The position numbers were made by a program, and so were the translations under genes. Shown here piece by piece: positions 1 through 64,000 of a stretch of 64,000 bases of DNA (position 1 is its first letter; each line of letters opens with the position of its first letter). This stretch comes from a virus (lineage: Duplodnaviria > Caudoviricetes), in the IMG/VR virus record IMGVR_UViG_3300017766_003652, positions 1 to 64,000 of that record; one strand, given 5' to 3'. The notes beneath the pieces were generated by a model. The model was not told the origin of the DNA. It made no database searches and saw only the letters and a list, made by a program, of their open reading frames with translations.

Positions 1-16
1 GTCTTTTGGAGGATTC

Positions 17-928
17 ATGAGAAGCCAATTGAACAGTCTGGACCAAATCAGAAAGAAGCTTGGGAGGGTTTGCCAGGAATGGAAACCTCAGTTCTTTCTG
101 GATCTGGGACCGGATCTGAATAAAGTGTTTGGAGACCCGGACAAGGGCCTTGCTTACGGCAAGATTGTGGAGCTCTCCGGGAACCCCTCCAACGGCAAGA
201 CCGCCCTCTGTATTGATCTAGCCGCGGCAGCCCAGCAGGATGGGGCTGTTGTCGTTTGGAATGATATTGAGAACTCTTTCGATCAGCCGGAAACGCCAAC
301 GCAGGCTAACTGGTACTCACGCCGGGGGCTGGAGTGCCACCGGGGTAACAAGAAGGTCAAGGGTACAGACAAGTTCATCCTGGTCCAGCCTTACATTGGG
401 CATTTCAAGGACGAGAAAGAGGCCCGGCTTATCACTGGGCAGGAGCTATTAACCGAGGTCGAGCAGCTGGTCTCCCGCAACTTTAAGAATGGGATCAAGA
501 AGCAAATGCTGATTGTGGACTCCGCGGCGGCGATCCTTACCGAGGATGAGGCGGCCGGGGGCGTTGACGGTCAAAACATGAAGACCAGTATGTCCCTTCC
601 TAAGTTTCTCTCCGGGCTGATGAAACGCTGGGTGGCCCTGATGCAGAACTATAACTGCATAGTCATCTTTACGAATCAGCTCCGGCATAAGCCGATGGCT
701 TTCGGAGACCCCTCCTACTCGCCAGGGGGTAACGCCATTCCATTCTACGCCCATGTCCGTGTCCGCATGGGGCTCACCGAAGGCGGTAAGATACTAAAGA
801 ACGGTCACATGGTAGGTATCAAGGGCGTTCTATCCAACCGCAAAAACAAAGCCGGAGGGATACAGCACGAGAAGACCGGCTACAAGATCTACTATGCCGG
901 CAACAGCAAGTTCTTTGAAGTCAAGTAA
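17..928 (+). CDS. recA: RecA/UvsX-like recombinase
   Basis: GKIVELSGNPSNGKT Walker A, LIVDSAAA Walker B, IFTNQLR and PGGNAIPFYA motifs; GGAGG RBS. Confidence 0.93.
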   Translation: MRSQLNSLDQIRKKLGRVCQEWKPQFFLDLGPDLNKVFGDPDKGLAYGKIVELSGNPSNGKTALCIDLAAAAQQDGAVVVWNDIENSFDQPETPTQANWYSRRGLECHRGNKKVKGTDKFILVQPYIGHFKDEKEARLITGQELLTEVEQLVSRNFKNGIKKQMLIVDSAAAILTEDEAAGGVDGQNMKTSMSLPKFLSGLMKRWVALMQNYNCIVIFTNQLRHKPMAFGDPSYSPGGNAIPFYAHVRVRMGLTEGGKILKNGHMVGIKGVLSNRKNKAGGIQHEKTGYKIYYAGNSKFFEVK

Positions 929-949
929 CCGCAAAGAGAGACCCACCCA

Positions 950-1369
950 ATGAGCAAGAACAAGTTCTTCAACAAAGCACCCAAGCAGAAGGCCCCACCT
1001 CCCCCTCCTCCTCCGGTAAAGCCGGCCCCGGCTCAGAAGCCTCCCACCGATACCGGGAATGACTGGGAAGAGGGGCAACCCTTTGGCCCTGGCTCGGGAG
1101 AGCCTGGCGACCCCAGTTTAGAGGGGCCCAGCCTGTACTTCGATGAGGCCTCCACCGAACCCCAGGAAGTGGCTCTCGCCGCCCTGTTCCTGGTCGGTAC
1201 GGATACCGGGAGCATTGAAGGGTGCCTCCCCCATCTGAAAGAAGTACTGATGGCCCTGAACCACCGGGAGCGTAAGTCGAAGTGCCAGGGCCTCCGGCAG
1301 ATGCTCGGGCGCATCCGGGCTGCGGTACTGGAGATGGAAGGCGAACTGCGGAGTATCGAGAACCTCTAA
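950..1369 (+). CDS. hypothetical protein, Pro-rich N-terminus
   Basis: ORF fills the gap; its TAA overlaps the next ATG (TAATG). Confidence 0.7.
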   Translation: MSKNKFFNKAPKQKAPPPPPPPVKPAPAQKPPTDTGNDWEEGQPFGPGSGEPGDPSLEGPSLYFDEASTEPQEVALAALFLVGTDTGSIEGCLPHLKEVLMALNHRERKSKCQGLRQMLGRIRAAVLEMEGELRSIENL

Positions 1370-2361
1370 TGTCGGGCAACATCCTCCCCATAACCCTCCG
1401 CCCCAAACGGTTCAGCGAGATCCTCGGACAGGATAAACTCCTAGCCCGGATACAGAGCCAGGTGGCCTCGAAGCGGATGCCTCATGTCTGGCTGGTTACC
1501 GGACCGACTGGGTGTGGTAAGACCACCTTCGCCTATATCCTTTCCCTGAGCCTCCAGTTGCCGTTCTCCCGCTTTGGGGAACCAACGCAGGAAGACTGGG
1601 ACAAGTTCAGCTTGCTCGATATCCACGAGGTAAACGCCGCCGCGGTGAACGGGGTGGAAGCCTTGGGAGAGATTGCCAAGACCTCAAACTTTCGGCCGAG
1701 CCCTGGCAGCCAGGCCCGGGTGATCTTTCTGGATGAGGCCCACCAGATCAGCAAGGCCGCCCAGAATCTCCTGCTCCGTCCTACCGAGTTCTGCCCGGAT
1801 ACGACCTTCTGGATTATCGGGACATCGGAACCTGATAAGCTCATCCCCGCGATTAAACGCCGCTGCTACGAAGTGCGGCTCAATCAATTGGACGACGACG
1901 AGATCCTCCGGCTCCTCAAGCGGGCAAAGAAGGCCTCCGGGTTCGAGGGTCCGATCAAGCCTCTAGCCGAACGCCTCAGCCTAACCGGGTCGAGTAACCC
2001 TGGCGTCATCCTCATGGCCTTCGAGGCCTACGCCAACGGGGCCAGCGTCCAGGAGGCAGCCAAGGCTGGGACTGGGGTACTCGATACTCTGGGGATCTGC
2101 CGGGGCTTTGTTGCGGGTGATTGGGAAACGGTCCGCCGAGGGATCGCCAAGGTGCCGGAGGCTGACACCTATCGTACCGTTCGGCTGGCGGTGATTGGAT
2201 ACTGCCGGACCATCCTGCTCAACTCCCCCAAAGGGAAGAAAGCGGATGCCTGTTCCCAGGCCATTACCCTGCTCGGGGCTCAGGGGCCTCCGGAAGAGGG
2301 GGCCTGGTCGGCCTGGGTCCTTGCCGCCCTGTACAAAGGGTGCCGCGGGTTTCAACCATAG
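1369..2361 (+). CDS. dnaX: DNA polymerase III gamma/tau-like clamp-loader AAA+ ATPase
   Basis: LRPKRFSEILGQ N-terminus, GPTGCGKTT, FLDEAHQI, KRRC (SRC-like); start moved from 1282 to the ATG at 1369. Confidence 0.88.
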   Translation: MSGNILPITLRPKRFSEILGQDKLLARIQSQVASKRMPHVWLVTGPTGCGKTTFAYILSLSLQLPFSRFGEPTQEDWDKFSLLDIHEVNAAAVNGVEALGEIAKTSNFRPSPGSQARVIFLDEAHQISKAAQNLLLRPTEFCPDTTFWIIGTSEPDKLIPAIKRRCYEVRLNQLDDDEILRLLKRAKKASGFEGPIKPLAERLSLTGSSNPGVILMAFEAYANGASVQEAAKAGTGVLDTLGICRGFVAGDWETVRRGIAKVPEADTYRTVRLAVIGYCRTILLNSPKGKKADACSQAITLLGAQGPPEEGAWSAWVLAALYKGCRGFQP

Positions 2362-2387
2362 CTCTTCTAGGAGAGCTTGAGGCGGGT

Positions 2388-2413
2388 GGGGTACCCTTGG
2401 GTGCCCCCTTTCC
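2388..2413 (+). terminator. GC hairpin with T-tract
   Basis: GGGGTACCC-TT-GGGTGCCCC followed by CTTTCC. Confidence 0.55.
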
Positions 2414-2452
2414 ATCTAAAGCGTCATATAGCGTATGCCAGGAGGGTTAAAT

Positions 2453-5197
2453 ATGCGAACGGGAGGGGTTCTACTATCGGGAGACTGGCAAGGGGCCTGG
2501 TCCAACATATCCCGACTAGAACAGTTCGAGAGGTGGTTCCTAGAAAGGACCGTAGCCCTCAAGGCAAAACAGGTGGTTCTCCTTGGGGATCTCAAGGAGG
2601 CTCTGAACCCTGTAGATATCCGACTCGCAAACTATATCGTGGCGGCTCTGGGGAGGATCGCAGATGCCTCCGGGGCTCCTCCCATCCTCCTCCTCGGTAA
2701 CCACGATAGAACGGGGATGCAGGATAATGCTGGAGACTGGTTCCCTCTACTCAAGGCGGCAGGGGCGATCACCATTACAGATCCGACCACCGTGCGAGCA
2801 GGGGCCTGGCGTTTCCATGGGGTTCCCTACTATGGGGACCACGAGACCAGCCGCAAGGCGTTTGAGATTCTGGCACGCGGGGCTACCCCGGATGACAGCC
2901 TGCTCCTGTTCCATACGACCCTATCAGGGACGCAGTTGAACTGGGCTCGAGCCGCTACCTCGGTACTCCGTCCGGTCGACCTCCACCCCAAGAAGTACGC
3001 GTGGTGCTTGGGAGGGCATATACACCTGCATCAGAGTTTGGGGCGTAACGTCCTCTATGTGGGATCTCCATTCTGCCAGGACTGGGGCGAAGCCAACCAA
3101 AAGAAGGGGGCCCTCTATATCACCCCGGATCTAAAGCAGACTCATTTCCTGGAGAGCCCAAACGCCAGGTATTGCGACCCCACGATTCCCGGGTTCTCAG
3201 AACCTCCAGGAGGCTGGGGCAACGCAGTCATCCGCCTCAGATCCTCGGAGAGTGGAGAGGCCAAGGCCCTGGCCAAGGCCAGCCGCCTGTATCCGGGGGC
3301 GACCTTTGTTATCAAACGCCCCGCCGCAGTGGAGGTAGAGGCAGCCACTACTCCGGTCGGTATGCAGGGGAATGATGCGGACCTCCTGGAATCCTACCTC
3401 ACCGCAAAGGCCCCAGGTCGGGAGGATAAGGGCCGGCTATCTGCCTACCTGCTCGCCAAGCTCGGGCAGGTACCTGGAGCCGCGGGCTCTTTTGGGTTCT
3501 CCCTGGAGGGCATCCAGGCTAGGAACGTCCTATCGTTCCGCCGGGTCAAGGTTGACTATACAACCTCCGGGCTCTGCGTTGTTTCCGGGATCAATGAGGA
3601 CAAGGGTGGGAGTAACGGGAGTGGCAAGACAAACTACCTTCAGCTCCCCTTGGTCCTTCTGTTTGGGAAGACCCTCAAGGGGCAACAGCATGATGACTGG
3701 GTCTGCCAACGCCCCAAGGGGACCAAGGCGTACATCAAAGGGCAACTCACCCTCCCGGATGGCCGGGCGGTCCAGATAACCCGGTACCGCAAACCGAAGG
3801 GCTCCCTGCTACTGGAGGTAGCCGGGGAAAACATCTCGACCGGGTTCGGCCCAACGGACACCCAAAAGCGGCTGGAAGCCCTTCTGGGGATCACCTGGGA
3901 CTCGGTCGTCAACGCAATGTACATTGACCAATCAGAGTTGAACCTGCTCCTGGTCGGTACAGATGGGGAACGCCGGGCCCTCTTCTCCCATTTACTTGGG
4001 TTGAACAGGTTCGGGCTCGCCAGTAAACTGGTCCGCCAGGATCTCCAGAAGGTAGCCCGGGAACTCCAAGTCCTCCCGATTGAGCGGGATGGGGTGGTGG
4101 CCCTGATAGAGCAGACCTCCCTCAGCATCCGGCAGCTGGAGGCTACAGCCGCCCCCATCTCCGAGGAGGAGTTGAAAGAGACCCGCAGGCTCCGGCGAGA
4201 GACCCAGGAGATCTGTCGCAGGTTACTGGCCAAGGCCGCAAAGGAGAAGGTCCTCTGCTCCAGGGCTGGGGAGGCCACCGCCAAGGCGAGAGAGGCCGCG
4301 GCGTACGCAAAGGGAGTATGCACGACCCTCCAGGCCCGTATACAGGAGGCCAAAGCCGGTAAGGTATGCCGTTCCTGCGGATCTGTTTTGAAGGGGCCAG
4401 CCAATACCGAGGGGCTGGAGAAAGAGCTCAAGGAGAAAGAGCTGGAGTTGAAACGATTGAGGGCCTCTGTCGTGGCCCTGGAGTCCGAGGAGGGGCACCT
4501 CCGCTCCCGCTGGCTAACCTTCTCCGCCAGGGCTGACTCCAAGGTCGCCAGACATACCAAGCTGGAACGGGAGGAGCAGGAACAAACCGCCAGGCTTTCC
4601 GCTTATACCGCGCTACAGGAGACGATTGCCGAGAATAAGGCCCTGGTGGCCCTCCAGATCAAACGACTCCGTATACTGGAGCAGTACCGGGAGGATCTGG
4701 TAGCCGATCAGGAGTTCCTGAAGTTTGCCGAGGGCGTTCTTGGTCGCACAGGACTCCCGGCTCATCTCCTCACCACTATCTGCCCGGTTCTAAACAGGGC
4801 CACCAGTATGTATAGCGACCTGTTCTCCGAGGGTACTATTCAGGTGGAGTTTACCGGCACGGATACTGAGCTAGATGTCCAGGTGAAGAACTCCCAAGGG
4901 GGCCGGTCGATCAAGGATCAGTCATGCGGGGAACTCCGCATCGCCTCGCTCATCACAAGCTTCTCTGTCCGACAAGTACTATCAAGATTCAATGTGCTGA
5001 TAGCGGATGAGCCAGGCAACGGTCTGGACGAGTTCAACAGCGGCCTCTTTGCCAAGGCCTTGGAGCGGATCAGTGACCGCTTCGGGCGCATCCTACTGAC
5101 CAGTCACAATCCGTTTATGCTGCAAGCCCTGGACACCGCCCAGCAGATAACGGTAACCAAGAAGAACAGAATCTCAAAAGTGGAGTTGAAAGCATGA
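2453..5197 (+). CDS. fused SbcD/Mre11 nuclease and SbcC/Rad50 ATPase
   Basis: N-terminal phosphoesterase motifs GDWQ, LGDL, LGNHD, GHIH; then GSNGSGKTN Walker A, coiled coil with CRSC hook, SCGE signature, LIADEP Walker B, TSHN; GGAGG RBS before 2453. Confidence 0.92.
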   Translation: MRTGGVLLSGDWQGAWSNISRLEQFERWFLERTVALKAKQVVLLGDLKEALNPVDIRLANYIVAALGRIADASGAPPILLLGNHDRTGMQDNAGDWFPLLKAAGAITITDPTTVRAGAWRFHGVPYYGDHETSRKAFEILARGATPDDSLLLFHTTLSGTQLNWARAATSVLRPVDLHPKKYAWCLGGHIHLHQSLGRNVLYVGSPFCQDWGEANQKKGALYITPDLKQTHFLESPNARYCDPTIPGFSEPPGGWGNAVIRLRSSESGEAKALAKASRLYPGATFVIKRPAAVEVEAATTPVGMQGNDADLLESYLTAKAPGREDKGRLSAYLLAKLGQVPGAAGSFGFSLEGIQARNVLSFRRVKVDYTTSGLCVVSGINEDKGGSNGSGKTNYLQLPLVLLFGKTLKGQQHDDWVCQRPKGTKAYIKGQLTLPDGRAVQITRYRKPKGSLLLEVAGENISTGFGPTDTQKRLEALLGITWDSVVNAMYIDQSELNLLLVGTDGERRALFSHLLGLNRFGLASKLVRQDLQKVARELQVLPIERDGVVALIEQTSLSIRQLEATAAPISEEELKETRRLRRETQEICRRLLAKAAKEKVLCSRAGEATAKAREAAAYAKGVCTTLQARIQEAKAGKVCRSCGSVLKGPANTEGLEKELKEKELELKRLRASVVALESEEGHLRSRWLTFSARADSKVARHTKLEREEQEQTARLSAYTALQETIAENKALVALQIKRLRILEQYREDLVADQEFLKFAEGVLGRTGLPAHLLTTICPVLNRATSMYSDLFSEGTIQVEFTGTDTELDVQVKNSQGGRSIKDQSCGELRIASLITSFSVRQVLSRFNVLIADEPGNGLDEFNSGLFAKALERISDRFGRILLTSHNPFMLQALDTAQQITVTKKNRISKVELKA

Positions 5198-5727
5198 GCA
5201 CCCCGCTACACTACCGGGCAATCATTGTTAGCTTCCGGCACAAAGGCTCCGGGATATCCGGCAGGGATCTCGACCTGGAAGCCATGGGAGGCGACCCAGA
5301 TGTTGCCCATATGAAAGGGCTGTTGACCGAGCTGAAGGACAAGTATGGCTCGGCGTTGACCGTTATCGGGTTAGGGGCGGACCGCAACTTTGGCTTGCTG
5401 GTCCGTTTGTTCTGCGAGCAGATGCAGATCGGGTTTGCGGAGTACTTGGTCCTATTCAACAAGTTTGTGCCTAAGCATAAGTACTACGATTTCTTCTTTG
5501 CTCGGCACGCAGCCCTCATGGACATCGCCCTCACTCCCGGATCGGCGGAAGTCTGCTACTATGTCTATATCAACAAAAGCCGGCTCTCTGATATTGAGGA
5601 CCTTGTGACCCGGTTACAGCAGAGCCCGCTACCTTATCGGATTTACTCGGAGTCGAACGATGTCCTCGAAGAAAGAAAGGCGTACAGCGGAAGCCAAGTT
5701 AGCGAGCAGGACCTCTGCAAACAATGA
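5194..5727 (+). CDS. hypothetical protein
   Basis: ATGA overlap with the upstream stop; 177 aa. Confidence 0.7.
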   Translation: MSTPLHYRAIIVSFRHKGSGISGRDLDLEAMGGDPDVAHMKGLLTELKDKYGSALTVIGLGADRNFGLLVRLFCEQMQIGFAEYLVLFNKFVPKHKYYDFFFARHAALMDIALTPGSAEVCYYVYINKSRLSDIEDLVTRLQQSPLPYRIYSESNDVLEERKAYSGSQVSEQDLCKQ

Positions 5728-5992
5728 GGCCCGCCGCCTGGCGAGTTCAAAGGGAGGGCAGACCCGGGCCAAGTATGGGTCTGTGTTCACGAAGTATGTA
5801 GCCTCCCTCGGCGGGGTTACCACCTGGCTGACCTATGGGCGCCAGTACATGTCGGAATTAGGAGCGATCAGATGGCAAAGACAAAGAAAGATAAGGGAGG
5901 GGCTGGAGTACCTGCAAAGCCCCCTGTATCCGCCGCAACCAAACGAGCCAGGCGCTCCAAACAAAAGGGGAGCGGGTTCGAGAGGAAGATAG
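5660..5992 (+). CDS. possible KGG-repeat (stress-protein-like) small protein
   Basis: KGGQTRAKYG...LGGVTT...YGRQYMSELG pattern; overlaps both neighbours. Confidence 0.4.
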   Translation: MSSKKERRTAEAKLASRTSANNEARRLASSKGGQTRAKYGSVFTKYVASLGGVTTWLTYGRQYMSELGAIRWQRQRKIREGLEYLQSPLYPPQPNEPGAPNKRGAGSRGR

Positions 5993-6426
5993 CCGTCAGC
6001 CTCCGGGAGGCCTTGAACCTCAGCAAGCAGGATGTATTCCGTGCCCCCAATAGCGGCGGGCACCCTTTCATGCGGGCCGGGGATCTCATGCTCTCCCTTG
6101 CGGCTCAGAAGCAGTTCCCTTTCTCCGTTGAGTGCAAGCACCACAAGGCTTGGACGGCTGACGGTTTCTTCACCCCTCGGGTGATGGAACGCACCTGGAC
6201 GGAGCAGGCCCTCGCCGCCACCCCGAAAGGGCTCCACCCTATGCTGGTGGTATCTGGCAACAATACCGGGGCATACTTTGCCTGTCGCAAGAGTATCCTT
6301 GCGCAGGTATATCCGGAACTCTTAAAGAAACTGCCGCGGCTCTTTTTCAGGAACCCCGGCGATGAGAAAAGCATCTGGGTCATGATGCCATGGCCCCAGA
6401 TGTTGGCACACTTGCGTAACATCTAA
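5872..6426 (+). CDS. Holliday junction resolvase, PD-(D/E)xK type
   Basis: KGSGFERKIA...GDLM...FSVECKH motifs. Confidence 0.8.
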   Translation: MAKTKKDKGGAGVPAKPPVSAATKRARRSKQKGSGFERKIAVSLREALNLSKQDVFRAPNSGGHPFMRAGDLMLSLAAQKQFPFSVECKHHKAWTADGFFTPRVMERTWTEQALAATPKGLHPMLVVSGNNTGAYFACRKSILAQVYPELLKKLPRLFFRNPGDEKSIWVMMPWPQMLAHLRNI

Positions 6427-6442
6427 ACAGGAGACAACCCCC

Positions 6443-7072
6443 TTGAGAATATCGAAGCAGTTCCCTTTTGAGTCCTCGCACCTACTTCCCAAACACCCGG
6501 GCAAGTGCAGCCGTCTGCACGGCCACTCCTGGGTCCTGGAAGTGGCGATCAACGGTCGCCCGAATCCTGACTCCTCCTTTGTCATGGACTACGCCGAGCT
6601 AACCGAGCTGATGAAACCGCTCGTCGACTTCCTCGACCATCGGCACTTGAACTTCTTGATCGTGTACCCCTCCTCCGAGAACCTTTGCCAGTTCTTTGGG
6701 CGGCTCCTCCATCGCCTGGTGGACGGCATCTATATCCACCAGGTGGAGATCAAGCTCAAGGAAACGATGAAGACGGAGGCCACCTGGAACTCGGCTAACC
6801 CGGTTGATCTCGAAACCATGATGAGCAACTCCGGGAGCCATCCGGTACAGCCGCCCCCTCCACACGAGATGGATCAGGGGATTGAACTGGTCGGCGGGGC
6901 CTACCTGGAACGGGCCGAGCTGTTTGCCCTCCGCAGGGAGTTCATTGAGTTGATCCGCACGTTCAACCGGGCTGTCAATGGCCTCATCGAATCCAATCGG
7001 AACCGGGCCTTCCGGGAGGGCCGGGCTAACCCCGGAGCCGGCGGCGGGGCGATCCTGATGGGAGGGAAGTAG
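6443..7072 (+). CDS. queD: 6-carboxy-5,6,7,8-tetrahydropterin synthase with C-terminal extension
   Basis: FESSHLL, CSRLHGHS, LDHRHLN, SSENL motifs; TTG start after AGGAG. Confidence 0.92.
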   Translation: MRISKQFPFESSHLLPKHPGKCSRLHGHSWVLEVAINGRPNPDSSFVMDYAELTELMKPLVDFLDHRHLNFLIVYPSSENLCQFFGRLLHRLVDGIYIHQVEIKLKETMKTEATWNSANPVDLETMMSNSGSHPVQPPPPHEMDQGIELVGGAYLERAELFALRREFIELIRTFNRAVNGLIESNRNRAFREGRANPGAGGGAILMGGK

Positions 7073-7074
7073 CC

Positions 7075-7842
7075 ATGCCTCCCACCCTGACCCAGGCCGA
7101 GAACCCCACCTATGGAATCGCCGAGGATTTCATCAGCCCCCAAGGGGAGGGGACCCATGCCGGCCGGCTGATGTACTTCCTCCGCCTGGCGGGATGTAAT
7201 GTGGGTGTACCTTACAAGACCCAGGAGTCCGTCCAGGACCTCCCGCGATCCCTCCAGCTCCCTGTACTCCAGAACCCGGCGCATACGGTCTGCACGTCCT
7301 CCTTTGGGCAACAATTCCTCTGCGATACCGACTACAAAGCCGCCGACAAGGTGCGGGCCTTGGGGCTCTCCGCCTACCTCAAACGGTTAGCCGGGGCCGC
7401 GGAGGTCCGGGACATCTGTATCACCGGAGGGGAGCCCCTGCTCTGGGATCTGGTACCCCTCATGCATCAGGCTCGGGGTCTGGGGCTCCGGGTCCATATC
7501 GAGACCAGCGGGACCAAGCCGATCTCGCCGGAGGTTGCCAGCCTGGCATACCACATCTGCTGCTCCCCTAAGAAGGGGTACCTGCCGGAGAACGGACCCC
7601 GGATACATGCGTTCAAGTTCCTGGTCGATCCTCACTCCGAGGGGTATGACCGGCTCCTGTTTATCCGGCACGCGGATGAGTTGAGCCAAACGAATCCCAA
7701 GGCTGAGGTCTATATCCAACCTGTGAACGGTATCGATCAGGTGGACCTGACCTCCCTAATAGAGGTGACCCGGCACATCCTCCCGGCGCGCCCGGAGTGG
7801 CGGCTCTCCCTCCAGCTCCACAAGATCCTTGGGGTAAGGTAA
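7075..7842 (+). CDS. queE: 7-carboxy-7-deazaguanine synthase (radical SAM)
   Basis: SPQGEG, FLRLAGCN, CDTDY, ITGGEPL, HIETSG, CSPK, YIQP, LSLQLHK. Confidence 0.92.
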   Translation: MPPTLTQAENPTYGIAEDFISPQGEGTHAGRLMYFLRLAGCNVGVPYKTQESVQDLPRSLQLPVLQNPAHTVCTSSFGQQFLCDTDYKAADKVRALGLSAYLKRLAGAAEVRDICITGGEPLLWDLVPLMHQARGLGLRVHIETSGTKPISPEVASLAYHICCSPKKGYLPENGPRIHAFKFLVDPHSEGYDRLLFIRHADELSQTNPKAEVYIQPVNGIDQVDLTSLIEVTRHILPARPEWRLSLQLHKILGVR

Positions 7843-7968
7843 ACGCCGCAAATTTCGATAGGGCGAAGTTTAGGGCTATTCGTGCTTGTAATTTGCCGCA
7901 GCCTCGGCCATACTTTGGGTATGGAAGGTTGCGGCAAACGCAATCCCGGATAAAGGACACCTAACCCA

Positions 7969-8970
7969 ATGAACAACGAATTTGAAAACGATTTCCTGGA
8001 AGAAGAGGATGAGCTGGAAGGGACGATGTCCGCCGACATCGAGACCCTCAATACCTCCGGGGCGGTTAACCCCCAAGCTGGTACCGCCATGGAATCCGTT
8101 TACGATCAGTACAAGAAGCTCTACCTCGCCGTGGACAACAGCGGTTCCATGACCCAGAAGATGCTCCCGGATTTCAAGGACATCCAGATCAGCGTAACCC
8201 CGGATGATATCGCGGTGGTCCGGGAGGTCCACGACTCCCGCCTCCAGGGTAAGAAATCCAAGTACCTGGACCGCGCCGGTTACCCGGAATTTGATGCCCG
8301 CCTCCCCCTTTGGTTGGATCAATTTGGTCCCGCCTCGGATGAGAGCATTCGTCGGGCCCTCCTGAGCGATGTGGAAATGGCCTGCCACTTTGGGTGCTCC
8401 CTGGCAGCCGGTGGTAAGGAGGGGGCTACCAAACTGGATGCCCTGAAGGATCTAATCAAGGATGCCGCCCGTAAGCGGTTCGAGAAGTACCCCGATAGCA
8501 AGATCAGCGTGGTGCCCTTTGATTACACCCCCAAGATCGTCCCGGTCTCGGATCTGGAAGGTGCCGGTCTCGTACTCGATACCATGCACGCCAGCGGCGG
8601 GACCAATATCACCCAGGCCCTCATGGGGATCGTCAAGAACTGCAAGAAGGCGCCGAGCCCGGTCAACCTCCACCACATTATCCTTGTGACGGATGGGGAG
8701 GACATGGGGGTCCTCTACAATAAGGCGGAGATCATTAACGCCCTCAAGGAGAACGGGTTCGTCCTGGACGTTATCTCCATCTATGCTGACTTCGAGATCC
8801 TGAGCGGCCGGGGCAACTACTGCGCCGAGATTGCGAGCGAGGGCAAGAAGGCCCTCCTGGAGATCTGCGAGAGCACGGGCGGTACCTTCACCAACGCCAA
8901 GACCTCCGGGCAGATGGCCGCTCTCTACCTCGCAGCCTCCTCCCGGCTCATGTTGCCCCCTGGCAACTAA
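7969..8970 (+). CDS. von Willebrand factor A domain protein
   Basis: MIDAS motif VDNSGS, GGTNITQAL, ILVTDGED. Confidence 0.85.
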   Translation: MNNEFENDFLEEEDELEGTMSADIETLNTSGAVNPQAGTAMESVYDQYKKLYLAVDNSGSMTQKMLPDFKDIQISVTPDDIAVVREVHDSRLQGKKSKYLDRAGYPEFDARLPLWLDQFGPASDESIRRALLSDVEMACHFGCSLAAGGKEGATKLDALKDLIKDAARKRFEKYPDSKISVVPFDYTPKIVPVSDLEGAGLVLDTMHASGGTNITQALMGIVKNCKKAPSPVNLHHIILVTDGEDMGVLYNKAEIINALKENGFVLDVISIYADFEILSGRGNYCAEIASEGKKALLEICESTGGTFTNAKTSGQMAALYLAASSRLMLPPGN

Positions 8971-9003
8971 CCCTCAAGGGGGCGGGCAAACCCCGCCCCC
9001 ATC

Positions 9004-9073
9004 TCTAAGGCATCATCTAAGGCGACGAAGGCTCTTGCCAGGGCAGATAAAAGCGGCGTACTCTTAACTCATG
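9004..9073 (+). promoter_or_regulatory. repeated promoter module, copy A
   Basis: TCTAAGGC at 9004 and 9016, TTGCCA at 9035, TACTCT at 9059, ATG at 9071. Confidence 0.8.
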
Positions 9074-9107
9074 GATGCGGCACCCAGCCGATCAAAGGAC
9101 ACCTAAA

Positions 9108-10088
9108 ATGAAGACCCCCATCTCAATCGCCGATCTCAAGAGCCTCCACAAAGCGTACGCCGACGTCAACATTGATTCCCGAGTTGCCACCATGCGCAAG
9201 ATGGTGGGCTGGTATGAATCCTATATCCCGTTCGTCCGCCGCAAGTGGAACGCGGATCAGGTCAGCGCCCTGGACTCCGCCCTCCGCATCCGCGGCCGGG
9301 CGATGGACTCCCGGACCCCGATCGAAGAGGCGGACACCGCCCTCCGCATCATGCTCCGCAAGATGGAGGGTGCCGTGAATGAGGCGAACCTCCCCATCCT
9401 GTCCGAGACCATCGCGGCCTTTGAACTCAAACGGCAGGACCTGGAACTCAAGGCGGCTAAGAAGGTTGCCCTGTACTCCAATCTAATCGATAGCCTGAAC
9501 GGCACCTTCTCCTTCCTGGGTCTCAAGTTTTCTATCGACGATCGCTGCAAGACCCTGGCGGCAGCCCCTGGAGGGCGGGTCCTGATTAACCCCTTAACCG
9601 CGGACACGTTCTTTGGGATCTCGGCCACCGACCTCCTGTTCCGGTTGGCCCCCTCCGCCCTCAAGGCCGCCGCCCTTACGGTATCGGCTACGGGAGGGAT
9701 GGTCCAGGATTTCACGGCGTACTCCGAGGCCACCACCAAACTCCTGACGTATATTCAATCCCAGATGGGGACCCAGGCTGGTCCCACGATTAACCCGGCC
9801 AAGGGCACCCGCCAGGCCGCTCCCAAGGCTCCCAAGGTATCCAACGCCCCCAAGGCTACCCCGATCAACGCCGGGAACTACCGAGGGGCCAAAGGGGAGG
9901 TATTCTCCCGGCTGATGGCCAAGGCCGGCACCTGGGTCCGGGTCGACGATCTGTTCCAGGGGCTCTCTGTAGCCGAGGCGACCAAGTACCGCCACCTGGC
10001 CTACCTCGCCACGGACGGGTTCTCCTCCGGGAAATGGTCCATCCAAGTTAACCGCAAGACAGGCAGCGCCCGGTATGATACTGTATAA
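9108..10088 (+). CDS. hypothetical protein
   Basis: AAAGGA RBS before the ATG at 9108; strong coding-like codon usage. Confidence 0.8.
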   Translation: MKTPISIADLKSLHKAYADVNIDSRVATMRKMVGWYESYIPFVRRKWNADQVSALDSALRIRGRAMDSRTPIEEADTALRIMLRKMEGAVNEANLPILSETIAAFELKRQDLELKAAKKVALYSNLIDSLNGTFSFLGLKFSIDDRCKTLAAAPGGRVLINPLTADTFFGISATDLLFRLAPSALKAAALTVSATGGMVQDFTAYSEATTKLLTYIQSQMGTQAGPTINPAKGTRQAAPKAPKVSNAPKATPINAGNYRGAKGEVFSRLMAKAGTWVRVDDLFQGLSVAEATKYRHLAYLATDGFSSGKWSIQVNRKTGSARYDTV

Positions 10089-10166
10089 TCAGTTCATGCG
10101 GCGGATGCCGGCGCATCAGAGAGGGGGACCCCCTAACCGGGGCGACCCTCCACCCGAGGGGAGGCA

Positions 10167-11012
10167 ATGGAACTAACCGCAAAAGAAAAAGAAGTTCTCG
10201 CCCGGTTAGGGATAACCGGGACCCTTAAATGTGACCATTGCGGTCACCGTATCGCCTCTGTGATGTACTACAAAGGGGCGCAACCTGGAACCACATACTG
10301 TTCAAACTCCTGTTTCGAAGTAGGCGAGCAGATAACCCGGTCCCGTTCTCAACGGAATCAGCAAGGAACCACTACCATGATTGACAAGACACCCAAGCGC
10401 GACTCCGAGGAGTCCCCCAAGAAGAAAAAGGCCACCGAGGCGGAGGAGGCTCCCAAGAAAAAGAAACGGGACGCCGAGGAGGCCCCGGAGGAGAAGCCGG
10501 CCAAGAAAAAGAAGCCGGTCGATGACGACGAGGATGAGGACGAGGTCCCCAAGAAAAAGAAAAAGGTGACCGAGGCCCCCGCCGAGGATAAGCCAGCCAA
10601 GAAAAAGAAACGGGATGCCGAGGAGCCCGCGGACGACGAGGACGAGGACGAGGACGAGGCCCCCAAGAAAAAGAAGAAGGCCTCGGAGGCCGCCCCGGCC
10701 GATGCCAAGCCGGCCAAGGATAAGGGCAAGGACAAGAAGGACAAACCGGCCAAGGACAAACCGGCCAAGGAGTCCAAGCCCAAGGAGAAGAAGGACAAGC
10801 CGGGAGAGAACCCGTATCGCGCCGGGACCATGTGCCATAAGGTGCTGGCCCGCCTGCTCGGAGGGAAGCCCCGGACGTTCGAACAGCTCTTCAAGGATCT
10901 GGAGGCCGGAGACGGTCGGCGTATGCTCGGCTGTATCATCGAGCGCGGCGAGCAACGGGGTGGGTACTCCATCAAGAAGAATTCGGATGGTACCTTCCAG
11001 CTGGCCTCCTAA
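10167..11012 (+). CDS. Lys/Glu-rich low-complexity protein with N-terminal Zn-finger; possibly DNA-binding
   Basis: CDHC...YCSNSC, repeated EEAPKKKK/DDEDED blocks, small globular C-terminus; GGAGG RBS; alternative start at 10378. Confidence 0.75.
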   Translation: MELTAKEKEVLARLGITGTLKCDHCGHRIASVMYYKGAQPGTTYCSNSCFEVGEQITRSRSQRNQQGTTTMIDKTPKRDSEESPKKKKATEAEEAPKKKKRDAEEAPEEKPAKKKKPVDDDEDEDEVPKKKKKVTEAPAEDKPAKKKKRDAEEPADDEDEDEDEAPKKKKKASEAAPADAKPAKDKGKDKKDKPAKDKPAKESKPKEKKDKPGENPYRAGTMCHKVLARLLGGKPRTFEQLFKDLEAGDGRRMLGCIIERGEQRGGYSIKKNSDGTFQLAS

Positions 11013-11030
11013 CCGGAGGGGCTGAGGATC

Positions 11031-11061
11031 GGAGCGGAGGGCCTTTGCCTCCGCTCTTTCC
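11031..11061 (+). terminator. intrinsic terminator
   Basis: GAGCGGAGG / CCTCCGCTC stem then TTTCC. Confidence 0.65.
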
Positions 11062-11138
11062 TTGTCCAGGGACGCTTTCAGGGCCCTGGAGGTACCCAAG
11101 GGACCCCACCCCTCCCGGACCCCGTATAATCGATTCAG

Positions 11139-11414
11139 ATGCCGGCCCTCACCCACGATACGGTCCTCCTGTATAACCCCCTGGCGATGAGCCGCGGATT
11201 CTGTTACACCTGCCATGGTACCGGGTGGAAATCCAGGGACCGGCAATGCCCCTGTACCCTCCGGCGATTGGAGAGGGATCACCCGGAGAGGGTAGAGGCA
11301 AAGTGGATGGCCTGGGTCGAGGCTATCGGGGGTCCTCGGTTCCCTCGGTCTTGTTTGCAGGGCGGGTACCTTAGGTCAAATCTAGGGCAAGGTCTAAGGC
11401 TACGTTCCCTCTAG
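11139..11414 (+). CDS. small Cys-rich (DnaJ-type Zn-finger-like) protein
   Basis: CYTCHGTG...CPC; TATAAT at 11125 just upstream of the ATG. Confidence 0.55.
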   Translation: MPALTHDTVLLYNPLAMSRGFCYTCHGTGWKSRDRQCPCTLRRLERDHPERVEAKWMAWVEAIGGPRFPRSCLQGGYLRSNLGQGLRLRSL

Positions 11415-11450
11415 CCAGATCCGGCAAAACAGGCGTACTCTTAACTCATG
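11381..11450 (+). promoter_or_regulatory. repeated promoter module, copy B
   Basis: TCTAGGGC 11381, TCTAAGGC 11393, TAGCCA 11412, GGCAAAACAGGCG, TACTCT 11436, ATG 11448. Confidence 0.85.
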
Positions 11451-11675
11451 GGTAACGCAGCCAAACAACAAATCGAAACCGAGATGAAGGCGATGTTCGC
11501 CAACGCCGGGGTCAGGACCTCCCCCTTTGTAACCCTGGAGGTCGGCAAGCGGACAGTCGACGAATACTCGGATATGGGCATGGAAGCCCGGTTACTGACC
11601 CGCTTCGGTCTGTACTTTGTCGTATCCGTAAAGAACGCCAACAAACTGAAAGACCTCTGCCAGGTGGTCTACTAG
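11448..11675 (+). CDS. hypothetical protein, paralog of 13803-14033
   Basis: leaderless start; shares LL.R.G.YFV...KNA.KL..C with 13803. Confidence 0.8.
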   Translation: MGNAAKQQIETEMKAMFANAGVRTSPFVTLEVGKRTVDEYSDMGMEARLLTRFGLYFVVSVKNANKLKDLCQVVY

Positions 11676-11685
11676 GAGTCCTCAG

Positions 11686-11967
11686 ATGGGCCGCCGCAAA
11701 AGAGTTAACGTATTTCGGGAGGGTAAGGTCCACGTGTGTGCGGCCCTCTGCCCCTCCTGTATCTACCGACCCGGGAGCCCCCTGATGGAGGTTCCCATCA
11801 AAGCCGCCGCGGTGAGGGATCAGACCGCGGTCATCTGCCACAGTACCATTGATCTGAAGGAGCAGGCGGTATGCCGCGGCTTCTACGAAACGACCCCGAC
11901 CCTCCCCCTAATGTTGGCTCGGGATCTGGACCTGATTGTGTTCGATAAACTGGATAAGGAGAACTGA
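11686..11967 (+). CDS. Cys-rich hypothetical phage protein
   Basis: CAALCPSC...VICHST...AVCRGF; AGGAG RBS. Confidence 0.7.
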   Translation: MGRRKRVNVFREGKVHVCAALCPSCIYRPGSPLMEVPIKAAAVRDQTAVICHSTIDLKEQAVCRGFYETTPTLPLMLARDLDLIVFDKLDKEN

Positions 11968-11968
11968 C

Positions 11969-12304
11969 ATGGATCTTACCAAACGCATATTTGCCCTGGA
12001 GATCGCCCGCGCAACTGAGGAGGGGCACCTTGAAACCCTCCGGGAATGCCTCGGGCCCATCCTGGCTACCAACGCCAAGATAGTGGCGAGTACCCGCAAG
12101 GCGGAGGTTGCGCTGGCGGTCGGGGTTACCCTGACGGAGGTACGCCGGTTCATCGAACTGGAGGCCCTGGAGGCCCTGGCGGCCGGGGAACCGGATAACG
12201 GGGCGCTCGTTACCGCGGCCCGCACCTTGGTCGCCCAGATCACCCGCAAGTTCGAAACCTTTGAGGTACCGGCGAACCTGATTGATCGGGCAAAGGAACT
12301 CTAA
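11969..12304 (+). CDS. hypothetical protein
   Basis: AAGGAG RBS; TAATG coupling to the ligase. Confidence 0.7.
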   Translation: MDLTKRIFALEIARATEEGHLETLRECLGPILATNAKIVASTRKAEVALAVGVTLTEVRRFIELEALEALAAGEPDNGALVTAARTLVAQITRKFETFEVPANLIDRAKEL

Positions 12305-13614
12305 TGAGTTCCGCCCGGAGGCTGTTGGATACCCTACACAAGGTGCGGGGCACTGGAGGGCGGAACGACAAGCTCGCCCTCCTCCAGAAACTGATAGGCA
12401 AACCGTCTGGGGATCTCCTCCGACAGGTAGCCCTCTATGCGGCACACCCGCACTGGACCTTTGGGGTTACCTCCGGGAGCCTCCCTGTGTTCATCCTCCC
12501 CATGCAAGGGCCCTTGACCGAGAGGGATATGCTCCAGACCTTGTTCAAACATCTGGACGCCCTCCGGGAACGCTCCAGCCCTCGGGCGGACGTGGTCAAG
12601 GGTATCGGGGCGCTCCTCGAATATATGACAAATCAGGAGGACCGGGACCTGTTCCTGGGGATCATAGATAAGGACCTCCGCATAGGGTTCAAGGATTGGA
12701 ACCGGCTGTTCCCAGGGCTCCTCCCGGAGGCGGAGCTCATGCTCTGCGAGGAGTGGGATGGCAAACCCCTGACCGGGATCTGGCAGGCGGAAGCGAAGCT
12801 CGATGGTATCCGTTGCCTCATAACCGTTAGCGAGAAGGGGCACTGCGAGGCCCTCACTCGGAGTGGCAAACCCCTGTACAATCTGACCCGGATCTTTGAG
12901 GCAATCAAGTTCAACACCGGCCTTCGGGCGTGTGTCCTGGACGGCGAGCTGGATGCGGGCAAGTTTGGGTTAACCTCCAGCATAACCCGATCAATGAAGG
13001 CCCACCCGGATATCGAGAAACTCCAGTTCTTTGCCTTTGATATGCTCACGCTGGCGGAGTTTAAGAGCGCGGCCTCCGGGACCCCCACCCGTACCCTGGC
13101 AAAACGCAAGGCCCATCTCCGAACGGTCCTGGGTCCTGCCGGTCAGTACCTCTGCTACCTGCCAGGGATCGCGGTAGAATCGACCCAGGCCATTCACGAT
13201 CAGCTCGGGCAGAAACTCGCCGCGGGGAAGGAGGGGCTCGTCCTCAAGGATCAGAAATCATCATATGAGTTTGCCCGGTCCCCCGCCTGGCTCAAGTTCA
13301 AACCGACCAAGGACTGCGACCTCAAGGTTGAGAAGGCAGTTATCGGTAAGAACAAACACTCCAAGGTTCTGGGGGCTCTCCTGTGCCGAGGTACCGTGAA
13401 GGACAAGGGTAAGGAGTACGAGGTCCTGGTCAGCGTAGGTGGTGGATATACTGACAAACAGCGCGCACAGTTCTGGCGAGACCGTGATAAACTGATAGGG
13501 ACAACGGTGCAGGTCCGATACCAAGATGTCACCGACGACCTCTGTATCGAGCCCGGTACTTCGAGCCTACGGTTTCCCCGGTTCCAGAGATTGAGACCGG
13601 ACAAGAGTTTGTAA
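12304..13614 (+). CDS. ATP-dependent DNA ligase
   Basis: motif I EAKLDGIRC, LDGEL, FAFD, EGLVLKD, WLKFK, C-terminal OB fold ending LRFPRF. Confidence 0.95.
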   Translation: MSSARRLLDTLHKVRGTGGRNDKLALLQKLIGKPSGDLLRQVALYAAHPHWTFGVTSGSLPVFILPMQGPLTERDMLQTLFKHLDALRERSSPRADVVKGIGALLEYMTNQEDRDLFLGIIDKDLRIGFKDWNRLFPGLLPEAELMLCEEWDGKPLTGIWQAEAKLDGIRCLITVSEKGHCEALTRSGKPLYNLTRIFEAIKFNTGLRACVLDGELDAGKFGLTSSITRSMKAHPDIEKLQFFAFDMLTLAEFKSAASGTPTRTLAKRKAHLRTVLGPAGQYLCYLPGIAVESTQAIHDQLGQKLAAGKEGLVLKDQKSSYEFARSPAWLKFKPTKDCDLKVEKAVIGKNKHSKVLGALLCRGTVKDKGKEYEVLVSVGGGYTDKQRAQFWRDRDKLIGTTVQVRYQDVTDDLCIEPGTSSLRFPRFQRLRPDKSL

Positions 13615-13619
13615 GGGAG

Positions 13620-13720
13620 AGCCCCTTACGCCCATCATGTGCACAGTGCCGCGGAGAGATCCACGGACGCCTGGATTAGGTGCCAGGTCCATTAAACACA
13701 CATGGTGGGCGTAAGGGGCT
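13620..13720. repeat. 101 bp intergenic inverted-repeat element, possible structured RNA
   Basis: AGCCCCTTACGCCCATCATGTG (13620-13641) pairs with CACATGGTGGGCGTAAGGGGCT (13699-13720); two internal hairpins. Confidence 0.7.
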
Positions 13721-13736
13721 TTCGCCGTACTAGGTC

Positions 13737-13805
13737 TCTAAGGCATCATCTAAGGCGACGTTCCATCTAGCCGAGCCGGCAAAACAGGCATACTCTTATT
13801 ACATG
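13737..13805 (+). promoter_or_regulatory. repeated promoter module, copy C
   Basis: TCTAAGGC 13737 and 13749, TAGCCG, GGCAAAACAGGCA, TACTCT 13791, ATG 13803. Confidence 0.85.
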
Positions 13806-14033
13806 GAACGCAACCAAGCAGCAGAACAGATCAAAGCCGAGTTAGCCCAGATGTTTCGGGACGCCAAGATGCTGGCCCCGGAGATGGTAACCGAGGAGGA
13901 GGGCCGCGAGATCGTAGCCCGGTTCGCGGAGGTTAACCTCCAGATGTGGCTCCTCAGCCGGCACGGTTACTACTTCGTAACCACCCCCAAGAACGCCCAC
14001 AAACTCTCCCTGGTCTGCACCCTGGTCGCGTAA
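13803..14033 (+). CDS. hypothetical protein, paralog of 11448-11675
   Basis: leaderless start; visible similarity to the 11448 product. Confidence 0.8.
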   Translation: MERNQAAEQIKAELAQMFRDAKMLAPEMVTEEEGREIVARFAEVNLQMWLLSRHGYYFVTTPKNAHKLSLVCTLVA

Positions 14034-14044
14034 GGAGCCCTCCC

Positions 14045-15325
14045 ATGACAACCACCCACACCACCAGTATCGTCCGGGCCAAACTCCCCGAACTCCAGTT
14101 CCAGCTCGACCGCCTCTCCAAAAGGGCGGTCAAACTGGGGCTCGCCCCCATCGAACTCCGAATCCTCTCGGAGTACACCGAGAAGATCCGGCTCGGTGGT
14201 AAGGAGGACACCCCGGTCCTGATGGCCGCGATTGAAATCACCTATGAGCTGGTCAAACTCGCCGGGTGGCAGTTCGTAGCCGCGTTCGATCATACCCCGG
14301 CCGGAAACATTATCCGCAAGGCTCCGGGGTTCCGCCAGGAGTTGCCCTCCTCCTTCCAGACTACCCCTCAAGCCTGCACGCACTGTAACGTGAACCGGAA
14401 CCGGACAAATACGTTCCTGGTCCTCCAGGAGGCGACCGGCCAGTTCAAACAGGTTGGCCGCTCCTGCCTCAAGGATTTCACAGGGCACGTGTCCCCGGAA
14501 TCCCTGGCGGCATGGGCCGCGGCGTTCTTTGACTCGGTTGCCTCGGCAGAGGACCCCTCCGATGAATCGTTCGGCGGTAGCCGCGGGGTCTGTACTACCT
14601 CAATAACAGAGGTCCTGGTCTGGGTCCTCCGGTCGGTTAAGGCGTACGGTTTCCGGTCCAGTAAATGCGAGCACGGTTCTACGATCTCAAACGTCAGCGG
14701 ACTCATGTTCAACGCTCATAAGATCTGGAAGGAGCAGCGGTCGGAACTTGAATTCAAGTACCCCACCCCGGAGATACTGGAGGAGGCCGCGGCTATCCTG
14801 GCATGGGCTGAGGCCCTCCCGGAGGAAGGGTTGAATGACTACCTCTGGAACCTCCGGGTGGCCCTCCTGAACGGATACCTGATGCCCAAGACTCTGGGAG
14901 TTATCTGCTCGGTGACGGTTGCCCTGGAGAACGACAAAGCCCGCCAGGCCCGCCGAGCCCAGTACGCCGCGGAGGCCCAGAAGCGGGCGGAGGAGCGGGC
15001 TCACTCTCAGTACCGGGGCAAGATCAATGAGCGCATCGAGTTTACCGCGACGATCGTATTCACCAAGTATCTGGAATCTGATTTCGGGGGCAAGTTTCTG
15101 GTGGTCCTCCAGGACGATGCGGGCAACAGCCTGAAATCGTTCTACTCCGGCAAGGACGAGCGCCTGTACGCAGTGGGCGGACCCTACCTCTTCAAGGGCA
15201 CGGTCGATCGCCACTCGGAGTACAAAGGGGTAAAGGAAACCATGCTGAAGCGGCTCTCCCTGGAGAAGGAGCTGCCCCCTCCTCCCTCGACCCAGGCGGA
15301 ACTAGAGTTCGCGGAGGTGGTGTGA
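14045..15325 (+). CDS. phage protein with Zn-binding motif and probable C-terminal OB fold
   Basis: CTHC...QVGRSCLKDF; C-terminal beta-rich GKINERIEF...KGTVDRHSEYKG; AGGAG RBS. Confidence 0.7.
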   Translation: MTTTHTTSIVRAKLPELQFQLDRLSKRAVKLGLAPIELRILSEYTEKIRLGGKEDTPVLMAAIEITYELVKLAGWQFVAAFDHTPAGNIIRKAPGFRQELPSSFQTTPQACTHCNVNRNRTNTFLVLQEATGQFKQVGRSCLKDFTGHVSPESLAAWAAAFFDSVASAEDPSDESFGGSRGVCTTSITEVLVWVLRSVKAYGFRSSKCEHGSTISNVSGLMFNAHKIWKEQRSELEFKYPTPEILEEAAAILAWAEALPEEGLNDYLWNLRVALLNGYLMPKTLGVICSVTVALENDKARQARRAQYAAEAQKRAEERAHSQYRGKINERIEFTATIVFTKYLESDFGGKFLVVLQDDAGNSLKSFYSGKDERLYAVGGPYLFKGTVDRHSEYKGVKETMLKRLSLEKELPPPPSTQAELEFAEVV

Positions 15326-15594
15326 TGAAGGTCCCCGGTCGGTACCAAGGGCAACGGGTCCAGGACCTCCGCCCGTATCATATACAGGAGGGCATTCGCG
15401 CTTGGTATGAGGGGGCTGGGTTGTGGGACCGGATCATAGGTTGCCGCTCCTCCAGTACCCCAAAGGTCGAGCAGGTATCGGTCAGACTCCGGGATGGCAC
15501 GCAGCATAACTGGAGACGGCTCCCCTCGCAACTTTGGGACCTCGTTGTCCTTGATCCCCAGATGGCAAAAACAGTTCAGAAAGGCGTTCTATGA
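15322..15594 (+). CDS. hypothetical protein
   Basis: overlapping start/stop coupling on both sides. Confidence 0.6.
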   Translation: MMKVPGRYQGQRVQDLRPYHIQEGIRAWYEGAGLWDRIIGCRSSSTPKVEQVSVRLRDGTQHNWRRLPSQLWDLVVLDPQMAKTVQKGVL

Positions 15595-16322
15595 AACCGA
15601 AAGCAGTTGTCCTCCACAGCGGTGGTCTCGATTCAACCACCCTCCTCTATCACTACCTTGCCGCGGGGTTCGAGGTTCTCCCCCTGGCGGTTAACTACAA
15701 CCAACGGCACCGCGTTGAGTTACAGGCCGGGGAACTCCAGATGCGGGCCTTGGGGCTGCAGAGAACCGTCCTGGACCTCCCGCAGTTGTCCTCTATCCTC
15801 CAGGGTTCCTCGCAGTCCGATCCCTCCGTGGCGGTACCCCTGGGTCATTATGCCGAGGAGTCCATGAAGCTCACTGTGGTCCCGAACCGGAATATGATGC
15901 TCCTGTCGATGGCCACCGCGTTTGCCGTATCTCAAAAGGCCCAGGTGGTCGCCTTTGCCAATCATGCGGGAGACCATACCATCTACCCCGATTGCCGCCC
16001 GGAGTTTGTGAACGCCATGCGGGCGGCGATCCGGCTCTGCGACTGGCACACGCCCCGCCTGGAGGCCCCCTTCACCGAGATGACCAAGGCCAATATCGTG
16101 ACCGCGGGCGCCGACCTGGGGGTCCCTTTCCTCCACACCTGGAGCTGCTACGCCCCGCACGCGGTCCCCGGGAACTTCTACTCGACTACCTATTCGAAGG
16201 AGGCCAACGCGGTGGCTGCCGGACTGGGGCACATCCACTGTGGACGGTGCGGTACCTGCACGGAACGCATCGAGGCCTTCGAGCATGCTGGGGTCGAGGA
16301 CCCGACTCCCTATAACTACTAG
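15591..16322 (+). CDS. queC: 7-cyano-7-deazaguanine synthase
   Basis: SGGLDST, YNQRH, VPNRN, YPDCR, TWSCY...CGRCGTC. Confidence 0.95.
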   Translation: MKPKAVVLHSGGLDSTTLLYHYLAAGFEVLPLAVNYNQRHRVELQAGELQMRALGLQRTVLDLPQLSSILQGSSQSDPSVAVPLGHYAEESMKLTVVPNRNMMLLSMATAFAVSQKAQVVAFANHAGDHTIYPDCRPEFVNAMRAAIRLCDWHTPRLEAPFTEMTKANIVTAGADLGVPFLHTWSCYAPHAVPGNFYSTTYSKEANAVAAGLGHIHCGRCGTCTERIEAFEHAGVEDPTPYNY

Positions 16323-16344
16323 GACCTGAACCGAGGGCACAATC

Positions 16345-16776
16345 ATGGACAACCTTCACGTACACCTACCGGGTGGGAAACCGATCCTCTCAGGCATGGG
16401 CTTTGGCCTCAAGGTATTTGCCGGCGATATCTGGCGATTCCAAAAAGCCTACCACTTCACCCCGTACCGGATCGCCTGTACTGGGGACAAGTGGATCTAT
16501 GAGCCGATTCCAAAAGGGGCAACCTTCATAGTCGAGTACCGCAATCACTATGATGGGGAGTACACCGTGCGCTGGATTCATGGAGGGCTGCGGGGCACCT
16601 CGGTCCTCCCCATGGGGCGGGAGTACTACCAGGAAATGCTGAAGCGGATCGTCCGCGGGTCAGAGCCCGCTGTGCCGTTTATCCCTGTGCCGATTCTACT
16701 AGGGGTTCGCCCCTCGACTACCGCCTGGAAAGCCGAGGCAAAAGCCAAGGCCAAGGCCCGACAGAAGGAGGACTGA
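16345..16776 (+). CDS. hypothetical protein
   Basis: ORF in contiguous + strand array. Confidence 0.7.
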   Translation: MDNLHVHLPGGKPILSGMGFGLKVFAGDIWRFQKAYHFTPYRIACTGDKWIYEPIPKGATFIVEYRNHYDGEYTVRWIHGGLRGTSVLPMGREYYQEMLKRIVRGSEPAVPFIPVPILLGVRPSTTAWKAEAKAKAKARQKED

Positions 16777-16778
16777 TT

Positions 16779-17090
16779 ATGCTGACCTGGGGAGAAGATA
16801 AACCTCGCCCGTACTGGAGAGTCCCTCAAGAACCGGGGGTCTATCTCTCCTCATCCCTGGAGCACCTGGCTACCTACCGGAGAACCCGGATATGGCTGGG
16901 TCTCTCCCTTCTCATCTCCGGCACCCTCCTGTTTCAGGGGCTCTGGCATCTGCCGGCGATCCTCGTCCACACCTTGACCATGGGGTTAGCGGTCCGCCTC
17001 CTCCTAACCCGGATGCTGTATTTCAATGCCCTGGAGGCAGCCAAGCAGTTACGCGTACACCTCGACTTAAAGAAAGAAGACCTGCGATGA
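16779..17090 (+). CDS. membrane protein, two predicted TM segments
   Basis: hydrophobic IWLGLSLLISGTLLF and AILVHTLTMGLAV; GGAGG RBS. Confidence 0.7.
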   Translation: MLTWGEDKPRPYWRVPQEPGVYLSSSLEHLATYRRTRIWLGLSLLISGTLLFQGLWHLPAILVHTLTMGLAVRLLLTRMLYFNALEAAKQLRVHLDLKKEDLR

Positions 17091-17944
17091 ATGATGACCC
17101 CCTTAAACTAAAGGGCCTTTTTCTTGCGAGCCTGGCCACCCTGGATGCCGAGCTCGCAACAATCTCCGCCCGCATAAATCGGCTGAGGAGCGTACAGGAG
17201 GCCACTGGTGCCACTGATACCCTCATTCACTTAATGGAGGAGTGTCTCGTCCTCCGGGAGACCGCGGCCAAAGTTATCTTCTACACCACCGGGAAGAACG
17301 TGAATGACCTCCTCCCGGTGGAGAACCCGGTACCCGCCCGGAGATTGCCCAAACGCAAGCCCAAGCCCGTGGATGACGACGAGGATGAGAGCGAAGCCGA
17401 TCTCGCCGCCCTTACGGCCGGGAGTCAGTACCGGCTGGGCTCCTCTCCGTTCCCTGCCCAGTATGATGATACTGTGCTCGAACTCCTCCAGGGTATGCGG
17501 AACTATGATGCGGAATGCGAGAATGATGGGCACGAATTTGAAGGGGGTCCGTTCCCGGGAGGGGTCCTCCAGCATGAGCTGTTTTGCCAGAACTGCGGAG
17601 TTCCCCAGATCCTTGGGGCTCTCCCGGCTACCATCGCCCAGCTCCCTCCTCAGCCCTTGGCCTACCTCACCGCCTCCCTCGGGTCATTCCAAGCCCTGCT
17701 GGAGTTACGGGCCCAGTTTCTGTTCCTGAAGACTCGTTTTGTCATGGCGCCGGATGCCAAGTTGCTGGAGGTTGCCCTGGTCCGGCTACAGGGGCTCTAT
17801 TTCAATCAGCTCCGGGCGTACTCCTACGCTGACAGGGGGATCACAACGCCGGAGTACTGGGATGCCCCTGGCGATCCTGGCTTTCACTTTGATAAAGAGG
17901 CCGCGGCCCTGTTTCCGATCCGCAAGGAGGTACCGGCAGAATGA
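17087..17944 (+). CDS. hypothetical protein with Cys/His motif
   Basis: ATGA coupling; CENDGHEF...FCQNC. Confidence 0.7.
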   Translation: MNDDPLKLKGLFLASLATLDAELATISARINRLRSVQEATGATDTLIHLMEECLVLRETAAKVIFYTTGKNVNDLLPVENPVPARRLPKRKPKPVDDDEDESEADLAALTAGSQYRLGSSPFPAQYDDTVLELLQGMRNYDAECENDGHEFEGGPFPGGVLQHELFCQNCGVPQILGALPATIAQLPPQPLAYLTASLGSFQALLELRAQFLFLKTRFVMAPDAKLLEVALVRLQGLYFNQLRAYSYADRGITTPEYWDAPGDPGFHFDKEAAALFPIRKEVPAE

Positions 17945-18192
17945 TACCGATTCCCTCGCAGTCGCTCTTTGCCCTGGCGTTGTTTGCCCTGGTCGTATCG
18001 TTTGGGAGTGGGATGGCTTTTGCCAAACGCTACCGGGAGGTGGACGGGGTGGCCCTCCTCCTCCTGGCTCTCGCCTGTGGCTGGCTCCTGTTCGAGTACG
18101 CTGGTCTATCCGGGCTCTCCTTCCTCGCAGGGGGAGGTCTGGCAATCATAACCCTGATTGATTTCCTGCGCCGGTGGTTAGATCCCGTATAA
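17941..18192 (+). CDS. small membrane protein
   Basis: three hydrophobic stretches; GGAGG RBS. Confidence 0.7.
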   Translation: MIPIPSQSLFALALFALVVSFGSGMAFAKRYREVDGVALLLLALACGWLLFEYAGLSGLSFLAGGGLAIITLIDFLRRWLDPV

Positions 18193-18397
18193 GAGGCTGG
18201 GAGACCTCGGGGTCATTGATCCCCGGCCCCTCCCTCCTGAGCGTCTCCTAGCGGAGCGTAGCCCCGGCAAACGGGACCCAGGAGGGAGGGAGAGCAGGAG
18301 CCTGGGTCCTGGAAGGGACCCTACCCCGATATAAGGCATAATCCCGTCTTGTATTTTCCAAACACTTGCCGGATACTTGGGATAGGAGTTCAACCAT

Positions 18398-18460
18398 ATG
18401 CGCTACTTGCCTATCCTCGGTGTCCTGTTTGCCCTTTTGCGATTCGCAAAGGTCATCTAA
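18398..18460 (+). CDS. 20 aa hydrophobic peptide MRYLPILGVLFALLRFAKVI
   Basis: AGGAG RBS about 9 nt upstream; below the ORF-track size cutoff. Confidence 0.5.
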   Translation: MRYLPILGVLFALLRFAKVI

Positions 18461-18507
18461 CCCCATAGGCGTTCGCCATTGGGCCTCCCATCACCTAAGG
18501 AGTTTCT

Positions 18508-18765
18508 ATGAAACAGAAACAGATCAAGATCAAAGACGACAAGAACCCCTCCGGGTTCCGGACGGCGACTATCGGCGACCCTCCCAGCTCCAAGCCGGGC
18601 AAACTCCGGTACCAGCTCATTTTCAAACTGCCCAAGGGGGACGCCAACCTTACCGGGATCGCCCTGGTGGGGGATTTCAAGTCGATCAAGAAAGCGACCA
18701 AACGGGGCTTGGCCATCGCCAAGGCCTCCAAAGGCCTGATGCAGTTTGAAGGCTGCTCCTCCTAA
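18508..18765 (+). CDS. basic hypothetical protein
   Basis: TAAGGAG RBS. Confidence 0.75.
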   Translation: MKQKQIKIKDDKNPSGFRTATIGDPPSSKPGKLRYQLIFKLPKGDANLTGIALVGDFKSIKKATKRGLAIAKASKGLMQFEGCSS

Positions 18766-18863
18766 CTCGTACAAGTTTGCCCGGACTCCTTCGCGCAGTA
18801 GGGAGGCCGGCCAAAGGCGGGGACCTCCGGGTCCCCGTTCTCATGTGTTTGCCCGGGTCAAGA

Positions 18864-18932
18864 TCTAAGGCGGACTCTAAGGCGACTTTCCCACTAGCCA
18901 GATAGGCAAAACAGGCATACTCTTAACTCATG
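18864..18932 (+). promoter_or_regulatory. repeated promoter module, copy D
   Basis: TCTAAGGC 18864 and 18876, TAGCCA, GGCAAAACAGGCA, TACTCT 18918, ATG 18930. Confidence 0.85.
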
Positions 18933-19133
18933 GATAACGCAACCAACCAAACCAAAACGACCCCGACCAAGGCGTTCGATGCCAGCATGACCAAGATCGA
19001 AGAGATGCTGGTCCTCCTTCAGGGGCAACTCGAAACCCTCAAGAAGGAGCAGAAGGGCCAGCCCCACCGTTGGGATATCGCCGGGGAAGCCGCCCGGATC
19101 GAAACCGCCCTCACCAATATCTGCATCAAGTAA
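18930..19133 (+). CDS. small helical hypothetical protein
   Basis: leaderless start MDNATNQT. Confidence 0.75.
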   Translation: MDNATNQTKTTPTKAFDASMTKIEEMLVLLQGQLETLKKEQKGQPHRWDIAGEAARIETALTNICIK

Positions 19134-19151
19134 CCACCCAGGAGCCCCACC

Positions 19152-19448
19152 ATGACCATCACGTTCACCAAAGAAAACGCCGCTCAATACGCCTTCTGTG
19201 CCAAGGGGTGGAGCGACCGATCCAAGACGGGCGGGCACTACTTCGAGAAGGCTACGGGTAACCGGATCACGCCGGCGACCGACGAGCAGGGGGAGTTGCT
19301 GGGAGATATGGTATTCATCCCCCAGACGTTTTGCAAGGCATGTTTGCTCAAGATGACCCCGGAGACCCGGGCCATCGTCCTCAAACGGGACCCGGCCGCT
19401 CGAGCCCTGTTTGCCAAATCAGTTTCAACGGAACCCTCCCGGCCCTAA
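19152..19448 (+). CDS. hypothetical protein
   Basis: AGGAG RBS. Confidence 0.7.
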   Translation: MTITFTKENAAQYAFCAKGWSDRSKTGGHYFEKATGNRITPATDEQGELLGDMVFIPQTFCKACLLKMTPETRAIVLKRDPAARALFAKSVSTEPSRP

Positions 19449-19496
19449 TCCGGGAGGCCTACCCCGCACCTAACCAAACCACAAAGGACAATCACA

Positions 19497-19880
19497 ATGA
19501 ACCTCAAGAACTACGTCCGGGCAAATTGGTCCCCGGATACTGACCTGCACCTCCGGGTCGCCCGCGAATGCGATGGCTGTGTCCGGGATCTGACCATTTC
19601 CCGGCACAATAAATGGGAGGTTGTGGGGTACGCCCCCAAGGGCAAGAAGCCCCTCATTCGGGCGGACCTCCGGCTCTCCGGCGCCGCATCGATCAAGGAA
19701 GGGACCATCCTCCAGGGGTCGACCAAGATCCTCCGCGGCATCAACGAATACATGCTCGATTTCAAGCCGGTTGCGGCGGACTACGTCCCTCCCAAGACCC
19801 CGGCCAAGGTCAAGTTCAAACCGGGGGAAGTGGTCCCTATCAAACACCTTCCGGTGGAGCCCTCCTCCGTCCAGGCGTAA
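19497..19880 (+). CDS. hypothetical protein
   Basis: AAAGGA RBS. Confidence 0.7.
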   Translation: MNLKNYVRANWSPDTDLHLRVARECDGCVRDLTISRHNKWEVVGYAPKGKKPLIRADLRLSGAASIKEGTILQGSTKILRGINEYMLDFKPVAADYVPPKTPAKVKFKPGEVVPIKHLPVEPSSVQA

Positions 19881-19893
19881 CGCCGTTTGAGGT

Positions 19894-19923
19894 AGCCAGG
19901 GGTTAACCCCTGGCTCTTCTTCT
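19894..19923 (+). terminator. intrinsic terminator
   Basis: AGCCAGGGG-TTAA-CCCCTGGCT then CTTCTTCT. Confidence 0.7.
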
Positions 19924-20018
19924 GTCTGGAGGGAGTACGGGCGATAATCAATACAGAGAGTTATGACCCTCAGCCAGTATTTTTGCGCTACTCTCCTGGA
20001 TAACGGAAACAGTGACGC

Positions 20019-20657
20019 ATGACCATACAAATTCCCCAGCTAATCCGGGATCACGTCCCGATACTCGCCACCGCTGCGCCTGTCGCGGCCCTGCTCTGGA
20101 AATATGGCCCGACCATCTGGCGAGCTGGAGGCAGTATGATTCGAGTCTATAGGGCCCTGGAGGCCATAGCATTACTACCTGCCAAGGTAGACAGACTGAC
20201 CAAAGAAGTGCTTCCCAATGGAGGTGGAAGCCTCCGGGATGCGGTGGATAGATTGGCCACCGGAGTGGATGCCCTGGCAGACCAGGTCACCGTACTATCA
20301 GAACGGCATACGACCCGATGGAAGATAGCCTTCGGGGCCCCCTCCTGGGAAACAGATGAGTACGGCAACTTTCTGGGGGTCAATGCGGATCTGTGTGACC
20401 TTGTAGGGTTGCCGGAGGTTGATCTCCTCGGTACAAGCTGGAAGGTGATTATCTTCCATGAGGATCAGCCAAGGGTATTCCGGGAGTGGGACCGGATCAT
20501 AGAGGAGAAGTCGCACCTCCGCCTCCAGTGCCGCATCGTCGATTGCGAGGGAGAGCCCCTCTCGGTTCAACTGAATGCCCGGTACATGAAAGTGCATGGG
20601 GAAGTCTTTGGTTGGATAGGTAAGATCGAGCGGGTCCCCTTGATCTCCAGGGCGTAG
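20019..20657 (+). CDS. membrane-anchored PAS-domain protein with holin-like N-terminus
   Basis: N-terminal hydrophobic helix, NGGGSLRDAVDRL, then PAS-like WETDEYGNFLGVNADLCDLVG...LLGTSW..IIFHED. Confidence 0.75.
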   Translation: MTIQIPQLIRDHVPILATAAPVAALLWKYGPTIWRAGGSMIRVYRALEAIALLPAKVDRLTKEVLPNGGGSLRDAVDRLATGVDALADQVTVLSERHTTRWKIAFGAPSWETDEYGNFLGVNADLCDLVGLPEVDLLGTSWKVIIFHEDQPRVFREWDRIIEEKSHLRLQCRIVDCEGEPLSVQLNARYMKVHGEVFGWIGKIERVPLISRA

Positions 20658-20726
20658 AGGGTAACCAACCAAGGGGCTCCCCTCCTCGACCGTTTGTAGT
20701 CGATCCTAGCCCGGCTCTCGGCCTCT

Positions 20727-21227
20727 TTACAGGAGGGGCCGGAGGCCGGGCTTTACCTTTCGGGGGCTGGGTTTGTCCTTTGGGATATCCCCCAGCTCCT
20801 TCTTGATCGCCTGCATGCGGAGACCCAGGGGCAAATCAGAGTACAGATAGGTAATTTGTGCGGGGTAGAAAGCCAGGACCTTGCCGAGTACGTTGCTATA
20901 ATCCTTGCCGAGGATGGCCAGCAAGCGATCCTGGGTCAGGCCAAAGTACCGGAACTGCTGGTCGATCTCCTCCCAGGTGATGACCGAGGCGGTGCCCTTT
21001 ACCGAGGGCTTGAAGGAGGCCTCATACGTCCTGATGAGCTTGGTGTCCTCTATCAATCCGTAGTGTGCCGAGAGGATAAACACCTGCCGGCAATCCCGCT
21101 TCAGGAGGGTATACGAGAGGCGGAACAAAGTGCTCGGCCAGTACAGATCCTTTGCGGCTATCCGGGCGTTGGGCTTGATCTCAGCCTTTGTGGCGGAACA
21201 TCCTACTATGCCAATGGGTTTCGTCAT
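20727..21227 (-). CDS. DUF6884-like protein
   Basis: IVGCSATK...AKDLY..STLF...FILSAHYGLI...YEA pattern; own TACTAT-N6-ATG start on the minus strand. Confidence 0.75.
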   Translation of the reverse strand: MTKPIGIVGCSATKAEIKPNARIAAKDLYWPSTLFRLSYTLLKRDCRQVFILSAHYGLIEDTKLIRTYEASFKPSVKGTASVITWEEIDQQFRYFGLTQDRLLAILGKDYSNVLGKVLAFYPAQITYLYSDLPLGLRMQAIKKELGDIPKDKPSPRKVKPGLRPLL

Positions 21228-21262
21228 GTCTATATAGTACTAGGCAAACCCATGGGTCTGGC

Positions 21263-21330
21263 TCTAGGGCGGAATCTAAGGCGACATTCCCCTGGACCTC
21301 CTGACAAAACAGGCATACTCTTAACTCATG
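21263..21330 (+). promoter_or_regulatory. repeated promoter module, copy E, back-to-back with the minus-strand promoter
   Basis: TCTAGGGC 21263, TCTAAGGC 21275, ACAAAACAGGCA, TACTCT 21316, ATG 21328. Confidence 0.85.
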
Positions 21331-21747
21331 GACAACGCAACCAACCAAACCAGCCGCAAAGTCGGGGACACCATTTTCCTCGTCAGCACCTCCGGCAACC
21401 GCCCCTACTTCAACCGGGGCATAATCGTTAAGATCACGCCGAGCGGTCAGATGGACGTACAGCAAGGCGAGAGCGTCACCCGGTACCGCACCGATGGTCG
21501 GGAGGTTGGTCTGAAGCACAGCGATTGGAACTATTACTCCGCTGGCCGCATCGACGATATGCCCTTTGCTGAGCGGGAAGAGTACATCGCCCGCGAGAAG
21601 CGTTCGGATGCCGCGGCTACCAAGTTCCGGGCCCTGGCTCAGTTATCCTTGCCGACCCAGTACTGGAGCAAGGACTCCATGCTCACTGAGGTTGCCCGGC
21701 TGGAAGCCATCCTCGCCGAGATCCGCACCACTGTCGAGGCCATCTAA
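21328..21747 (+). CDS. hypothetical protein
   Basis: leaderless start MDNATNQT; SH3-like KVGDTIF start. Confidence 0.75.
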   Translation: MDNATNQTSRKVGDTIFLVSTSGNRPYFNRGIIVKITPSGQMDVQQGESVTRYRTDGREVGLKHSDWNYYSAGRIDDMPFAEREEYIAREKRSDAAATKFRALAQLSLPTQYWSKDSMLTEVARLEAILAEIRTTVEAI

Positions 21748-21777
21748 CTCCCCTCGCGGGGACCCAGGAGAATTGCC

Positions 21778-22002
21778 ATGTCAGATACTCGTGCCCTCAT
21801 CCTGCTCAAGATCGATATCAAACGCCTCCAGGAGAGCACCACCCGCCTGGCCTCCCTCCAAAAGAAGGCGGATAAGCCCCGCCTCGGTCTCACCTACCGG
21901 AACCGATGCCTGGAGGCAATCGAGAGGGAGTTGCGACTCATCGATATCCTGCGGGAGGATCTCGCCACGCATCTGGTAGCCTCGCGGGAGGAGATGGTAT
22001 GA
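21778..22002 (+). CDS. hypothetical protein
   Basis: AGGAG RBS. Confidence 0.65.
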   Translation: MSDTRALILLKIDIKRLQESTTRLASLQKKADKPRLGLTYRNRCLEAIERELRLIDILREDLATHLVASREEMV

Positions 22003-22352
22003 AACCCTCCGCCCTGACCAAGGACCAGGCCCTCATCCTCCTCGCCTTTCTGGGCAAGGATCTAGCCCGCTTTGCGACCCCCTCCTACTATCGGCATGAA
22101 GATCGGGACCGGGCGGCTCCTTATGTTTCCCAGGTAGTCGCTGCCAGGACCGCTTACCGCGCGGTCAGAGACGCGAGAGGGACCTCGGATATCCTGGAGG
22201 CCCTCCACGAGTTGAAACGCCATGTAGCCGGTATCGAGAGGAACTTTCTCAACCTAATCATTTCAGGTATACTGGGGCAACCCCACGCCCTAAACCACAC
22301 AGCGATCATCGAGAGGCTCAAAGCCCATGAAGAAGGACGCCACTATGTCTAA
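21999..22352 (+). CDS. hypothetical protein
   Basis: ATGA coupling, GGAGG RBS. Confidence 0.65.
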   Translation: MKPSALTKDQALILLAFLGKDLARFATPSYYRHEDRDRAAPYVSQVVAARTAYRAVRDARGTSDILEALHELKRHVAGIERNFLNLIISGILGQPHALNHTAIIERLKAHEEGRHYV

Positions 22353-22524
22353 CCCCATCCACCCGCTCTCCCGCGTTGTATCGAGGGAGGAGGCATTCTC
22401 TTTTCTGACCAGCCTCGGTTACCGCACCGCCGAGCCCCGGCACGTCTCCTGGAAGTACTTCCCCTCCGGCAAGTACGAGATCACTGCCCCGGCTATGGTC
22501 TGGGCTATGTGGGGTGGCCGATGA
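22345..22524 (+). CDS. hypothetical protein
   Basis: AAGGA RBS; coupled array. Confidence 0.55.
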   Translation: MSNPIHPLSRVVSREEAFSFLTSLGYRTAEPRHVSWKYFPSGKYEITAPAMVWAMWGGR

Positions 22525-22727
22525 GTGCGGCCGAGCAACTCCACCTCCTCACCGGGCGGGCCAAGACCCTGGCAAACTATCGCATTGATACCCTACGCTG
22601 TACCCTGGCGATATGGTGCCCGGATACCTGGACCCGGAAGGCTATCCTCCAGATGGACCGCGGCACGTTAATCGAGAAGATCCTGCTCGCCGAGTTTGAA
22701 CAAAAGGAGCCCCATGAGAGCAGATGA
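22521..22727 (+). CDS. hypothetical protein
   Basis: ATGA coupling. Confidence 0.55.
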   Translation: MSAAEQLHLLTGRAKTLANYRIDTLRCTLAIWCPDTWTRKAILQMDRGTLIEKILLAEFEQKEPHESR

Positions 22728-22923
22728 AATGATCGCCTTGCTACAGGCATTCGACCCGGCCAGCCAGGTAGAGATCAAGATAGAGCTGGCCCTCTTTGCC
22801 GACAACGGCACGGAGGTCCGGCAGTACATCACCAGCCAGCCTAAAAAGATCTACCAGAAAAGAGAGTTAACCGAGATAGACCGCCTGCAAGGGCGCTTGC
22901 CGGTTATCATCGTGAAAGGATAA
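22714..22923 (+). CDS. hypothetical protein
   Basis: AAAGGAG RBS. Confidence 0.6.
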   Translation: MRADEMIALLQAFDPASQVEIKIELALFADNGTEVRQYITSQPKKIYQKRELTEIDRLQGRLPVIIVKG

Positions 22924-22928
22924 CAAAC

Positions 22929-23177
22929 ATGAAACGCCGACCGACTACCACCCCACTCAAATTCCTGGAGCCATCCGGGGAACTCCAGCCTATCGTTTTC
23001 GAGAAGGCAGAGCTGTTTATCATGGCTGGGAGACCCACCCGATCCGCTCAACTCTCCTGCCCGTTATGCGAGGCCGGAATACCAACGGTACAGGACCGGC
23101 TCATAGCTCGTGCCAAGAAGGCTCTCGACGCCGACCGGGCGTACAGTTCCCTGGCTCGTTTGTACGGACCGGTATAA
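22929..23177 (+). CDS. hypothetical protein with CPLC motif
   Basis: AAAGGA RBS. Confidence 0.6.
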   Translation: MKRRPTTTPLKFLEPSGELQPIVFEKAELFIMAGRPTRSAQLSCPLCEAGIPTVQDRLIARAKKALDADRAYSSLARLYGPV

Positions 23178-23308
23178 ACAGGGATCAGGAGCCAAGCCGC
23201 AAACGCCTATCAGGCAGTACGCCGATTACAGGCAAACCAATAACCACAACAAGAAAACGCCTAACGCCTGGCACAACCGGATAATCGCAAATAGTATAGA
23301 GGACAGAT

Positions 23309-23524
23309 ATGGCAAATAAAGCAACATTACTGGAGCCGCCTACGTTAGATGAGTTCTACCAATTAAGAAGGGTGGCAGATGGCCCATTCTCCGTAGTCAA
23401 TCCTATGGCAAATGCCCCGACCACCCGGTTAACCGTAACGTATCATAAGCAAGGGAATGTGAGATATTCCAAGGTAAGACCGGCAACTGCCGGATCAAGG
23501 AAAGGAAAGCGATATGCCGTGTAA
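23309..23524 (+). CDS. hypothetical protein, AT-richer than flanks
   Basis: GAGGA RBS after an AT-rich intergenic region. Confidence 0.55.
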   Translation: MANKATLLEPPTLDEFYQLRRVADGPFSVVNPMANAPTTRLTVTYHKQGNVRYSKVRPATAGSRKGKRYAV

Positions 23525-23987
23525 TGATGGAGGATGGAGCGCCAGCGATGAGTCGCGGGCTACTGATGCTCTGCGGGGTCGTAGCCTGGAGATCCTACGC
23601 CAGGCAGCCTACTTGAAGAAACAGGCTCCGTGGGTCTCTTTCGACAAGGAGGGTAAGGATGCGATGCGTACTCTCAGGGGTGGCCGGATCTGGCGGATCG
23701 AAGATATACAGGAGGCCAATGACCGTGCCATCCGTGCCCTCTGTGCCGCATTCCGTGACCTGACCCAGGATGAGCAGGAGCGGATTCTGTACTCTGATGC
23801 CCGATCTCGCGCCCAGCGTGACTTTGCCAATTTCTGGGAGGACCACGATAAGGCAGACCGGCGAGAGCGTAAGCAACGCCAGAAAGCCAAGATGCTGAAG
23901 GAGATCGAGCGGCGAGTACAGGAGGCCCGGGAACGGATTGAGGAGGAGGTCGCTAGCGAGTACGAGACCCGCCGGCGATCCAAGTAG
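23514..23987 (+). CDS. hypothetical protein
   Basis: AAGGAAAG RBS; charged helical C-terminus. Confidence 0.7.
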   Translation: MPCNDGGWSASDESRATDALRGRSLEILRQAAYLKKQAPWVSFDKEGKDAMRTLRGGRIWRIEDIQEANDRAIRALCAAFRDLTQDEQERILYSDARSRAQRDFANFWEDHDKADRRERKQRQKAKMLKEIERRVQEARERIEEEVASEYETRRRSK

Positions 23988-23998
23988 AAAGGAACCTC

Positions 23999-24316
23999 AT
24001 GAAAGCGATAGGGAAGAAGAGCCACGCAACACTCGCCGCGGAGTTAGCCGCAACATGGTCCGGCTATCTGGTCTCCTCCAGGAGAAGAGCCCTCGCCGAG
24101 GAGATAACCGAGCTGCTCGATGCCGTAGAGAAGCGGGCAAAACAGGGTAAGCCGCAGGGCCACTTCTCCAGTTTGGTTCACCGCACGTTTGATCCTCCAT
24201 CAGCCGGGGATACCTACACCCTTTGCGGCATCCGGGTCTGGTACGGACTGAAGCCCCGGATCAAGCTCACCACGATCCCGGAGGAGATAACCTGCCCGGA
24301 CTGTATCAACCACTAG
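23999..24316 (+). CDS. hypothetical protein with CG...CPDC Zn motif
   Basis: AAAGGA RBS. Confidence 0.7.
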   Translation: MKAIGKKSHATLAAELAATWSGYLVSSRRRALAEEITELLDAVEKRAKQGKPQGHFSSLVHRTFDPPSAGDTYTLCGIRVWYGLKPRIKLTTIPEEITCPDCINH

Positions 24317-24324
24317 GAACCCTC

Positions 24325-24624
24325 ATGCCTGTCGAAACCCTCCGCTACCTCTCCTGGCGCCCAATGCCTAAACCTCCCATTGGTCCGCGGCCCGTCCGTT
24401 ATGGGAACACATGGCTCCGTTACACCCTGGCATGGTACCTCAGCTTCAAACCGCGGCAACTCTGGTGGAGGTTCCAGACCTGGAGATGGCGCCGCCGTAC
24501 CGGAGGCAAGATGGAACTGGAGCTCTACTGCCCCGGCTGGTGCGGCCCTATCGTTAACTTCAAACCGGCATCTGCCATGACAATCACTGTCCGGGCGTAC
24601 CATATCGTAGAACCGAACCCGTAA
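24325..24624 (+). CDS. Trp/Arg-rich hypothetical protein
   Basis: TAGGA RBS; start reassigned to 24325. Confidence 0.55.
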   Translation: MPVETLRYLSWRPMPKPPIGPRPVRYGNTWLRYTLAWYLSFKPRQLWWRFQTWRWRRRTGGKMELELYCPGWCGPIVNFKPASAMTITVRAYHIVEPNP

Positions 24625-24640
24625 GGAAAGAGAGATCATT

Positions 24641-25084
24641 ATGCCAAAGACCACCATTCGCCAGGATCAGCAACAGCCCCAGATCGTCAACGGCCTCAAG
24701 ACTGTGGAGGTACTGGAGTTCTCCCACCATCTGGAAATCCGCCTCACTGTACGCCGGGGGTCCGAGGATGACCGGCTGCTCTCCTGTACTGAGATGAAAC
24801 GCCAGGAGAACGGGGCTCATCACATGGGGCTCAACCACTACGGGGTGGAGGTACCCAAGACTGTGCCCCTCCCTCCCCTATCCGAGTGCGTGCCGGCATA
24901 CCGTCCGACCATCGGTGCCAAGGTGGATTTCAAGAAGGGCTCCAACCTCGGCACGGCAATGGAACTCCAGGTGCCGCTATACGTCTTTCGTAACATCTAC
25001 CAGAAGGCCCTGCGGACCTCGGATGCGGCATTTGCCGTTATCTACTGCGGGGCAACGTACCACATCCTGAAGGCTGATCTATAA
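24641..25084 (+). CDS. hypothetical protein
   Basis: AAGGA RBS. Confidence 0.7.
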   Translation: MPKTTIRQDQQQPQIVNGLKTVEVLEFSHHLEIRLTVRRGSEDDRLLSCTEMKRQENGAHHMGLNHYGVEVPKTVPLPPLSECVPAYRPTIGAKVDFKKGSNLGTAMELQVPLYVFRNIYQKALRTSDAAFAVIYCGATYHILKADL

Positions 25085-25093
25085 GGACTCCCG

Positions 25094-25222
25094 ATGCACG
25101 ACTTCCTCGCCGCTATCGATGCCTACCCAAAGCCCGCCGCGGGCGTTGGCATCCTCCTCGTCTTCCTCGTATCGCTCGTTGCCGATATGGTTAAGACCAT
25201 GAACCGAAAGGGCAAACCATGA
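25094..25222 (+). CDS. 42 aa single-TM protein
   Basis: TAAGGA RBS; AGVGILLVFLVSLVA; ATGA coupling. Confidence 0.55.
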   Translation: MHDFLAAIDAYPKPAAGVGILLVFLVSLVADMVKTMNRKGKP

Positions 25223-26235
25223 CAAACGTAACCGTTGAAGTATATGAACTCGAACGCCCCACCACAGGGACCCTGGAGATGCAGCTGCCCATAATGGGCA
25301 ATCTCCTCGGCCTCTTCTCCTCCTGCGCTCCCAAGGCCTCGAACCTCGCCTGGCTGGCGTACACTAACCCCGGCATAGGGATGGAGACCCGCACCCTCCA
25401 GGTCCTCCAGGCGGGAGCGGTTCTGCCTCCTGGCGCCAAGGTACTGGGGATTCTCTCGGCCAAGGAAGGGGGCATGGACCTGCTCATACTCCTCCGGCCT
25501 ACCCTCCAGGGTCGGCAGATTGCCAGTATGGTTCATGATGAGCTGCGGGAGATCCCCGCAGAAGTCCTGGAGAGCCTCCGGCATACGCAACCCTCCGGGG
25601 AATGGCTCCAGGAGGTGCGGGAAAAGTACGTGGGTAAAGGACCCACCACCCCTACACCAGCTTCGGACTCTCTGGCTCCGATCAGTAAAGAGGCCCAGAA
25701 CGCGCCCTGGCCAACGCGCCCGGCTCCACCAAGGCCCTCACCACCCTCACCACCCTCACCACAACCTGTATCCGGGATCGCCTCCGGGGCTACCTTCTCC
25801 GCTCAGGAGCGAGCCGATATAGCCGCCGCGGTCGCTCCATCTTCGTCGACAGACGCAACCAAAGGCGCAACCGAGATCCCAGCGTCTCCATCCGTGCCGG
25901 CAGACGCAACCCTCCCTGCCGAGGACCCCAGCTCCCGTTTCTACCGCGGCACCTGTGGTTCTCCGGTCTCCGCACCACCACCCACCAACTGCCAGCCGCG
26001 TTCCTCCGCCCCGGTTGATCTCCGGGTTCTCCCGCAAACACCTGGCTTTCCCGGGTTAGCCGTCACCAATAACGAGCTGGACCGTATCGATCAGATGCGG
26101 GACGCCATCAATCAGGGCTGTGGGTGCCATACCTGTGCCCTCCGGCGAGACTCTTTCCGTAACCTGGCGGTGGATGTGTACCCTCTCCTGGTCGAGGAGC
26201 TGCGGTACTGGCGTGCCCGCAATCCTACTGTATAA
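25219..26235 (+). CDS. hypothetical protein with Pro/Ser-rich linker containing 17 aa repeats
   Basis: 338 aa ORF; C-terminal CGCHTC. Confidence 0.7.
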   Translation: MTNVTVEVYELERPTTGTLEMQLPIMGNLLGLFSSCAPKASNLAWLAYTNPGIGMETRTLQVLQAGAVLPPGAKVLGILSAKEGGMDLLILLRPTLQGRQIASMVHDELREIPAEVLESLRHTQPSGEWLQEVREKYVGKGPTTPTPASDSLAPISKEAQNAPWPTRPAPPRPSPPSPPSPQPVSGIASGATFSAQERADIAAAVAPSSSTDATKGATEIPASPSVPADATLPAEDPSSRFYRGTCGSPVSAPPPTNCQPRSSAPVDLRVLPQTPGFPGLAVTNNELDRIDQMRDAINQGCGCHTCALRRDSFRNLAVDVYPLLVEELRYWRARNPTV

Positions 26236-26242
26236 TCAGGGC

Positions 26243-26422
26243 ATGCAACTCAAAGTGGGAGACCTCGTACGCCACCGGGATGAGCCCCGGACCATCTGGC
26301 GTATTGCCAAGTTCCGATTCCTCCCGGACCGGCGGCGTACCGTGGCGTACATCGCCTATAACCGGCATACCCAACACATTGCCCGGGTCGATGATCTCCG
26401 ATTGATCCACCGCCCGGTATAA
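26243..26422 (+). CDS. small SH3/KOW-like protein
   Basis: MQLKVGDLVRH; TATAAT-N6-ATG leaderless start. Confidence 0.65.
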   Translation: MQLKVGDLVRHRDEPRTIWRIAKFRFLPDRRRTVAYIAYNRHTQHIARVDDLRLIHRPV

Positions 26423-26472
26423 TCAACACAACGGGCCTCCGGAAGGGGGCCCTCCTTACAAAGGACTCACCT

Positions 26473-26730
26473 ATGCTCGATATCCTTTCCAGATGGAGCC
26501 TCGCCGGCCCGCCTGGCTCCCGGTCGTTTCTACTGACCACCCCGTACTCTGTACAGTTCCCGGAGGGTATCCCGCCTTCCATGTATTGCCTGATGCTCCG
26601 TCTCTCCACACCCTCCGCCGTCTGCGGCTCCGTGGTAGGCATCAGCCCCCTCGTCATGGCAGATCCCAGACAGCTGAACCTCCTTATCGGGGATGAGATC
26701 GCCCGGCTTGAGCTGGAGGCCCGCCACTAA
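26473..26730 (+). CDS. hypothetical protein
   Basis: AAAGGA RBS; TAATG coupling. Confidence 0.6.
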   Translation: MLDILSRWSLAGPPGSRSFLLTTPYSVQFPEGIPPSMYCLMLRLSTPSAVCGSVVGISPLVMADPRQLNLLIGDEIARLELEARH

Positions 26731-27656
26731 TGCCTACCCGAAACCAACGCAAAGAAGCCATCCTCGCCGGGCTAAAGGCCGGCATACTCAAGAGCCGGGA
26801 CCAGGAAGATCATGGCAGCACCTGGGTCGAGGATCAGGGAGGGGAGGTCCTTGGGGTCGATGGCTCCCTATACCTGGAAACCGTGACTGAGTCGATCCTG
26901 GCCAGCCTGGAGCGTCAGGAGGAGGCTCTCAGGGAGGAAGCGATAGCGGCCATTAAGGCTCTCGGTAGGAGCTTTGGTCAGTTCCAGACCATTCCACCCT
27001 CACCACTCGCTGACCAAGCTATCCGGGAGCATACCAAGCAGGAGGCTATGGCTCGAGCCAGGGCTATGGCAGGTACCCTCTACGAACGGCAACCGGATGG
27101 CCAGCTCTCTCCCTTCATCCTCGATATCAACGGCAAGCGCCGGGATTTCTCCCCGTCTCCATCTGCGCCGGCAGGCGTAACCCAAGGCGCTCCCGAGGAG
27201 ACTGCGCCTCCCTCTGCGCCGGCAGACATAACCAAAGACGCAACCGATGGCCCCGCGTCTCCATCTGCGCCGGCAGACGCAAGCCAAGGCGTACCCCCTC
27301 TTCCCATGCTTGGGGCTTTCTTCGTTGACTTTACGGGACGGCTCCGAGGGACCCCACCCATAACGCAGGAGATCTTCCTGTGGGATCTCCCTATCGCTGG
27401 CGTAACCGCGGAGAGGACCGCCGAGGAGGTAACCGCCACAGTTGAGCCCCTTGGTCCCCGTATGCAAGAGCTTATCCGCAAGTTCCGGAACCGGGAGTAT
27501 CCGTTCTGCATCGGACCGGAACCCCCTCTCAAACGCTGCGCCGCCCACTCGGATGGGGACTGCGTACATAAACAGTGCCCACAACTCCGGGATGGAGAGC
27601 CGACCAAGAGCGGACGGCACTGCCCCCTCGACAACTGGAAAGATGAGGAGGTCTGA
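26730..27656 (+). CDS. hypothetical protein with three 17 aa repeats and a C-terminal Cys/His cluster
   Basis: SPSAPAD repeats; C..H..GDC.HK.CPQ..GE....GRHCPLD. Confidence 0.75.
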   Translation: MPTRNQRKEAILAGLKAGILKSRDQEDHGSTWVEDQGGEVLGVDGSLYLETVTESILASLERQEEALREEAIAAIKALGRSFGQFQTIPPSPLADQAIREHTKQEAMARARAMAGTLYERQPDGQLSPFILDINGKRRDFSPSPSAPAGVTQGAPEETAPPSAPADITKDATDGPASPSAPADASQGVPPLPMLGAFFVDFTGRLRGTPPITQEIFLWDLPIAGVTAERTAEEVTATVEPLGPRMQELIRKFRNREYPFCIGPEPPLKRCAAHSDGDCVHKQCPQLRDGEPTKSGRHCPLDNWKDEEV

Positions 27657-27931
27657 TGCTCGAATACCTGATGGCCTGGCTACTTGAGATCTCAAGTGCC
27701 GAGGGGGAACGGCACTGGACCTGTAGCCCCTCTGCTCCTTATGGTATGGGTCCTGGTGTAACCTTCCTACTCTCCCAGAAGCCCATAGGCGCCCCTGATT
27801 GGAACCGGGCTCAGATCACATTTTCTCAGGAGTTTGTGACGGAGATGGGACCGGAGTATATGGCCCGATTTCTCCAGCAAGAGGTCGAGATCGCAACGAA
27901 ACAATGGCAAACAAAGGAGAACGCAGGATGA
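27656..27931 (+). CDS. hypothetical protein
   Basis: GGAGG RBS; TGATG coupling. Confidence 0.65.
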   Translation: MLEYLMAWLLEISSAEGERHWTCSPSAPYGMGPGVTFLLSQKPIGAPDWNRAQITFSQEFVTEMGPEYMARFLQQEVEIATKQWQTKENAG

Positions 27932-28155
27932 AGACCGGACCGTTACCCGATAATTTCAAACCCCCAGGCCTAAAGCCGGGGCAACGCCTGCTGGAGTACC
28001 AGCTCGTGACCAGCTACGAGCCATCAGAGCTTGAGCGCACCGTGAACAGCCTGTTACGCCAGGGGTTCAACCTCAAAGGTCGCCTCAAGCTGGTTGTCGT
28101 TCCCGGGCACAGACCCCTCTACCTCCGGGAAATGACGAGAGGGGTCGAGGTCTAA
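27928..28155 (+). CDS. DUF1737-like small protein
   Basis: EYQLVTSYEPSELERTVNSLLRQGFNLKG pattern. Confidence 0.55.
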   Translation: MKTGPLPDNFKPPGLKPGQRLLEYQLVTSYEPSELERTVNSLLRQGFNLKGRLKLVVVPGHRPLYLREMTRGVEV

Positions 28156-28157
28156 TT

Positions 28158-28415
28158 ATGGAACAGCCACTGCAATACCTTCACCGTCTACTGTCCGAGC
28201 TGGAGGAGATGATGCCCCCAGACCCAGGCAAACATCACACGATCACCCGGGCCATCGGCGGTTCCGGGCGAGATCAGGGGGATATCCTCATGGTCAGCCT
28301 CTCCACCCGGGGCACCTGGGTCCACCTCCCCTTGGATCAGGACCGCTGCGCCTGTCTGAGCGCCGAGACGCTTTCCTGCGCCTTGGTCCACCGTGCGGGG
28401 TCCGGGAATGGCTAA
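28158..28415 (+). CDS. hypothetical protein
   Basis: GAGG RBS. Confidence 0.55.
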   Translation: MEQPLQYLHRLLSELEEMMPPDPGKHHTITRAIGGSGRDQGDILMVSLSTRGTWVHLPLDQDRCACLSAETLSCALVHRAGSGNG

Positions 28416-28608
28416 CGGGGTCCTGACCAGCAAGGAGGTTTCCCAGCAAACCGCCCTGTACTCCGCAATCAAGGAACTCCAGAACGCAATCGAGATGGGG
28501 AGCCAGGGTCGAGTCCCTCCCCCTCGACTACTCGACCGGTGGCGGGGCGTTTTAGCCCATTGCCAGGATACAGCCGGGGTCCAGCCCCATCTGAGAAAGA
28601 AGGTCTGA
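28408..28608 (+). CDS. hypothetical protein
   Basis: coupled array. Confidence 0.55.
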   Translation: MANGVLTSKEVSQQTALYSAIKELQNAIEMGSQGRVPPPRLLDRWRGVLAHCQDTAGVQPHLRKKV

Positions 28609-28946
28609 TGATGAAGCCGCTTTGCCTAATCCTCCTGCTCCTCCCTTTGGTACTGGGGCAAACCAAGGTTAAGCCGGAACAGGTCCGGAACTGGACCCAA
28701 TTGAAGCACGCGGGAGGGGGAGGTACACAGCTCTCCATCCGGCAACTACAGCTCGGCAGTCCTTATGCCACCGCAAGCTGGGAAGCGGTGGCTACCCGGT
28801 CCACCTATCCAGCCCAGTACAGAGTAGCCATTGTGCCCACCCAGCGGCTGCCCATCCTAATCACCTGCTACGAAAGAACCTCCGAGTGTAACGCCAGGGC
28901 CTCCCGGGTCTACCCTCTGTGGTTCAATCAGCCCAACACCTTCTAG
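28608..28946 (+). CDS. secreted protein (Sec signal peptide)
   Basis: MMKPLCLILLLLPLVLG|QTKVKPEQV. Confidence 0.7.
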   Translation: MMKPLCLILLLLPLVLGQTKVKPEQVRNWTQLKHAGGGGTQLSIRQLQLGSPYATASWEAVATRSTYPAQYRVAIVPTQRLPILITCYERTSECNARASRVYPLWFNQPNTF

Positions 28947-28952
28947 AATCCT

Positions 28953-29165
28953 ATGGCCAGTAACCGCAACTATTGCTGTGATGTTTGTGGCAGGATCAGA
29001 CGTATGCCCGTTCTAACCACCCGCCGCTTCTGTCCCTCAGAAGGGTGTCACGGTATCATCAAACAAGTGGCCAACCTCCCCAAGGTGCGCAAGCGCCGTA
29101 AGCGGAAGCTCAAAGGGGACCGGGCAGACCTCCGGGGCCGCAAACCAAGCAGGAGAGTAAACTGA
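28953..29165 (+). CDS. Zn-ribbon protein with basic tail
   Basis: CDVC...CPSEGC, KVRKRRKRKLK. Confidence 0.65.
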   Translation: MASNRNYCCDVCGRIRRMPVLTTRRFCPSEGCHGIIKQVANLPKVRKRRKRKLKGDRADLRGRKPSRRVN

Positions 29166-29431
29166 TGTCACAAAGCAAGATAGGCAACAAAGACTCCAAC
29201 GCCCAGTTCAATGCCCTGGGTCAGGAGATCATACGGATGCTTCGGCATCTTCAATCCGCCCCACCGGAAGGGGATACGGGCTACGTCATCCGCACCTTCA
29301 CCTACCCTGGAGGGGCTTTCCACCTCCTGATGACGGAGAACCCGGAGGTAGCCGCGGCAATGGAGAAGGGGGTAGCCGAGTCCTTCAACGTCAAGGACCT
29401 CACCCTCCCCAGTACGCCGGAGGTAAACTAG
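29165..29431 (+). CDS. hypothetical protein
   Basis: AGGAG RBS. Confidence 0.7.
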   Translation: MSQSKIGNKDSNAQFNALGQEIIRMLRHLQSAPPEGDTGYVIRTFTYPGGAFHLLMTENPEVAAAMEKGVAESFNVKDLTLPSTPEVN

Positions 29432-29433
29432 CC

Positions 29434-29877
29434 ATGCGCAAAAGGGAGGAACTCTCTAATCCGGCGAGCTGTATGAGCCGGGCCCATGATGACGAGATGA
29501 CGTTTGTCCTCCTCGGTAGAGATCCGGCAGCCCGTGTAGCCATTGAGTCCTGGATTGAGGAGCGCATCCGTATCGGCAAGAACAAACGGCGGGACCCTCA
29601 GATACAGGAGGCCACCGCAAGCCTGGCTTTGATGGCCCCCGCCCAGATGCTAGAAGAACGTAAGGCCTTCAACATCCGGCTCATTCAAGCGGCCCTGTAC
29701 ATCGCCTTCAAACAGGGGCTCGAGACACGCACAGGCATAGAATGGCGAGGAGGCTATACCATTGATCGGGAGGGGGTCGCAATACATGGCATTTCCTCAA
29801 TCACGTTCGAGCCCCTGGCTGCTCTGATTCTTGAGGCCCTTGCCGAATACCCGATTCAGGCGGAGCGACCATCATAG
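29434..29877 (+). CDS. phage hypothetical protein
   Basis: DDEMTFVLLGRDPAA..AIESW pattern; GGAGG RBS. Confidence 0.7.
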   Translation: MRKREELSNPASCMSRAHDDEMTFVLLGRDPAARVAIESWIEERIRIGKNKRRDPQIQEATASLALMAPAQMLEERKAFNIRLIQAALYIAFKQGLETRTGIEWRGGYTIDREGVAIHGISSITFEPLAALILEALAEYPIQAERPS

Positions 29878-29879
29878 TT

Positions 29880-30164
29880 ATGACGATCAGAGAGTTCCGG
29901 GCCCTCCTGGCAAGAGAGCCCAACCAAGATGCCGAGATTGGCAAAGTGTTCCACGAGCCCCTCGGAGCCTACGTGGAATGGAGCCCGGTGATCGGGACCC
30001 GGCCCCTGGTGATAAGGAGCCTGTCCCCAAGGCTCCCCAAGGCCGGGGTGGAATTGTTATGGGGGCCTGGCATACGAGTCCTCAAGGCCCCCAAGGAGAA
30101 GCGGACAAAGCCGAGGGTTCGCCGGCCAACGGTCCGCAAAACAATGATAGAAGGAGAGTTATGA
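29880..30164 (+). CDS. hypothetical protein
   Basis: coupled array. Confidence 0.6.
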   Translation: MTIREFRALLAREPNQDAEIGKVFHEPLGAYVEWSPVIGTRPLVIRSLSPRLPKAGVELLWGPGIRVLKAPKEKRTKPRVRRPTVRKTMIEGEL

Positions 30165-30898
30165 GTTCCAAATTCATTCCAGGTGTCCTCGACGAGGGCA
30201 TCATCGAAGGCCATGGGCAGGAGGACTGGGCTGGTAAGTACAAGAACCTGCGGGCCGCTTTCGCTAATCTACAGGCCGAGCATGGGGCTTTGCAGACCCG
30301 AGCCGAGCTCTTGCAGGCCGGCTGTACAAACGGGGACAAGGCGATAGCGGCTCTGAACGCTCTCCGGGAGGAGCACACCACCCTCCAGGAGAAGTGCAGG
30401 GCACTGGAGTTCAATGCCAGGCATATCCCGGATCTGGTCATGGTCGCCGAGGAGTACGGGTGGAATGGGACCAGCAACTCGAAGATCCTCCCTGACTTCT
30501 TTGCCCAGCGGCTCGGCTACCTCCGGCAGATGACTAATCACCTGCTCTCCCTTGAGAACGTGATTAACATGGAGCTGGCCTCCCAGCTGCCCCGGCCGTT
30601 CCTGCGGGAGATCGCCATCAGTTTGGGGAGCATCCTCCGACCGAACAGCGCCCCGGCTCTCCCGGCAGTAACCTACAGCCTCGGCTTTGCGGGTAGCCGC
30701 ACCCGGTGGGGGCGTACGACCCAGGCTGCCGCCCGCGAGATGGCAAAAGAGCTGGTCGAGCATATCAAAGCCCCGACCCAGGTACTCTGCCACGAGGAAC
30801 CTTCTGGTCGCCTGGCGTTCGTAGCGTTCAACCGCGTTAACGAGTCCGGGGGTCTGGGGCCAGTAGAGTTCCAGGTTATGGAATCCGGCGTCTCCTAG
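30161..30898 (+). CDS. coiled-coil hypothetical protein
   Basis: AAGGAG RBS; start reassigned to 30161. Confidence 0.7.
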   Translation: MSSKFIPGVLDEGIIEGHGQEDWAGKYKNLRAAFANLQAEHGALQTRAELLQAGCTNGDKAIAALNALREEHTTLQEKCRALEFNARHIPDLVMVAEEYGWNGTSNSKILPDFFAQRLGYLRQMTNHLLSLENVINMELASQLPRPFLREIAISLGSILRPNSAPALPAVTYSLGFAGSRTRWGRTTQAAAREMAKELVEHIKAPTQVLCHEEPSGRLAFVAFNRVNESGGLGPVEFQVMESGVS

Positions 30899-30951
30899 TG
30901 GAGCCCAGCGCCGGCAATCGCAACTGTACAATCAATCTGAAGGAGGACTCA

Positions 30952-31392
30952 ATGTCCAAACAAGTCCGCAAGGGCGTAGTGAAGGGGAAACCCAAGCCGG
31001 CACCCGCCGAGACCCAGGAGGTAACCGGGCAACCCACGGCGGAGCCGGGAGCAGCTGAGAACGTAGCCAAGTTCTCGGAGGCTCTGGATGCCGGCATCGC
31101 CCGTATCGAGGAGGCAAACCGGGCGGCCTTCGGGGAAGCGGGACCGGAGAAGGATCTCGCCGCTATCGAAGAGGCCAGCCGCGGGGTGGCCAAGGGGATT
31201 CCCTTGAAAGACCTGGACTGGAGCGAGGGCCAAGCTCGGGTCTATATCTCCAATGAGCTGGAGATCCCGACCGGGATGAACCTGGAGGGGGCGTTCAGCC
31301 TGGCCTGCCATGAGCAGAGCCGCGGCAAGTTTGCGGGGCAACTCGTATCGTTTGTCTTCGAAGGGCGCCGCTACTCCATCCAGCCGGCGTAA
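30952..31392 (+). CDS. hypothetical protein
   Basis: AAGGAGG RBS; TACAAT upstream. Confidence 0.75.
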   Translation: MSKQVRKGVVKGKPKPAPAETQEVTGQPTAEPGAAENVAKFSEALDAGIARIEEANRAAFGEAGPEKDLAAIEEASRGVAKGIPLKDLDWSEGQARVYISNELEIPTGMNLEGAFSLACHEQSRGKFAGQLVSFVFEGRRYSIQPA

Positions 31393-31461
31393 CCCAAACC
31401 ACAACCAACAAACGGGGGCCCTTACCGGCTCCCGTTTCCGTATCATCACTTCGGAGGTCCT

Positions 31462-31641
31462 ATGTCCGAGCAAGACCAATCATTCCAGCAGGTATTGAGC
31501 CGGCTGGAGAACCTAGAACAAGCGATGGCTCAAACGACCGCGGCCGTACAGAACCTAGCAGCGTCCATGCTACACCTCAAAAGGGAGCAGGACCGGCAAC
31601 GCCGTCCCCGCCCCAGAAAGACCCTGGTCAAACATGCCTGA
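31462..31641 (+). CDS. 59 aa coiled-coil protein
   Basis: GGAGG RBS; below the track cutoff. Confidence 0.6.
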   Translation: MSEQDQSFQQVLSRLENLEQAMAQTTAAVQNLAASMLHLKREQDRQRRPRPRKTLVKHA

Positions 31642-31960
31642 ACCACAAGAGACAAAGCCCGTTTGTACTTGGCTGGATAAGCGCCCCTGCGGGCGCATCC
31701 CGATCCACAAGAAGGTCGGGCGAGATGAGAAGCAGTGGGCCTACCTTTGCGAGGCTCACCACCGGCAACTTGAGGAGGCGCTTAACCCCGAATCCCCGAT
31801 GTTCGACTACCAGTACGCCGTGAAGTGCTGGATGCGGGCCTCAGGTGGGGTGGAGGTACTCGCCCGCTCCCTTGGGGAGTCCCTGGTCGACAACCTCGGT
31901 ACCGAGTTCTGCAAGAAGTTCCTGGTCAAGGTGAAGGAGGACATCAGTGCTAAGCGATAA
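31634..31960 (+). CDS. hypothetical protein with Cys/His motif
   Basis: CTW...CG...LCEAHH. Confidence 0.65.
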   Translation: MPEPQETKPVCTWLDKRPCGRIPIHKKVGRDEKQWAYLCEAHHRQLEEALNPESPMFDYQYAVKCWMRASGGVEVLARSLGESLVDNLGTEFCKKFLVKVKEDISAKR

Positions 31961-32528
31961 CCTCAATGCCCTTCAATCCTGCCTGATTGCCTGGGTCGGT
32001 GCCGGCGATATCCCCTCCCGCAGCTACACCGTGACCGTTGATACGCCTTCCAAGGTAGTGGTCGTGAATATCGCCGAACGGTTCTCGGACGGGAGGATCT
32101 ACGCGGCAGAGCAGGTCTACAGCCTGACTTTCATCCTTGATACCTCCCCTCCCGCCCTTGTGGGGACTGTAGCCCATTGGCTCCGCGGCGTTGAGAAGGA
32201 GATCGAAGTTCTTCGGAGTACACCTCCAGCCTCAGTTGAAGCCGCGGCATCCTCGGCTGAGATCGGGCGGGAGTCCATCTCTGAGGGATTCCGGGCGTTC
32301 CTCCGGGGTATCCACTACAATGGCGGGACAGATGACGAGCGGGTCCTCTGCTACGCCTATTACTCCGGCTTTGTCCAGGGGTTCACCGCCCTGGACCATA
32401 CGGTCGTCATGACCCTGAGCGAGGAGGAAATCCTTGCCCTGTATTCCTGGTATGAGCGGGAGTTGAAGACATTCTACGCAAAGGTAAAGGCAGATGCTGG
32501 CATCCCGGAATCCACTAAACCAAACTGA
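31947..32528 (+). CDS. hypothetical protein
   Basis: AAGGAGG RBS, GTG start. Confidence 0.65.
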   Translation: MLSDNLNALQSCLIAWVGAGDIPSRSYTVTVDTPSKVVVVNIAERFSDGRIYAAEQVYSLTFILDTSPPALVGTVAHWLRGVEKEIEVLRSTPPASVEAAASSAEIGRESISEGFRAFLRGIHYNGGTDDERVLCYAYYSGFVQGFTALDHTVVMTLSEEEILALYSWYERELKTFYAKVKADAGIPESTKPN

Positions 32529-32541
32529 ATCGAATCCCCGG

Positions 32542-33048
32542 ATGGAGCAGTTGAACAGTATCCTCGCCATGCGGCGAGAGATGGTCATCGAATTCCTGGA
32601 ACTCCTCCGCACCAAGGGGTACAGTAAGGGTCTCTGCTCCGGGGACCTGTTCCGGGCGATCTGCCGGCACTTCGATGTTTATGTTGCCCGCTGCAAGGAG
32701 TGCCACAAATACTATGGGCGGGAGGATTTCCCACACTGGGCCGCGATGAAGGGAGTGGCCCTCCCTCGGTACTTCACAAAGCTCATCTGCTTCACCTGCA
32801 AGAAGGATAAGATGACCACCCACCCCTCCAGGCAGTGCCGTAAATTCCAGATATCCATGCAGGTCAACGGAGAGCCGCGGATCTACTATGTTGCCGCCAG
32901 GAGGAAGCGGGAGGCCTTCTCCCTCCTGTTCCGTGCTAACTACCACCAGCTGGACCCCGCCCTGGCGGATGAGGCTGCCCTGCTCTATCAGGGACTCCCG
33001 GCCGATATCCAAGAAACCCGGAGGAACGATGTCAAAGCCAAGCCGTGA
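32542..33048 (+). CDS. hypothetical protein with CKEC/CFTC Zn motif
   Basis: ORF in the array; start uncertain. Confidence 0.6.
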   Translation: MEQLNSILAMRREMVIEFLELLRTKGYSKGLCSGDLFRAICRHFDVYVARCKECHKYYGREDFPHWAAMKGVALPRYFTKLICFTCKKDKMTTHPSRQCRKFQISMQVNGEPRIYYVAARRKREAFSLLFRANYHQLDPALADEAALLYQGLPADIQETRRNDVKAKP

Positions 33049-33331
33049 GGCATACATAAGGGGGCGGATCGTCCGGTATGAGCTACGCCAGGCCTTTATG
33101 CCGGAGGACCAGCCCCTAGAGCAGATGGTGGGCACCCTTTGACTGGACGGCCACGAGGTTATCCGTGCGATGACCACCGAGACCCTCCGCAAGGAATACC
33201 GCATTACCGAGGAGAGCCCGCAACCTTACGCTATTGGACGGGATACGTTCCATAAACGCGTTACCTACGAAGTCCGAATCGGACCGGAACCGGGACCCAT
33301 GCCGGAGCCCGATTGGAAGCGGTCCGTATAA
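33029..33331 (+). pseudogene. 100-codon frame interrupted by one TGA (33140-33142)
   Basis: GGAGG RBS; frame stays open 62 codons past the TGA (..VGTL*LDGHEV..). Confidence 0.45.
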
Positions 33332-33349
33332 TCAAGGGGAGGAGGACAG

Positions 33350-33838
33350 ATGTCCTGGCTCAAACGCATTACAGACTGGTTACTCTATCTTCTCTTTGGG
33401 GGCGCGACTACCTTGAGTTTGTTCTACACAGTACGGGCACAAGCGCGTTCCTTTTCCGTCAACCCACCACAACTCTGGAGCAAAGACCCCATGAATCCCG
33501 TTCTCCTGCCTTTTGGCTTTCTTCTTGATGCTTCCTTCTCCGCCCTCACCGGCGGGGCGACCCCGACCCCGGCGCCGGTCGATACGATCAAGTGGACGAT
33601 CAGCGACCCGACCCTGGCGGAACTCATCCCCGTCAAGGACAACGCTGCGGCCATCTCGGTCCGCCCGCTGGCCTCCGGTAAGGTCCAGCTCCGGCTGGAG
33701 GTCGATGTCCGCCTCGGCCCCGGCGTCAAAACGCTGACCGCCGTGGGTGAAATCGAGATCCCCGCCGAGGCCGTCACCCTCGGTATCGTTTTCGGTGGCC
33801 TCCGCGAGGACGTCCCGACTCCCGCAGTCGCCGTTTAA
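33350..33838 (+). CDS. exported or membrane protein with Ig-like domain
   Basis: hydrophobic N-terminus, IKWTISDPTLA...GKVQL beta-sandwich pattern; GGAGGAGG RBS. Confidence 0.7.
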   Translation: MSWLKRITDWLLYLLFGGATTLSLFYTVRAQARSFSVNPPQLWSKDPMNPVLLPFGFLLDASFSALTGGATPTPAPVDTIKWTISDPTLAELIPVKDNAAAISVRPLASGKVQLRLEVDVRLGPGVKTLTAVGEIEIPAEAVTLGIVFGGLREDVPTPAVAV

Positions 33839-33935
33839 TCAACGCCGGCATAATGATGGCCCCGTTACCAGCGGGGCCATTGTTCTGTCTGGTCGTACTA
33901 TCAAACTGTCCCCGATATGGGGAGAAAGGAACCTG

Positions 33936-34541
33936 ATGTCGATTCTAGCCGTTGCCGCTCCACTCCTAGCCAAGACTGTTCTCCCGTTACTGGGCAAGGG
34001 GGTCGTCAAACTGATGGACAAGATTCACGGTCGAGGGGATGCCGATAAGAACCCGACCAAGAAGTTCGATGCCGTAGTCACTTTCCGTGCCCTGATGTCG
34101 GCCCTCGAACAGACCCTGCCCGGTCTCAGCCTCCCGGTCGGGGATGAGGTCGGCGCCTTGATTGAGCAGTACCATGCCGAGCTGAAGGCTGCCGGGGTCC
34201 TAAAGGGCTTTGATACCGAGATGGAGGACCCCACCATCCCCTCACCTTCCTCACCTTCCTCACCTTCCTCACCTGCTCCCGTTCCCCGCTCTCTCCCTGC
34301 CGCCATCCTGGCTCCGCCCTCCCTCCTGATGGAACTGGTGGATATTGCCCGGCTCCATCACAAGCGCACGGTTGGCCTCTGCTACCAGGTGGAGGAACTT
34401 CTGGGGCAGGGCCCAACGGTCGGGGTCTACCAGGTGGAGGCCTCCTCCCAGAAGACCTTAGCCGACTTCTGGGCTGGCAAACTGGGCAAACCCCAGCCGA
34501 GCCAGGAGGTTGCCCCGGAGGATAAAGATGCCGAAGGATGA
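33936..34541 (+). CDS. hypothetical protein with amphipathic N-terminus, possibly holin-like
   Basis: AAAGGA RBS; MSILAVAAPLLAKTVLPLLGKG. Confidence 0.6.
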   Translation: MSILAVAAPLLAKTVLPLLGKGVVKLMDKIHGRGDADKNPTKKFDAVVTFRALMSALEQTLPGLSLPVGDEVGALIEQYHAELKAAGVLKGFDTEMEDPTIPSPSSPSSPSSPAPVPRSLPAAILAPPSLLMELVDIARLHHKRTVGLCYQVEELLGQGPTVGVYQVEASSQKTLADFWAGKLGKPQPSQEVAPEDKDAEG

Positions 34542-34881
34542 ACCGAAAGAGCCTATCAACCTTGGGACCGGGACCTCGCTTTCCTTTGATGGGAAGCCCC
34601 TCTACTCCCTAACGCAACTGACCATCTCGAACCCGGAGTCCGCAAAGCTCCTATTCGGGCACCCCATCATTGAAGCCGCGGATGCCGAGTTCGATCTGTC
34701 CCAGATCAAGTTCGGTCCCCTCCAGCCACAGGCCCCGGAGGACCGGCTGTACTACTTTGAATTCCCCAACGGAGCCAGGCGTGGACCGTACCGGGTCATC
34801 GAACAAAAGCCGGGGACTGATGAGGAGGGGAATGCCACTCTTGACCTCGTATTCCAGGAGGTCAAGGACAAGGAACTCTAG
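34528..34881 (+). CDS. hypothetical protein
   Basis: GGAGG RBS. Confidence 0.65.
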   Translation: MPKDEPKEPINLGTGTSLSFDGKPLYSLTQLTISNPESAKLLFGHPIIEAADAEFDLSQIKFGPLQPQAPEDRLYYFEFPNGARRGPYRVIEQKPGTDEEGNATLDLVFQEVKDKEL

Positions 34882-34908
34882 GATCGACTACAGAGAGCCG
34901 GAGGATGC

Positions 34909-34940
34909 GGGGGTACTCAAGGGTGCCCCCTTTCTCTTTT
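34909..34940 (+). terminator. intrinsic terminator
   Basis: GGGGGTACT-CAAG-GGTGCCCCC then TTTCTCTTTT. Confidence 0.6.
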
Positions 34941-35049
34941 GGAGTCCCTCAGTGGATGCCAGCCGGGATTGCCGCGACTTTACAGGGGTCGAGCGGGGTC
35001 GATTATCAAGGGGAGCCGGTTCCCGGCATCTCAAACACAAGGACCTCCA

Positions 35050-36279
35050 ATGAATACACAATTCCGCAAGTGGGCAGTACTCCTGCTGCTCCTGTTCTGC
35101 TCCCTGGGTCTCCACGCTCAGGGCTCCGCTCCTGACTGTAAGCTCGATTTCGTTCTCACCTCCGCCAGCAACTCCAGCACCTACGACAACCGGAGCGGCT
35201 ACTGCTCCACCTGGGTCGTCTCCTACAATTCGGTGGGCTTTACCAGCACGCTGGCCCTCACCGTTCAGCACGCTCCCTTGGCCGCGGGCGGAGTCGCCGG
35301 GACCTGGGCAACCTTTGGCGGAACGGTCGTGTCCGGCATCAATCCCAACACCAGCGTCGCTCAGGGCACCACCCGTCTAGAAGGCTATTACCCGTTCATG
35401 CGGGTCAATCTGGCTTCCCTGACCGGAACCGGCACGGTAACCGGGCGGCTGTACGGGTATCGGTACGTGGCGAGTAAGGTGACCGAGTCCAGTACCGGAA
35501 GCGGGCTTACCGAGGTAGCGACCACGGATATCGCCGCCGGCTCGGCCAACGGCAACGGCACCAAGTTCCAGCTCTTCACGGGCAGTACCGCTACTAATGA
35601 CTGTGCCAAGTTTGATGCCAACGGCAACATTGTCTCGGCAGGTGCGGCCTGCGCCTCCGGTACGGTGCCCACTGTGACGGTGCCCTATATCAATGTGGGC
35701 GGTACGCTTTACGGACCGGTGTATACGTTCACGGACCCCTCCTTGCCTAGCTACTCCTGGGTCAATCAGGGGACCGCGACTATTACCAGTTCCAACGGGG
35801 CCCAGATCCTTTACTCGCCGGATAGCGCGGGGGCCGTGGCTATCCATGCGCGGGAGATCACGCCACCGGCCGCCCCGTATACTCTGACGGTCGCTATGCT
35901 TGCCTCTCAGCTGTCCGTCAACTATTACAGAACGGGCATCGGCTTTCGGGAATCCGGTACCGGCAAGCTGACAACGATTAACGCCACGGTGGGCAACCTC
36001 GCCATTGACTACTGGACGAACCCCACTACCTACTCAAGTACGCCGCTGAACATCAGCTGCACGTGGTGCGCAGGGGGTGTAGTCTGGTACCGGATTCAGA
36101 ACACCGGGAGCGCCCTGAAGTACTATCTCTCAAAGGACTCTTTCAACTACGTGGAGATTTACTCCACCGCCTTGACGTCCCACTTCACGACCGCTCCCGA
36201 CCGCATCTTCTTCTTTGTTAACCCCAACGCCGCCACATACGGCGTTGGGGTAACCGTCCTGTCCTGGCTGGTCTCTTAG
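35050..36279 (+). CDS. secreted Thr/Gly/Ser-rich fibre-like protein with probable C-terminal lectin (ConA-like) domain
   Basis: MNTQFRKWAVLLLLLFCSLGLHA|QG signal; DCAKFDANGN motif; beta-rich aromatic C-terminus. Confidence 0.75.
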   Translation: MNTQFRKWAVLLLLLFCSLGLHAQGSAPDCKLDFVLTSASNSSTYDNRSGYCSTWVVSYNSVGFTSTLALTVQHAPLAAGGVAGTWATFGGTVVSGINPNTSVAQGTTRLEGYYPFMRVNLASLTGTGTVTGRLYGYRYVASKVTESSTGSGLTEVATTDIAAGSANGNGTKFQLFTGSTATNDCAKFDANGNIVSAGAACASGTVPTVTVPYINVGGTLYGPVYTFTDPSLPSYSWVNQGTATITSSNGAQILYSPDSAGAVAIHAREITPPAAPYTLTVAMLASQLSVNYYRTGIGFRESGTGKLTTINATVGNLAIDYWTNPTTYSSTPLNISCTWCAGGVVWYRIQNTGSALKYYLSKDSFNYVEIYSTALTSHFTTAPDRIFFFVNPNAATYGVGVTVLSWLVS

Positions 36280-36307
36280 CCTAACCCCTATCTATTCAAG
36301 GAGCCTT

Positions 36308-36784
36308 ATGCCGCGCTTTATCCTTCTCCTCTGCCTCGCCTGCGTCCTCCCCTTAATGGGGCAATCGACCCAGGTCACCCCCTCTCAGCTCAAGGTCGGA
36401 ACCAACCTTGTGACCTCTGGTAACACGACCCTCCTCGGTTACGCCTTTGGTGGCTCGTTCCGGATCGTGAAACAGGGACCCGGTCTCAAGCTAACGCCGA
36501 ACTCGGACGGCACGCTCACCCTCAGCATCGACCTCAGCCAGCTCCGCCTAGTGATGGTCAACGAAACCCGCCCTCTGCTCCGGAACTCGACCGGGGCATA
36601 TGAGGGAGCGACCCCCTCCTGCGCAATCTTCCGCAACGGGCTGGCCCAGAATCCGGGCGTTGACTATACCTTCTCCGGCAACACGGTCGTGCCGAACTCT
36701 CAGTACCCCTGGTCTGCGGGTGATGCGGACAACCCGCCCGATACGGCCGTGGCGGTCTGCCCGGTCCTGGTGGCTGCCCCGTAA
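36308..36784 (+). CDS. secreted protein with phage structural-type NGxxQxPxxDYT module
   Basis: MPRFILLLCLACVLPLMG|QSTQV signal; FRNGLAQNPGVDYTFSGNT. Confidence 0.75.
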   Translation: MPRFILLLCLACVLPLMGQSTQVTPSQLKVGTNLVTSGNTTLLGYAFGGSFRIVKQGPGLKLTPNSDGTLTLSIDLSQLRLVMVNETRPLLRNSTGAYEGATPSCAIFRNGLAQNPGVDYTFSGNTVVPNSQYPWSAGDADNPPDTAVAVCPVLVAAP

Positions 36785-36813
36785 TATCAAGGAGCGGCGT
36801 TCCATTCCCTCAA

Positions 36814-36848
36814 GGGGGCCCGGTGGAAGCCGCGGCCCCCTCTTTTTA
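36814..36848 (+). terminator. intrinsic terminator
   Basis: GGGGGCC / GGCCCCC stem then TCTTTTTT. Confidence 0.65.
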
Positions 36849-37057
36849 TGAAACATACACATCAAAACAAAACAGATGGCACGCAGCTTCAGAGTTCCGA
36901 GTACTGGACTCAGTTCCTAACCGTAGCCAGGATGAACCGCTGGAACCATATCCGGTTCCGGGCCGGGGTCCATCAGGTCTCCCGGGAACAGGCGGTTGAC
37001 CTCATTATGCGGCTGCCCCTGGATCAGCGCGGGCATATCTGGGCCAACCTCCAGTAG
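36848..37057 (+). CDS. hypothetical protein
   Basis: ORF in the array; start uncertain. Confidence 0.5.
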   Translation: MKHTHQNKTDGTQLQSSEYWTQFLTVARMNRWNHIRFRAGVHQVSREQAVDLIMRLPLDQRGHIWANLQ

Positions 37058-37068
37058 AAAGGGAACCG

Positions 37069-37578
37069 ATGGTAGACTTTGCCTCCAAACTCCGCACCCA
37101 GCGCACGGTCTCCTTCAGCGGCAAGAGGATCTACCGCTACTGGCTACAGATCGTCTGGAATGAGGACAAGCCCTTCCTGCCCATCATTGGGCTAAACCCT
37201 TCGACCGCGGACGAGACCCAGGATGACCCCACGATAACCCGATGCCGCGGCTTCGCTCATCGGTTCGGGTGCGGTGGGCTCCTCATGCTCAATGTGTTTG
37301 CCTACCGATCAACGGACCCCGCGGGTCTCTGGAAGACTGATTCCCCGATAGGCCGGCGGAACGTACTGCCCAACCTCAAAGAATGGATTGCCGGGGCGGG
37401 GCACCCTCCTGTAGCCGCATGGGGAGTCAACGCCCATAAGCGGGACCCGCTCTGGGTCGATATCCTGACCCGCAACCTGGACCTCTACTGCCTCCGGCAT
37501 ACCAAGTCCGGGCACCCGGAGCATCCCCTCTACCTGCCCGCGGACCTGGACCTGAAACCCTGGAAAGGAACTCGATGA
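37069..37578 (+). CDS. DUF1643 family protein
   Basis: YRYWL, IGLNPSTADETQDDPTI.RC, LNVFAYRST, AAWG, TKSG.P.HPLY. Confidence 0.88.
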   Translation: MVDFASKLRTQRTVSFSGKRIYRYWLQIVWNEDKPFLPIIGLNPSTADETQDDPTITRCRGFAHRFGCGGLLMLNVFAYRSTDPAGLWKTDSPIGRRNVLPNLKEWIAGAGHPPVAAWGVNAHKRDPLWVDILTRNLDLYCLRHTKSGHPEHPLYLPADLDLKPWKGTR

Positions 37579-38126
37579 AACTTCTACTCCTCCTACTTCT
37601 TTTGCCTGTTTATGGGCAGACCCGGATATCACTGGAGCAACTCCAGGGAAACGGCACCAGCCCCAAGGCTGTATGGAACAGCCGTGGGATGAGGGGGCAA
37701 CATGTCCACCCGAGCCAGGTGCGGGCAGTCCGCCCCAGTATCTCCGTCTCTGGGGCAAGGACCCTGGCGATCTCCACCCCGACCATCTCCTGCGAGGTAA
37801 CCCTGAAGCCCTCTTTCGGAGGGATCGTCCAGGTTGTTTACTATCGCGGCAGGTTGGCCCTGCTCTCCGGCTACTTTGATTCGGTTGGCTACAACAGAAC
37901 GCGGGATCTCCTCAGCATAACGGGGCCCTGCCTCCCTATCGATACCGTTGCCGGAACCTATCCTGCCGGCATCAATGGCTTTCTGTGGTTCTCGACGATC
38001 GGGATGCCCCAGTCTACCGCCCCATTCCGAGGGGTCTATCATGAGGTGGTTCCCTACTCCTACGCCATGGACCAGTCAGGGTTCACCTCAGTGACTGGAC
38101 CTAGCGGGAAGGCCTCCACTCCTTGA
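37575..38126 (+). CDS. secreted protein (Sec signal peptide)
   Basis: MKLLLLLLLLPVYG|QTRISLEQL. Confidence 0.75.
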   Translation: MKLLLLLLLLPVYGQTRISLEQLQGNGTSPKAVWNSRGMRGQHVHPSQVRAVRPSISVSGARTLAISTPTISCEVTLKPSFGGIVQVVYYRGRLALLSGYFDSVGYNRTRDLLSITGPCLPIDTVAGTYPAGINGFLWFSTIGMPQSTAPFRGVYHEVVPYSYAMDQSGFTSVTGPSGKASTP

Positions 38127-38165
38127 TCCTCCCTCTGTCGTACCATCAGGCTAGGAGACGTTTTC

Positions 38166-38435
38166 ATGAATCAACCACCCACTGATGACCCCCTCGCCCC
38201 TGGCACCTCCCTGGAGCGAGCCCAAGCCGAAGAAATCGCAGCTCTACGAGCCCGGAGGGATGGGCTCCTGGCGGGAGCCGCTACCTCGGCCGATGAGCGC
38301 CGGGCTCTGCAGAAGAGAATCACAGAGCTCGACGCCGCACGCCTTGGGGCCTCTGCCACCATCGAGGTGCTCGGCAAGTACATCCTGAAATGCAAAGCCA
38401 AGTTTGCCGCCATGGGGCAAGAGGCCCCGGAGTAA
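38166..38435 (+). CDS. coiled-coil hypothetical protein
   Basis: AGGAG RBS. Confidence 0.65.
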   Translation: MNQPPTDDPLAPGTSLERAQAEEIAALRARRDGLLAGAATSADERRALQKRITELDAARLGASATIEVLGKYILKCKAKFAAMGQEAPE

Positions 38436-38438
38436 CCC

Positions 38439-38990
38439 ATGAATCTCAATCGCCGCGGTTTCATCTCCTCCATCATGTCGGGCCTCTCAGCCATGGGACT
38501 CCTGACGGCCGCTACCCCCTCGGTGGAATCCATGCTCAAGCGCCCGGAGCTGACCCCGCCGCCGGCTCCACCGCAGGATCAGCTCAAGTTCTGGAAGTTC
38601 CTGGTGGAGCGGTACCGGAAAGGGGACGAGTTCTACCTGCATGGGGACATCTCCGGGTTCCTCAAGGAATGGCGCCTTGAGACCAAAAGGGAATACATGG
38701 ACATCACCAGCCTCACTGATATCCACCACCAGTACGCCCCCTGCTACCAAGGGATTGATATGCGCATGGAACTCCAGCTCCAGGATGCCCCGCCGACCAC
38801 GTTCCATATCCAGCGGCTGGACTCCGGCAAGGTCCATCTGCTTGATAAGCCGATTCTCACAAAGGATCTCCCACCGCGGACCTCCCTGATTCTCCTGCCT
38901 CCCATGTGGCAGTCTGATGAGCAGACCGCCCTTTACCTACCGGACGCCCGGTACATTATCACAAGGGCGGACCATGGCCTGGAGATCTGA
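38439..38990 (+). CDS. protein with twin-arginine-like N-terminus
   Basis: MNLNRRGFISSIMSGLSAMGLL. Confidence 0.65.
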   Translation: MNLNRRGFISSIMSGLSAMGLLTAATPSVESMLKRPELTPPPAPPQDQLKFWKFLVERYRKGDEFYLHGDISGFLKEWRLETKREYMDITSLTDIHHQYAPCYQGIDMRMELQLQDAPPTTFHIQRLDSGKVHLLDKPILTKDLPPRTSLILLPPMWQSDEQTALYLPDARYIITRADHGLEI

Positions 38991-39006
38991 TTCCCCGGTT
39001 AGCGAG

Positions 39007-39035
39007 AGGGGCCCCGGTCGGGGCCCTTTTCTTTT
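39007..39035 (+). terminator. intrinsic terminator
   Basis: GGGCCCC-GGTC-GGGGCCC then TTTTCTTTT. Confidence 0.7.
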
Positions 39036-39050
39036 GTCTGGAGATCGGTC

Positions 39051-39089
39051 TTGCCAGGGTCGGCAAAATGGGCGTACTCTGATGGCATG
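39051..39089 (+). promoter_or_regulatory. promoter module copy G (core only, no upstream repeats)
   Basis: TTGCCA 39051, GGCAAAATGGGCG, TACTCT 39075, ATG 39087. Confidence 0.75.
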
Positions 39090-39425
39090 AGTTCCAAACT
39101 ACCTACCGTTCAACCGACCCTGCAATCGCCGGACCTCCTGGTCCAGCATGGCACCTACCACCTCCACCATCTCCTGTTCCCCTTCCTCGGATTCGACCGG
39201 GAACTGACCCGCGTCCTGGAGGGAGAGGGGCCGAACTATATCGCCTCCTACACCCCCTGTGGCAAGGATATCAACGCCCTGTTTGAATCCTTCAACACCC
39301 TGGCAACTCGCCTCCTCAAGGAGAAGGAACGGGACTCCAAGGCGGAGCGGTTCAAGGTTATCCGCCGCCTCCAGGGGCTCGCAGTGGATGTGATTGAGAC
39401 CGCCAGCGTTTACGCCTTCGGTTGA
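39087..39425 (+). CDS. hypothetical protein
   Basis: leaderless start. Confidence 0.7.
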   Translation: MSSKLPTVQPTLQSPDLLVQHGTYHLHHLLFPFLGFDRELTRVLEGEGPNYIASYTPCGKDINALFESFNTLATRLLKEKERDSKAERFKVIRRLQGLAVDVIETASVYAFG

Positions 39426-39441
39426 TCCGGTTCCAACCTCG

Positions 39442-39524
39442 TCTAAGGTAGTCGCCCTAGTTTGCCGCTAGGGCGACTTTTCGGGTTGCCTTGATCGGCA
39501 AAACCGGCGTAATATCATCTCATG
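39442..39524 (+). promoter_or_regulatory. promoter module copy F with inverted operator half-sites
   Basis: GTCGCCCTAG-N7-CTAGGGCGAC, TTGCCT 39486, GGCAAAACCGGCG, TAATAT 39510, ATG 39522. Confidence 0.8.
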
Positions 39525-39902
39525 GTTAAACATACTTACAACGTAACGACGCCGAACGGCACCTTTGCCCGCACGACCGCCCACACCTATGGGTTCCTGG
39601 TCTGCAGCCTCGGGGAAGATGAAGCGGTTATCGCCGACCGGCACGCCCTCCACACCAAGTGGTCCCTCAAGCCGGGGCAGAACTGGCTCACCCCGAAACC
39701 CCTGGATGTCCTACTGGCCGCAAACGCCGCCACGATCGCCTCCGGTCAGGGTATGTGCCACGGTTGGTCCGGTACCAAGGAAAACGCCATCCGCCTCCTC
39801 AATAGCCTCAAGGCGGAACGGGTATCCCGGAGACACCGCGGGGGTGGGATGAGCACCCCGGTCGGTTACCGCAACCTGATGGTCGTCGAGGTTCCCCAGT
39901 AA
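39522..39902 (+). CDS. hypothetical protein
   Basis: leaderless start. Confidence 0.7.
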   Translation: MVKHTYNVTTPNGTFARTTAHTYGFLVCSLGEDEAVIADRHALHTKWSLKPGQNWLTPKPLDVLLAANAATIASGQGMCHGWSGTKENAIRLLNSLKAERVSRRHRGGGMSTPVGYRNLMVVEVPQ

Positions 39903-39976
39903 GGGGAACCCGCCTGCGGCGTAAGGCAACATACCTATTGAGCCCGGGTCAGACCCGGGCGTACCATCAAACCAAG

Positions 39977-40066
39977 ATGAACGACTACTATCAGTACCTT
40001 CCCTACGTTATCGGCGCCCTCCTGTTCTGGGGGATCTACCGTCAGATAACCGCACGGCACAAGTAA
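39977..40066 (+). CDS. 29 aa single-TM peptide
   Basis: TACCAT upstream; YLPYVIGALLFWGIY. Confidence 0.45.
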   Translation: MNDYYQYLPYVIGALLFWGIYRQITARHK

Positions 40067-40077
40067 AGGAGCCCCCT

Positions 40078-40248
40078 ATGACACTCGAAGAGTGTAAAGC
40101 CCTGTTCCTCCAGGACCACGGCTACGAAGCCTCCCTTTCCGCATCCCCGGTACTCCATGCCTACCGGAAAGGGCTTATCAATCAGACCCAGGCGGTCACC
40201 CTCATGACTGAGGCCCGCAACCTCCGGGAGGGGACCCCATGCACCTAG
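40078..40248 (+). CDS. 56 aa hypothetical protein
   Basis: AAAGGAG RBS. Confidence 0.6.
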   Translation: MTLEECKALFLQDHGYEASLSASPVLHAYRKGLINQTQAVTLMTEARNLREGTPCT

Positions 40249-40403
40249 ACCCCACTCCCACTCTCGTTAACGGCATCGCCACCCTGTTCCTCCTCCTGGC
40301 TGGGGCCTGGCTCCTGTTCGACGATCTGATGTCCAGGGCTCACTACAAGCGGCTCCTGCGGCAACGCCTGGACGAGATCCATGCGAGGCGGTATGGACGG
40401 TAA
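40239..40403 (+). CDS. 54 aa single-TM protein
   Basis: GGAGG RBS; GIATLFLLLAGAWLLF. Confidence 0.55.
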   Translation: MHLDPTPTLVNGIATLFLLLAGAWLLFDDLMSRAHYKRLLRQRLDEIHARRYGR

Positions 40404-40626
40404 CTCCCAGTTCCTTGGGGTCCTCCGGGCGGTACGGACCAGCCTGGGTCCAGAAGGTGCCGGACCGGAGGGGTTTGCGCGGGCAATCTCGGTTACCTGC
40501 AAGACCCTGGACCTCTGCCCCCATTGTTTGGCCGGCAAAGGTACCGTACTGAATACAAGATCCGGCAGACTGGAGACCTGCCCCTCCTGCCGCGGGGTCG
40601 GAGCGTACCATCAAAACGAGCCATGA
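40393..40626 (+). CDS. DnaJ-type Zn-finger small protein
   Basis: CPHCLAGKG...CPSCRGVG. Confidence 0.65.
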   Translation: MDGNSQFLGVLRAVRTSLGPEGAGPEGFARAISVTCKTLDLCPHCLAGKGTVLNTRSGRLETCPSCRGVGAYHQNEP

Positions 40627-40931
40627 AATACATCACCATTGAAGTAGACCACGAGCATCTCCCTATCCGGTACGGGTTTGTGTTCCCGGAGGAGATGATT
40701 CACGCCGAGATGGCAAAGTATATGTGCCATGCACTGTACCGCCAGTTTCCGAGGACTACCGTCAAGGTTATCGGAGCCGGTTTCATCTCTAATACCTGGC
40801 AGGTGTACGGCGAGTCCGAGAGCCTCAAACTCAAGGTGGCCCCTGGCGATCAGGAGGTCTTCACCTATGGACCCCGTAACGCGGCCCAGTTGAAACAGCT
40901 AGCCGAGATGGGAGCGCAAATCAAACTATGA
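40623..40931 (+). CDS. phage hypothetical protein
   Basis: MKYI...FPEEMIH...GAGFI...YGESESL pattern; ATGA coupling. Confidence 0.7.
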   Translation: MKYITIEVDHEHLPIRYGFVFPEEMIHAEMAKYMCHALYRQFPRTTVKVIGAGFISNTWQVYGESESLKLKVAPGDQEVFTYGPRNAAQLKQLAEMGAQIKL

Positions 40932-41419
40932 GCCGCATCTTCTCCTCCTCAGCCAGTGCCGAGAAAGCCGGGCTGGCTACCTTCGATACCCTGGAGGGTT
41001 CCCACCGTTGGGAACTGGAGATCAGGGAGCACGGACCGGCAGAGTACTGCTACCACCTAACTCTGTTCCACGAAGAGGGCCCGTTCCTCGATGTCTGGGA
41101 GACCGATGTGGGGGAGTTTGTTGCCAAGGCTCGCCACCCTACCCTCCGCAAGGCCGTCCTCTTCATCTCGGCCAAGACCGCACCCAAGGCTGTCGATGCC
41201 CTCCTAAACGCAGCGCAAGAGTACATCCATGCCCTACGCAATGAGTTGAGTGCCACCGCCCTGATGATGAAGGCGGATGCTCAGGTCTACCGGCAATGCA
41301 AACGGGCACGCAAGGAAGTACTGCCCCGCATAACCCATCAGGAGTCACCCAATGGACAACGGCAGCGACCTTCTAATCTCCGCGGAACTCGAACGGTACA
41401 AGCGGGAGAACCGGGATAA
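40928..41419 (+). CDS. hypothetical protein
   Basis: ATGA coupling. Confidence 0.65.
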   Translation: MSRIFSSSASAEKAGLATFDTLEGSHRWELEIREHGPAEYCYHLTLFHEEGPFLDVWETDVGEFVAKARHPTLRKAVLFISAKTAPKAVDALLNAAQEYIHALRNELSATALMMKADAQVYRQCKRARKEVLPRITHQESPNGQRQRPSNLRGTRTVQAGEPG

Positions 41420-41612
41420 CCGGGCCCTAGTAGCCAGGCTTCGAGAGGAGATCGGGCTTCTCCGGGATCGGGAGGAGCGCCTCCAGGCTCAAGCCATCCG
41501 ACAGTCCCGGCAACTCCGGGCGGGGATGCTTCTGGAGGAGAGATTCCCTCAGCTCAAGACGGGACCCATCGAGCCCGTTATCAACTCCCTGTATATCCGA
41601 GATGTATCATAG
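41352..41612 (+). CDS. coiled-coil hypothetical protein
   Basis: AGGAG RBS. Confidence 0.6.
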   Translation: MDNGSDLLISAELERYKRENRDNRALVARLREEIGLLRDREERLQAQAIRQSRQLRAGMLLEERFPQLKTGPIEPVINSLYIRDVS

Positions 41613-41615
41613 AGT

Positions 41616-41867
41616 ATGCCTCAGCAACTCAAGATAACCGCGGTCGCGCAACCTGTACCCCAGACCCTCCTGCCGTACTCGGCGATTCTCTCCGCTTTTG
41701 GATTTCAGGCAGTCCTGCTCCTGACGTTTGGGTTGCTGGTCTGCCGGTATCATAAGCACAAACTCATCCACCTCTGTCAAAAGGACCCCAATGAAAAAGC
41801 CCACAAAGAAACCCACTCGCAGCCGGCTAATCGAGGCCGACGCTCTGGCAACCCCTCTCGTCAATAG
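41616..41867 (+). CDS. possible single-TM protein
   Basis: hydrophobic AILSAFGFQAVLLLTFGLLV. Confidence 0.45.
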   Translation: MPQQLKITAVAQPVPQTLLPYSAILSAFGFQAVLLLTFGLLVCRYHKHKLIHLCQKDPNEKAHKETHSQPANRGRRSGNPSRQ

Positions 41868-42153
41868 AGGGGCCGGTCAGGGTAAACCCTCACCCTCCTC
41901 CTCAAAGAAGCCTGTAGCGGCTCCTACACCGGCTTATACCCCCAATAACGGGCGGGAGACTGAGCAACTCCTCCGGGTCATCCTGGATCAGTACCGGGAC
42001 AAGACCCGGGAGCTGCTCTCCCGGAGTTTCCCCGGCTCGCTCCCTCCCGCCGCGGACGACTCGGTCCTGCTCTCTGGGCTCGAGTCAATCATCCGCTCCT
42101 TTGGCCCCCAGAAACCGGCGATGCCTGGACCGTCCAAGGTAAAGCGCCGATAA
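41791..42153 (+). CDS. basic Pro-rich hypothetical protein
   Basis: AAAGGA RBS. Confidence 0.65.
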   Translation: MKKPTKKPTRSRLIEADALATPLVNRGAGQGKPSPSSSKKPVAAPTPAYTPNNGRETEQLLRVILDQYRDKTRELLSRSFPGSLPPAADDSVLLSGLESIIRSFGPQKPAMPGPSKVKRR

Positions 42154-42189
42154 CTAAAGCGAATCCTCCGTTCTGTAGCACAAACTCAT

Positions 42190-42224
42190 GGCGCCAGGGG
42201 TCCTCACTCTGGCGCCTCTTTTTA
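42190..42224 (+). terminator. intrinsic terminator
   Basis: GGCGCCAG / CTGGCGCC then TCTTTTT. Confidence 0.65.
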
Positions 42225-42269
42225 TGGGGAGTTGCCCGGAGGCTTGGAACCGGGGTATAGATTAAGGGC

Positions 42270-43019
42270 ATGGCCAAACCGAAGCCGATTAACACGAAGT
42301 CCCGCCGCCAAAGTAGCGCCAGGGCTCCGGGACCCAGGGTGTCAGCCACCCGTAATATGAAGGGGAAACCTCCCTCGGCCAAGCGCAAACCTCCTAAGCC
42401 TGGAGCCGCCAACCTGATGACCGCGGAAGCCCTCATCTCCTCCCAGCTAAAGGGCGTAGACGAGTTCGCATCCTTGGTTCAACCCTACTTCCTCAAGATC
42501 AGCGATGTGGTCCGAGGGGTAACCCTCCCCATGCAACCGAGTGACGACATCATCCGGGCTATCGGGCACTTGGTCCGGCTAGGCAACTTCCCGGAGGTGG
42601 CGGCTCGGGCCTTGGGAGTACGCACCCATCTGTTCCGGGAGTGGGTAGCCTTGGGACTCAAGGACCCCCACAGCTCCTACGGTCGGCTCGTTGCAGCGAT
42701 TGATATCGCCGATGCGCAGGACGAGATCTCCGATGTCCAGCTCATCACCATCGGCGTTAAGCACTGGAGCGCGCTCGCCTGGAAACGTGAGCGCAAAACG
42801 GCACGGCGCTGGAAACCCAAGTTCGAGCACACGATCATTGGAACAGATGACTATGGTGGCGGAGGTACTCCAAAGTATGAGCACGTGCCGGATGCCAACA
42901 CCGCCGAGTCAATCCTTCAAACTTTACAAGACCTGGGAGTACTACACAATGTCATGCCATTACCCACCAAGGACTCAGAAGCCCCTGTGGCTGAGGATGA
43001 AGATGAGGGTGCCGGCTAG
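42270..43019 (+). CDS. probable terminase small subunit (HTH)
   Basis: LGNFPEVAARALGVRTHLFREW HTH and WSALAWKRERK...RW motif typical of TerS-like proteins. Confidence 0.6.
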   Translation: MAKPKPINTKSRRQSSARAPGPRVSATRNMKGKPPSAKRKPPKPGAANLMTAEALISSQLKGVDEFASLVQPYFLKISDVVRGVTLPMQPSDDIIRAIGHLVRLGNFPEVAARALGVRTHLFREWVALGLKDPHSSYGRLVAAIDIADAQDEISDVQLITIGVKHWSALAWKRERKTARRWKPKFEHTIIGTDDYGGGGTPKYEHVPDANTAESILQTLQDLGVLHNVMPLPTKDSEAPVAEDEDEGAG

Positions 43020-43317
43020 CGAGAAGCGTTCTCTCCGGGCCAGTACCCCTGACCGATTCCTGATGGTCTCTATACACCATCTGAAAGCCGAGGGGGTCAA
43101 TGATCGGTTTGTCCTCTTTGCTTGGGAGTACAGCCAGGAGGAGCAGGAAGCCTTGCCGGTTACTCCAGTTCTACGCCGTAGGGAACTGGAGTCCGCCCGT
43201 AAGTTTTGCCGGGATCAGGGCTTGATCCCGTTGCCAACCTCGGAGAAGGACCCGTTGAACACTCTGGAGTACTGGGTCCAGGCGGACGCCCGCAGTATCA
43301 TCGAATCATGGACATAG
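43003..43317 (+). CDS. hypothetical protein
   Basis: coupled ORF; start 42997 or 43003. Confidence 0.55.
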   Translation: MRVPASEKRSLRASTPDRFLMVSIHHLKAEGVNDRFVLFAWEYSQEEQEALPVTPVLRRRELESARKFCRDQGLIPLPTSEKDPLNTLEYWVQADARSIIESWT

Positions 43318-43721
43318 ACCGTTTATTCGTGACTCCCCACTTTTGCCCAGACCTCCGGGCAAACCTCACCAAGGCTATAACCGCAGTTGAGGGGGCTTCC
43401 TCTGTGAGGTTCCCTCCCCTCCTCGCCTTCACAATGGAGGTGCCCAAGAATCTGGGGGACCACCTCCGGGATCAGTACACCGCCGCGGCAAAAGCCCAAG
43501 GTCTCCCGCACTGCATCATGGTATCGAAGTTCACCTTCCCTTTCTATAATCCGGGGAAAGCCTACGTTGCCTTGCTTTACCCTATGGACCCATCGGCGTT
43601 CCTGGTACTGACCCAGTCTCAGGGTGGAGATGGGGAGGAGATCCTTCTGGCCCTGCACCGTAACTGGGCAAGGTTGTATCAATCCCCTTTGCTGAGCCTG
43701 CTGGGCTCTGAGGAAAACTGA
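43308..43721 (+). CDS. hypothetical protein
   Basis: coupled ORF. Confidence 0.6.
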   Translation: MDIDRLFVTPHFCPDLRANLTKAITAVEGASSVRFPPLLAFTMEVPKNLGDHLRDQYTAAAKAQGLPHCIMVSKFTFPFYNPGKAYVALLYPMDPSAFLVLTQSQGGDGEEILLALHRNWARLYQSPLLSLLGSEEN

Positions 43722-43722
43722 C

Positions 43723-44037
43723 ATGCTCCCTTACCGCAACTATGACCGCCGGCTCCAACCGTCCCACCACGGTCTCATCCTGACTGACTGGTTCGATAAG
43801 TCCTGCCAGGCATTGACCGCTGACCGTGCCCTGGTCCAGCTCGTATTCAACACCCTGGTGGCCTGGAAGCAAAAGGGCTTCCAGTACATTGGGGAGCCCT
43901 TGGATGGCTCGGAGGTGGTACACCCTACCTCTCGCCGTCCTACAAACTGCCGAGTGGTCGCCGCGATAGAATCCAAAGCCGCGGCTGACCATCTCCTCGA
44001 CCGGTTGAAATCCGGTTGGCGTACTATCAACACATAA
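43723..44037 (+). CDS. hypothetical protein
   Basis: GAGGA RBS. Confidence 0.6.
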   Translation: MLPYRNYDRRLQPSHHGLILTDWFDKSCQALTADRALVQLVFNTLVAWKQKGFQYIGEPLDGSEVVHPTSRRPTNCRVVAAIESKAAADHLLDRLKSGWRTINT

Positions 44038-44057
44038 CCGTTCTCGAAAGGACAACC

Positions 44058-44936
44058 ATGCAACCCACAAGCGTCCCGGTACTCCCGCCGCTACCAAGCT
44101 CCGCCACCTACGGACCGGAGCAACTCCAGATCTTCACCCGCTTCAATCGGGGCACCTACATGGCCAAGTTCGGCCAGCAAGCCCCGCCTTGGGACAAATC
44201 CAAGCCGATCAAACGCTGGTTCCATACCGGCGCCGCTTCGACGGAGAACTACCTCTACTTCAACGACAGCGCAAAGCAACTCCAGGTCATGACGATGTCC
44301 GCCGAGGAAGCGGCATCGATCAACCTGCCGGGGTCCTATGACTACCCCGCCTACGTTATCGCCCCGACCCCGGCCACCATCATTTCCATGGGCTCCCGGT
44401 ATCCGGTCCGCGCCGATGTCCTCAGCGCCGAGGAGGATGCCAGGGGCCTGGCGGATATCCTCCAGCGGTTTCTCGGTCCGGTCCCGGCGATACAGGTGCG
44501 GGAGAGCGACTCCTTTACCGGGGTCAACCTCGCGGTGGACTGGGGCGCCGAGACCCGGCGAGCCTGGACCGTTGTGATCGGGAGCCAGGCTTACTCCGTG
44601 GGCCTCCTCCTCCGCACCCGCAACCTGAACGGGGTCGGGGCTCCCGGAGTCTGGAATGTCAAAGTGGGCCTCGCCCCGACCTGGGCCCCGGCCAGCCCTG
44701 GCGAGACCGGGGAACAGGATATCCGCCCGGAGGTTCCGATTCCCTGCCGTGCCCTCCAGCAGAACGAGTCCATCCGCCCGCATCCCCTGGGTCCGGTCTA
44801 TATCTACCGCAACGACATGCCGAATCCGTTTGAGACCGCGACCGGAGCCGGCGGCGGCTTCTCGGATAGCGACCGCAACACCCTCACCACGATCCTGAAT
44901 AACACTCAGGTCATTCTCGCCAATACCGCCCAGTAA
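44058..44936 (+). CDS. hypothetical protein, beta-rich
   Basis: AAAGGA RBS; highly biased codon usage. Confidence 0.8.
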   Translation: MQPTSVPVLPPLPSSATYGPEQLQIFTRFNRGTYMAKFGQQAPPWDKSKPIKRWFHTGAASTENYLYFNDSAKQLQVMTMSAEEAASINLPGSYDYPAYVIAPTPATIISMGSRYPVRADVLSAEEDARGLADILQRFLGPVPAIQVRESDSFTGVNLAVDWGAETRRAWTVVIGSQAYSVGLLLRTRNLNGVGAPGVWNVKVGLAPTWAPASPGETGEQDIRPEVPIPCRALQQNESIRPHPLGPVYIYRNDMPNPFETATGAGGGFSDSDRNTLTTILNNTQVILANTAQ

Positions 44937-44960
44937 ACGGCGGTCACCTTCAACCTCAGC

Positions 44961-44988
44961 AGGGCCCCCATCTCCGGGGGCCCTTTCC
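44961..44988 (+). terminator. intrinsic terminator
   Basis: AGGGCCCCC / GGGGGCCCT then TTCC. Confidence 0.55.
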
Positions 44989-45001
44989 ATAGGAGCCTCT
45001 C

Positions 45002-45337
45002 ATGTCCATAGACCTCAATGCCTCAATCGATCTTCTCGATATCTCCACTCACAATGGCCCGGAGAAGACCATGGCCGTGCCGCGGACTACCGTAACCGGG
45101 GATGGTCTCAACCTCGCTTTCTCCGGCATCGCGAACTTCGATATCGATTTGAAACAGGACGCCGCGGATCGGCGCCCCGTCATCCGCATCGGTTTCTACC
45201 TCGATACCCCGGCGCAACTGCTCAAGTACGCCCCGCAACTCCTCGGTATTATCCGGGACCAATGGATCGCTCAGCAGCAGGAATCCAGCTCCACCCAGGC
45301 GACGCCGGAGGTGGGAGGGGGACCCGAGGTACCCTAA
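45002..45337 (+). CDS. hypothetical protein
   Basis: TAGGAG RBS. Confidence 0.7.
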   Translation: MSIDLNASIDLLDISTHNGPEKTMAVPRTTVTGDGLNLAFSGIANFDIDLKQDAADRRPVIRIGFYLDTPAQLLKYAPQLLGIIRDQWIAQQQESSSTQATPEVGGGPEVP

Positions 45338-45399
45338 AGGGTCCCCGGACCGTCCTGGGTCGATCCTAGCGAGAAGTAAAGGGACCGTACAATCAAGCC

Positions 45400-45702
45400 A
45401 TGGCTATAGAAGGACTCACTCAAGCAGAAGTCAAGGTACTGGCAGAAACCTCAAACTTCCCCACCGGGATTCTTGGGACTGAAAGCCTGTTCCCAGCGAA
45501 CCGCCCGTACTTGTCCCGCCTAACGGATATCCTGAAGGATGTCCCTGATGCGGTACTCAACGCAAATTTCAAAGATCAAAGTGCCCGGGAAGAACTCTTT
45601 CGGCGGCACTTGAATAACAGACTCGGTCAGATGGTCCGCTTTATGACCTATGAGCGGCGTAAGAAAGCAAAGGAGCTTAACAATGGACGCGACAAGCGAT
45701 AA
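45400..45702 (+). CDS. hypothetical protein
   Basis: TACAAT-N6-ATG leaderless start. Confidence 0.7.
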   Translation: MAIEGLTQAEVKVLAETSNFPTGILGTESLFPANRPYLSRLTDILKDVPDAVLNANFKDQSAREELFRRHLNNRLGQMVRFMTYERRKKAKELNNGRDKR

Positions 45703-46525
45703 CGTGCTGGCGATGCCGGCCCCGGTACCTCCCGGAGATGAGGAGGGCGGTTCCCTTCTGGAGCTGGCTGATGGCAAGACCTATCGGCTGGTCTTCGATG
45801 GGGTGGCCATCATGGCCCTTGACGATCTCATGGGGATCAACTTCATCGAGGGCAAGTTCATCCCCAATAACGCCACCCGTTTGCGGGCCCTGCTCTGGGC
45901 GTGCACCCGGGCCCATCACCCGGAACTTACCCTGGAGGATGTCGGGGATCTGGTCCTGGCTGCCAATATGACCGGGGTCATGGCTGCCGTTTATCAGCTT
46001 CTCTCCGGGAACGCCAAGAAGGACCCCGATAGCCTGGCGCCGTTTGTCCCCTCCCATCTGGAGGTGGTTGAGAAAGCCCTGGCTCTCTCCGGGCTCCGGG
46101 AGGGTCAGCGGTTCGCCGACCTGGGCTGCGGAGATGGTCGGGTCCTCGCAAAGGCCTTTGCCATTACCAAGACCCATGTCCTTGGGTACGAGTACGATGC
46201 TGGCCGGGCCAAGCAGAGCCGGGACCTGCTGGAGCTGATGAAGATCGATGGCCGGATCGTGGAGGATAAGATTCAGAACGCCGACCTCCTCGGTATCGAC
46301 GTCGTGTTTGTCTACCTCCTGACCGAGAGCAACGCCCGGTTGAAGGCGAAACTCCTCCAGTTCCTCAAGCCGGGGGCCAAGGTAGTCAGCCATGACTTTC
46401 CGATGCCCGGCTGGACGAGCCAGGTAGAGGAGCGGTTCGTGATCGCGGACGGCGACAACCCGGAAGCCGGGATCAGCCACTCGGTCTTCGTTTACGAGAT
46501 CGGGGAAGGGACCCCGGCAGAATGA
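45683..46525 (+). CDS. fusion of tail-assembly-chaperone-like domain and class I SAM methyltransferase (FAM173/DOT1-like)
   Basis: N: YRLVFDGVAIMALDDLMG...LRALLWAC...HPELTLEDVG; C: PFVPS...DLGCGDGRV...GYEYD...DVVFVYLL...LKPGAKVVSHDF; AAAGGAG RBS. Confidence 0.85.
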   Translation: MDATSDNVLAMPAPVPPGDEEGGSLLELADGKTYRLVFDGVAIMALDDLMGINFIEGKFIPNNATRLRALLWACTRAHHPELTLEDVGDLVLAANMTGVMAAVYQLLSGNAKKDPDSLAPFVPSHLEVVEKALALSGLREGQRFADLGCGDGRVLAKAFAITKTHVLGYEYDAGRAKQSRDLLELMKIDGRIVEDKIQNADLLGIDVVFVYLLTESNARLKAKLLQFLKPGAKVVSHDFPMPGWTSQVEERFVIADGDNPEAGISHSVFVYEIGEGTPAE

Positions 46526-46695
46526 GCATCCACATCGAGATAGGCGTTCACCTGGCGATCACCGTGGGGGTGGTCGCTCTCCTAGCCTTTGTAGGGCTAG
46601 CGGCATGGGCCAACCGCAAGCCGGAGATCACAACCAAGAACTTCAACTGCCAGATTCACAAGACCCAGGAGGAGCCGCCCCATGAAGCAGCCTAG
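46522..46695 (+). CDS. 57 aa single-TM protein
   Basis: ATGA coupling; LAITVGVVALLAFVGLAAW. Confidence 0.6.
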   Translation: MSIHIEIGVHLAITVGVVALLAFVGLAAWANRKPEITTKNFNCQIHKTQEEPPHEAA

Positions 46696-47032
46696 CCAGC
46701 CGGCCCTCGAAGGTCTCCCTCCCGAACTGCTCATCCGTGGCAGCCGGGAGGGGGAGCCCCTGGAGACTCCGGAACTTTGTCGGCGGGTCTCGGTGCGGAT
46801 CGTGGCCCCGCTCCTCCTGGAGATCTTCAAACGCAACGTGAACGACCCTGCCATCTGGGCTCGGGTCGTGACCCCGGATATCCCCGCGGATGCCAAGGTG
46901 GTGGGGGTTAGCCTTGATCCCTATGCCGGCTCTGATGTCTTCATCATGATTCTGGAGTCCGCCTCTTTTGCCCCTGTACCTTGGGGGCAGCAGTGTCCGG
47001 AACTCCTGATAACCTTTCATCAGCTACCCTAA
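46682..47032 (+). CDS. hypothetical protein
   Basis: AGGAGGAG RBS. Confidence 0.7.
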   Translation: MKQPSQPALEGLPPELLIRGSREGEPLETPELCRRVSVRIVAPLLLEIFKRNVNDPAIWARVVTPDIPADAKVVGVSLDPYAGSDVFIMILESASFAPVPWGQQCPELLITFHQLP

Positions 47033-47508
47033 TGGCCAAAGCAACAGAGATCGTCGAGGTCCGTTTCATCGGGGTGGTCTATCTGTACCTGAAGGGAACC
47101 CTGTTCTTTCCTATCAAGGTCAGGAGCGAGGTCGAACGCAAGTTTGTCCGTAGCCTCTGGCGAGATAAGGCAAAGGGCAGGACCACCCGGTTTGTCCAGT
47201 TCGAACACCCGCTACTGGCCTCCAGTATGTTCCTTTTGAAGATCCGGTTCTCCGTCGACGAAGAGCCGGTTCAACGGATGTTTGTGGATACCGAAACCAC
47301 TACCGAGGTCCTCTGCTGTCTCTGGGAGGCTCAGAACCACAAGCATGTTGCCCAATATCAGATTCCATCCACTTACTTCATGGGAACCCCGGTACCGGAA
47401 GCCCCTCACAAGTTAAGCTGGGGTGAGATCCTAACTGTAGCCAGGCTCAGGGAACGCTTAAAGGTGGAGGACTCCTTCCCCAAAAAGAAAGGCTGGGTCC
47501 CCTTCTAA
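47032..47508 (+). CDS. hypothetical protein
   Basis: TAATG coupling. Confidence 0.65.
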   Translation: MAKATEIVEVRFIGVVYLYLKGTLFFPIKVRSEVERKFVRSLWRDKAKGRTTRFVQFEHPLLASSMFLLKIRFSVDEEPVQRMFVDTETTTEVLCCLWEAQNHKHVAQYQIPSTYFMGTPVPEAPHKLSWGEILTVARLRERLKVEDSFPKKKGWVPF

Positions 47509-47531
47509 CGCGCCCTATATAATCGAGCCGA

Positions 47532-47571
47532 GGAAAGGCAACCCCCTGACCGGGAGTTGCCTTTTCCTTTT
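47532..47571. terminator. possibly bidirectional intrinsic terminator
   Basis: GGAAAGGCAAC / GTTGCCTTTTCC then TTTT. Confidence 0.65.
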
Positions 47572-47648
47572 GGGTGGGTTAGGCTTGGAATCGGTTAGTG
47601 TGATCGCGGCGGTGCCGGCGTAAGGATCTTCAATCTAGGGAGAAGTCT

Positions 47649-48962
47649 TTGCTAGACACCGCTACAGGCTGGCGGGCTGTCATCAACAGCCACCCGGAGC
47701 TTCTCAGGAAGCTCACGCCCCGCTTCAACAAGTACATTCCCATACGCCCCAATGCGAAGCAATGGGTCGCCCTCCTACTTAACAACGTCCCGGAAGTTTT
47801 CTATGGTGGCGCTGCCGGAGGGGGCAAGACTGACTGGCTCCTCGCCGAGGCCCTCCAGTATGTTGACGTCGAGAACTATGCGGCGCTCATCCTCCGCAGA
47901 ACCTACAGCCAGCTGGATATGCAGGACTCCATCCTACATAGAGCCCACCTATGGCTCCGCAACACTGAGGCGATCTGGCAACCCAAGCAGTACAGGTACC
48001 TATTCCCCTCGACCGGGGCCACTGTTACCTTTGGCTATCTGGAGAATGAGGCTGACAAGTACCGATATGACGGCCCAGCGTTCCAGTGCGTTTGCTATGA
48101 TGAGCTAACCCACTTTAAGGAGTCACAGTACACCTTTCTGGCCAGCCGCCTCCGCAAACCTCCGGGGATGCCCGTTCCCCTCCGCCTCCGATCCGCTAGC
48201 AACCCGGGAAACTTGGGGCATGGGTGGGTGAAGGATCGGTTCGTTAAGAGCAACTCAGCCGACCGCATCTTTGTACCGGCCAAGCTGGAGGATAACGCCG
48301 AGCACGTTGATATCGCCTCATACGAACGCTCCTTTGCGATCCTTGATCCGATCACCCGCAAACAGCGGCGGGAAGGGGACTGGGATGCGGATATCGAAGG
48401 GGCTTACTTCAAACGCAGTTGGTTCACACAGTTCGTAGATGCCGAGCCCGCCAAACTACATGCGGCCCGCGCATGGGATCTGGCAGCGACCCAGGGAGCG
48501 GGCGACTTTACCTCCGGGGCCAAAGTAGGGACCGACCCGGACAAACTATGGTATGTCTGCGATATCAAGTCCGGGCAGTACTCCTCCCTCACTGTACGCC
48601 GGTTAATCCGGCACGTAGCGGAGACTGATGGAAAGATACCTATCATTCTGGAGCAGGAACCTGGGTCTGCCGGAAAGACCGTTGCTGAGGACTACATCCG
48701 GCAGCTGGCCGGTTGGCGAGTTGAGGCAATTCCCTCGACCAAGAAGAAGTACATCCGGTGGCAGCCCTTTATCTCTCAGTGTGAGGCGGGCAACGTAGTC
48801 ATCGTGAACGGGGCCTGGAACGTCTCTTTCTTTCAACAGCTGTTCTCTGTACCCTTCTCCGCCCATGATGACGATGTCGACTCGGTGACCTCGGCGTTCA
48901 ATTGGTTGGCAAAGAATCCCTCTGGCAGATTCGGTATTAGTTTCCTAGGAGGTCGGCGATGA
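47649..48962 (+). CDS. terL: terminase large subunit
   Basis: YGGAAGGGKT Walker A, YDELTHF Walker B, ASNPG, AWDLA, EQEPGSAGK, HDDDVD; TTG start after GGGAGA. Confidence 0.95.
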   Translation: MLDTATGWRAVINSHPELLRKLTPRFNKYIPIRPNAKQWVALLLNNVPEVFYGGAAGGGKTDWLLAEALQYVDVENYAALILRRTYSQLDMQDSILHRAHLWLRNTEAIWQPKQYRYLFPSTGATVTFGYLENEADKYRYDGPAFQCVCYDELTHFKESQYTFLASRLRKPPGMPVPLRLRSASNPGNLGHGWVKDRFVKSNSADRIFVPAKLEDNAEHVDIASYERSFAILDPITRKQRREGDWDADIEGAYFKRSWFTQFVDAEPAKLHAARAWDLAATQGAGDFTSGAKVGTDPDKLWYVCDIKSGQYSSLTVRRLIRHVAETDGKIPIILEQEPGSAGKTVAEDYIRQLAGWRVEAIPSTKKKYIRWQPFISQCEAGNVVIVNGAWNVSFFQQLFSVPFSAHDDDVDSVTSAFNWLAKNPSGRFGISFLGGRR

Positions 48963-49615
48963 AGCGCATCAAGATCAGCCCTGCGCAAGATAAGCGGGAG
49001 GGAACCTCCACCGTACCGGCTTCCCGGGTCCAGGTTAGCCGCCTCAAGATCAAGCCCCACGGGCACGCGGAAGTGGAAATCTATCCGCTGGTTCTACGCC
49101 TGGTCAAGCGGTGCTATAAGGGCATCGCCGAGGATGGCCGGCTAGAGTATCAAGACCTTATCAGTGAAGGGGTCCTCGCCGTACTGGAATGCCTACGCCG
49201 GTACAAACCGCCCAAGGGTAAGGCAAAGCCTACCAAGTTCTCGACCTTTGCGTTCTTCCGGATAGTCGGAGCCCTCAAGGATGTCGTCAAGAAGCAGGAC
49301 AAGTTTGGGGTACGGATACAGCTCGTGGGCGGGGATGAGTTTGACCAGCAGGTAGCCCGCCCCAGTTTCCTGGAAATGGATGTCTCGAACCGGGAACTCT
49401 TCCTGAAGGTTATCCAGATCATAGAGAAGAAACTCCCGCCGACTCTGGCGGTCGTGCTTATCCGGTCCTACCTGGAGGAGTGGCCGGATCGAACCATAGC
49501 CAAGGAGCTGGGGGTTACCTTGGTTCAACTTGAAATACTCCGGCAAAAAGCTCTGGAGGGGGTACGCCACCAGCTCCCTGTATCCCGGAAGCAGTTTGGA
49601 ACCTGGGTCGGATGA
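48959..49615 (+). CDS. sigma70-family RNA polymerase sigma factor (group 3-like)
   Basis: region 2 QDLISEGVLAVLECLRRY...KFSTFAFFRIVGALKD; region 4 HTH RTIAKELGVT. Confidence 0.85.
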   Translation: MKRIKISPAQDKREGTSTVPASRVQVSRLKIKPHGHAEVEIYPLVLRLVKRCYKGIAEDGRLEYQDLISEGVLAVLECLRRYKPPKGKAKPTKFSTFAFFRIVGALKDVVKKQDKFGVRIQLVGGDEFDQQVARPSFLEMDVSNRELFLKVIQIIEKKLPPTLAVVLIRSYLEEWPDRTIAKELGVTLVQLEILRQKALEGVRHQLPVSRKQFGTWVG

Positions 49616-49641
49616 GATTCGATAACTAGGGAAGGCAAATC

Positions 49642-51045
49642 ATGCAAAGTTCTCTCATTAAAACAATCACGGCGCCGATCAGTACGGTCTGGTCCGCTTT
49701 CACCAAGAGTGTAGCGGTCCGGGCTGCCTCCATGAAGTTCCAGGCAGTCCGAGGTGTGTTCTCGAACCCTTATGATGGCATCAGTTTCCATCAGGCCTGC
49801 CAGCTTGGGTACAAAGGACTGGTCTGGGTGTACCGCTGCATCAATGCCTACGGTGATGCGGTGGGCAGCGTAAAGTGGGTCGCCTACCGAGTGAAAGAGG
49901 ATGGCTCTGAGGAGCTGCTCCCGAATCATCCGCTGGAGCAACTCGCCAATAAGCCGAACCCTTACATGGCGAGGAAAGAGTTCTACAGCCTCTGGGGAAT
50001 CTACCTGATGCTGGCCGGGGAATCCTATTGGGAAGTTGCCTATGACTCCAAGAAGATGCCGCGGTTCCTGTATCCTGTCCGGCCCGATTGGATCAACGCG
50101 ATTCCGCACCCGGTGACGTTTATCAATGGCTACCTATTTGATCCGGGCGGTGGCGAGAAACCTACCCGCATGGAGAACGACGAGATCGTTTGTTTCAAGT
50201 TCCCGAACCCGGAGAATGACTATAAGGGGCTCTCGCCTCTATCGGCTGGTATGCGGACCCTGGAAACGGAGAACCGCATTATCAATTGGAACAATAGCCT
50301 TCTCGAAAACAATGCGGTTCCCGGTGGTGTCCTCTCGGTCCCCTCCACCTCCCTGGAAACCACGGAGCGGGACGATCTGGTCAGGACCCTGGAAGAAGAG
50401 TACTCGCGGCGTAACGTACACCGGCCTATGGTCCTCTGGGGTGGGATGCAATGGACCCAGATGTCCCTATCACAAAAGGATCTGGATTTCGCCGGCTTGA
50501 AGAACCTGACCAAGCAGGAGATTCACGGCGTGCTCGGCGTGCCGGAGGAGTTGACCAACGCAAACCCCGCGGCCAAGTACGAGAACAAAGCCCAAGCGCG
50601 GACCATGTTCTGGGAGGATCGGGTCCTTCCTCTCCTCGATTGGCTGACCAACACTTTCAACATGCGGCTCGCCCCTTTGTACGGGGATGGAGTCCTGCTC
50701 CGTGCCGACATCTCCAATCATCCGGCGATGATTGACGCCTTCATCCGCAAGGTGAACACGGCGAAGATACTTGTCGAAGCCGGCTGGCCTTTGAACGGGG
50801 TCAATCGCCGGCTAGACCTGGGCATGGGTGATGTTGCTTGGGGCAACGTGGCTTGGATGCCCTCCAGCAAGGTTCCGGTCGGAGATGAGGAAGGCCACCT
50901 GCTCGATCCCACCAACCTCCCGGACCCGGAGGAGGAAGACCCGGCTGATCCTATCGAGGAGCCGGATGAGGACGAGGCCGAGGCTGAGGCCCGGCAGGAA
51001 GACGTTTCCGAAGACAAACCAAAGAAGCCGAAGAAGGGGATCTAA
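49642..51045 (+). CDS. portal protein, HK97 family
   Basis: VYRCINA, HPLEQLANKPNPYM, LAGESY, PVRPD, GLSPL, NAVPGGVL, LGVP; acidic tail. Confidence 0.93.
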   Translation: MQSSLIKTITAPISTVWSAFTKSVAVRAASMKFQAVRGVFSNPYDGISFHQACQLGYKGLVWVYRCINAYGDAVGSVKWVAYRVKEDGSEELLPNHPLEQLANKPNPYMARKEFYSLWGIYLMLAGESYWEVAYDSKKMPRFLYPVRPDWINAIPHPVTFINGYLFDPGGGEKPTRMENDEIVCFKFPNPENDYKGLSPLSAGMRTLETENRIINWNNSLLENNAVPGGVLSVPSTSLETTERDDLVRTLEEEYSRRNVHRPMVLWGGMQWTQMSLSQKDLDFAGLKNLTKQEIHGVLGVPEELTNANPAAKYENKAQARTMFWEDRVLPLLDWLTNTFNMRLAPLYGDGVLLRADISNHPAMIDAFIRKVNTAKILVEAGWPLNGVNRRLDLGMGDVAWGNVAWMPSSKVPVGDEEGHLLDPTNLPDPEEEDPADPIEEPDEDEAEAEARQEDVSEDKPKKPKKGI

Positions 51046-51049
51046 GACT

Positions 51050-51736
51050 ATGCCGGTTACCATCGACCAGACAACCCACCGCCTCCCCGTGGATCAGTAC
51101 TTCAACATTCCACAGGTGAAGTCCTCGGTGGTGCTGCACTTTACCGCTGGAGGATCTGTAGCCGGGGCTGTCGCCGCCTGGAGGAGCGACTTGCTCCAGG
51201 TAGGAACCGCCTACATTGTGGACCGGGAAGGGGCGATCTTTGAAATCTTCCCACCGCAATGTTGGGCGTACCATCTGGGCATTCGAGGGGCGGACGCCGA
51301 GCATCGGGAGGATAAGCGGAGCATCGGCATTGAGCTGGTGAACTTTGGCCCCCTCCGTTATCAGAGCCGGGTCCCTGGTCAGGACCCCACCGGCAGAGAT
51401 GGTACTCTCTACTGCTGGCCCAACATATGGCGGACCCCGTACTGCCTGGGTCACGAAACCGGCAAGTACATTAAGCAAGAGTACAGAGGCGAGAAGTACT
51501 TCGCCACCTACACCGAGCGCCAGATCACGGCAGCCTCCGCCCTCACCGCCTACCTCTGCGACCGGTTCCGTATTGAGCCCCGGTTCCTCCAGGCAACCGG
51601 GCTGGAGGAGTTCAACCTTCAGAAGGCGATGGCCCACAAAGGCATCCTCAGCCATCAGAACTACCGGTCGGACAAGACCGATGTCGGACCGGCTTTCCCC
51701 TGGGAACAGTTCAAGCACAGCTGGCTGCTCCCTTAA
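51050..51736 (+). CDS. N-acetylmuramoyl-L-alanine amidase (Amidase_2), probable endolysin
   Basis: VVLHFTAG, AYIVDREG, AYHLG, SIGIELVN, SHQ...KTDVG; start reassigned to 51050. Confidence 0.88.
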   Translation: MPVTIDQTTHRLPVDQYFNIPQVKSSVVLHFTAGGSVAGAVAAWRSDLLQVGTAYIVDREGAIFEIFPPQCWAYHLGIRGADAEHREDKRSIGIELVNFGPLRYQSRVPGQDPTGRDGTLYCWPNIWRTPYCLGHETGKYIKQEYRGEKYFATYTERQITAASALTAYLCDRFRIEPRFLQATGLEEFNLQKAMAHKGILSHQNYRSDKTDVGPAFPWEQFKHSWLLP

Positions 51737-51825
51737 ACCCCGCGGATTTCTCGCGGATTCCCTGCGCCACGCGATTTCAAACCCCGGTTAGGTGCCCAAG
51801 GTACCCCGGACCCCTAGAGAAGCCC

Positions 51826-53691
51826 ATGTTCTACCGTTTCGACAAACTAGATCCCAGAACCCGCAACTGGCTCCGTACCCTTTACCGGGGCATGGAGCCT
51901 CACCAATTAACGGACCTTGTATGCACGGAAGAGGTCACCCGTGTGTTTCAACTCAAGTCCATAGAGACTCGGCGCCAGAACTGGGAGAGGGCCTGGGAAC
52001 CCAAGCTCGGGTCCCTCCTCCAGAAAGTCGGGCGGGAAGTGGCTCTGGACTACAGAGGGGCTCAGAGCGCGGAGCATGCCGTTACGGTTATGCGGCGGGA
52101 ACTGGAAGTCCCTTTGCACAGATCCCTGGTGGCTCTGTACTCTGATGTCCAGACCGAGTTCATCCGTATAGTCCCGGTAAGCCTGGCCGGCAAGAACTTC
52201 CAGCCGGTACAGTACGTGAAGCAGGATGACCCTTTCGATATCGATCCAGCAAACTGGCAGGAGCAGAACCCCTTGGATCTGCCCAAGATGCAAAAGTATA
52301 ACCGGCTGACCATCGGAGCCCACGTTTCAAAGATCCTGGAGAGCACGACCATCTGGATTAAAGAAATGGTCAGCGATGCCCTGGAGAATGGCTGGAGCGT
52401 TGACCGTACCGCCCAGAAGCTCACAGAGCTCTATGGGTTCTCGTTCAAGCGAGCTCGGCTCATCGCACAGACCGAGGTGGTTGGAGCCAGTAACGCGGCT
52501 ACCTACTTCTCCATGGACAAGAACGTCCCGACCGCCACCATGATAAAGGACTGGATCAACGCGGGAGACCATAGGGTTCGCGACTCCCACATAGATGCAG
52601 GACTATCCCAGCGAGGCATCCCCTTCAGCGATCCCTTCGAGGTCGGAGGCAGCCAGCTGATGTTTCCGGGAGACGCCTCCCTTGGGGCCTCAGGCCGGGA
52701 AATCATTGGGTGCCGCTGTACCGCCCTCTACCAGACTCCCGGATCTCGCCGGTCTCGGATCTACCAAGGGCTGCAGGAGAACAATGACCGGGCAAACGTA
52801 GGAGGTAAACGCCCGCAACCGGCACCAAAGCCGGCACCAAAGCCGGCACCTAAACCGAAACCGAGTCCCAAACCGAAACCCAAGCCGGCACCGATGCCCC
52901 CGCCCAAGCCAGCACCTCCACCTCCACCTCCAAAGCCGGCTCCTACTCCTCCACCTCCTCCAGCCCCTAAGCCGCCCCCTCCACCTCCACCTCCTCCTCC
53001 TCCACCTACCTGGCCTAAGCCAGCCCCTAAACCGGCACCAAAGCCGGCTCCTACACCAAAGCCAGCTCCAAAGCCAGCTCCTACACCTCCGCCCCCTCCA
53101 CCGCAACCCTCCGCGGCCCCGCCCGCCTCGGCTTTCTCCAGGGATCGCTCCAAGGTATTCCCTACCTTCAATGAGGCAAAAGAGTATTTGACAACGCAGG
53201 GGGTTAACTGGTGGAACAGATTGTACGAGGAAGAGAAGACTGCGACCATGAAGTATACCGGGCACGCCTATAAAAGAATCAATACAGCTCTGCGGGGTGG
53301 GAGTGTACTGTCCCCAGAAGGTAAACGAACCGTGGCTGATATTGATTCCGCTATCCGCAAGGGCGTGCTCCAGGATCAGCTCCTCGTCTACCGCGGTATC
53401 GAGAACGGGGCAAACCTCGCAGAGCTGAAACATCTCCAGGTCGGGGGCTACTATACCCCCTCTGCCTATATCTCTACCTCCATTCGATCAGAGGCTGCCT
53501 TTGGCGGGGACACCTTCATGAAGATCCACCTCCCAAAGGGTTCCAGGGTCGGACTGATAGACGGCAACTCCTATAATCCCCAAGAGCTGGAACTCCTCCT
53601 CCCTCGCGGGGCTAGGTTGAAACTGATTAGCACCAACACCGGGCACCGAGGGAGCAAGCCCGTTCGCATCCTGGAGTTTGTGCTTGAATAG
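51826..53691 (+). CDS. MuF/gpF-like minor head protein fused via a Pro-rich linker to a VIP2/C3-like ADP-ribosyltransferase
   Basis: ARLIAQTEV, KDW...D.RVRDSH, IGCRC (MuF); KYTG..YKRINTALR, VYRG, YISTS, ELELLLPRG (R-S-E ART). Confidence 0.9.
   Translation: MFYRFDKLDPRTRNWLRTLYRGMEPHQLTDLVCTEEVTRVFQLKSIETRRQNWERAWEPKLGSLLQKVGREVALDYRGAQSAEHAVTVMRRELEVPLHRSLVALYSDVQTEFIRIVPVSLAGKNFQPVQYVKQDDPFDIDPANWQEQNPLDLPKMQKYNRLTIGAHVSKILESTTIWIKEMVSDALENGWSVDRTAQKLTELYGFSFKRARLIAQTEVVGASNAATYFSMDKNVPTATMIKDWINAGDHRVRDSHIDAGLSQRGIPFSDPFEVGGSQLMFPGDASLGASGREIIGCRCTALYQTPGSRRSRIYQGLQENNDRANVGGKRPQPAPKPAPKPAPKPKPSPKPKPKPAPMPPPKPAPPPPPPKPAPTPPPPPAPKPPPPPPPPPPPPTWPKPAPKPAPKPAPTPKPAPKPAPTPPPPPPQPSAAPPASAFSRDRSKVFPTFNEAKEYLTTQGVNWWNRLYEEEKTATMKYTGHAYKRINTALRGGSVLSPEGKRTVADIDSAIRKGVLQDQLLVYRGIENGANLAELKHLQVGGYYTPSAYISTSIRSEAAFGGDTFMKIHLPKGSRVGLIDGNSYNPQELELLLPRGARLKLISTNTGHRGSKPVRILEFVLE
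52810..53125 (+). repeat. coding Pro/Lys/Ala tandem repeats (PAPK, poly-Pro)
   Basis: CCGGCACCAAAG-type 12-mers and CCTCCA runs. Confidence 0.85.
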
Positions 53692-53721
53692 TGCGGCAAA
53701 CTTTGATAGACTGGATTCGTA

Positions 53722-53904
53722 ATGGCAGACTTCGAAAAGACCGACAAGTGGCTAGCTCCCCTGGGTGGGTACGTTACCCTCCCAGATGGAACCCCCATAG
53801 TTCCGACCGATGACGATAAGCTGGTACGTCATCGGGTGACGGGGCAACTGGGGCGAATTTTCAATGGAAAGTTCGTCCCGGAAGAAGAAACCCCCAACGT
53901 CTGA
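53722..53904 (+). CDS. 60 aa hypothetical protein
   Basis: ORF between the ART gene and the protease gene. Confidence 0.55.
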   Translation: MADFEKTDKWLAPLGGYVTLPDGTPIVPTDDDKLVRHRVTGQLGRIFNGKFVPEEETPNV

Positions 53905-53948
53905 CTAGGCAACCTCCCGATAATTACGGGAGAGGCCCAGATCAGACA

Positions 53949-54749
53949 ATGAAGAAAAAGTACATTCACTGCCAGCTGGCTAAGGTCGAGGTGAAAGCCG
54001 ATCTGCCGGAGCAGTACCCGAACGGGTATATTGAAGGCTACGCCTCCGTGTTTGGCAACGTGGATAACGGCAGGGAAGTTGTCGTTAAGGGCGCTTTCGC
54101 TAAGACCCTCCGCGAGCGGCTAAAGCGGGGCATGATTAAGCTCATGGACAACCACCAGTTCCACGTAGGGACAGGTGCGGTGGTTGGCCTCGTCACAGAG
54201 GCAAAAGAGGATGACTACGGGCTATGGTTCCGAGCCCGGCTCTCGGCCGTACAGAACGCCCAAGACATCCGCACCAAGATTTCGGAGGGCATCCTGAACG
54301 CTCTGTCGTTTGGGTATGATGTCCTTCAATACGAGATGGACGAGGGCAAGAAACTCCGCAAGCTCGTGGAACTTCGGCTCCATGAGGTCAGCGTGGTTAT
54401 CTGGGGGATGAACTCTCAGGCCCTCATCACTGAGGCCAAAGGTACCAACGGGGAAGCCGAGGAAACCGGCTTCGCTCAGGGCTTTGAGCTGGACGAACCC
54501 CAGACCAAAGGAGATCCGGAACCGGAACCCGCTCCGGCGCCGGTTGATCCTCCCGCTCCCGTTGATCCTCCGGTGGACCCGCCCGCCCCGGTTGATCCTC
54601 CGGTCGATCCTCCGGCCCCGGTTGATCCTCCGGAAGGAGAGAAGGGGGTCTCCTCGGAGGAGATCGCCCAGTTCCTCGCCGAGATGGAGGCCACGACCTT
54701 CAAGCACTTGGTTCTCGGAACCGCCCGGCAGTTCAACATCAAAGACTAG
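53949..54749 (+). CDS. HK97-type prohead maturation protease
   Basis: IEGYASVFGNVD, KGAF, DNH, LSFGY, LHEVSVV; C-terminal PAPVDP repeats. Confidence 0.93.
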   Translation: MKKKYIHCQLAKVEVKADLPEQYPNGYIEGYASVFGNVDNGREVVVKGAFAKTLRERLKRGMIKLMDNHQFHVGTGAVVGLVTEAKEDDYGLWFRARLSAVQNAQDIRTKISEGILNALSFGYDVLQYEMDEGKKLRKLVELRLHEVSVVIWGMNSQALITEAKGTNGEAEETGFAQGFELDEPQTKGDPEPEPAPAPVDPPAPVDPPVDPPAPVDPPVDPPAPVDPPEGEKGVSSEEIAQFLAEMEATTFKHLVLGTARQFNIKD

Positions 54750-54771
54750 GCGAGATCCTGGCAGTAAGAGG

Positions 54772-54808
54772 ACCCCGGAGTTTCTACAGAGGCTCCGGGG
54801 TTTCTTCT
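54772..54808 (+). terminator. intrinsic terminator
   Basis: CCCCGGAG / CTCCGGGG then TTTCTTCT. Confidence 0.65.
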
Positions 54809-54946
54809 GTCAACTTTTCTACCTGCCGATAATCAAGAGCGACCAGGCACTCTGCCCCGCTCATAACGAGCAGAGCCGCCTCCTACCTGCAGCGAGCCGG
54901 ACCATCGTGCACCACTCGGGCAAACAACACCATTTAGGAGATAAGT

Positions 54947-56215
54947 ATGAATCGCGAAGAACTGGAGCAGATGCAGAAGACCTTTACCGGCTTCAAAACT
55001 TTGCTCGATACGCAGGCAGCGGAACTCAAGACGACCGGGCAACTTTCCAGCGAGACCAAGGAACGGCTGGACAAGTTCAATGCCAAGTTCGATGAGCTGG
55101 AAAAGGGCATCAACGAACGCATGGATCGCATCGATGCGATCAAGGCCTTCCAGGCGGACGTCGAGAAGCGCATCGGCGAGATTGAGGCCACCTTCTCCCG
55201 CAAGGGCAAGTTCACTCACACCTCCGAGGTGGAGACCGAGGCCAAGCGCCTCCTGAGTCTCAAGTGGGGAGCCCTGGAAAAGGTCCTCCGCAAGGGCATC
55301 GCGCCGCAGGGGCTCAAGGGTACGGATGAGCTGACCCCGGAAGAGCTGAAGGCCTTGACGGTCTCCAGCAACCCGCAGGCCGGCTACCTGGCGCCCAAGG
55401 AATACGTCATGGAGATCCTGACGGATGTTGTCGAGTGGTCCCCGGTTCGGCCCCTGTGCCGCATCCGCACCACCGGCCGCAGCGGCATCGAGATCCCGCG
55501 CCGGTTGACCCCGGCCGCCGCCTCCTGGGTCAGTGAAACGGGGACCCGGTCCGAGACCACGAACCCGACCTTCACGATGGAAACGATTCCGACCCATGAG
55601 CTGTACGCCATGGTCCAGGTTTCGGCGCAGGAGATGGAAGACTCCCTGTTCGACCTCCAGGCCTTCCTGCGGGAAGAGTTTGGCGAGCAGTTCGGCGTGA
55701 CCGAAGGTGCGGCCCTGGTCGATGGCAACGGCGTTGGCCGGCCGGAAGGTTTCATGCAGCACACCGGCATCGGTCATGAGGTTTCGGAGCACGCCTCCGA
55801 GATCACCGCCGATGGCCTCCTGAATGCGTACCATGCGCTGAAGGAAGCCTACCTGGCGAACGCCACCTGGGTCATGTCCCGCAGCACTCTGCGCGACATC
55901 CGGAAGCTCAAGGATGCCACCGGTAACTACCTGTGGTCGCCCGGCATCAAGATGGAAGCCCGCCCGGCTCAGTTGCTCGACCGCCCGTACGTCACCGCTC
56001 CCGACATGCCGTCGATTGCGGCCAATGCGTACCCCGTCATCGTCGGCGACTTCCGCCGCGGCTACCTCCTGGTGGACCGCATCGAAATGTCCATGATGGT
56101 CGACCCCTACACCGCCAAGCGAACCGGCATGATCGAGATCAGCGCCCGCAAGCGGGTCGGTGGTCAGGTCGTCATCGCGGATGCGTTCAAGAAGCTCAAG
56201 ATCGCTGCCGCCTAA
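54947..56215 (+). CDS. major capsid protein, HK97 fold with delta domain
   Basis: coiled-coil N-terminus, GYLAPKE, ASWVSE, GNGVGRPEG, KDATGNYLW, GDFRRGY, RVGG. Confidence 0.95.
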   Translation: MNREELEQMQKTFTGFKTLLDTQAAELKTTGQLSSETKERLDKFNAKFDELEKGINERMDRIDAIKAFQADVEKRIGEIEATFSRKGKFTHTSEVETEAKRLLSLKWGALEKVLRKGIAPQGLKGTDELTPEELKALTVSSNPQAGYLAPKEYVMEILTDVVEWSPVRPLCRIRTTGRSGIEIPRRLTPAAASWVSETGTRSETTNPTFTMETIPTHELYAMVQVSAQEMEDSLFDLQAFLREEFGEQFGVTEGAALVDGNGVGRPEGFMQHTGIGHEVSEHASEITADGLLNAYHALKEAYLANATWVMSRSTLRDIRKLKDATGNYLWSPGIKMEARPAQLLDRPYVTAPDMPSIAANAYPVIVGDFRRGYLLVDRIEMSMMVDPYTAKRTGMIEISARKRVGGQVVIADAFKKLKIAAA

Positions 56216-56266
56216 ACACGATGGGGAGGGCCACCCCTCCCCTTAACCAAGAAAGGAATCACCACC

Positions 56267-56701
56267 GTGTACAACCAACCGTGTTATTCAAGGCAGCGTG
56301 ACGGCAACCCCTCCTTCCAGGGCGGGGGCTCCGTTGTTTACTCTGTCCAGGGCACCGCGACCCTCGCTCAGATCAACGCCGGGCTAACGGTAGTGGCCGG
56401 AGTCCCCGGCCAGCAGATCAAAGTGATTGGTGGCCGGGTCAAGGCCAACGGCGCATTCGAGGCCCTCACCGCGATCGAACTCCAGGAAGAAGACGGCAGC
56501 CCCGTTATCGCCGGCTGGTCTCAGGCAACTCTGACCAACGGAGCGGTGTTCGATCTTCGCAACACCATCTCCGGGCAAACCATCGGTGCCGGCTTCATGG
56601 CCGCGCTCACCGCTGGTAAAGGCCTCCTGCTGACCAAGACCGGCGGCACTGCCACCACCGCAACCTCTCTCGACTACATCATTGACTTCGTCGTGGTCTA
56701 G
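56267..56701 (+). CDS. putative head decoration/structural protein
   Basis: position after the capsid gene; AAAGGA RBS, GTG start. Confidence 0.55.
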   Translation: MYNQPCYSRQRDGNPSFQGGGSVVYSVQGTATLAQINAGLTVVAGVPGQQIKVIGGRVKANGAFEALTAIELQEEDGSPVIAGWSQATLTNGAVFDLRNTISGQTIGAGFMAALTAGKGLLLTKTGGTATTATSLDYIIDFVVV

Positions 56702-56734
56702 TCCGCACAAACAAGCGAAAGGACATCAACCTCT

Positions 56735-57175
56735 ATGAATCCCGATCTTTTCAACTCTGTTACTCCCACCCTGGAAGAAGCGCGGGCGACCGTGACGGCC
56801 TCCGGTGACGACATCATCGATACCAAGGGCTTTGCGGACATCCTGTTCCTGGTGGAGATCAGTGCCGTTGCCGCGGGTGACTCCAGCAACTACCTCCAGT
56901 TCACCGTCGAGGAATCCGACGATGACGACTTCAGCGATGGTACGGAAGCCGTGGTTACCGACTCGGCGCGCCTGACCTCGGATGCGGCTTCCAAGGTGAT
57001 CGCCTCCGGCGTGGTCCTCAAGATCGCCGATACGGGCCTGGCCAACACCCTGGTCACCTTCGGCTACAAGCCGGGGACCAAGCGTTACGTGCGGGTCAAG
57101 TGGACCGAAACCGGCACGGCCTCGGCCGTGTTCAGCCTCATCTCCCTCAAGAACGCCGCCCGTCATCTCGACTAG
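56735..57175 (+). CDS. putative structural protein (beta-sandwich)
   Basis: IDTKGF...EESDD..FSD...KRYVRV pattern common after capsid genes. Confidence 0.6.
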   Translation: MNPDLFNSVTPTLEEARATVTASGDDIIDTKGFADILFLVEISAVAAGDSSNYLQFTVEESDDDDFSDGTEAVVTDSARLTSDAASKVIASGVVLKIADTGLANTLVTFGYKPGTKRYVRVKWTETGTASAVFSLISLKNAARHLD

Positions 57176-57205
57176 TCCTTACCGGCTAGTTCATCAATAA
57201 ACCGG

Positions 57206-57240
57206 CAGGCCCCGCGCAGAAATGCCGGGGCCTGACTTCT
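57206..57240 (+). terminator. intrinsic terminator
   Basis: CAGGCCCCG / CGGGGCCTG then ACTTCT. Confidence 0.5.
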
Positions 57241-57255
57241 AGGAGGGTTTCTTTT

Positions 57256-57969
57256 ATGGCATGGATCGACGAGGTACTTGAGAGCGAACTATCCGGGGGC
57301 TCCAGGGGTACGAACTTTTCCCTGGACCTCAGTGTGGATAGTGCCGTGGAGCCGGTCTCCCTGGCGGAGCTACAGAGCCACCTGTACCTGACCCGGGCCT
57401 CCACCTCGCAGCAGGAGGATCTGGTCCGCTTCGGCAAGGCTGCCCGGCAACATATCGAGAAGCAGATTAACAAAGCTCTGATTCAGCAAACGTGGTTTCA
57501 ATACTACGATCGCCCCCACGCGACCCGAGGGCTCCCCCTACACAAAGGCCCTTACCCTACACTGGGAGTCGTCAGTATCGACTACCAAGCGAACTGGGAC
57601 GTGGATACTTGGACCAATTGGCCTTCCTCAAACTACGCGGTGGTCAAAGGGCGGGAAGTACAGGCTCGGAGCTCCTGGCCCTCGCACCGCGGCAACGGCT
57701 CCCTCCGGGTTACCTTTCGCACAGGGTACGCCCTGCTGGATCTTTCCGGGGATGACGATGCGGATGTAATAGCGATTGCCGCTGCTCGGGCGGCCATCCC
57801 TGGCGATCTTCTCAAGAGCGTTAAGGATCTAGCCGGTTTCTACTTTGAGAACCGTGAGGGGCAAGGGGTGGAACCCAAGTACGAGGTCACGGCAAAGAGC
57901 AGCACCGCGTTGCCCTCCTCGGTCGTATCCGTGATTGAGCAGTACCGGGACCGGAGGTTCCTGTCCTAA
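57256..57969 (+). CDS. head-tail connector (gp6/phiE125 gp8-like)
   Basis: EPVSLAELQSHL, AARQHIEK..LIQQTW, FRTGY, FYFENRE. Confidence 0.85.
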   Translation: MAWIDEVLESELSGGSRGTNFSLDLSVDSAVEPVSLAELQSHLYLTRASTSQQEDLVRFGKAARQHIEKQINKALIQQTWFQYYDRPHATRGLPLHKGPYPTLGVVSIDYQANWDVDTWTNWPSSNYAVVKGREVQARSSWPSHRGNGSLRVTFRTGYALLDLSGDDDADVIAIAAARAAIPGDLLKSVKDLAGFYFENREGQGVEPKYEVTAKSSTALPSSVVSVIEQYRDRRFLS

Positions 57970-58319
57970 TGGCACGTCAAGCTTTCCAGGTAGAGGCTGG
58001 AGACCTCCGGGAGCCCGTATACATTCAGACCCGGGTTGCCGTAGCCGATGACGGGGGTGGGCAGGAAGTCTCTTTTGCGGATGAGTTCGAGACCTACGCC
58101 AAGGTGACCCCGCTCTTCTCGCAGGATCGCTGGCAGGCTCTGGGCATCCAGGAGGCCCTAACCCATGAGGTAGTGGTCCGGTACGACTCGGCAATCACTA
58201 CCAAGAAACGGGTCCGGTTCGATGACAGGTTCTTTCTGATTATGGGGATTCTGGACCCCAGCCTCCGGGGGCGCCGCATGATCCTCGGCTGCAAAGAAGT
58301 AGTAAACAAGAAGGGCTAA
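57969..58319 (+). CDS. head closure/adaptor (SPP1 gp16-like)
   Basis: AGDLRE.V.IQ, DDGGG, THEVVVRY, RV.FDDR.F.I. Confidence 0.88.
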   Translation: MARQAFQVEAGDLREPVYIQTRVAVADDGGGQEVSFADEFETYAKVTPLFSQDRWQALGIQEALTHEVVVRYDSAITTKKRVRFDDRFFLIMGILDPSLRGRRMILGCKEVVNKKG

Positions 58320-58772
58320 ATGGCAAAGCGAGCTGTGAACATAGGAATGATGGGGCATCGGGAGATCTACCGCAAACTGAAGGATATGCCAGCCTCAGTC
58401 AGAAACGAAGTATCGAACGTGCTTCTGGATAGCTCCATAGCCATCATGAACGATGCCAGGATTCGGGCCCCGGTCCGAAAACTTGGCAAGGTTATCGGTG
58501 GGCGCCTCCGGGCCTCTATCAATGTGGTCTTCTTTGATAACGGGCTTACGGCTGATGTCGGAACGGATGTGGAGTACGCCCCCTTCGTGGAGTTTGGGAC
58601 CGGCCGCCGCGGGGCCGCCTCTGGGCACTACATCCTCCCGGAGGGATACGTCCATGGACCCAAGGCCGGTATGCCCGCACAACCTTTTCTGCGGCCGGCC
58701 TACTTGGCCGAGATCGACCACTTTAAGAAGAAGCTAAAGTCGGCTTTCAAGAAAGGACTGGACGGCAAATGA
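58320..58772 (+). CDS. HK97 gp10-like tail completion protein
   Basis: APV...GRLRASI, YAPFVEFGT, MPAQPFLRPA. Confidence 0.88.
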   Translation: MAKRAVNIGMMGHREIYRKLKDMPASVRNEVSNVLLDSSIAIMNDARIRAPVRKLGKVIGGRLRASINVVFFDNGLTADVGTDVEYAPFVEFGTGRRGAASGHYILPEGYVHGPKAGMPAQPFLRPAYLAEIDHFKKKLKSAFKKGLDGK

Positions 58773-59230
58773 ATGTACCTACGACCGCAAGCTGGGACGC
58801 CCAGCTATTCATTGTCGAGACCCTCAAGGGGTTCCCGGATCTGAGCAATATGGTCGGGGGTCGGGTCTATGACGGGAGCGCCCCGCGGGTTTCCGTCCAG
58901 GATCATTCCGGACCCCTGTTCCCATATATTCTGCTGGACAGTTGGAACATCCTGCCCCGGAATACGATGAACCGGATAGGCAAAGATGTATCCTGCTCTA
59001 TCCACATCTTCAGCGACTACAAAGGGACTAAGGAGGTCAACGCCATTGCGGCCCTGATAGAACTCCTCCTCAATCATCCCGCCCCGGCCTTTGTAGAGAA
59101 CTGGCATATCGAGTTCTGCCGTATCGAGGGTGGAAACATCCTCATGGAATCAGGCGATGAGGGAGAGGAACCCCTCCGCCACATGATCCTCCGAGCCCGC
59201 ATGTTCCTCAAAGCAAAGGAAACCCGATGA
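58769..59230 (+). CDS. tail terminator (DUF3168-like)
   Basis: GRVYD, FPYI, IHIFSDYKG.KEV..IA. Confidence 0.8.
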   Translation: MNVPTTASWDAQLFIVETLKGFPDLSNMVGGRVYDGSAPRVSVQDHSGPLFPYILLDSWNILPRNTMNRIGKDVSCSIHIFSDYKGTKEVNAIAALIELLLNHPAPAFVENWHIEFCRIEGGNILMESGDEGEEPLRHMILRARMFLKAKETR

Positions 59231-59628
59231 GCTTTAAGAAACTACCGACCGAAGAAGAGCTGACCCCGGAGGCTCTCAAGAATGGCTACTACATGAGCAC
59301 GTGGCGGGATCTCCCGAACCACCGCTGCATCAAGTGCCCCTTCTCCACCCTGTCCCAAACTGAGGCGGAACTGCACTACTTCTACAAGCACGTAATGAAC
59401 AACACCGCCCCCTCGGTTATCCAATCAACTCGCCCGGCTGAGGCCAAGCTGGTCGGACCTAACGGAGCTCCTATCACCGAGATCCCCATTCAGGTGGAGG
59501 GGAAATCTATCCAGCTCCCAGCGGGGTACACCCCACCGGAAACGGTTATCCGCCACCTGGAACAGGCTGCCGAGGGTCCTGCCGATAATCAAACTGACGG
59601 CTCTGAGCCGAGATTCAAAAGGAGATAA
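59227..59628 (+). CDS. hypothetical protein with C2H2-like motif
   Basis: CIKCPF...HYFYKH. Confidence 0.6.
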   Translation: MSFKKLPTEEELTPEALKNGYYMSTWRDLPNHRCIKCPFSTLSQTEAELHYFYKHVMNNTAPSVIQSTRPAEAKLVGPNGAPITEIPIQVEGKSIQLPAGYTPPETVIRHLEQAAEGPADNQTDGSEPRFKRR

Positions 59629-59634
59629 CACCAT

Positions 59635-59991
59635 ATGGCACGAACAGCACTCACTGTCACCACGGCTCCGGGCGCCTACCCTACGGCCGGCGTGGCCTTG
59701 ACCTGGGATTCAGCGGATGCCTCGAACGGGAATGACTTCGTCTTTACCGGGCGGGAACTGATTCTGGTGCGGAATGCCCATGCGTCCACGGCAAAGACCG
59801 TTACGCTTACCTCTGCCGCTGATCCGCAGGGGCGTAGCGGCGACATCACAGCGGAATCGCTGGCGGCCGGGGTGGTCCGTTGCTTTGGTCCCTTCCGGAA
59901 CAAGACCGGCTGGAATCAATCCGGGGGCAAGTTTCACTTGACCGCCGAGGATAACAACATCAAATTCGCCGTGATCCGGCTGCCCAAGTAA
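59635..59991 (+). CDS. putative tail/structural protein, paralog 1
   Basis: visible alignment with the 60015 product. Confidence 0.7.
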   Translation: MARTALTVTTAPGAYPTAGVALTWDSADASNGNDFVFTGRELILVRNAHASTAKTVTLTSAADPQGRSGDITAESLAAGVVRCFGPFRNKTGWNQSGGKFHLTAEDNNIKFAVIRLPK

Positions 59992-60014
59992 GGGACGGAA
60001 AGGAAACCACCCAG

Positions 60015-60365
60015 ATGCCTCGTGTACTCATTACCAAGACAACCGCGCCGGGCTCGTACCCCACCGCTGGCGTTACCGTATCGTTCCAGGATGCGGCCCC
60101 GGCCAGCGACGAGCACTTCATCATGGAGGGGAACGACCTCCTGATTGCCCGCAACACCCACGCAACGGACCCGTTCACGGTCACCATCACTTCGCAGCCC
60201 AGTTCCCGCAACCGCTCCCGCGACATTACCGCGGAATCCTTGGCGGCGGGAGCGTACAAGATCTATGGTCCCTTCACTGACCGGGATGGCTGGTCTGCGG
60301 ACGGCTACCTCCAGTGCGAGGCCTCCGATGCCTCCATCGAATTTGCCGTTATCAAAACGGCGTAA
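60015..60365 (+). CDS. putative tail/structural protein, paralog 2
   Basis: TTAPG.YPTAGV, RNAH/RNTH, DITAESLAAG, GPF, FAVI shared with 59635. Confidence 0.7.
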   Translation: MPRVLITKTTAPGSYPTAGVTVSFQDAAPASDEHFIMEGNDLLIARNTHATDPFTVTITSQPSSRNRSRDITAESLAAGAYKIYGPFTDRDGWSADGYLQCEASDASIEFAVIKTA

Positions 60366-60431
60366 CCTCTCGACCTCAAGTTAGTTGAAACACTTTGGGG
60401 CTGGTGCCCCTCCATCTGAAAGGAATACAGC

Positions 60432-60866
60432 ATGAGCAGCGTAGCAATCAGCGCCTTTGGAACACTCGTTCAGATCGGGGATGGTGGCACGCCCGAAGCG
60501 TTTACCACTATCGCCGAGTTGCGGACGATCTCCGGCCCCTCTCTGACCGCGGATGTGATCGATGTCACCGTACACAATACGGCGACTCCGTTCCGCCGCT
60601 TCATTAGCGGCTTGATCGATGGCGGCGAGATCCAGATTGACATCAACTTCGTTCCCCAGGAAACGACCCACAGCTACAGCACGGGCCTTCTGGCGGATAT
60701 GTTGAACCGCACCCGCCGCAACTTCGCCCTCGTGTTCCCGGACTCGGGCACGACCACCTGGATTATCCCCGGCATCATCACCAGCTTCGAGTGCTCCTCG
60801 GACCCGGCTGATGTTTTGATGGCCTCGGTGACGATCAAGGTTTCCGGCCCGCCGACCTTCGAGTAG
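60432..60866 (+). CDS. tail tube (major tail) protein
   Basis: GTLVQIGDG...ISGPSLTADVIDVT...GLIDGGE...GIITSF...TIKVSG.P. Confidence 0.88.
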   Translation: MSSVAISAFGTLVQIGDGGTPEAFTTIAELRTISGPSLTADVIDVTVHNTATPFRRFISGLIDGGEIQIDINFVPQETTHSYSTGLLADMLNRTRRNFALVFPDSGTTTWIIPGIITSFECSSDPADVLMASVTIKVSGPPTFE

Positions 60867-60986
60867 TACGCAGGCGGCTGGCATCGACCCAGACAAGCCG
60901 GAGTTCGCGAGGGTACCTTGGGTACCCTCCCGGCTCCGGTAACTCGTTACAGGACGCCCTGAGCGGAAAATAAGGACAGCGTAATT

Positions 60987-61352
60987 ATGCGACTCGAGAA
61001 CATTCTTCAACAGACTACCCCGGTTCGGCTCGACAAGCCTCGCCGGATGCTCATCACCCTGAACTCCCTGGCTGAGGTGGAAACCACAACCGGGCGTTCG
61101 ATCCTCATCCCCGGCGACCTCGGTAAGCCGTCCGCCAAGATCCTGTTCACCATGATTGCCGCGTTCTGTCGGCATGAGGACCCGGAGGTTACGGTCGCTC
61201 AGATCGCCCGCGGGTTCAACATGCAGCGGATGCCGGAGCTCATGAAGGCTATCACCGGGGCCTGGGAAAAGAACGCGGCCGGTACTCCTGCCGCCAAGGC
61301 GGACCCCACCGGAAATTTTCCTCCGGCGGCTCTGGAAGCGGTGTCCGCCTAA
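60987..61352 (+). CDS. tail assembly chaperone (G)
   Basis: LDKPRRML.TLNSLAE.E...HEDPEVT; located between tube and tape measure genes. Confidence 0.85.
   Translation: MRLENILQQTTPVRLDKPRRMLITLNSLAEVETTTGRSILIPGDLGKPSAKILFTMIAAFCRHEDPEVTVAQIARGFNMQRMPELMKAITGAWEKNAAGTPAAKADPTGNFPPAALEAVSA
61313..61319 (+). other. programmed -1 frameshift slippery site A AAT TTT
   Basis: in-frame X XXY YYZ heptamer; the -1 frame is open to 61741. Confidence 0.85.
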
Positions 61353-61741
61353 ACTGGTACGAGCTGTGGGCCCTGGCTCGCTATGATCTGGGGCTAACCG
61401 ACACAGAGTTCTGGCAACTAACCCCGAAGCAGTTATTCGCTTTGATCGACCGCAAAAAAGCGGCGGATAAAGCGGAGGACTACCGCTTCGGGGTTATTGC
61501 GTCCACGCTTTGTAACCTCCAGCGGAATCCCAAGAAGCAAAAGAAGGCCTTCGAACCGAGTGACTTCTTTCTCAGCCTCAAGGATAAAGATGCCGCGGAT
61601 AAGAAACAGACGTGGAAGCAGCACCTCGCCATCGCGACCCAGCTCCATGCCCTGTTCAAGGGCGTAGGCAAACCAAAGCCGCAGGAAGATACAACGCCGC
61701 AAGTAGTAGAAGCCCCCAAACAGAAACGGTCCAGAAAGTAA
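61313..61741 (+). CDS. tail assembly chaperone GT extension (-1 frame)
   Basis: NWYELWALARYDLGLTDTEFWQLTPKQ...RFGVIAS.LCN. Confidence 0.85.
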   Translation, partial: KFSSGGSGSGVRLNWYELWALARYDLGLTDTEFWQLTPKQLFALIDRKKAADKAEDYRFGVIASTLCNLQRNPKKQKKAFEPSDFFLSLKDKDAADKKQTWKQHLAIATQLHALFKGVGKPKPQEDTTPQVVEAPKQKRSRK

Positions 61742-61753
61742 GCCGGAGGCAGC

Positions 61754-64000
61754 ATGGCAGAGATAGATGTCGGTCGAATGTTCATCAGGCTCGGACTCGA
61801 GCTCGAAGAGTTCTCAAACGGTCTGCAACAGGTTGAGCAGGAGTTAGAGAAACGGGCGATGGCCTTTGGGAAGCTGGGCATCGGACTCTCCGCTGCTCTC
61901 ACTGCTCCTCTCGCGGGCCTCGCCTCTGAGGGGTTGTCTACCCTGGCTAGCTTTGAGAAGGAGATGAACAAGGTCTCCGCGGTCGGTGGCATCTTTGGGG
62001 AGGATCTAAAGAAGCTGACCGCTCAGGCCATGATGCTTGGTGATACCACGGTATACAGTTCCAAGCAGGCCGCAGCGGCCATGGGAGAACTCGCCGCCGC
62101 TGGCTTCAAATCCAACGAAGTCTACTCTGCCATGCCCGGCGTTCTATCCCTGGCCGCTGTCGAGGGAATGAAGATCGGGGATGCCGCCAAGATCGCCGCG
62201 GCTGCGATCAATCAATTCGGGTTCGAGGCCAAGGATATGGGCATGATTGCCGATACAATGGCAGCCACCTCCTCCGCCTCGGCCACCTCAGTACAGGCCC
62301 TCGGAAATTCGTTCCAGTATATTGGCTCCGTATCCCGCACCACCAATCAGAGTTTCAAGGATATCTCTGCCGCGTTGGGCGCCCTCGCTCAGGCCGGCCG
62401 TACCGGAGAGTCAGCCGGTACCGCCCTGCGTTCCATGCTTATGTCCCTGCAGGACCCGAGCAAGCGAGGTACTGCCGCCCTCAAGGCCCTCAAGGAATCA
62501 GTGTATGAAGCCAATGGGCAGCTGAAGCCCATGGGGGAACTCATCCGTATCCTTCAGCCTCTGATGGACGATGCCCAGAAAGGCATCGCTATCTTTGGTA
62601 AGCGGTGGAGCGACGTCTCCGCCCTCCTCCAGGATGGGGGCAAGAACTTCTACGCGATTTCAAAGGGCCTGGAGGATGTCACCGGGTCCTCTAAGAAAGC
62701 CGCGGATATCATGCAGCAGGGGCTCGCTGGAGCCTTTGAGAAACTGACCAGCTCTTTGGAAGGGGTTAACCTCCGCATCGGTAAGATCCTGGCCCCGATC
62801 GCCATGGAACTGATGAAGATGGCCACCGCCGTATCCGATGCGGTCAGCAAGTCTCTGGACGAGTTTGTCAAGCTCGACCCCATGATTCAGAATGCCGTAC
62901 TTGGGTTCGCCGCCCTCCTGGCAGCCCTGGGTCCGGTATCCCTGGCGATCGCTGGATTCTACGCAGCCCTGGCTACCCTGGCAACCACTCTCCCGGCCGT
63001 CACCGCTATGTTCGGAGCCGGAGGAGCCGGGCTGGCCGCTATGGCTACGGCAGGGACCGCGGTCGGTGTAGCTCTTGCCGGGTGGGAGCTGTACAAGATC
63101 TACAAAGACCTGGTGGAACTCAAGGATAGCGTCCAGGCTCTCACCTCTGAATTCGTTAACTGGAGCAAGTCGCTGGAGATTGCGACCATTATCGCGGAGG
63201 GCCTCTGGAAGATCCTTCTTGAGCTACCTCCTGGCTTTGTGCCGTTCATCTCCATCCTGAAAGTCGCTGGGATGGAGACCGGCGGGTTCGTGAACTTCAT
63301 CCGCACTTTGTATGAGGGGTTGAAGAAGCTGGCCTCGGATATCGGCAACCCGGTCGGGGCCATCGTGAAGACCCTCCTCCAGCTATCCGAGTCCATGCGC
63401 AAGGCCTTTGGGGATGGAGGAGCCGAGAACGCCAAGGCCATGGCGGATGGCGCAAACAGCGTCATGCGCAACATGATGATGAACTCGGAAACCGTGGCCA
63501 AAGGCCTGGAGGCCATGACCATCCGGGTTAAGGAGGTCATCAAGAAAGAGAAGGCCAACGTCGACGACCGGGGCAAACTGCTTGACGAGGAGGACAAGCA
63601 AACCAAGAAGAAAAAGAAGATAGTCGACGAGGAGATGGTGACTATTAAGGCCGCTCTTGCCTCTAAGGAGGCTATGGCCAAGGTCGATGCAGCCATCATT
63701 GACTTCCAGGTCCGTGCCCACAAGCAACTATCTACTGATGTGCACGATGCCCTACGCAAGGTCATTCTGGACTGGGAAGCCCTCCATGCCATGATTGGGG
63801 ACACCTCGGCCTGGAAGAAACTGACCCCGGTCATGGAAGAGGTTATGAAGGGGATTGCCAAGCCCCTGGAGGATGCAGTCGCTCATACCAAGGCTTTGGA
63901 TGACGCATTCAAGAACCTTGGGGTAAAGTCGGTTGAATCCCTCCGGGCTGTCCGGGATCAGGCGATTGAATCCCAACGGGCCATTCAAGCGGCCATGGAT
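61754..64000 (+). CDS. tape measure protein, TP901-like (partial, runs off the window)
   Basis: GGAGG RBS; FEKEMNKV.A, GDTT.YSS..AA.AM..LAAAG, MPGVLSLAA; frame open to 64000. Confidence 0.92.
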   Translation, partial: MAEIDVGRMFIRLGLELEEFSNGLQQVEQELEKRAMAFGKLGIGLSAALTAPLAGLASEGLSTLASFEKEMNKVSAVGGIFGEDLKKLTAQAMMLGDTTVYSSKQAAAAMGELAAAGFKSNEVYSAMPGVLSLAAVEGMKIGDAAKIAAAAINQFGFEAKDMGMIADTMAATSSASATSVQALGNSFQYIGSVSRTTNQSFKDISAALGALAQAGRTGESAGTALRSMLMSLQDPSKRGTAALKALKESVYEANGQLKPMGELIRILQPLMDDAQKGIAIFGKRWSDVSALLQDGGKNFYAISKGLEDVTGSSKKAADIMQQGLAGAFEKLTSSLEGVNLRIGKILAPIAMELMKMATAVSDAVSKSLDEFVKLDPMIQNAVLGFAALLAALGPVSLAIAGFYAALATLATTLPAVTAMFGAGGAGLAAMATAGTAVGVALAGWELYKIYKDLVELKDSVQALTSEFVNWSKSLEIATIIAEGLWKILLELPPGFVPFISILKVAGMETGGFVNFIRTLYEGLKKLASDIGNPVGAIVKTLLQLSESMRKAFGDGGAENAKAMADGANSVMRNMMMNSETVAKGLEAMTIRVKEVIKKEKANVDDRGKLLDEEDKQTKKKKKIVDEEMVTIKAALASKEAMAKVDAAIIDFQVRAHKQLSTDVHDALRKVILDWEALHAMIGDTSAWKKLTPVMEEVMKGIAKPLEDAVAHTKALDDAFKNLGVKSVESLRAVRDQAIESQRAIQAAMD

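Follow-up and report, generated by a model that had tools for sequence, protein, structure and literature searches.

A tail-assembly-chaperone-like domain fused to an aKMT-type methyltransferase domain in uncultured siphophage-like viruses

Introduction

In phage lambda, the tail assembly chaperone gpGT is made by a -1 frameshift; the tape measure protein is bound by its G part, while its second part contacts the subunits of the tail tube. Tail chaperones, lambda gpG and gpGT among them, are normally absent from finished virions.

The methyltransferases aKMT (aKMT4), FAM173A (ANT-KMT) and FAM173B (ATPSc-KMT), the three characterised members of their family, are all lysine-specific protein methyltransferases, and aKMT is the archaeal homologue of FAM173B (PMC5828452, PMC9006661). 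FAM173B loses its activity when the aspartate of motif I, D94, is mutated (PMC5828452). FAM173 proteins carry an N-terminal membrane anchor, and methylation by FAM173B promotes the assembly of a multi-subunit machine (PMC9006661).

Methylation also occurs on structural proteins of phages, including those of the tail, and can matter for infectivity (PMC13445384, PMC13288928). The tail protein Gp34 of a mycobacteriophage undergoes MepM-dependent methylation, at Glu and Ser and not at Lys (PMC13445384), and Cellulophaga phages have methylated virion proteins (PMC13288928). Virion-protein methylation was first reported in 2026, with host enzymes only, and the authors of these reports state that the phages encode no methyltransferase (PMC13288928, PMC13445384).

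Here we describe a phage gene whose product joins a domain of the chaperone superfamily to a methyltransferase domain of the aKMT/FAM173 type. The N-terminal domain shares the sequence consensus and the predicted fold of the GTA-gp10 branch of the lambda gpG/gpGT-type chaperones. As in gpGT, a G-type domain is followed by a second domain that is predicted to be functional; unlike in gpGT, the two are joined in frame and the second is an enzyme instead of a tube-binding T domain. The gene also differs from gpG/gpGT in lying outside the tail module, beside the phage's own canonical G/GT pair. On the enzyme side, the likeness to aKMT/FAM173 extends to the (V/A)P(Y/F)VP(T/S) motif, the DxGxGxG of motif I, the acidic post-I residue and the C-terminal beta-hairpin. 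aKMT lacks any further domain, whereas the fusion is phage-encoded and begins with a phage chaperone domain, which stands where FAM173 proteins have a transmembrane anchor. In the MepM and Cellulophaga cases the enzymes belong to the host, whereas here the candidate enzyme is encoded by the phage and has a putative targeting domain of its own.

Results

One reading frame with two domains

The window analysed here is a stretch of 64,000 nucleotides that opens an IMG/VR virus record of 89,011 bp, which is complete and has direct terminal repeats. All long ORFs that we took to be genes lie on the plus strand, and the G+C content is even at ~59%. The fusion gene, its parts and its two upstream companions are the following.

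44058..44936, + strand: orphan 292-aa protein (P0121), companion of the fusion
45400..45702, + strand: small 100-aa ORF whose end overlaps the start of the fusion by 20 nt
45670..45675, + strand: Shine-Dalgarno sequence AAGGAG, 7 nt 5' of the ATG at 45683, read from the sequence
45683..46525, + strand: whole fusion gene, 280 aa and stop (TAC-like domain, linker, aKMT-type methyltransferase)
45743..46012, + strand: N-terminal tail-assembly-chaperone-like (TAC-like) domain, residues ~21-110
46010..46033, + strand: disordered linker, residues 110-117 (pLDDT < 50)
46034..46513, + strand: aKMT/FAM173-type seven-beta-strand SAM-dependent methyltransferase domain, residues 118-277
46118..46141, + strand: motif I, DLGCGDGR

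A preliminary description of this DNA had read the gene as a single two-domain ORF. The reading was borne out: the ORF is unbroken (45650..46525), and the same frame is unbroken in 17 independent homologues. A product identical over all 280 residues is present in a public protein collection (P0001). The AlphaFold2 model of the fusion, for which 11 fusion homologues were used, has a mean pLDDT of 82 and reaches ~90 in the methyltransferase domain.

The C-terminal methyltransferase domain

From position 46034 (residue 118) onwards, the preliminary description had recognised a complete class I methyltransferase of the FAM173/DOT1-like group. All of its motifs were found (LAPFVPS, DLGCGDGR, GYEYD, DVVFVYLL and VVSHDF), and the family assignment proved right, since aKMT is the best match by both sequence and structure. 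With phmmer, aKMT of Sulfolobus islandicus (5FA8/5FAD, E 8.6e-19) is matched end to end: residues 119-275 of the fusion pair with positions 7-159 of its 161-residue chain, and identity is ~32% across the whole 160-aa catalytic domain. The NMR entry of aKMT, 5JWJ, is matched as well (E 7e-18). A Foldseek comparison, which had been proposed as a check, placed aKMT first (5fad, E 5e-16, TM(target) 0.88, rmsd 1.9 over 161 columns), followed by the Salinibacter protein 5BXY and then by DOT1L. The Pfam search of this half returned sub-threshold matches to generic methyltransferase families only, PrmA and DOT1 among them.

Conservation was examined among 11-15 homologues, in which most of these motifs are invariant. 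Within motif I (D146-L-G-C-G-D-G-R), D146 and the glycines do not vary, and little or no variation is seen at the acidic post-I residue E170, the N-terminal LAPFVP, Y211-L-L, N217, H237, F239 and W244. Because the SAM-binding and other motif residues are kept in this way, the methyltransferase looks active. On each feature tested, in the alignments and in the predicted structure, the C-terminal domain belongs to the aKMT/FAM173 family and is intact, and, judging by what that family does, the fusion is quite probably a protein lysine methyltransferase.

The nearest methyltransferases that are not fused are ~180 aa long and ~45% identical, and those that bear a name are from Bryobacteraceae MAGs. 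Of the 108 stand-alone relatives, 45 start with a hydrophobic leader resembling a signal peptide or anchor, so that the fusion carries its chaperone domain where many cellular relatives have such a leader.

The N-terminal domain

In the model, the N-terminal domain has a beta-hairpin and then four helices. Its residues 29-108 gave a match to phrog_2115, 'tail protein', with E 1.1e-8 (E 1.1e-10 in a second search). When residues 1-118 were compared with 1.8 billion representative sequences by exhaustive phmmer, the search yielded 139 proteins at E <= 1e-3, of which ~130 are stand-alone proteins of 100-145 aa that match end to end, with E values down to 7e-9; the others are fusions and a few long proteins. 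A word-indexed search for short relatives of the domain found none; the relatives came from the exhaustive HMMER search.

The link to Pfam is transitive. We aligned 34 of the stand-alone proteins with the window's N-terminal domain (alignment A4, 35 rows), and 20 of the 35 rows match PF11836 (Phage_TAC_11, GTA gp10), with a best E of 5.6e-11; one other fusion, P0187, matches it too, and these matches lie mostly below the cut-off. The window's own domain does not match PF11836 at E up to 1 and reached no Pfam TAC model in the Pfam search. In a structure search of the ESM Atlas with residues 20-115, clusters named GTA-gp10, Phage_TAC_12 and 'phage tail protein' were matched at TM 0.72-0.78 over residues 20-113, predicted models being compared with predicted models. 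A profile search of the PDB with the TAC alignment, aimed at a solved structure of the family, gave chance matches only, and a fold search of BFVD with the whole fusion model returned methyltransferases only and was uninformative on the N-terminal domain. The gene context of two sampled stand-alone relatives is that of a chaperone: each comes right behind a tail tube gene and is followed by a small ORF and a long ORF of tape-measure type.

The tail-chaperone pattern that the preliminary description saw in this half is thus upheld by phrog_2115, by the stand-alone relatives and their gene context, and by the predicted fold; that description had also considered that a chaperone fold might be lacking here, and the fold predicted is instead TAC-like. 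By sequence comparison and modelling, the N-terminal domain is a diverged, well-conserved member of the GTA-gp10/gpG superfamily of tail assembly chaperones. The fusion gene lies outside the slot between tube and tape measure genes, which is occupied by the gene at 60987..61352, and its second domain is joined in frame without a programmed -1 frameshift. Lacking these positional and frameshift hallmarks, the domain is better called chaperone-derived than a tail assembly chaperone.

The resident chaperone and the late region

The late region of the window and the G/GT chaperone gene within it were annotated as follows.

47649..48962, + strand: TerL
48959..49615, + strand: sigma-70-like gene
49642..51045, + strand: portal
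listed between the portal and MuF-like genes: amidase gene
51826..53691, + strand: MuF-like protein fused to an Alt-like ADP-ribosyltransferase
+ strand: prohead protease and major capsid protein (54947..56215)
60432..60866, + strand: major tail (tube) protein (phrog_158, E 2.1e-18)
60987..61352, + strand: resident tail assembly chaperone, G product, 121 aa (phrog_2115, E 4.2e-7)
61178..61741, + strand: -1 frame (T extension of G/GT), a stop-to-stop ORF open across the G stop
61313..61319, + strand: slippery heptamer A_AAT_TTT, in frame with G and 33 nt ahead of its stop, read from the sequence
61754..64000, + strand: tape measure protein, continuing past the end of the window (phrog_1533, E 9e-91)

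The resident chaperone gene sits between the tube and tape measure genes. Its -1 extension has a weak match to phrog_337, 'tail protein', and the tape measure gene begins 13 nt past the end of this extension. With this slip site and the open -1 frame, the phage owns an ordinary G/GT chaperone, and the fusion is an additional paralogue; as the G/GT chaperone is complete, basic chaperoning does not need the fusion. Ten proteins encoded between 25 and 42 kb had no match in the PHROG annotation.

The likeness between the fusion and the chaperone at 60987, which had been pointed out earlier, holds at the level of the family, as both match the same positions of phrog_2115; the direct resemblance is weak (BLASTP, 22% identity, E 0.1).

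Spread and origin of the fusion

The architecture is found in at least 17 metagenomic and IMG/VR proteins. Ten proteins of a 5.8-billion-protein collection span both domains (34-58% identity), two more fusions lie on the IMG/VR contigs L005 and L006, and a further four (P0175, P0185, P0187 and P0293) came from the search with the N-terminal domain. A tblastn search of 50,697 deposited phage genomes did not find the fusion. The search of phage databases for the same architecture, suggested in the preliminary description, has therefore turned up at least 17 uncultured copies and none among the deposited genomes. The carriers are a lineage of uncultured siphophage-like viruses, and in all three virus records phrog_2115 is matched exactly twice, by the fusion and by a stand-alone chaperone 15-24 kb away.

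In a tree of the 17 fusion N-terminal domains and 132 stand-alone chaperones, two changes are needed to account for the fusions. A tree in which the fusion domains form one clade lies 77 log-likelihood units above the free search (p-AU 0.93). The methyltransferase domains of the fusions cluster as well, and P0011, their lone 'stand-alone' row, is apparently a fusion truncated at its 5' end. These phylogenies are compatible with one old fusion event inherited as a single lineage, as opposed to a series of duplications in which each phage copied its own chaperone. A recent duplication of the resident chaperone within this genome is rejected by the 22% identity and by the tree of fusion N-terminal domains; what had been called a duplicated chaperone is no recent copy of the resident one and belongs to an old fusion lineage, probably of single origin.

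The preliminary description knew of no described fusion of the two domains, and the searchable literature and the deposited genomes agree with it. In the searchable literature we found no description of a TAC-methyltransferase fusion and no paper on a phage-encoded protein lysine methyltransferase. The fusion is apparently new, in that it is not described in searchable sources; the kind of enzyme is itself already known.

A conserved cassette outside the tail module

In each locus examined the fusion lies outside the tail module. In the window, 1.1 kb separate it from TerL downstream and 15 kb from the tail module; in G002, a complete phage with the fusion, it is 23 kb away from the tail genes. 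It stands shortly upstream of TerL in the window, on the P0002 contig and in L035, and amid genes for a DNA methyltransferase, a polymerase exonuclease subunit, MazG and a dCMP deaminase in L006 and L001.

The fusion travels as a cassette with an orphan protein of ~290 aa and often with a small overlapping ORF. A member of the ~290-aa family is encoded on the same strand, 0.5-1.3 kb upstream, in all seven loci for which DNA was available; the homologues of the 292-aa protein in L001, L005, L006, L035, L036 and L037 are 29-41% identical to it (BLASTP), and the P0002 contig has a 295-aa gene in the corresponding slot. The AlphaFold2 model of the 292-aa protein is confident (pLDDT 92) and ends in a long helix (residues 270-291). 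Against the PDB, Foldseek gave no match below E 1e-3 and VIA-align a best Z of 3.0, and Pfam, PHROGs and the ESM Atlas gave no lead. The protein is lysine-poor (2.1%). The small ORF, whose protein is Lys/Arg-rich, has homologues of 40-43% identity that immediately precede the fusion in L001, L005 and L036 and is thus conserved in four of the seven loci, overlapping the start of the fusion in the window, L001 and L036; it was not recognisable in L006, L035 and L037. The ORF at 45400..45702 is possibly a translationally coupled partner of the fusion.

Discussion

A putative targeting domain on a methyltransferase

The gene may encode a phage protein lysine methyltransferase with a built-in, chaperone-type targeting domain, a reading on which we regard the odds as even, and we incline by a little towards a phage protein, chosen by the N-terminal domain, as the substrate. 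The chaperone-like domain would replace the hydrophobic N-terminal leader of many cellular relatives, and the methyltransferase would occupy the position that the frameshifted T extension has in a G/GT chaperone. The N-terminal domain would then select the substrate by docking the enzyme on whatever its chaperone fold binds. The likeliest such partner is the tape measure protein together with the tube that forms around it; a different extended phage protein is the alternative. During assembly the enzyme would methylate nearby lysines, for example those of the tape measure protein or its neighbours, and afterwards leave, as chaperones do.

The analogy with gpGT, in which the G part holds the tape measure protein and the other part meets the tube, would place the enzyme at the growing tail, and by this analogy delivery to tail components is plausible. 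A tail component as the specific substrate is less likely than not, and the full version, in which a chaperone-tethered phage enzyme methylates tape measure and/or tail tube proteins during tail building, is rather unlikely. The tape measure protein contains 8.3% lysine in the part that lies in the window, and it is kept in both other fusion-bearing virus records (42% identity in G002). Several findings speak against tail targeting. The gene is distant from the tail genes and has neighbours of early or middle type in L006 and L001, and a cassette set amid DNA-metabolism genes, far from the tail module, does not suggest co-expression with tail genes. Its constant companion, the orphan ~290-aa protein, is the product of a non-tail gene. 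At 22% identity to the resident chaperone, the N-terminal domain may have ceased to recognise that chaperone's tape measure protein. The lysine-rich protein encoded at 10167 (19% lysine by composition) had also been put forward as a target; as a conserved target it is unlikely, since it has no relative in G002. Evasion of proteases or of defence, also raised in the preliminary description, would be a conjectural role.

Other readings of the fusion

The partner or substrate may instead be a neighbour in the cassette, the TAC-like domain being re-used to grip the ~290-aa protein and/or the small Lys/Arg-rich protein, which the enzyme would methylate. The presence of the ~290-aa gene upstream of the fusion at every locus with DNA, with its counterpart on the P0002 contig, speaks for such a partnership, as do the persistence of the pairing despite differing flanks (TerL or DNA-metabolism genes), the small ORF overlapping the fusion start and the long C-terminal helix of the 292-aa model. 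However, the ~290-aa family also occurs without the fusion, adjoining terminase or portal genes, in a prophage of Bryobacteraceae and in a head module of SU10 type, and the fusion-bearing phages are related, so that the linkage could stem from inherited gene order. The 292-aa protein moreover has few lysines and no functional lead from Pfam, PHROGs, Foldseek, VIA-align or the Atlas. A prediction of the complex between the fusion and the 292-aa protein scored 0.00 twice, which counts neither for nor against binding. We regard a substrate within the cassette as unlikely.

An enzyme turned on the host, that is, a broad-specificity lysine methyltransferase for takeover or counter-defence whose N-terminal domain would serve for solubility, oligomerisation or localisation only, strikes us as improbable. 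aKMT methylates a large share of cellular proteins (bioRxiv 10.1101/2023.01.10.523387; PMC9006661), and methylation of host proteins rises early in Cellulophaga phage infections (PMC13288928). The setting of the cassette amid early/middle-type genes in L006 and L001 would suit such a role, and the closest cellular homologues, from Bryobacteraceae, a likely host lineage, would fit the capture of a host enzyme; the hosts are probably Bryobacteraceae/Acidobacteriota. Against this, the chaperone-family consensus is intact in all 17 fusions, across the whole lineage, and a chaperone-family domain conserved to this degree argues for a defined protein partner and against an inert tag.

Class I methyltransferase folds change substrate readily, and the enzyme might act on RNA, DNA or a small molecule. 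The lysine assignment faces the fact that the second-best structural relative, 5BXY, is close and was deposited as an 'RNA methyltransferase', and there is a weak PHROG match to a 'tRNA methyltransferase' family (E 7e-4). Yet the name of 5BXY appears to be the depositors' label, activity data for it were not found, aKMT is the best match in both kinds of comparison, and the experimentally characterised members of the family all methylate protein lysine (PMC5828452, PMC9006661). A non-protein substrate is thus very unlikely.

An assembly or sequencing error that merged two neighbouring genes, for which nothing was found, is effectively refuted by 17 independent and divergent sequences from different samples (33-58% identity) that share the unbroken frame.

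Place among phage enzyme fusions

The preferred reading, a phage methyltransferase directed by its chaperone-derived domain, would make the fusion a concrete, testable candidate for phage-directed modification of the phage's own particle or of a defined partner, and it would show the tail-chaperone fold to be a portable targeting module for enzymes. If the tail is the target, this system would be the first encoded by a virus to methylate a bacteriophage's own virion proteins covalently, and the gpG-like domain would serve, in place of the gpT domain, as a module for enzyme delivery. The 292-aa companion, confidently folded and without a match among solved structures, is a second unexplored family in the same cassette.

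The joining of a virion-assembly domain to an enzyme domain is shared with the MuF-toxin fusions (SPP1 gp7/MuF), one of which is encoded by the same phage at 51826..53691. The head packages MuF proteins, which are then delivered to the host. Since tail chaperones normally stay out of the finished virion, the fusion described here would more likely act during assembly, unlike the MuF fusions.

Genes adjoining the TAC-methyltransferase fusion

The fusion between a tail-assembly-chaperone (TAC)-like domain and an aKMT/FAM173-type methyltransferase has these neighbouring genes:

44058..44936, +, orphan protein of 292 aa
45400..45702, +, small ORF of 100 aa, overlapping the start of the fusion gene
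46522..46695, +, small ORF of 57 aa, overlapping the fusion gene's stop

The 292-aa protein belongs to a family of ~40 metagenomic relatives, and AlphaFold2 models it with very high confidence (pLDDT 92); a structure search of the PDB with this model gave no match. At the loci examined that carry the fusion, the family gene always lies a short way upstream of it; without the fusion, family members also occur in other phages, and in a prophage of Bryobacteraceae, with terminase or portal genes as neighbours. The 100-aa protein looks helical, with an end rich in Lys/Arg, and its homologues are kept at the fusion-bearing viral loci L001, L005 and L036. The 57-aa protein contains a single hydrophobic helix.

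Structural, packaging and Lys-rich genes

42270..43019, +, candidate small terminase, 249 aa (weak phrog_4102 match, E 1.4e-7)
48959..49615, +, sigma-70-like factor (phrog_351, E 1e-12)
51826..53691, +, MuF/SPP1-gp7 head-morphogenesis domain with Alt-like ADP-ribosyltransferase domain, 621 aa (phrog_2468, E 2e-35; phrog_3895, E 3e-14)
60987..61741, +, canonical tail chaperone
10167..11012, +, Lys-rich protein, 281 aa (19% lysine)

The candidate small terminase gene lies 4.6 kb upstream of the large terminase gene; the assignment is uncertain, because its L001 and L005 homologues are surrounded by early-type genes. The sigma-70-like gene is flanked by the large terminase and portal genes, an order repeated on the related P0002 contig. 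The 621-aa protein is a fusion of the MuF-toxin type, and it is probably packaged in the head. The tail chaperone gene contains a slippery A_AAT_TTT heptamer (61313..61319) and has a -1 frame open up to 61741, predicting a G/GT pair produced by programmed frameshifting. The Lys-rich protein consists of a Cys-rich N-terminus, PKKKK/acidic repeats and a folded-looking C-terminus; it matched no family in a PHROG search, and no relative was detected in the complete related phage G002.

Other aKMT-like methyltransferases

Many other viral and cellular relatives of aKMT, the Sulfolobus islandicus protein-lysine methyltransferase, open with a leader resembling a signal peptide or membrane anchor (viral contigs L010, L012-L016, L018, L020-L022 and L024; proteins P0012-P0037). 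Several viral enzymes also carry a Cys-rich motif (…C.NP.C.MCNR…) ahead of the enzyme domain, and together these leaders and the motif suggest an envelope-associated branch within the family.
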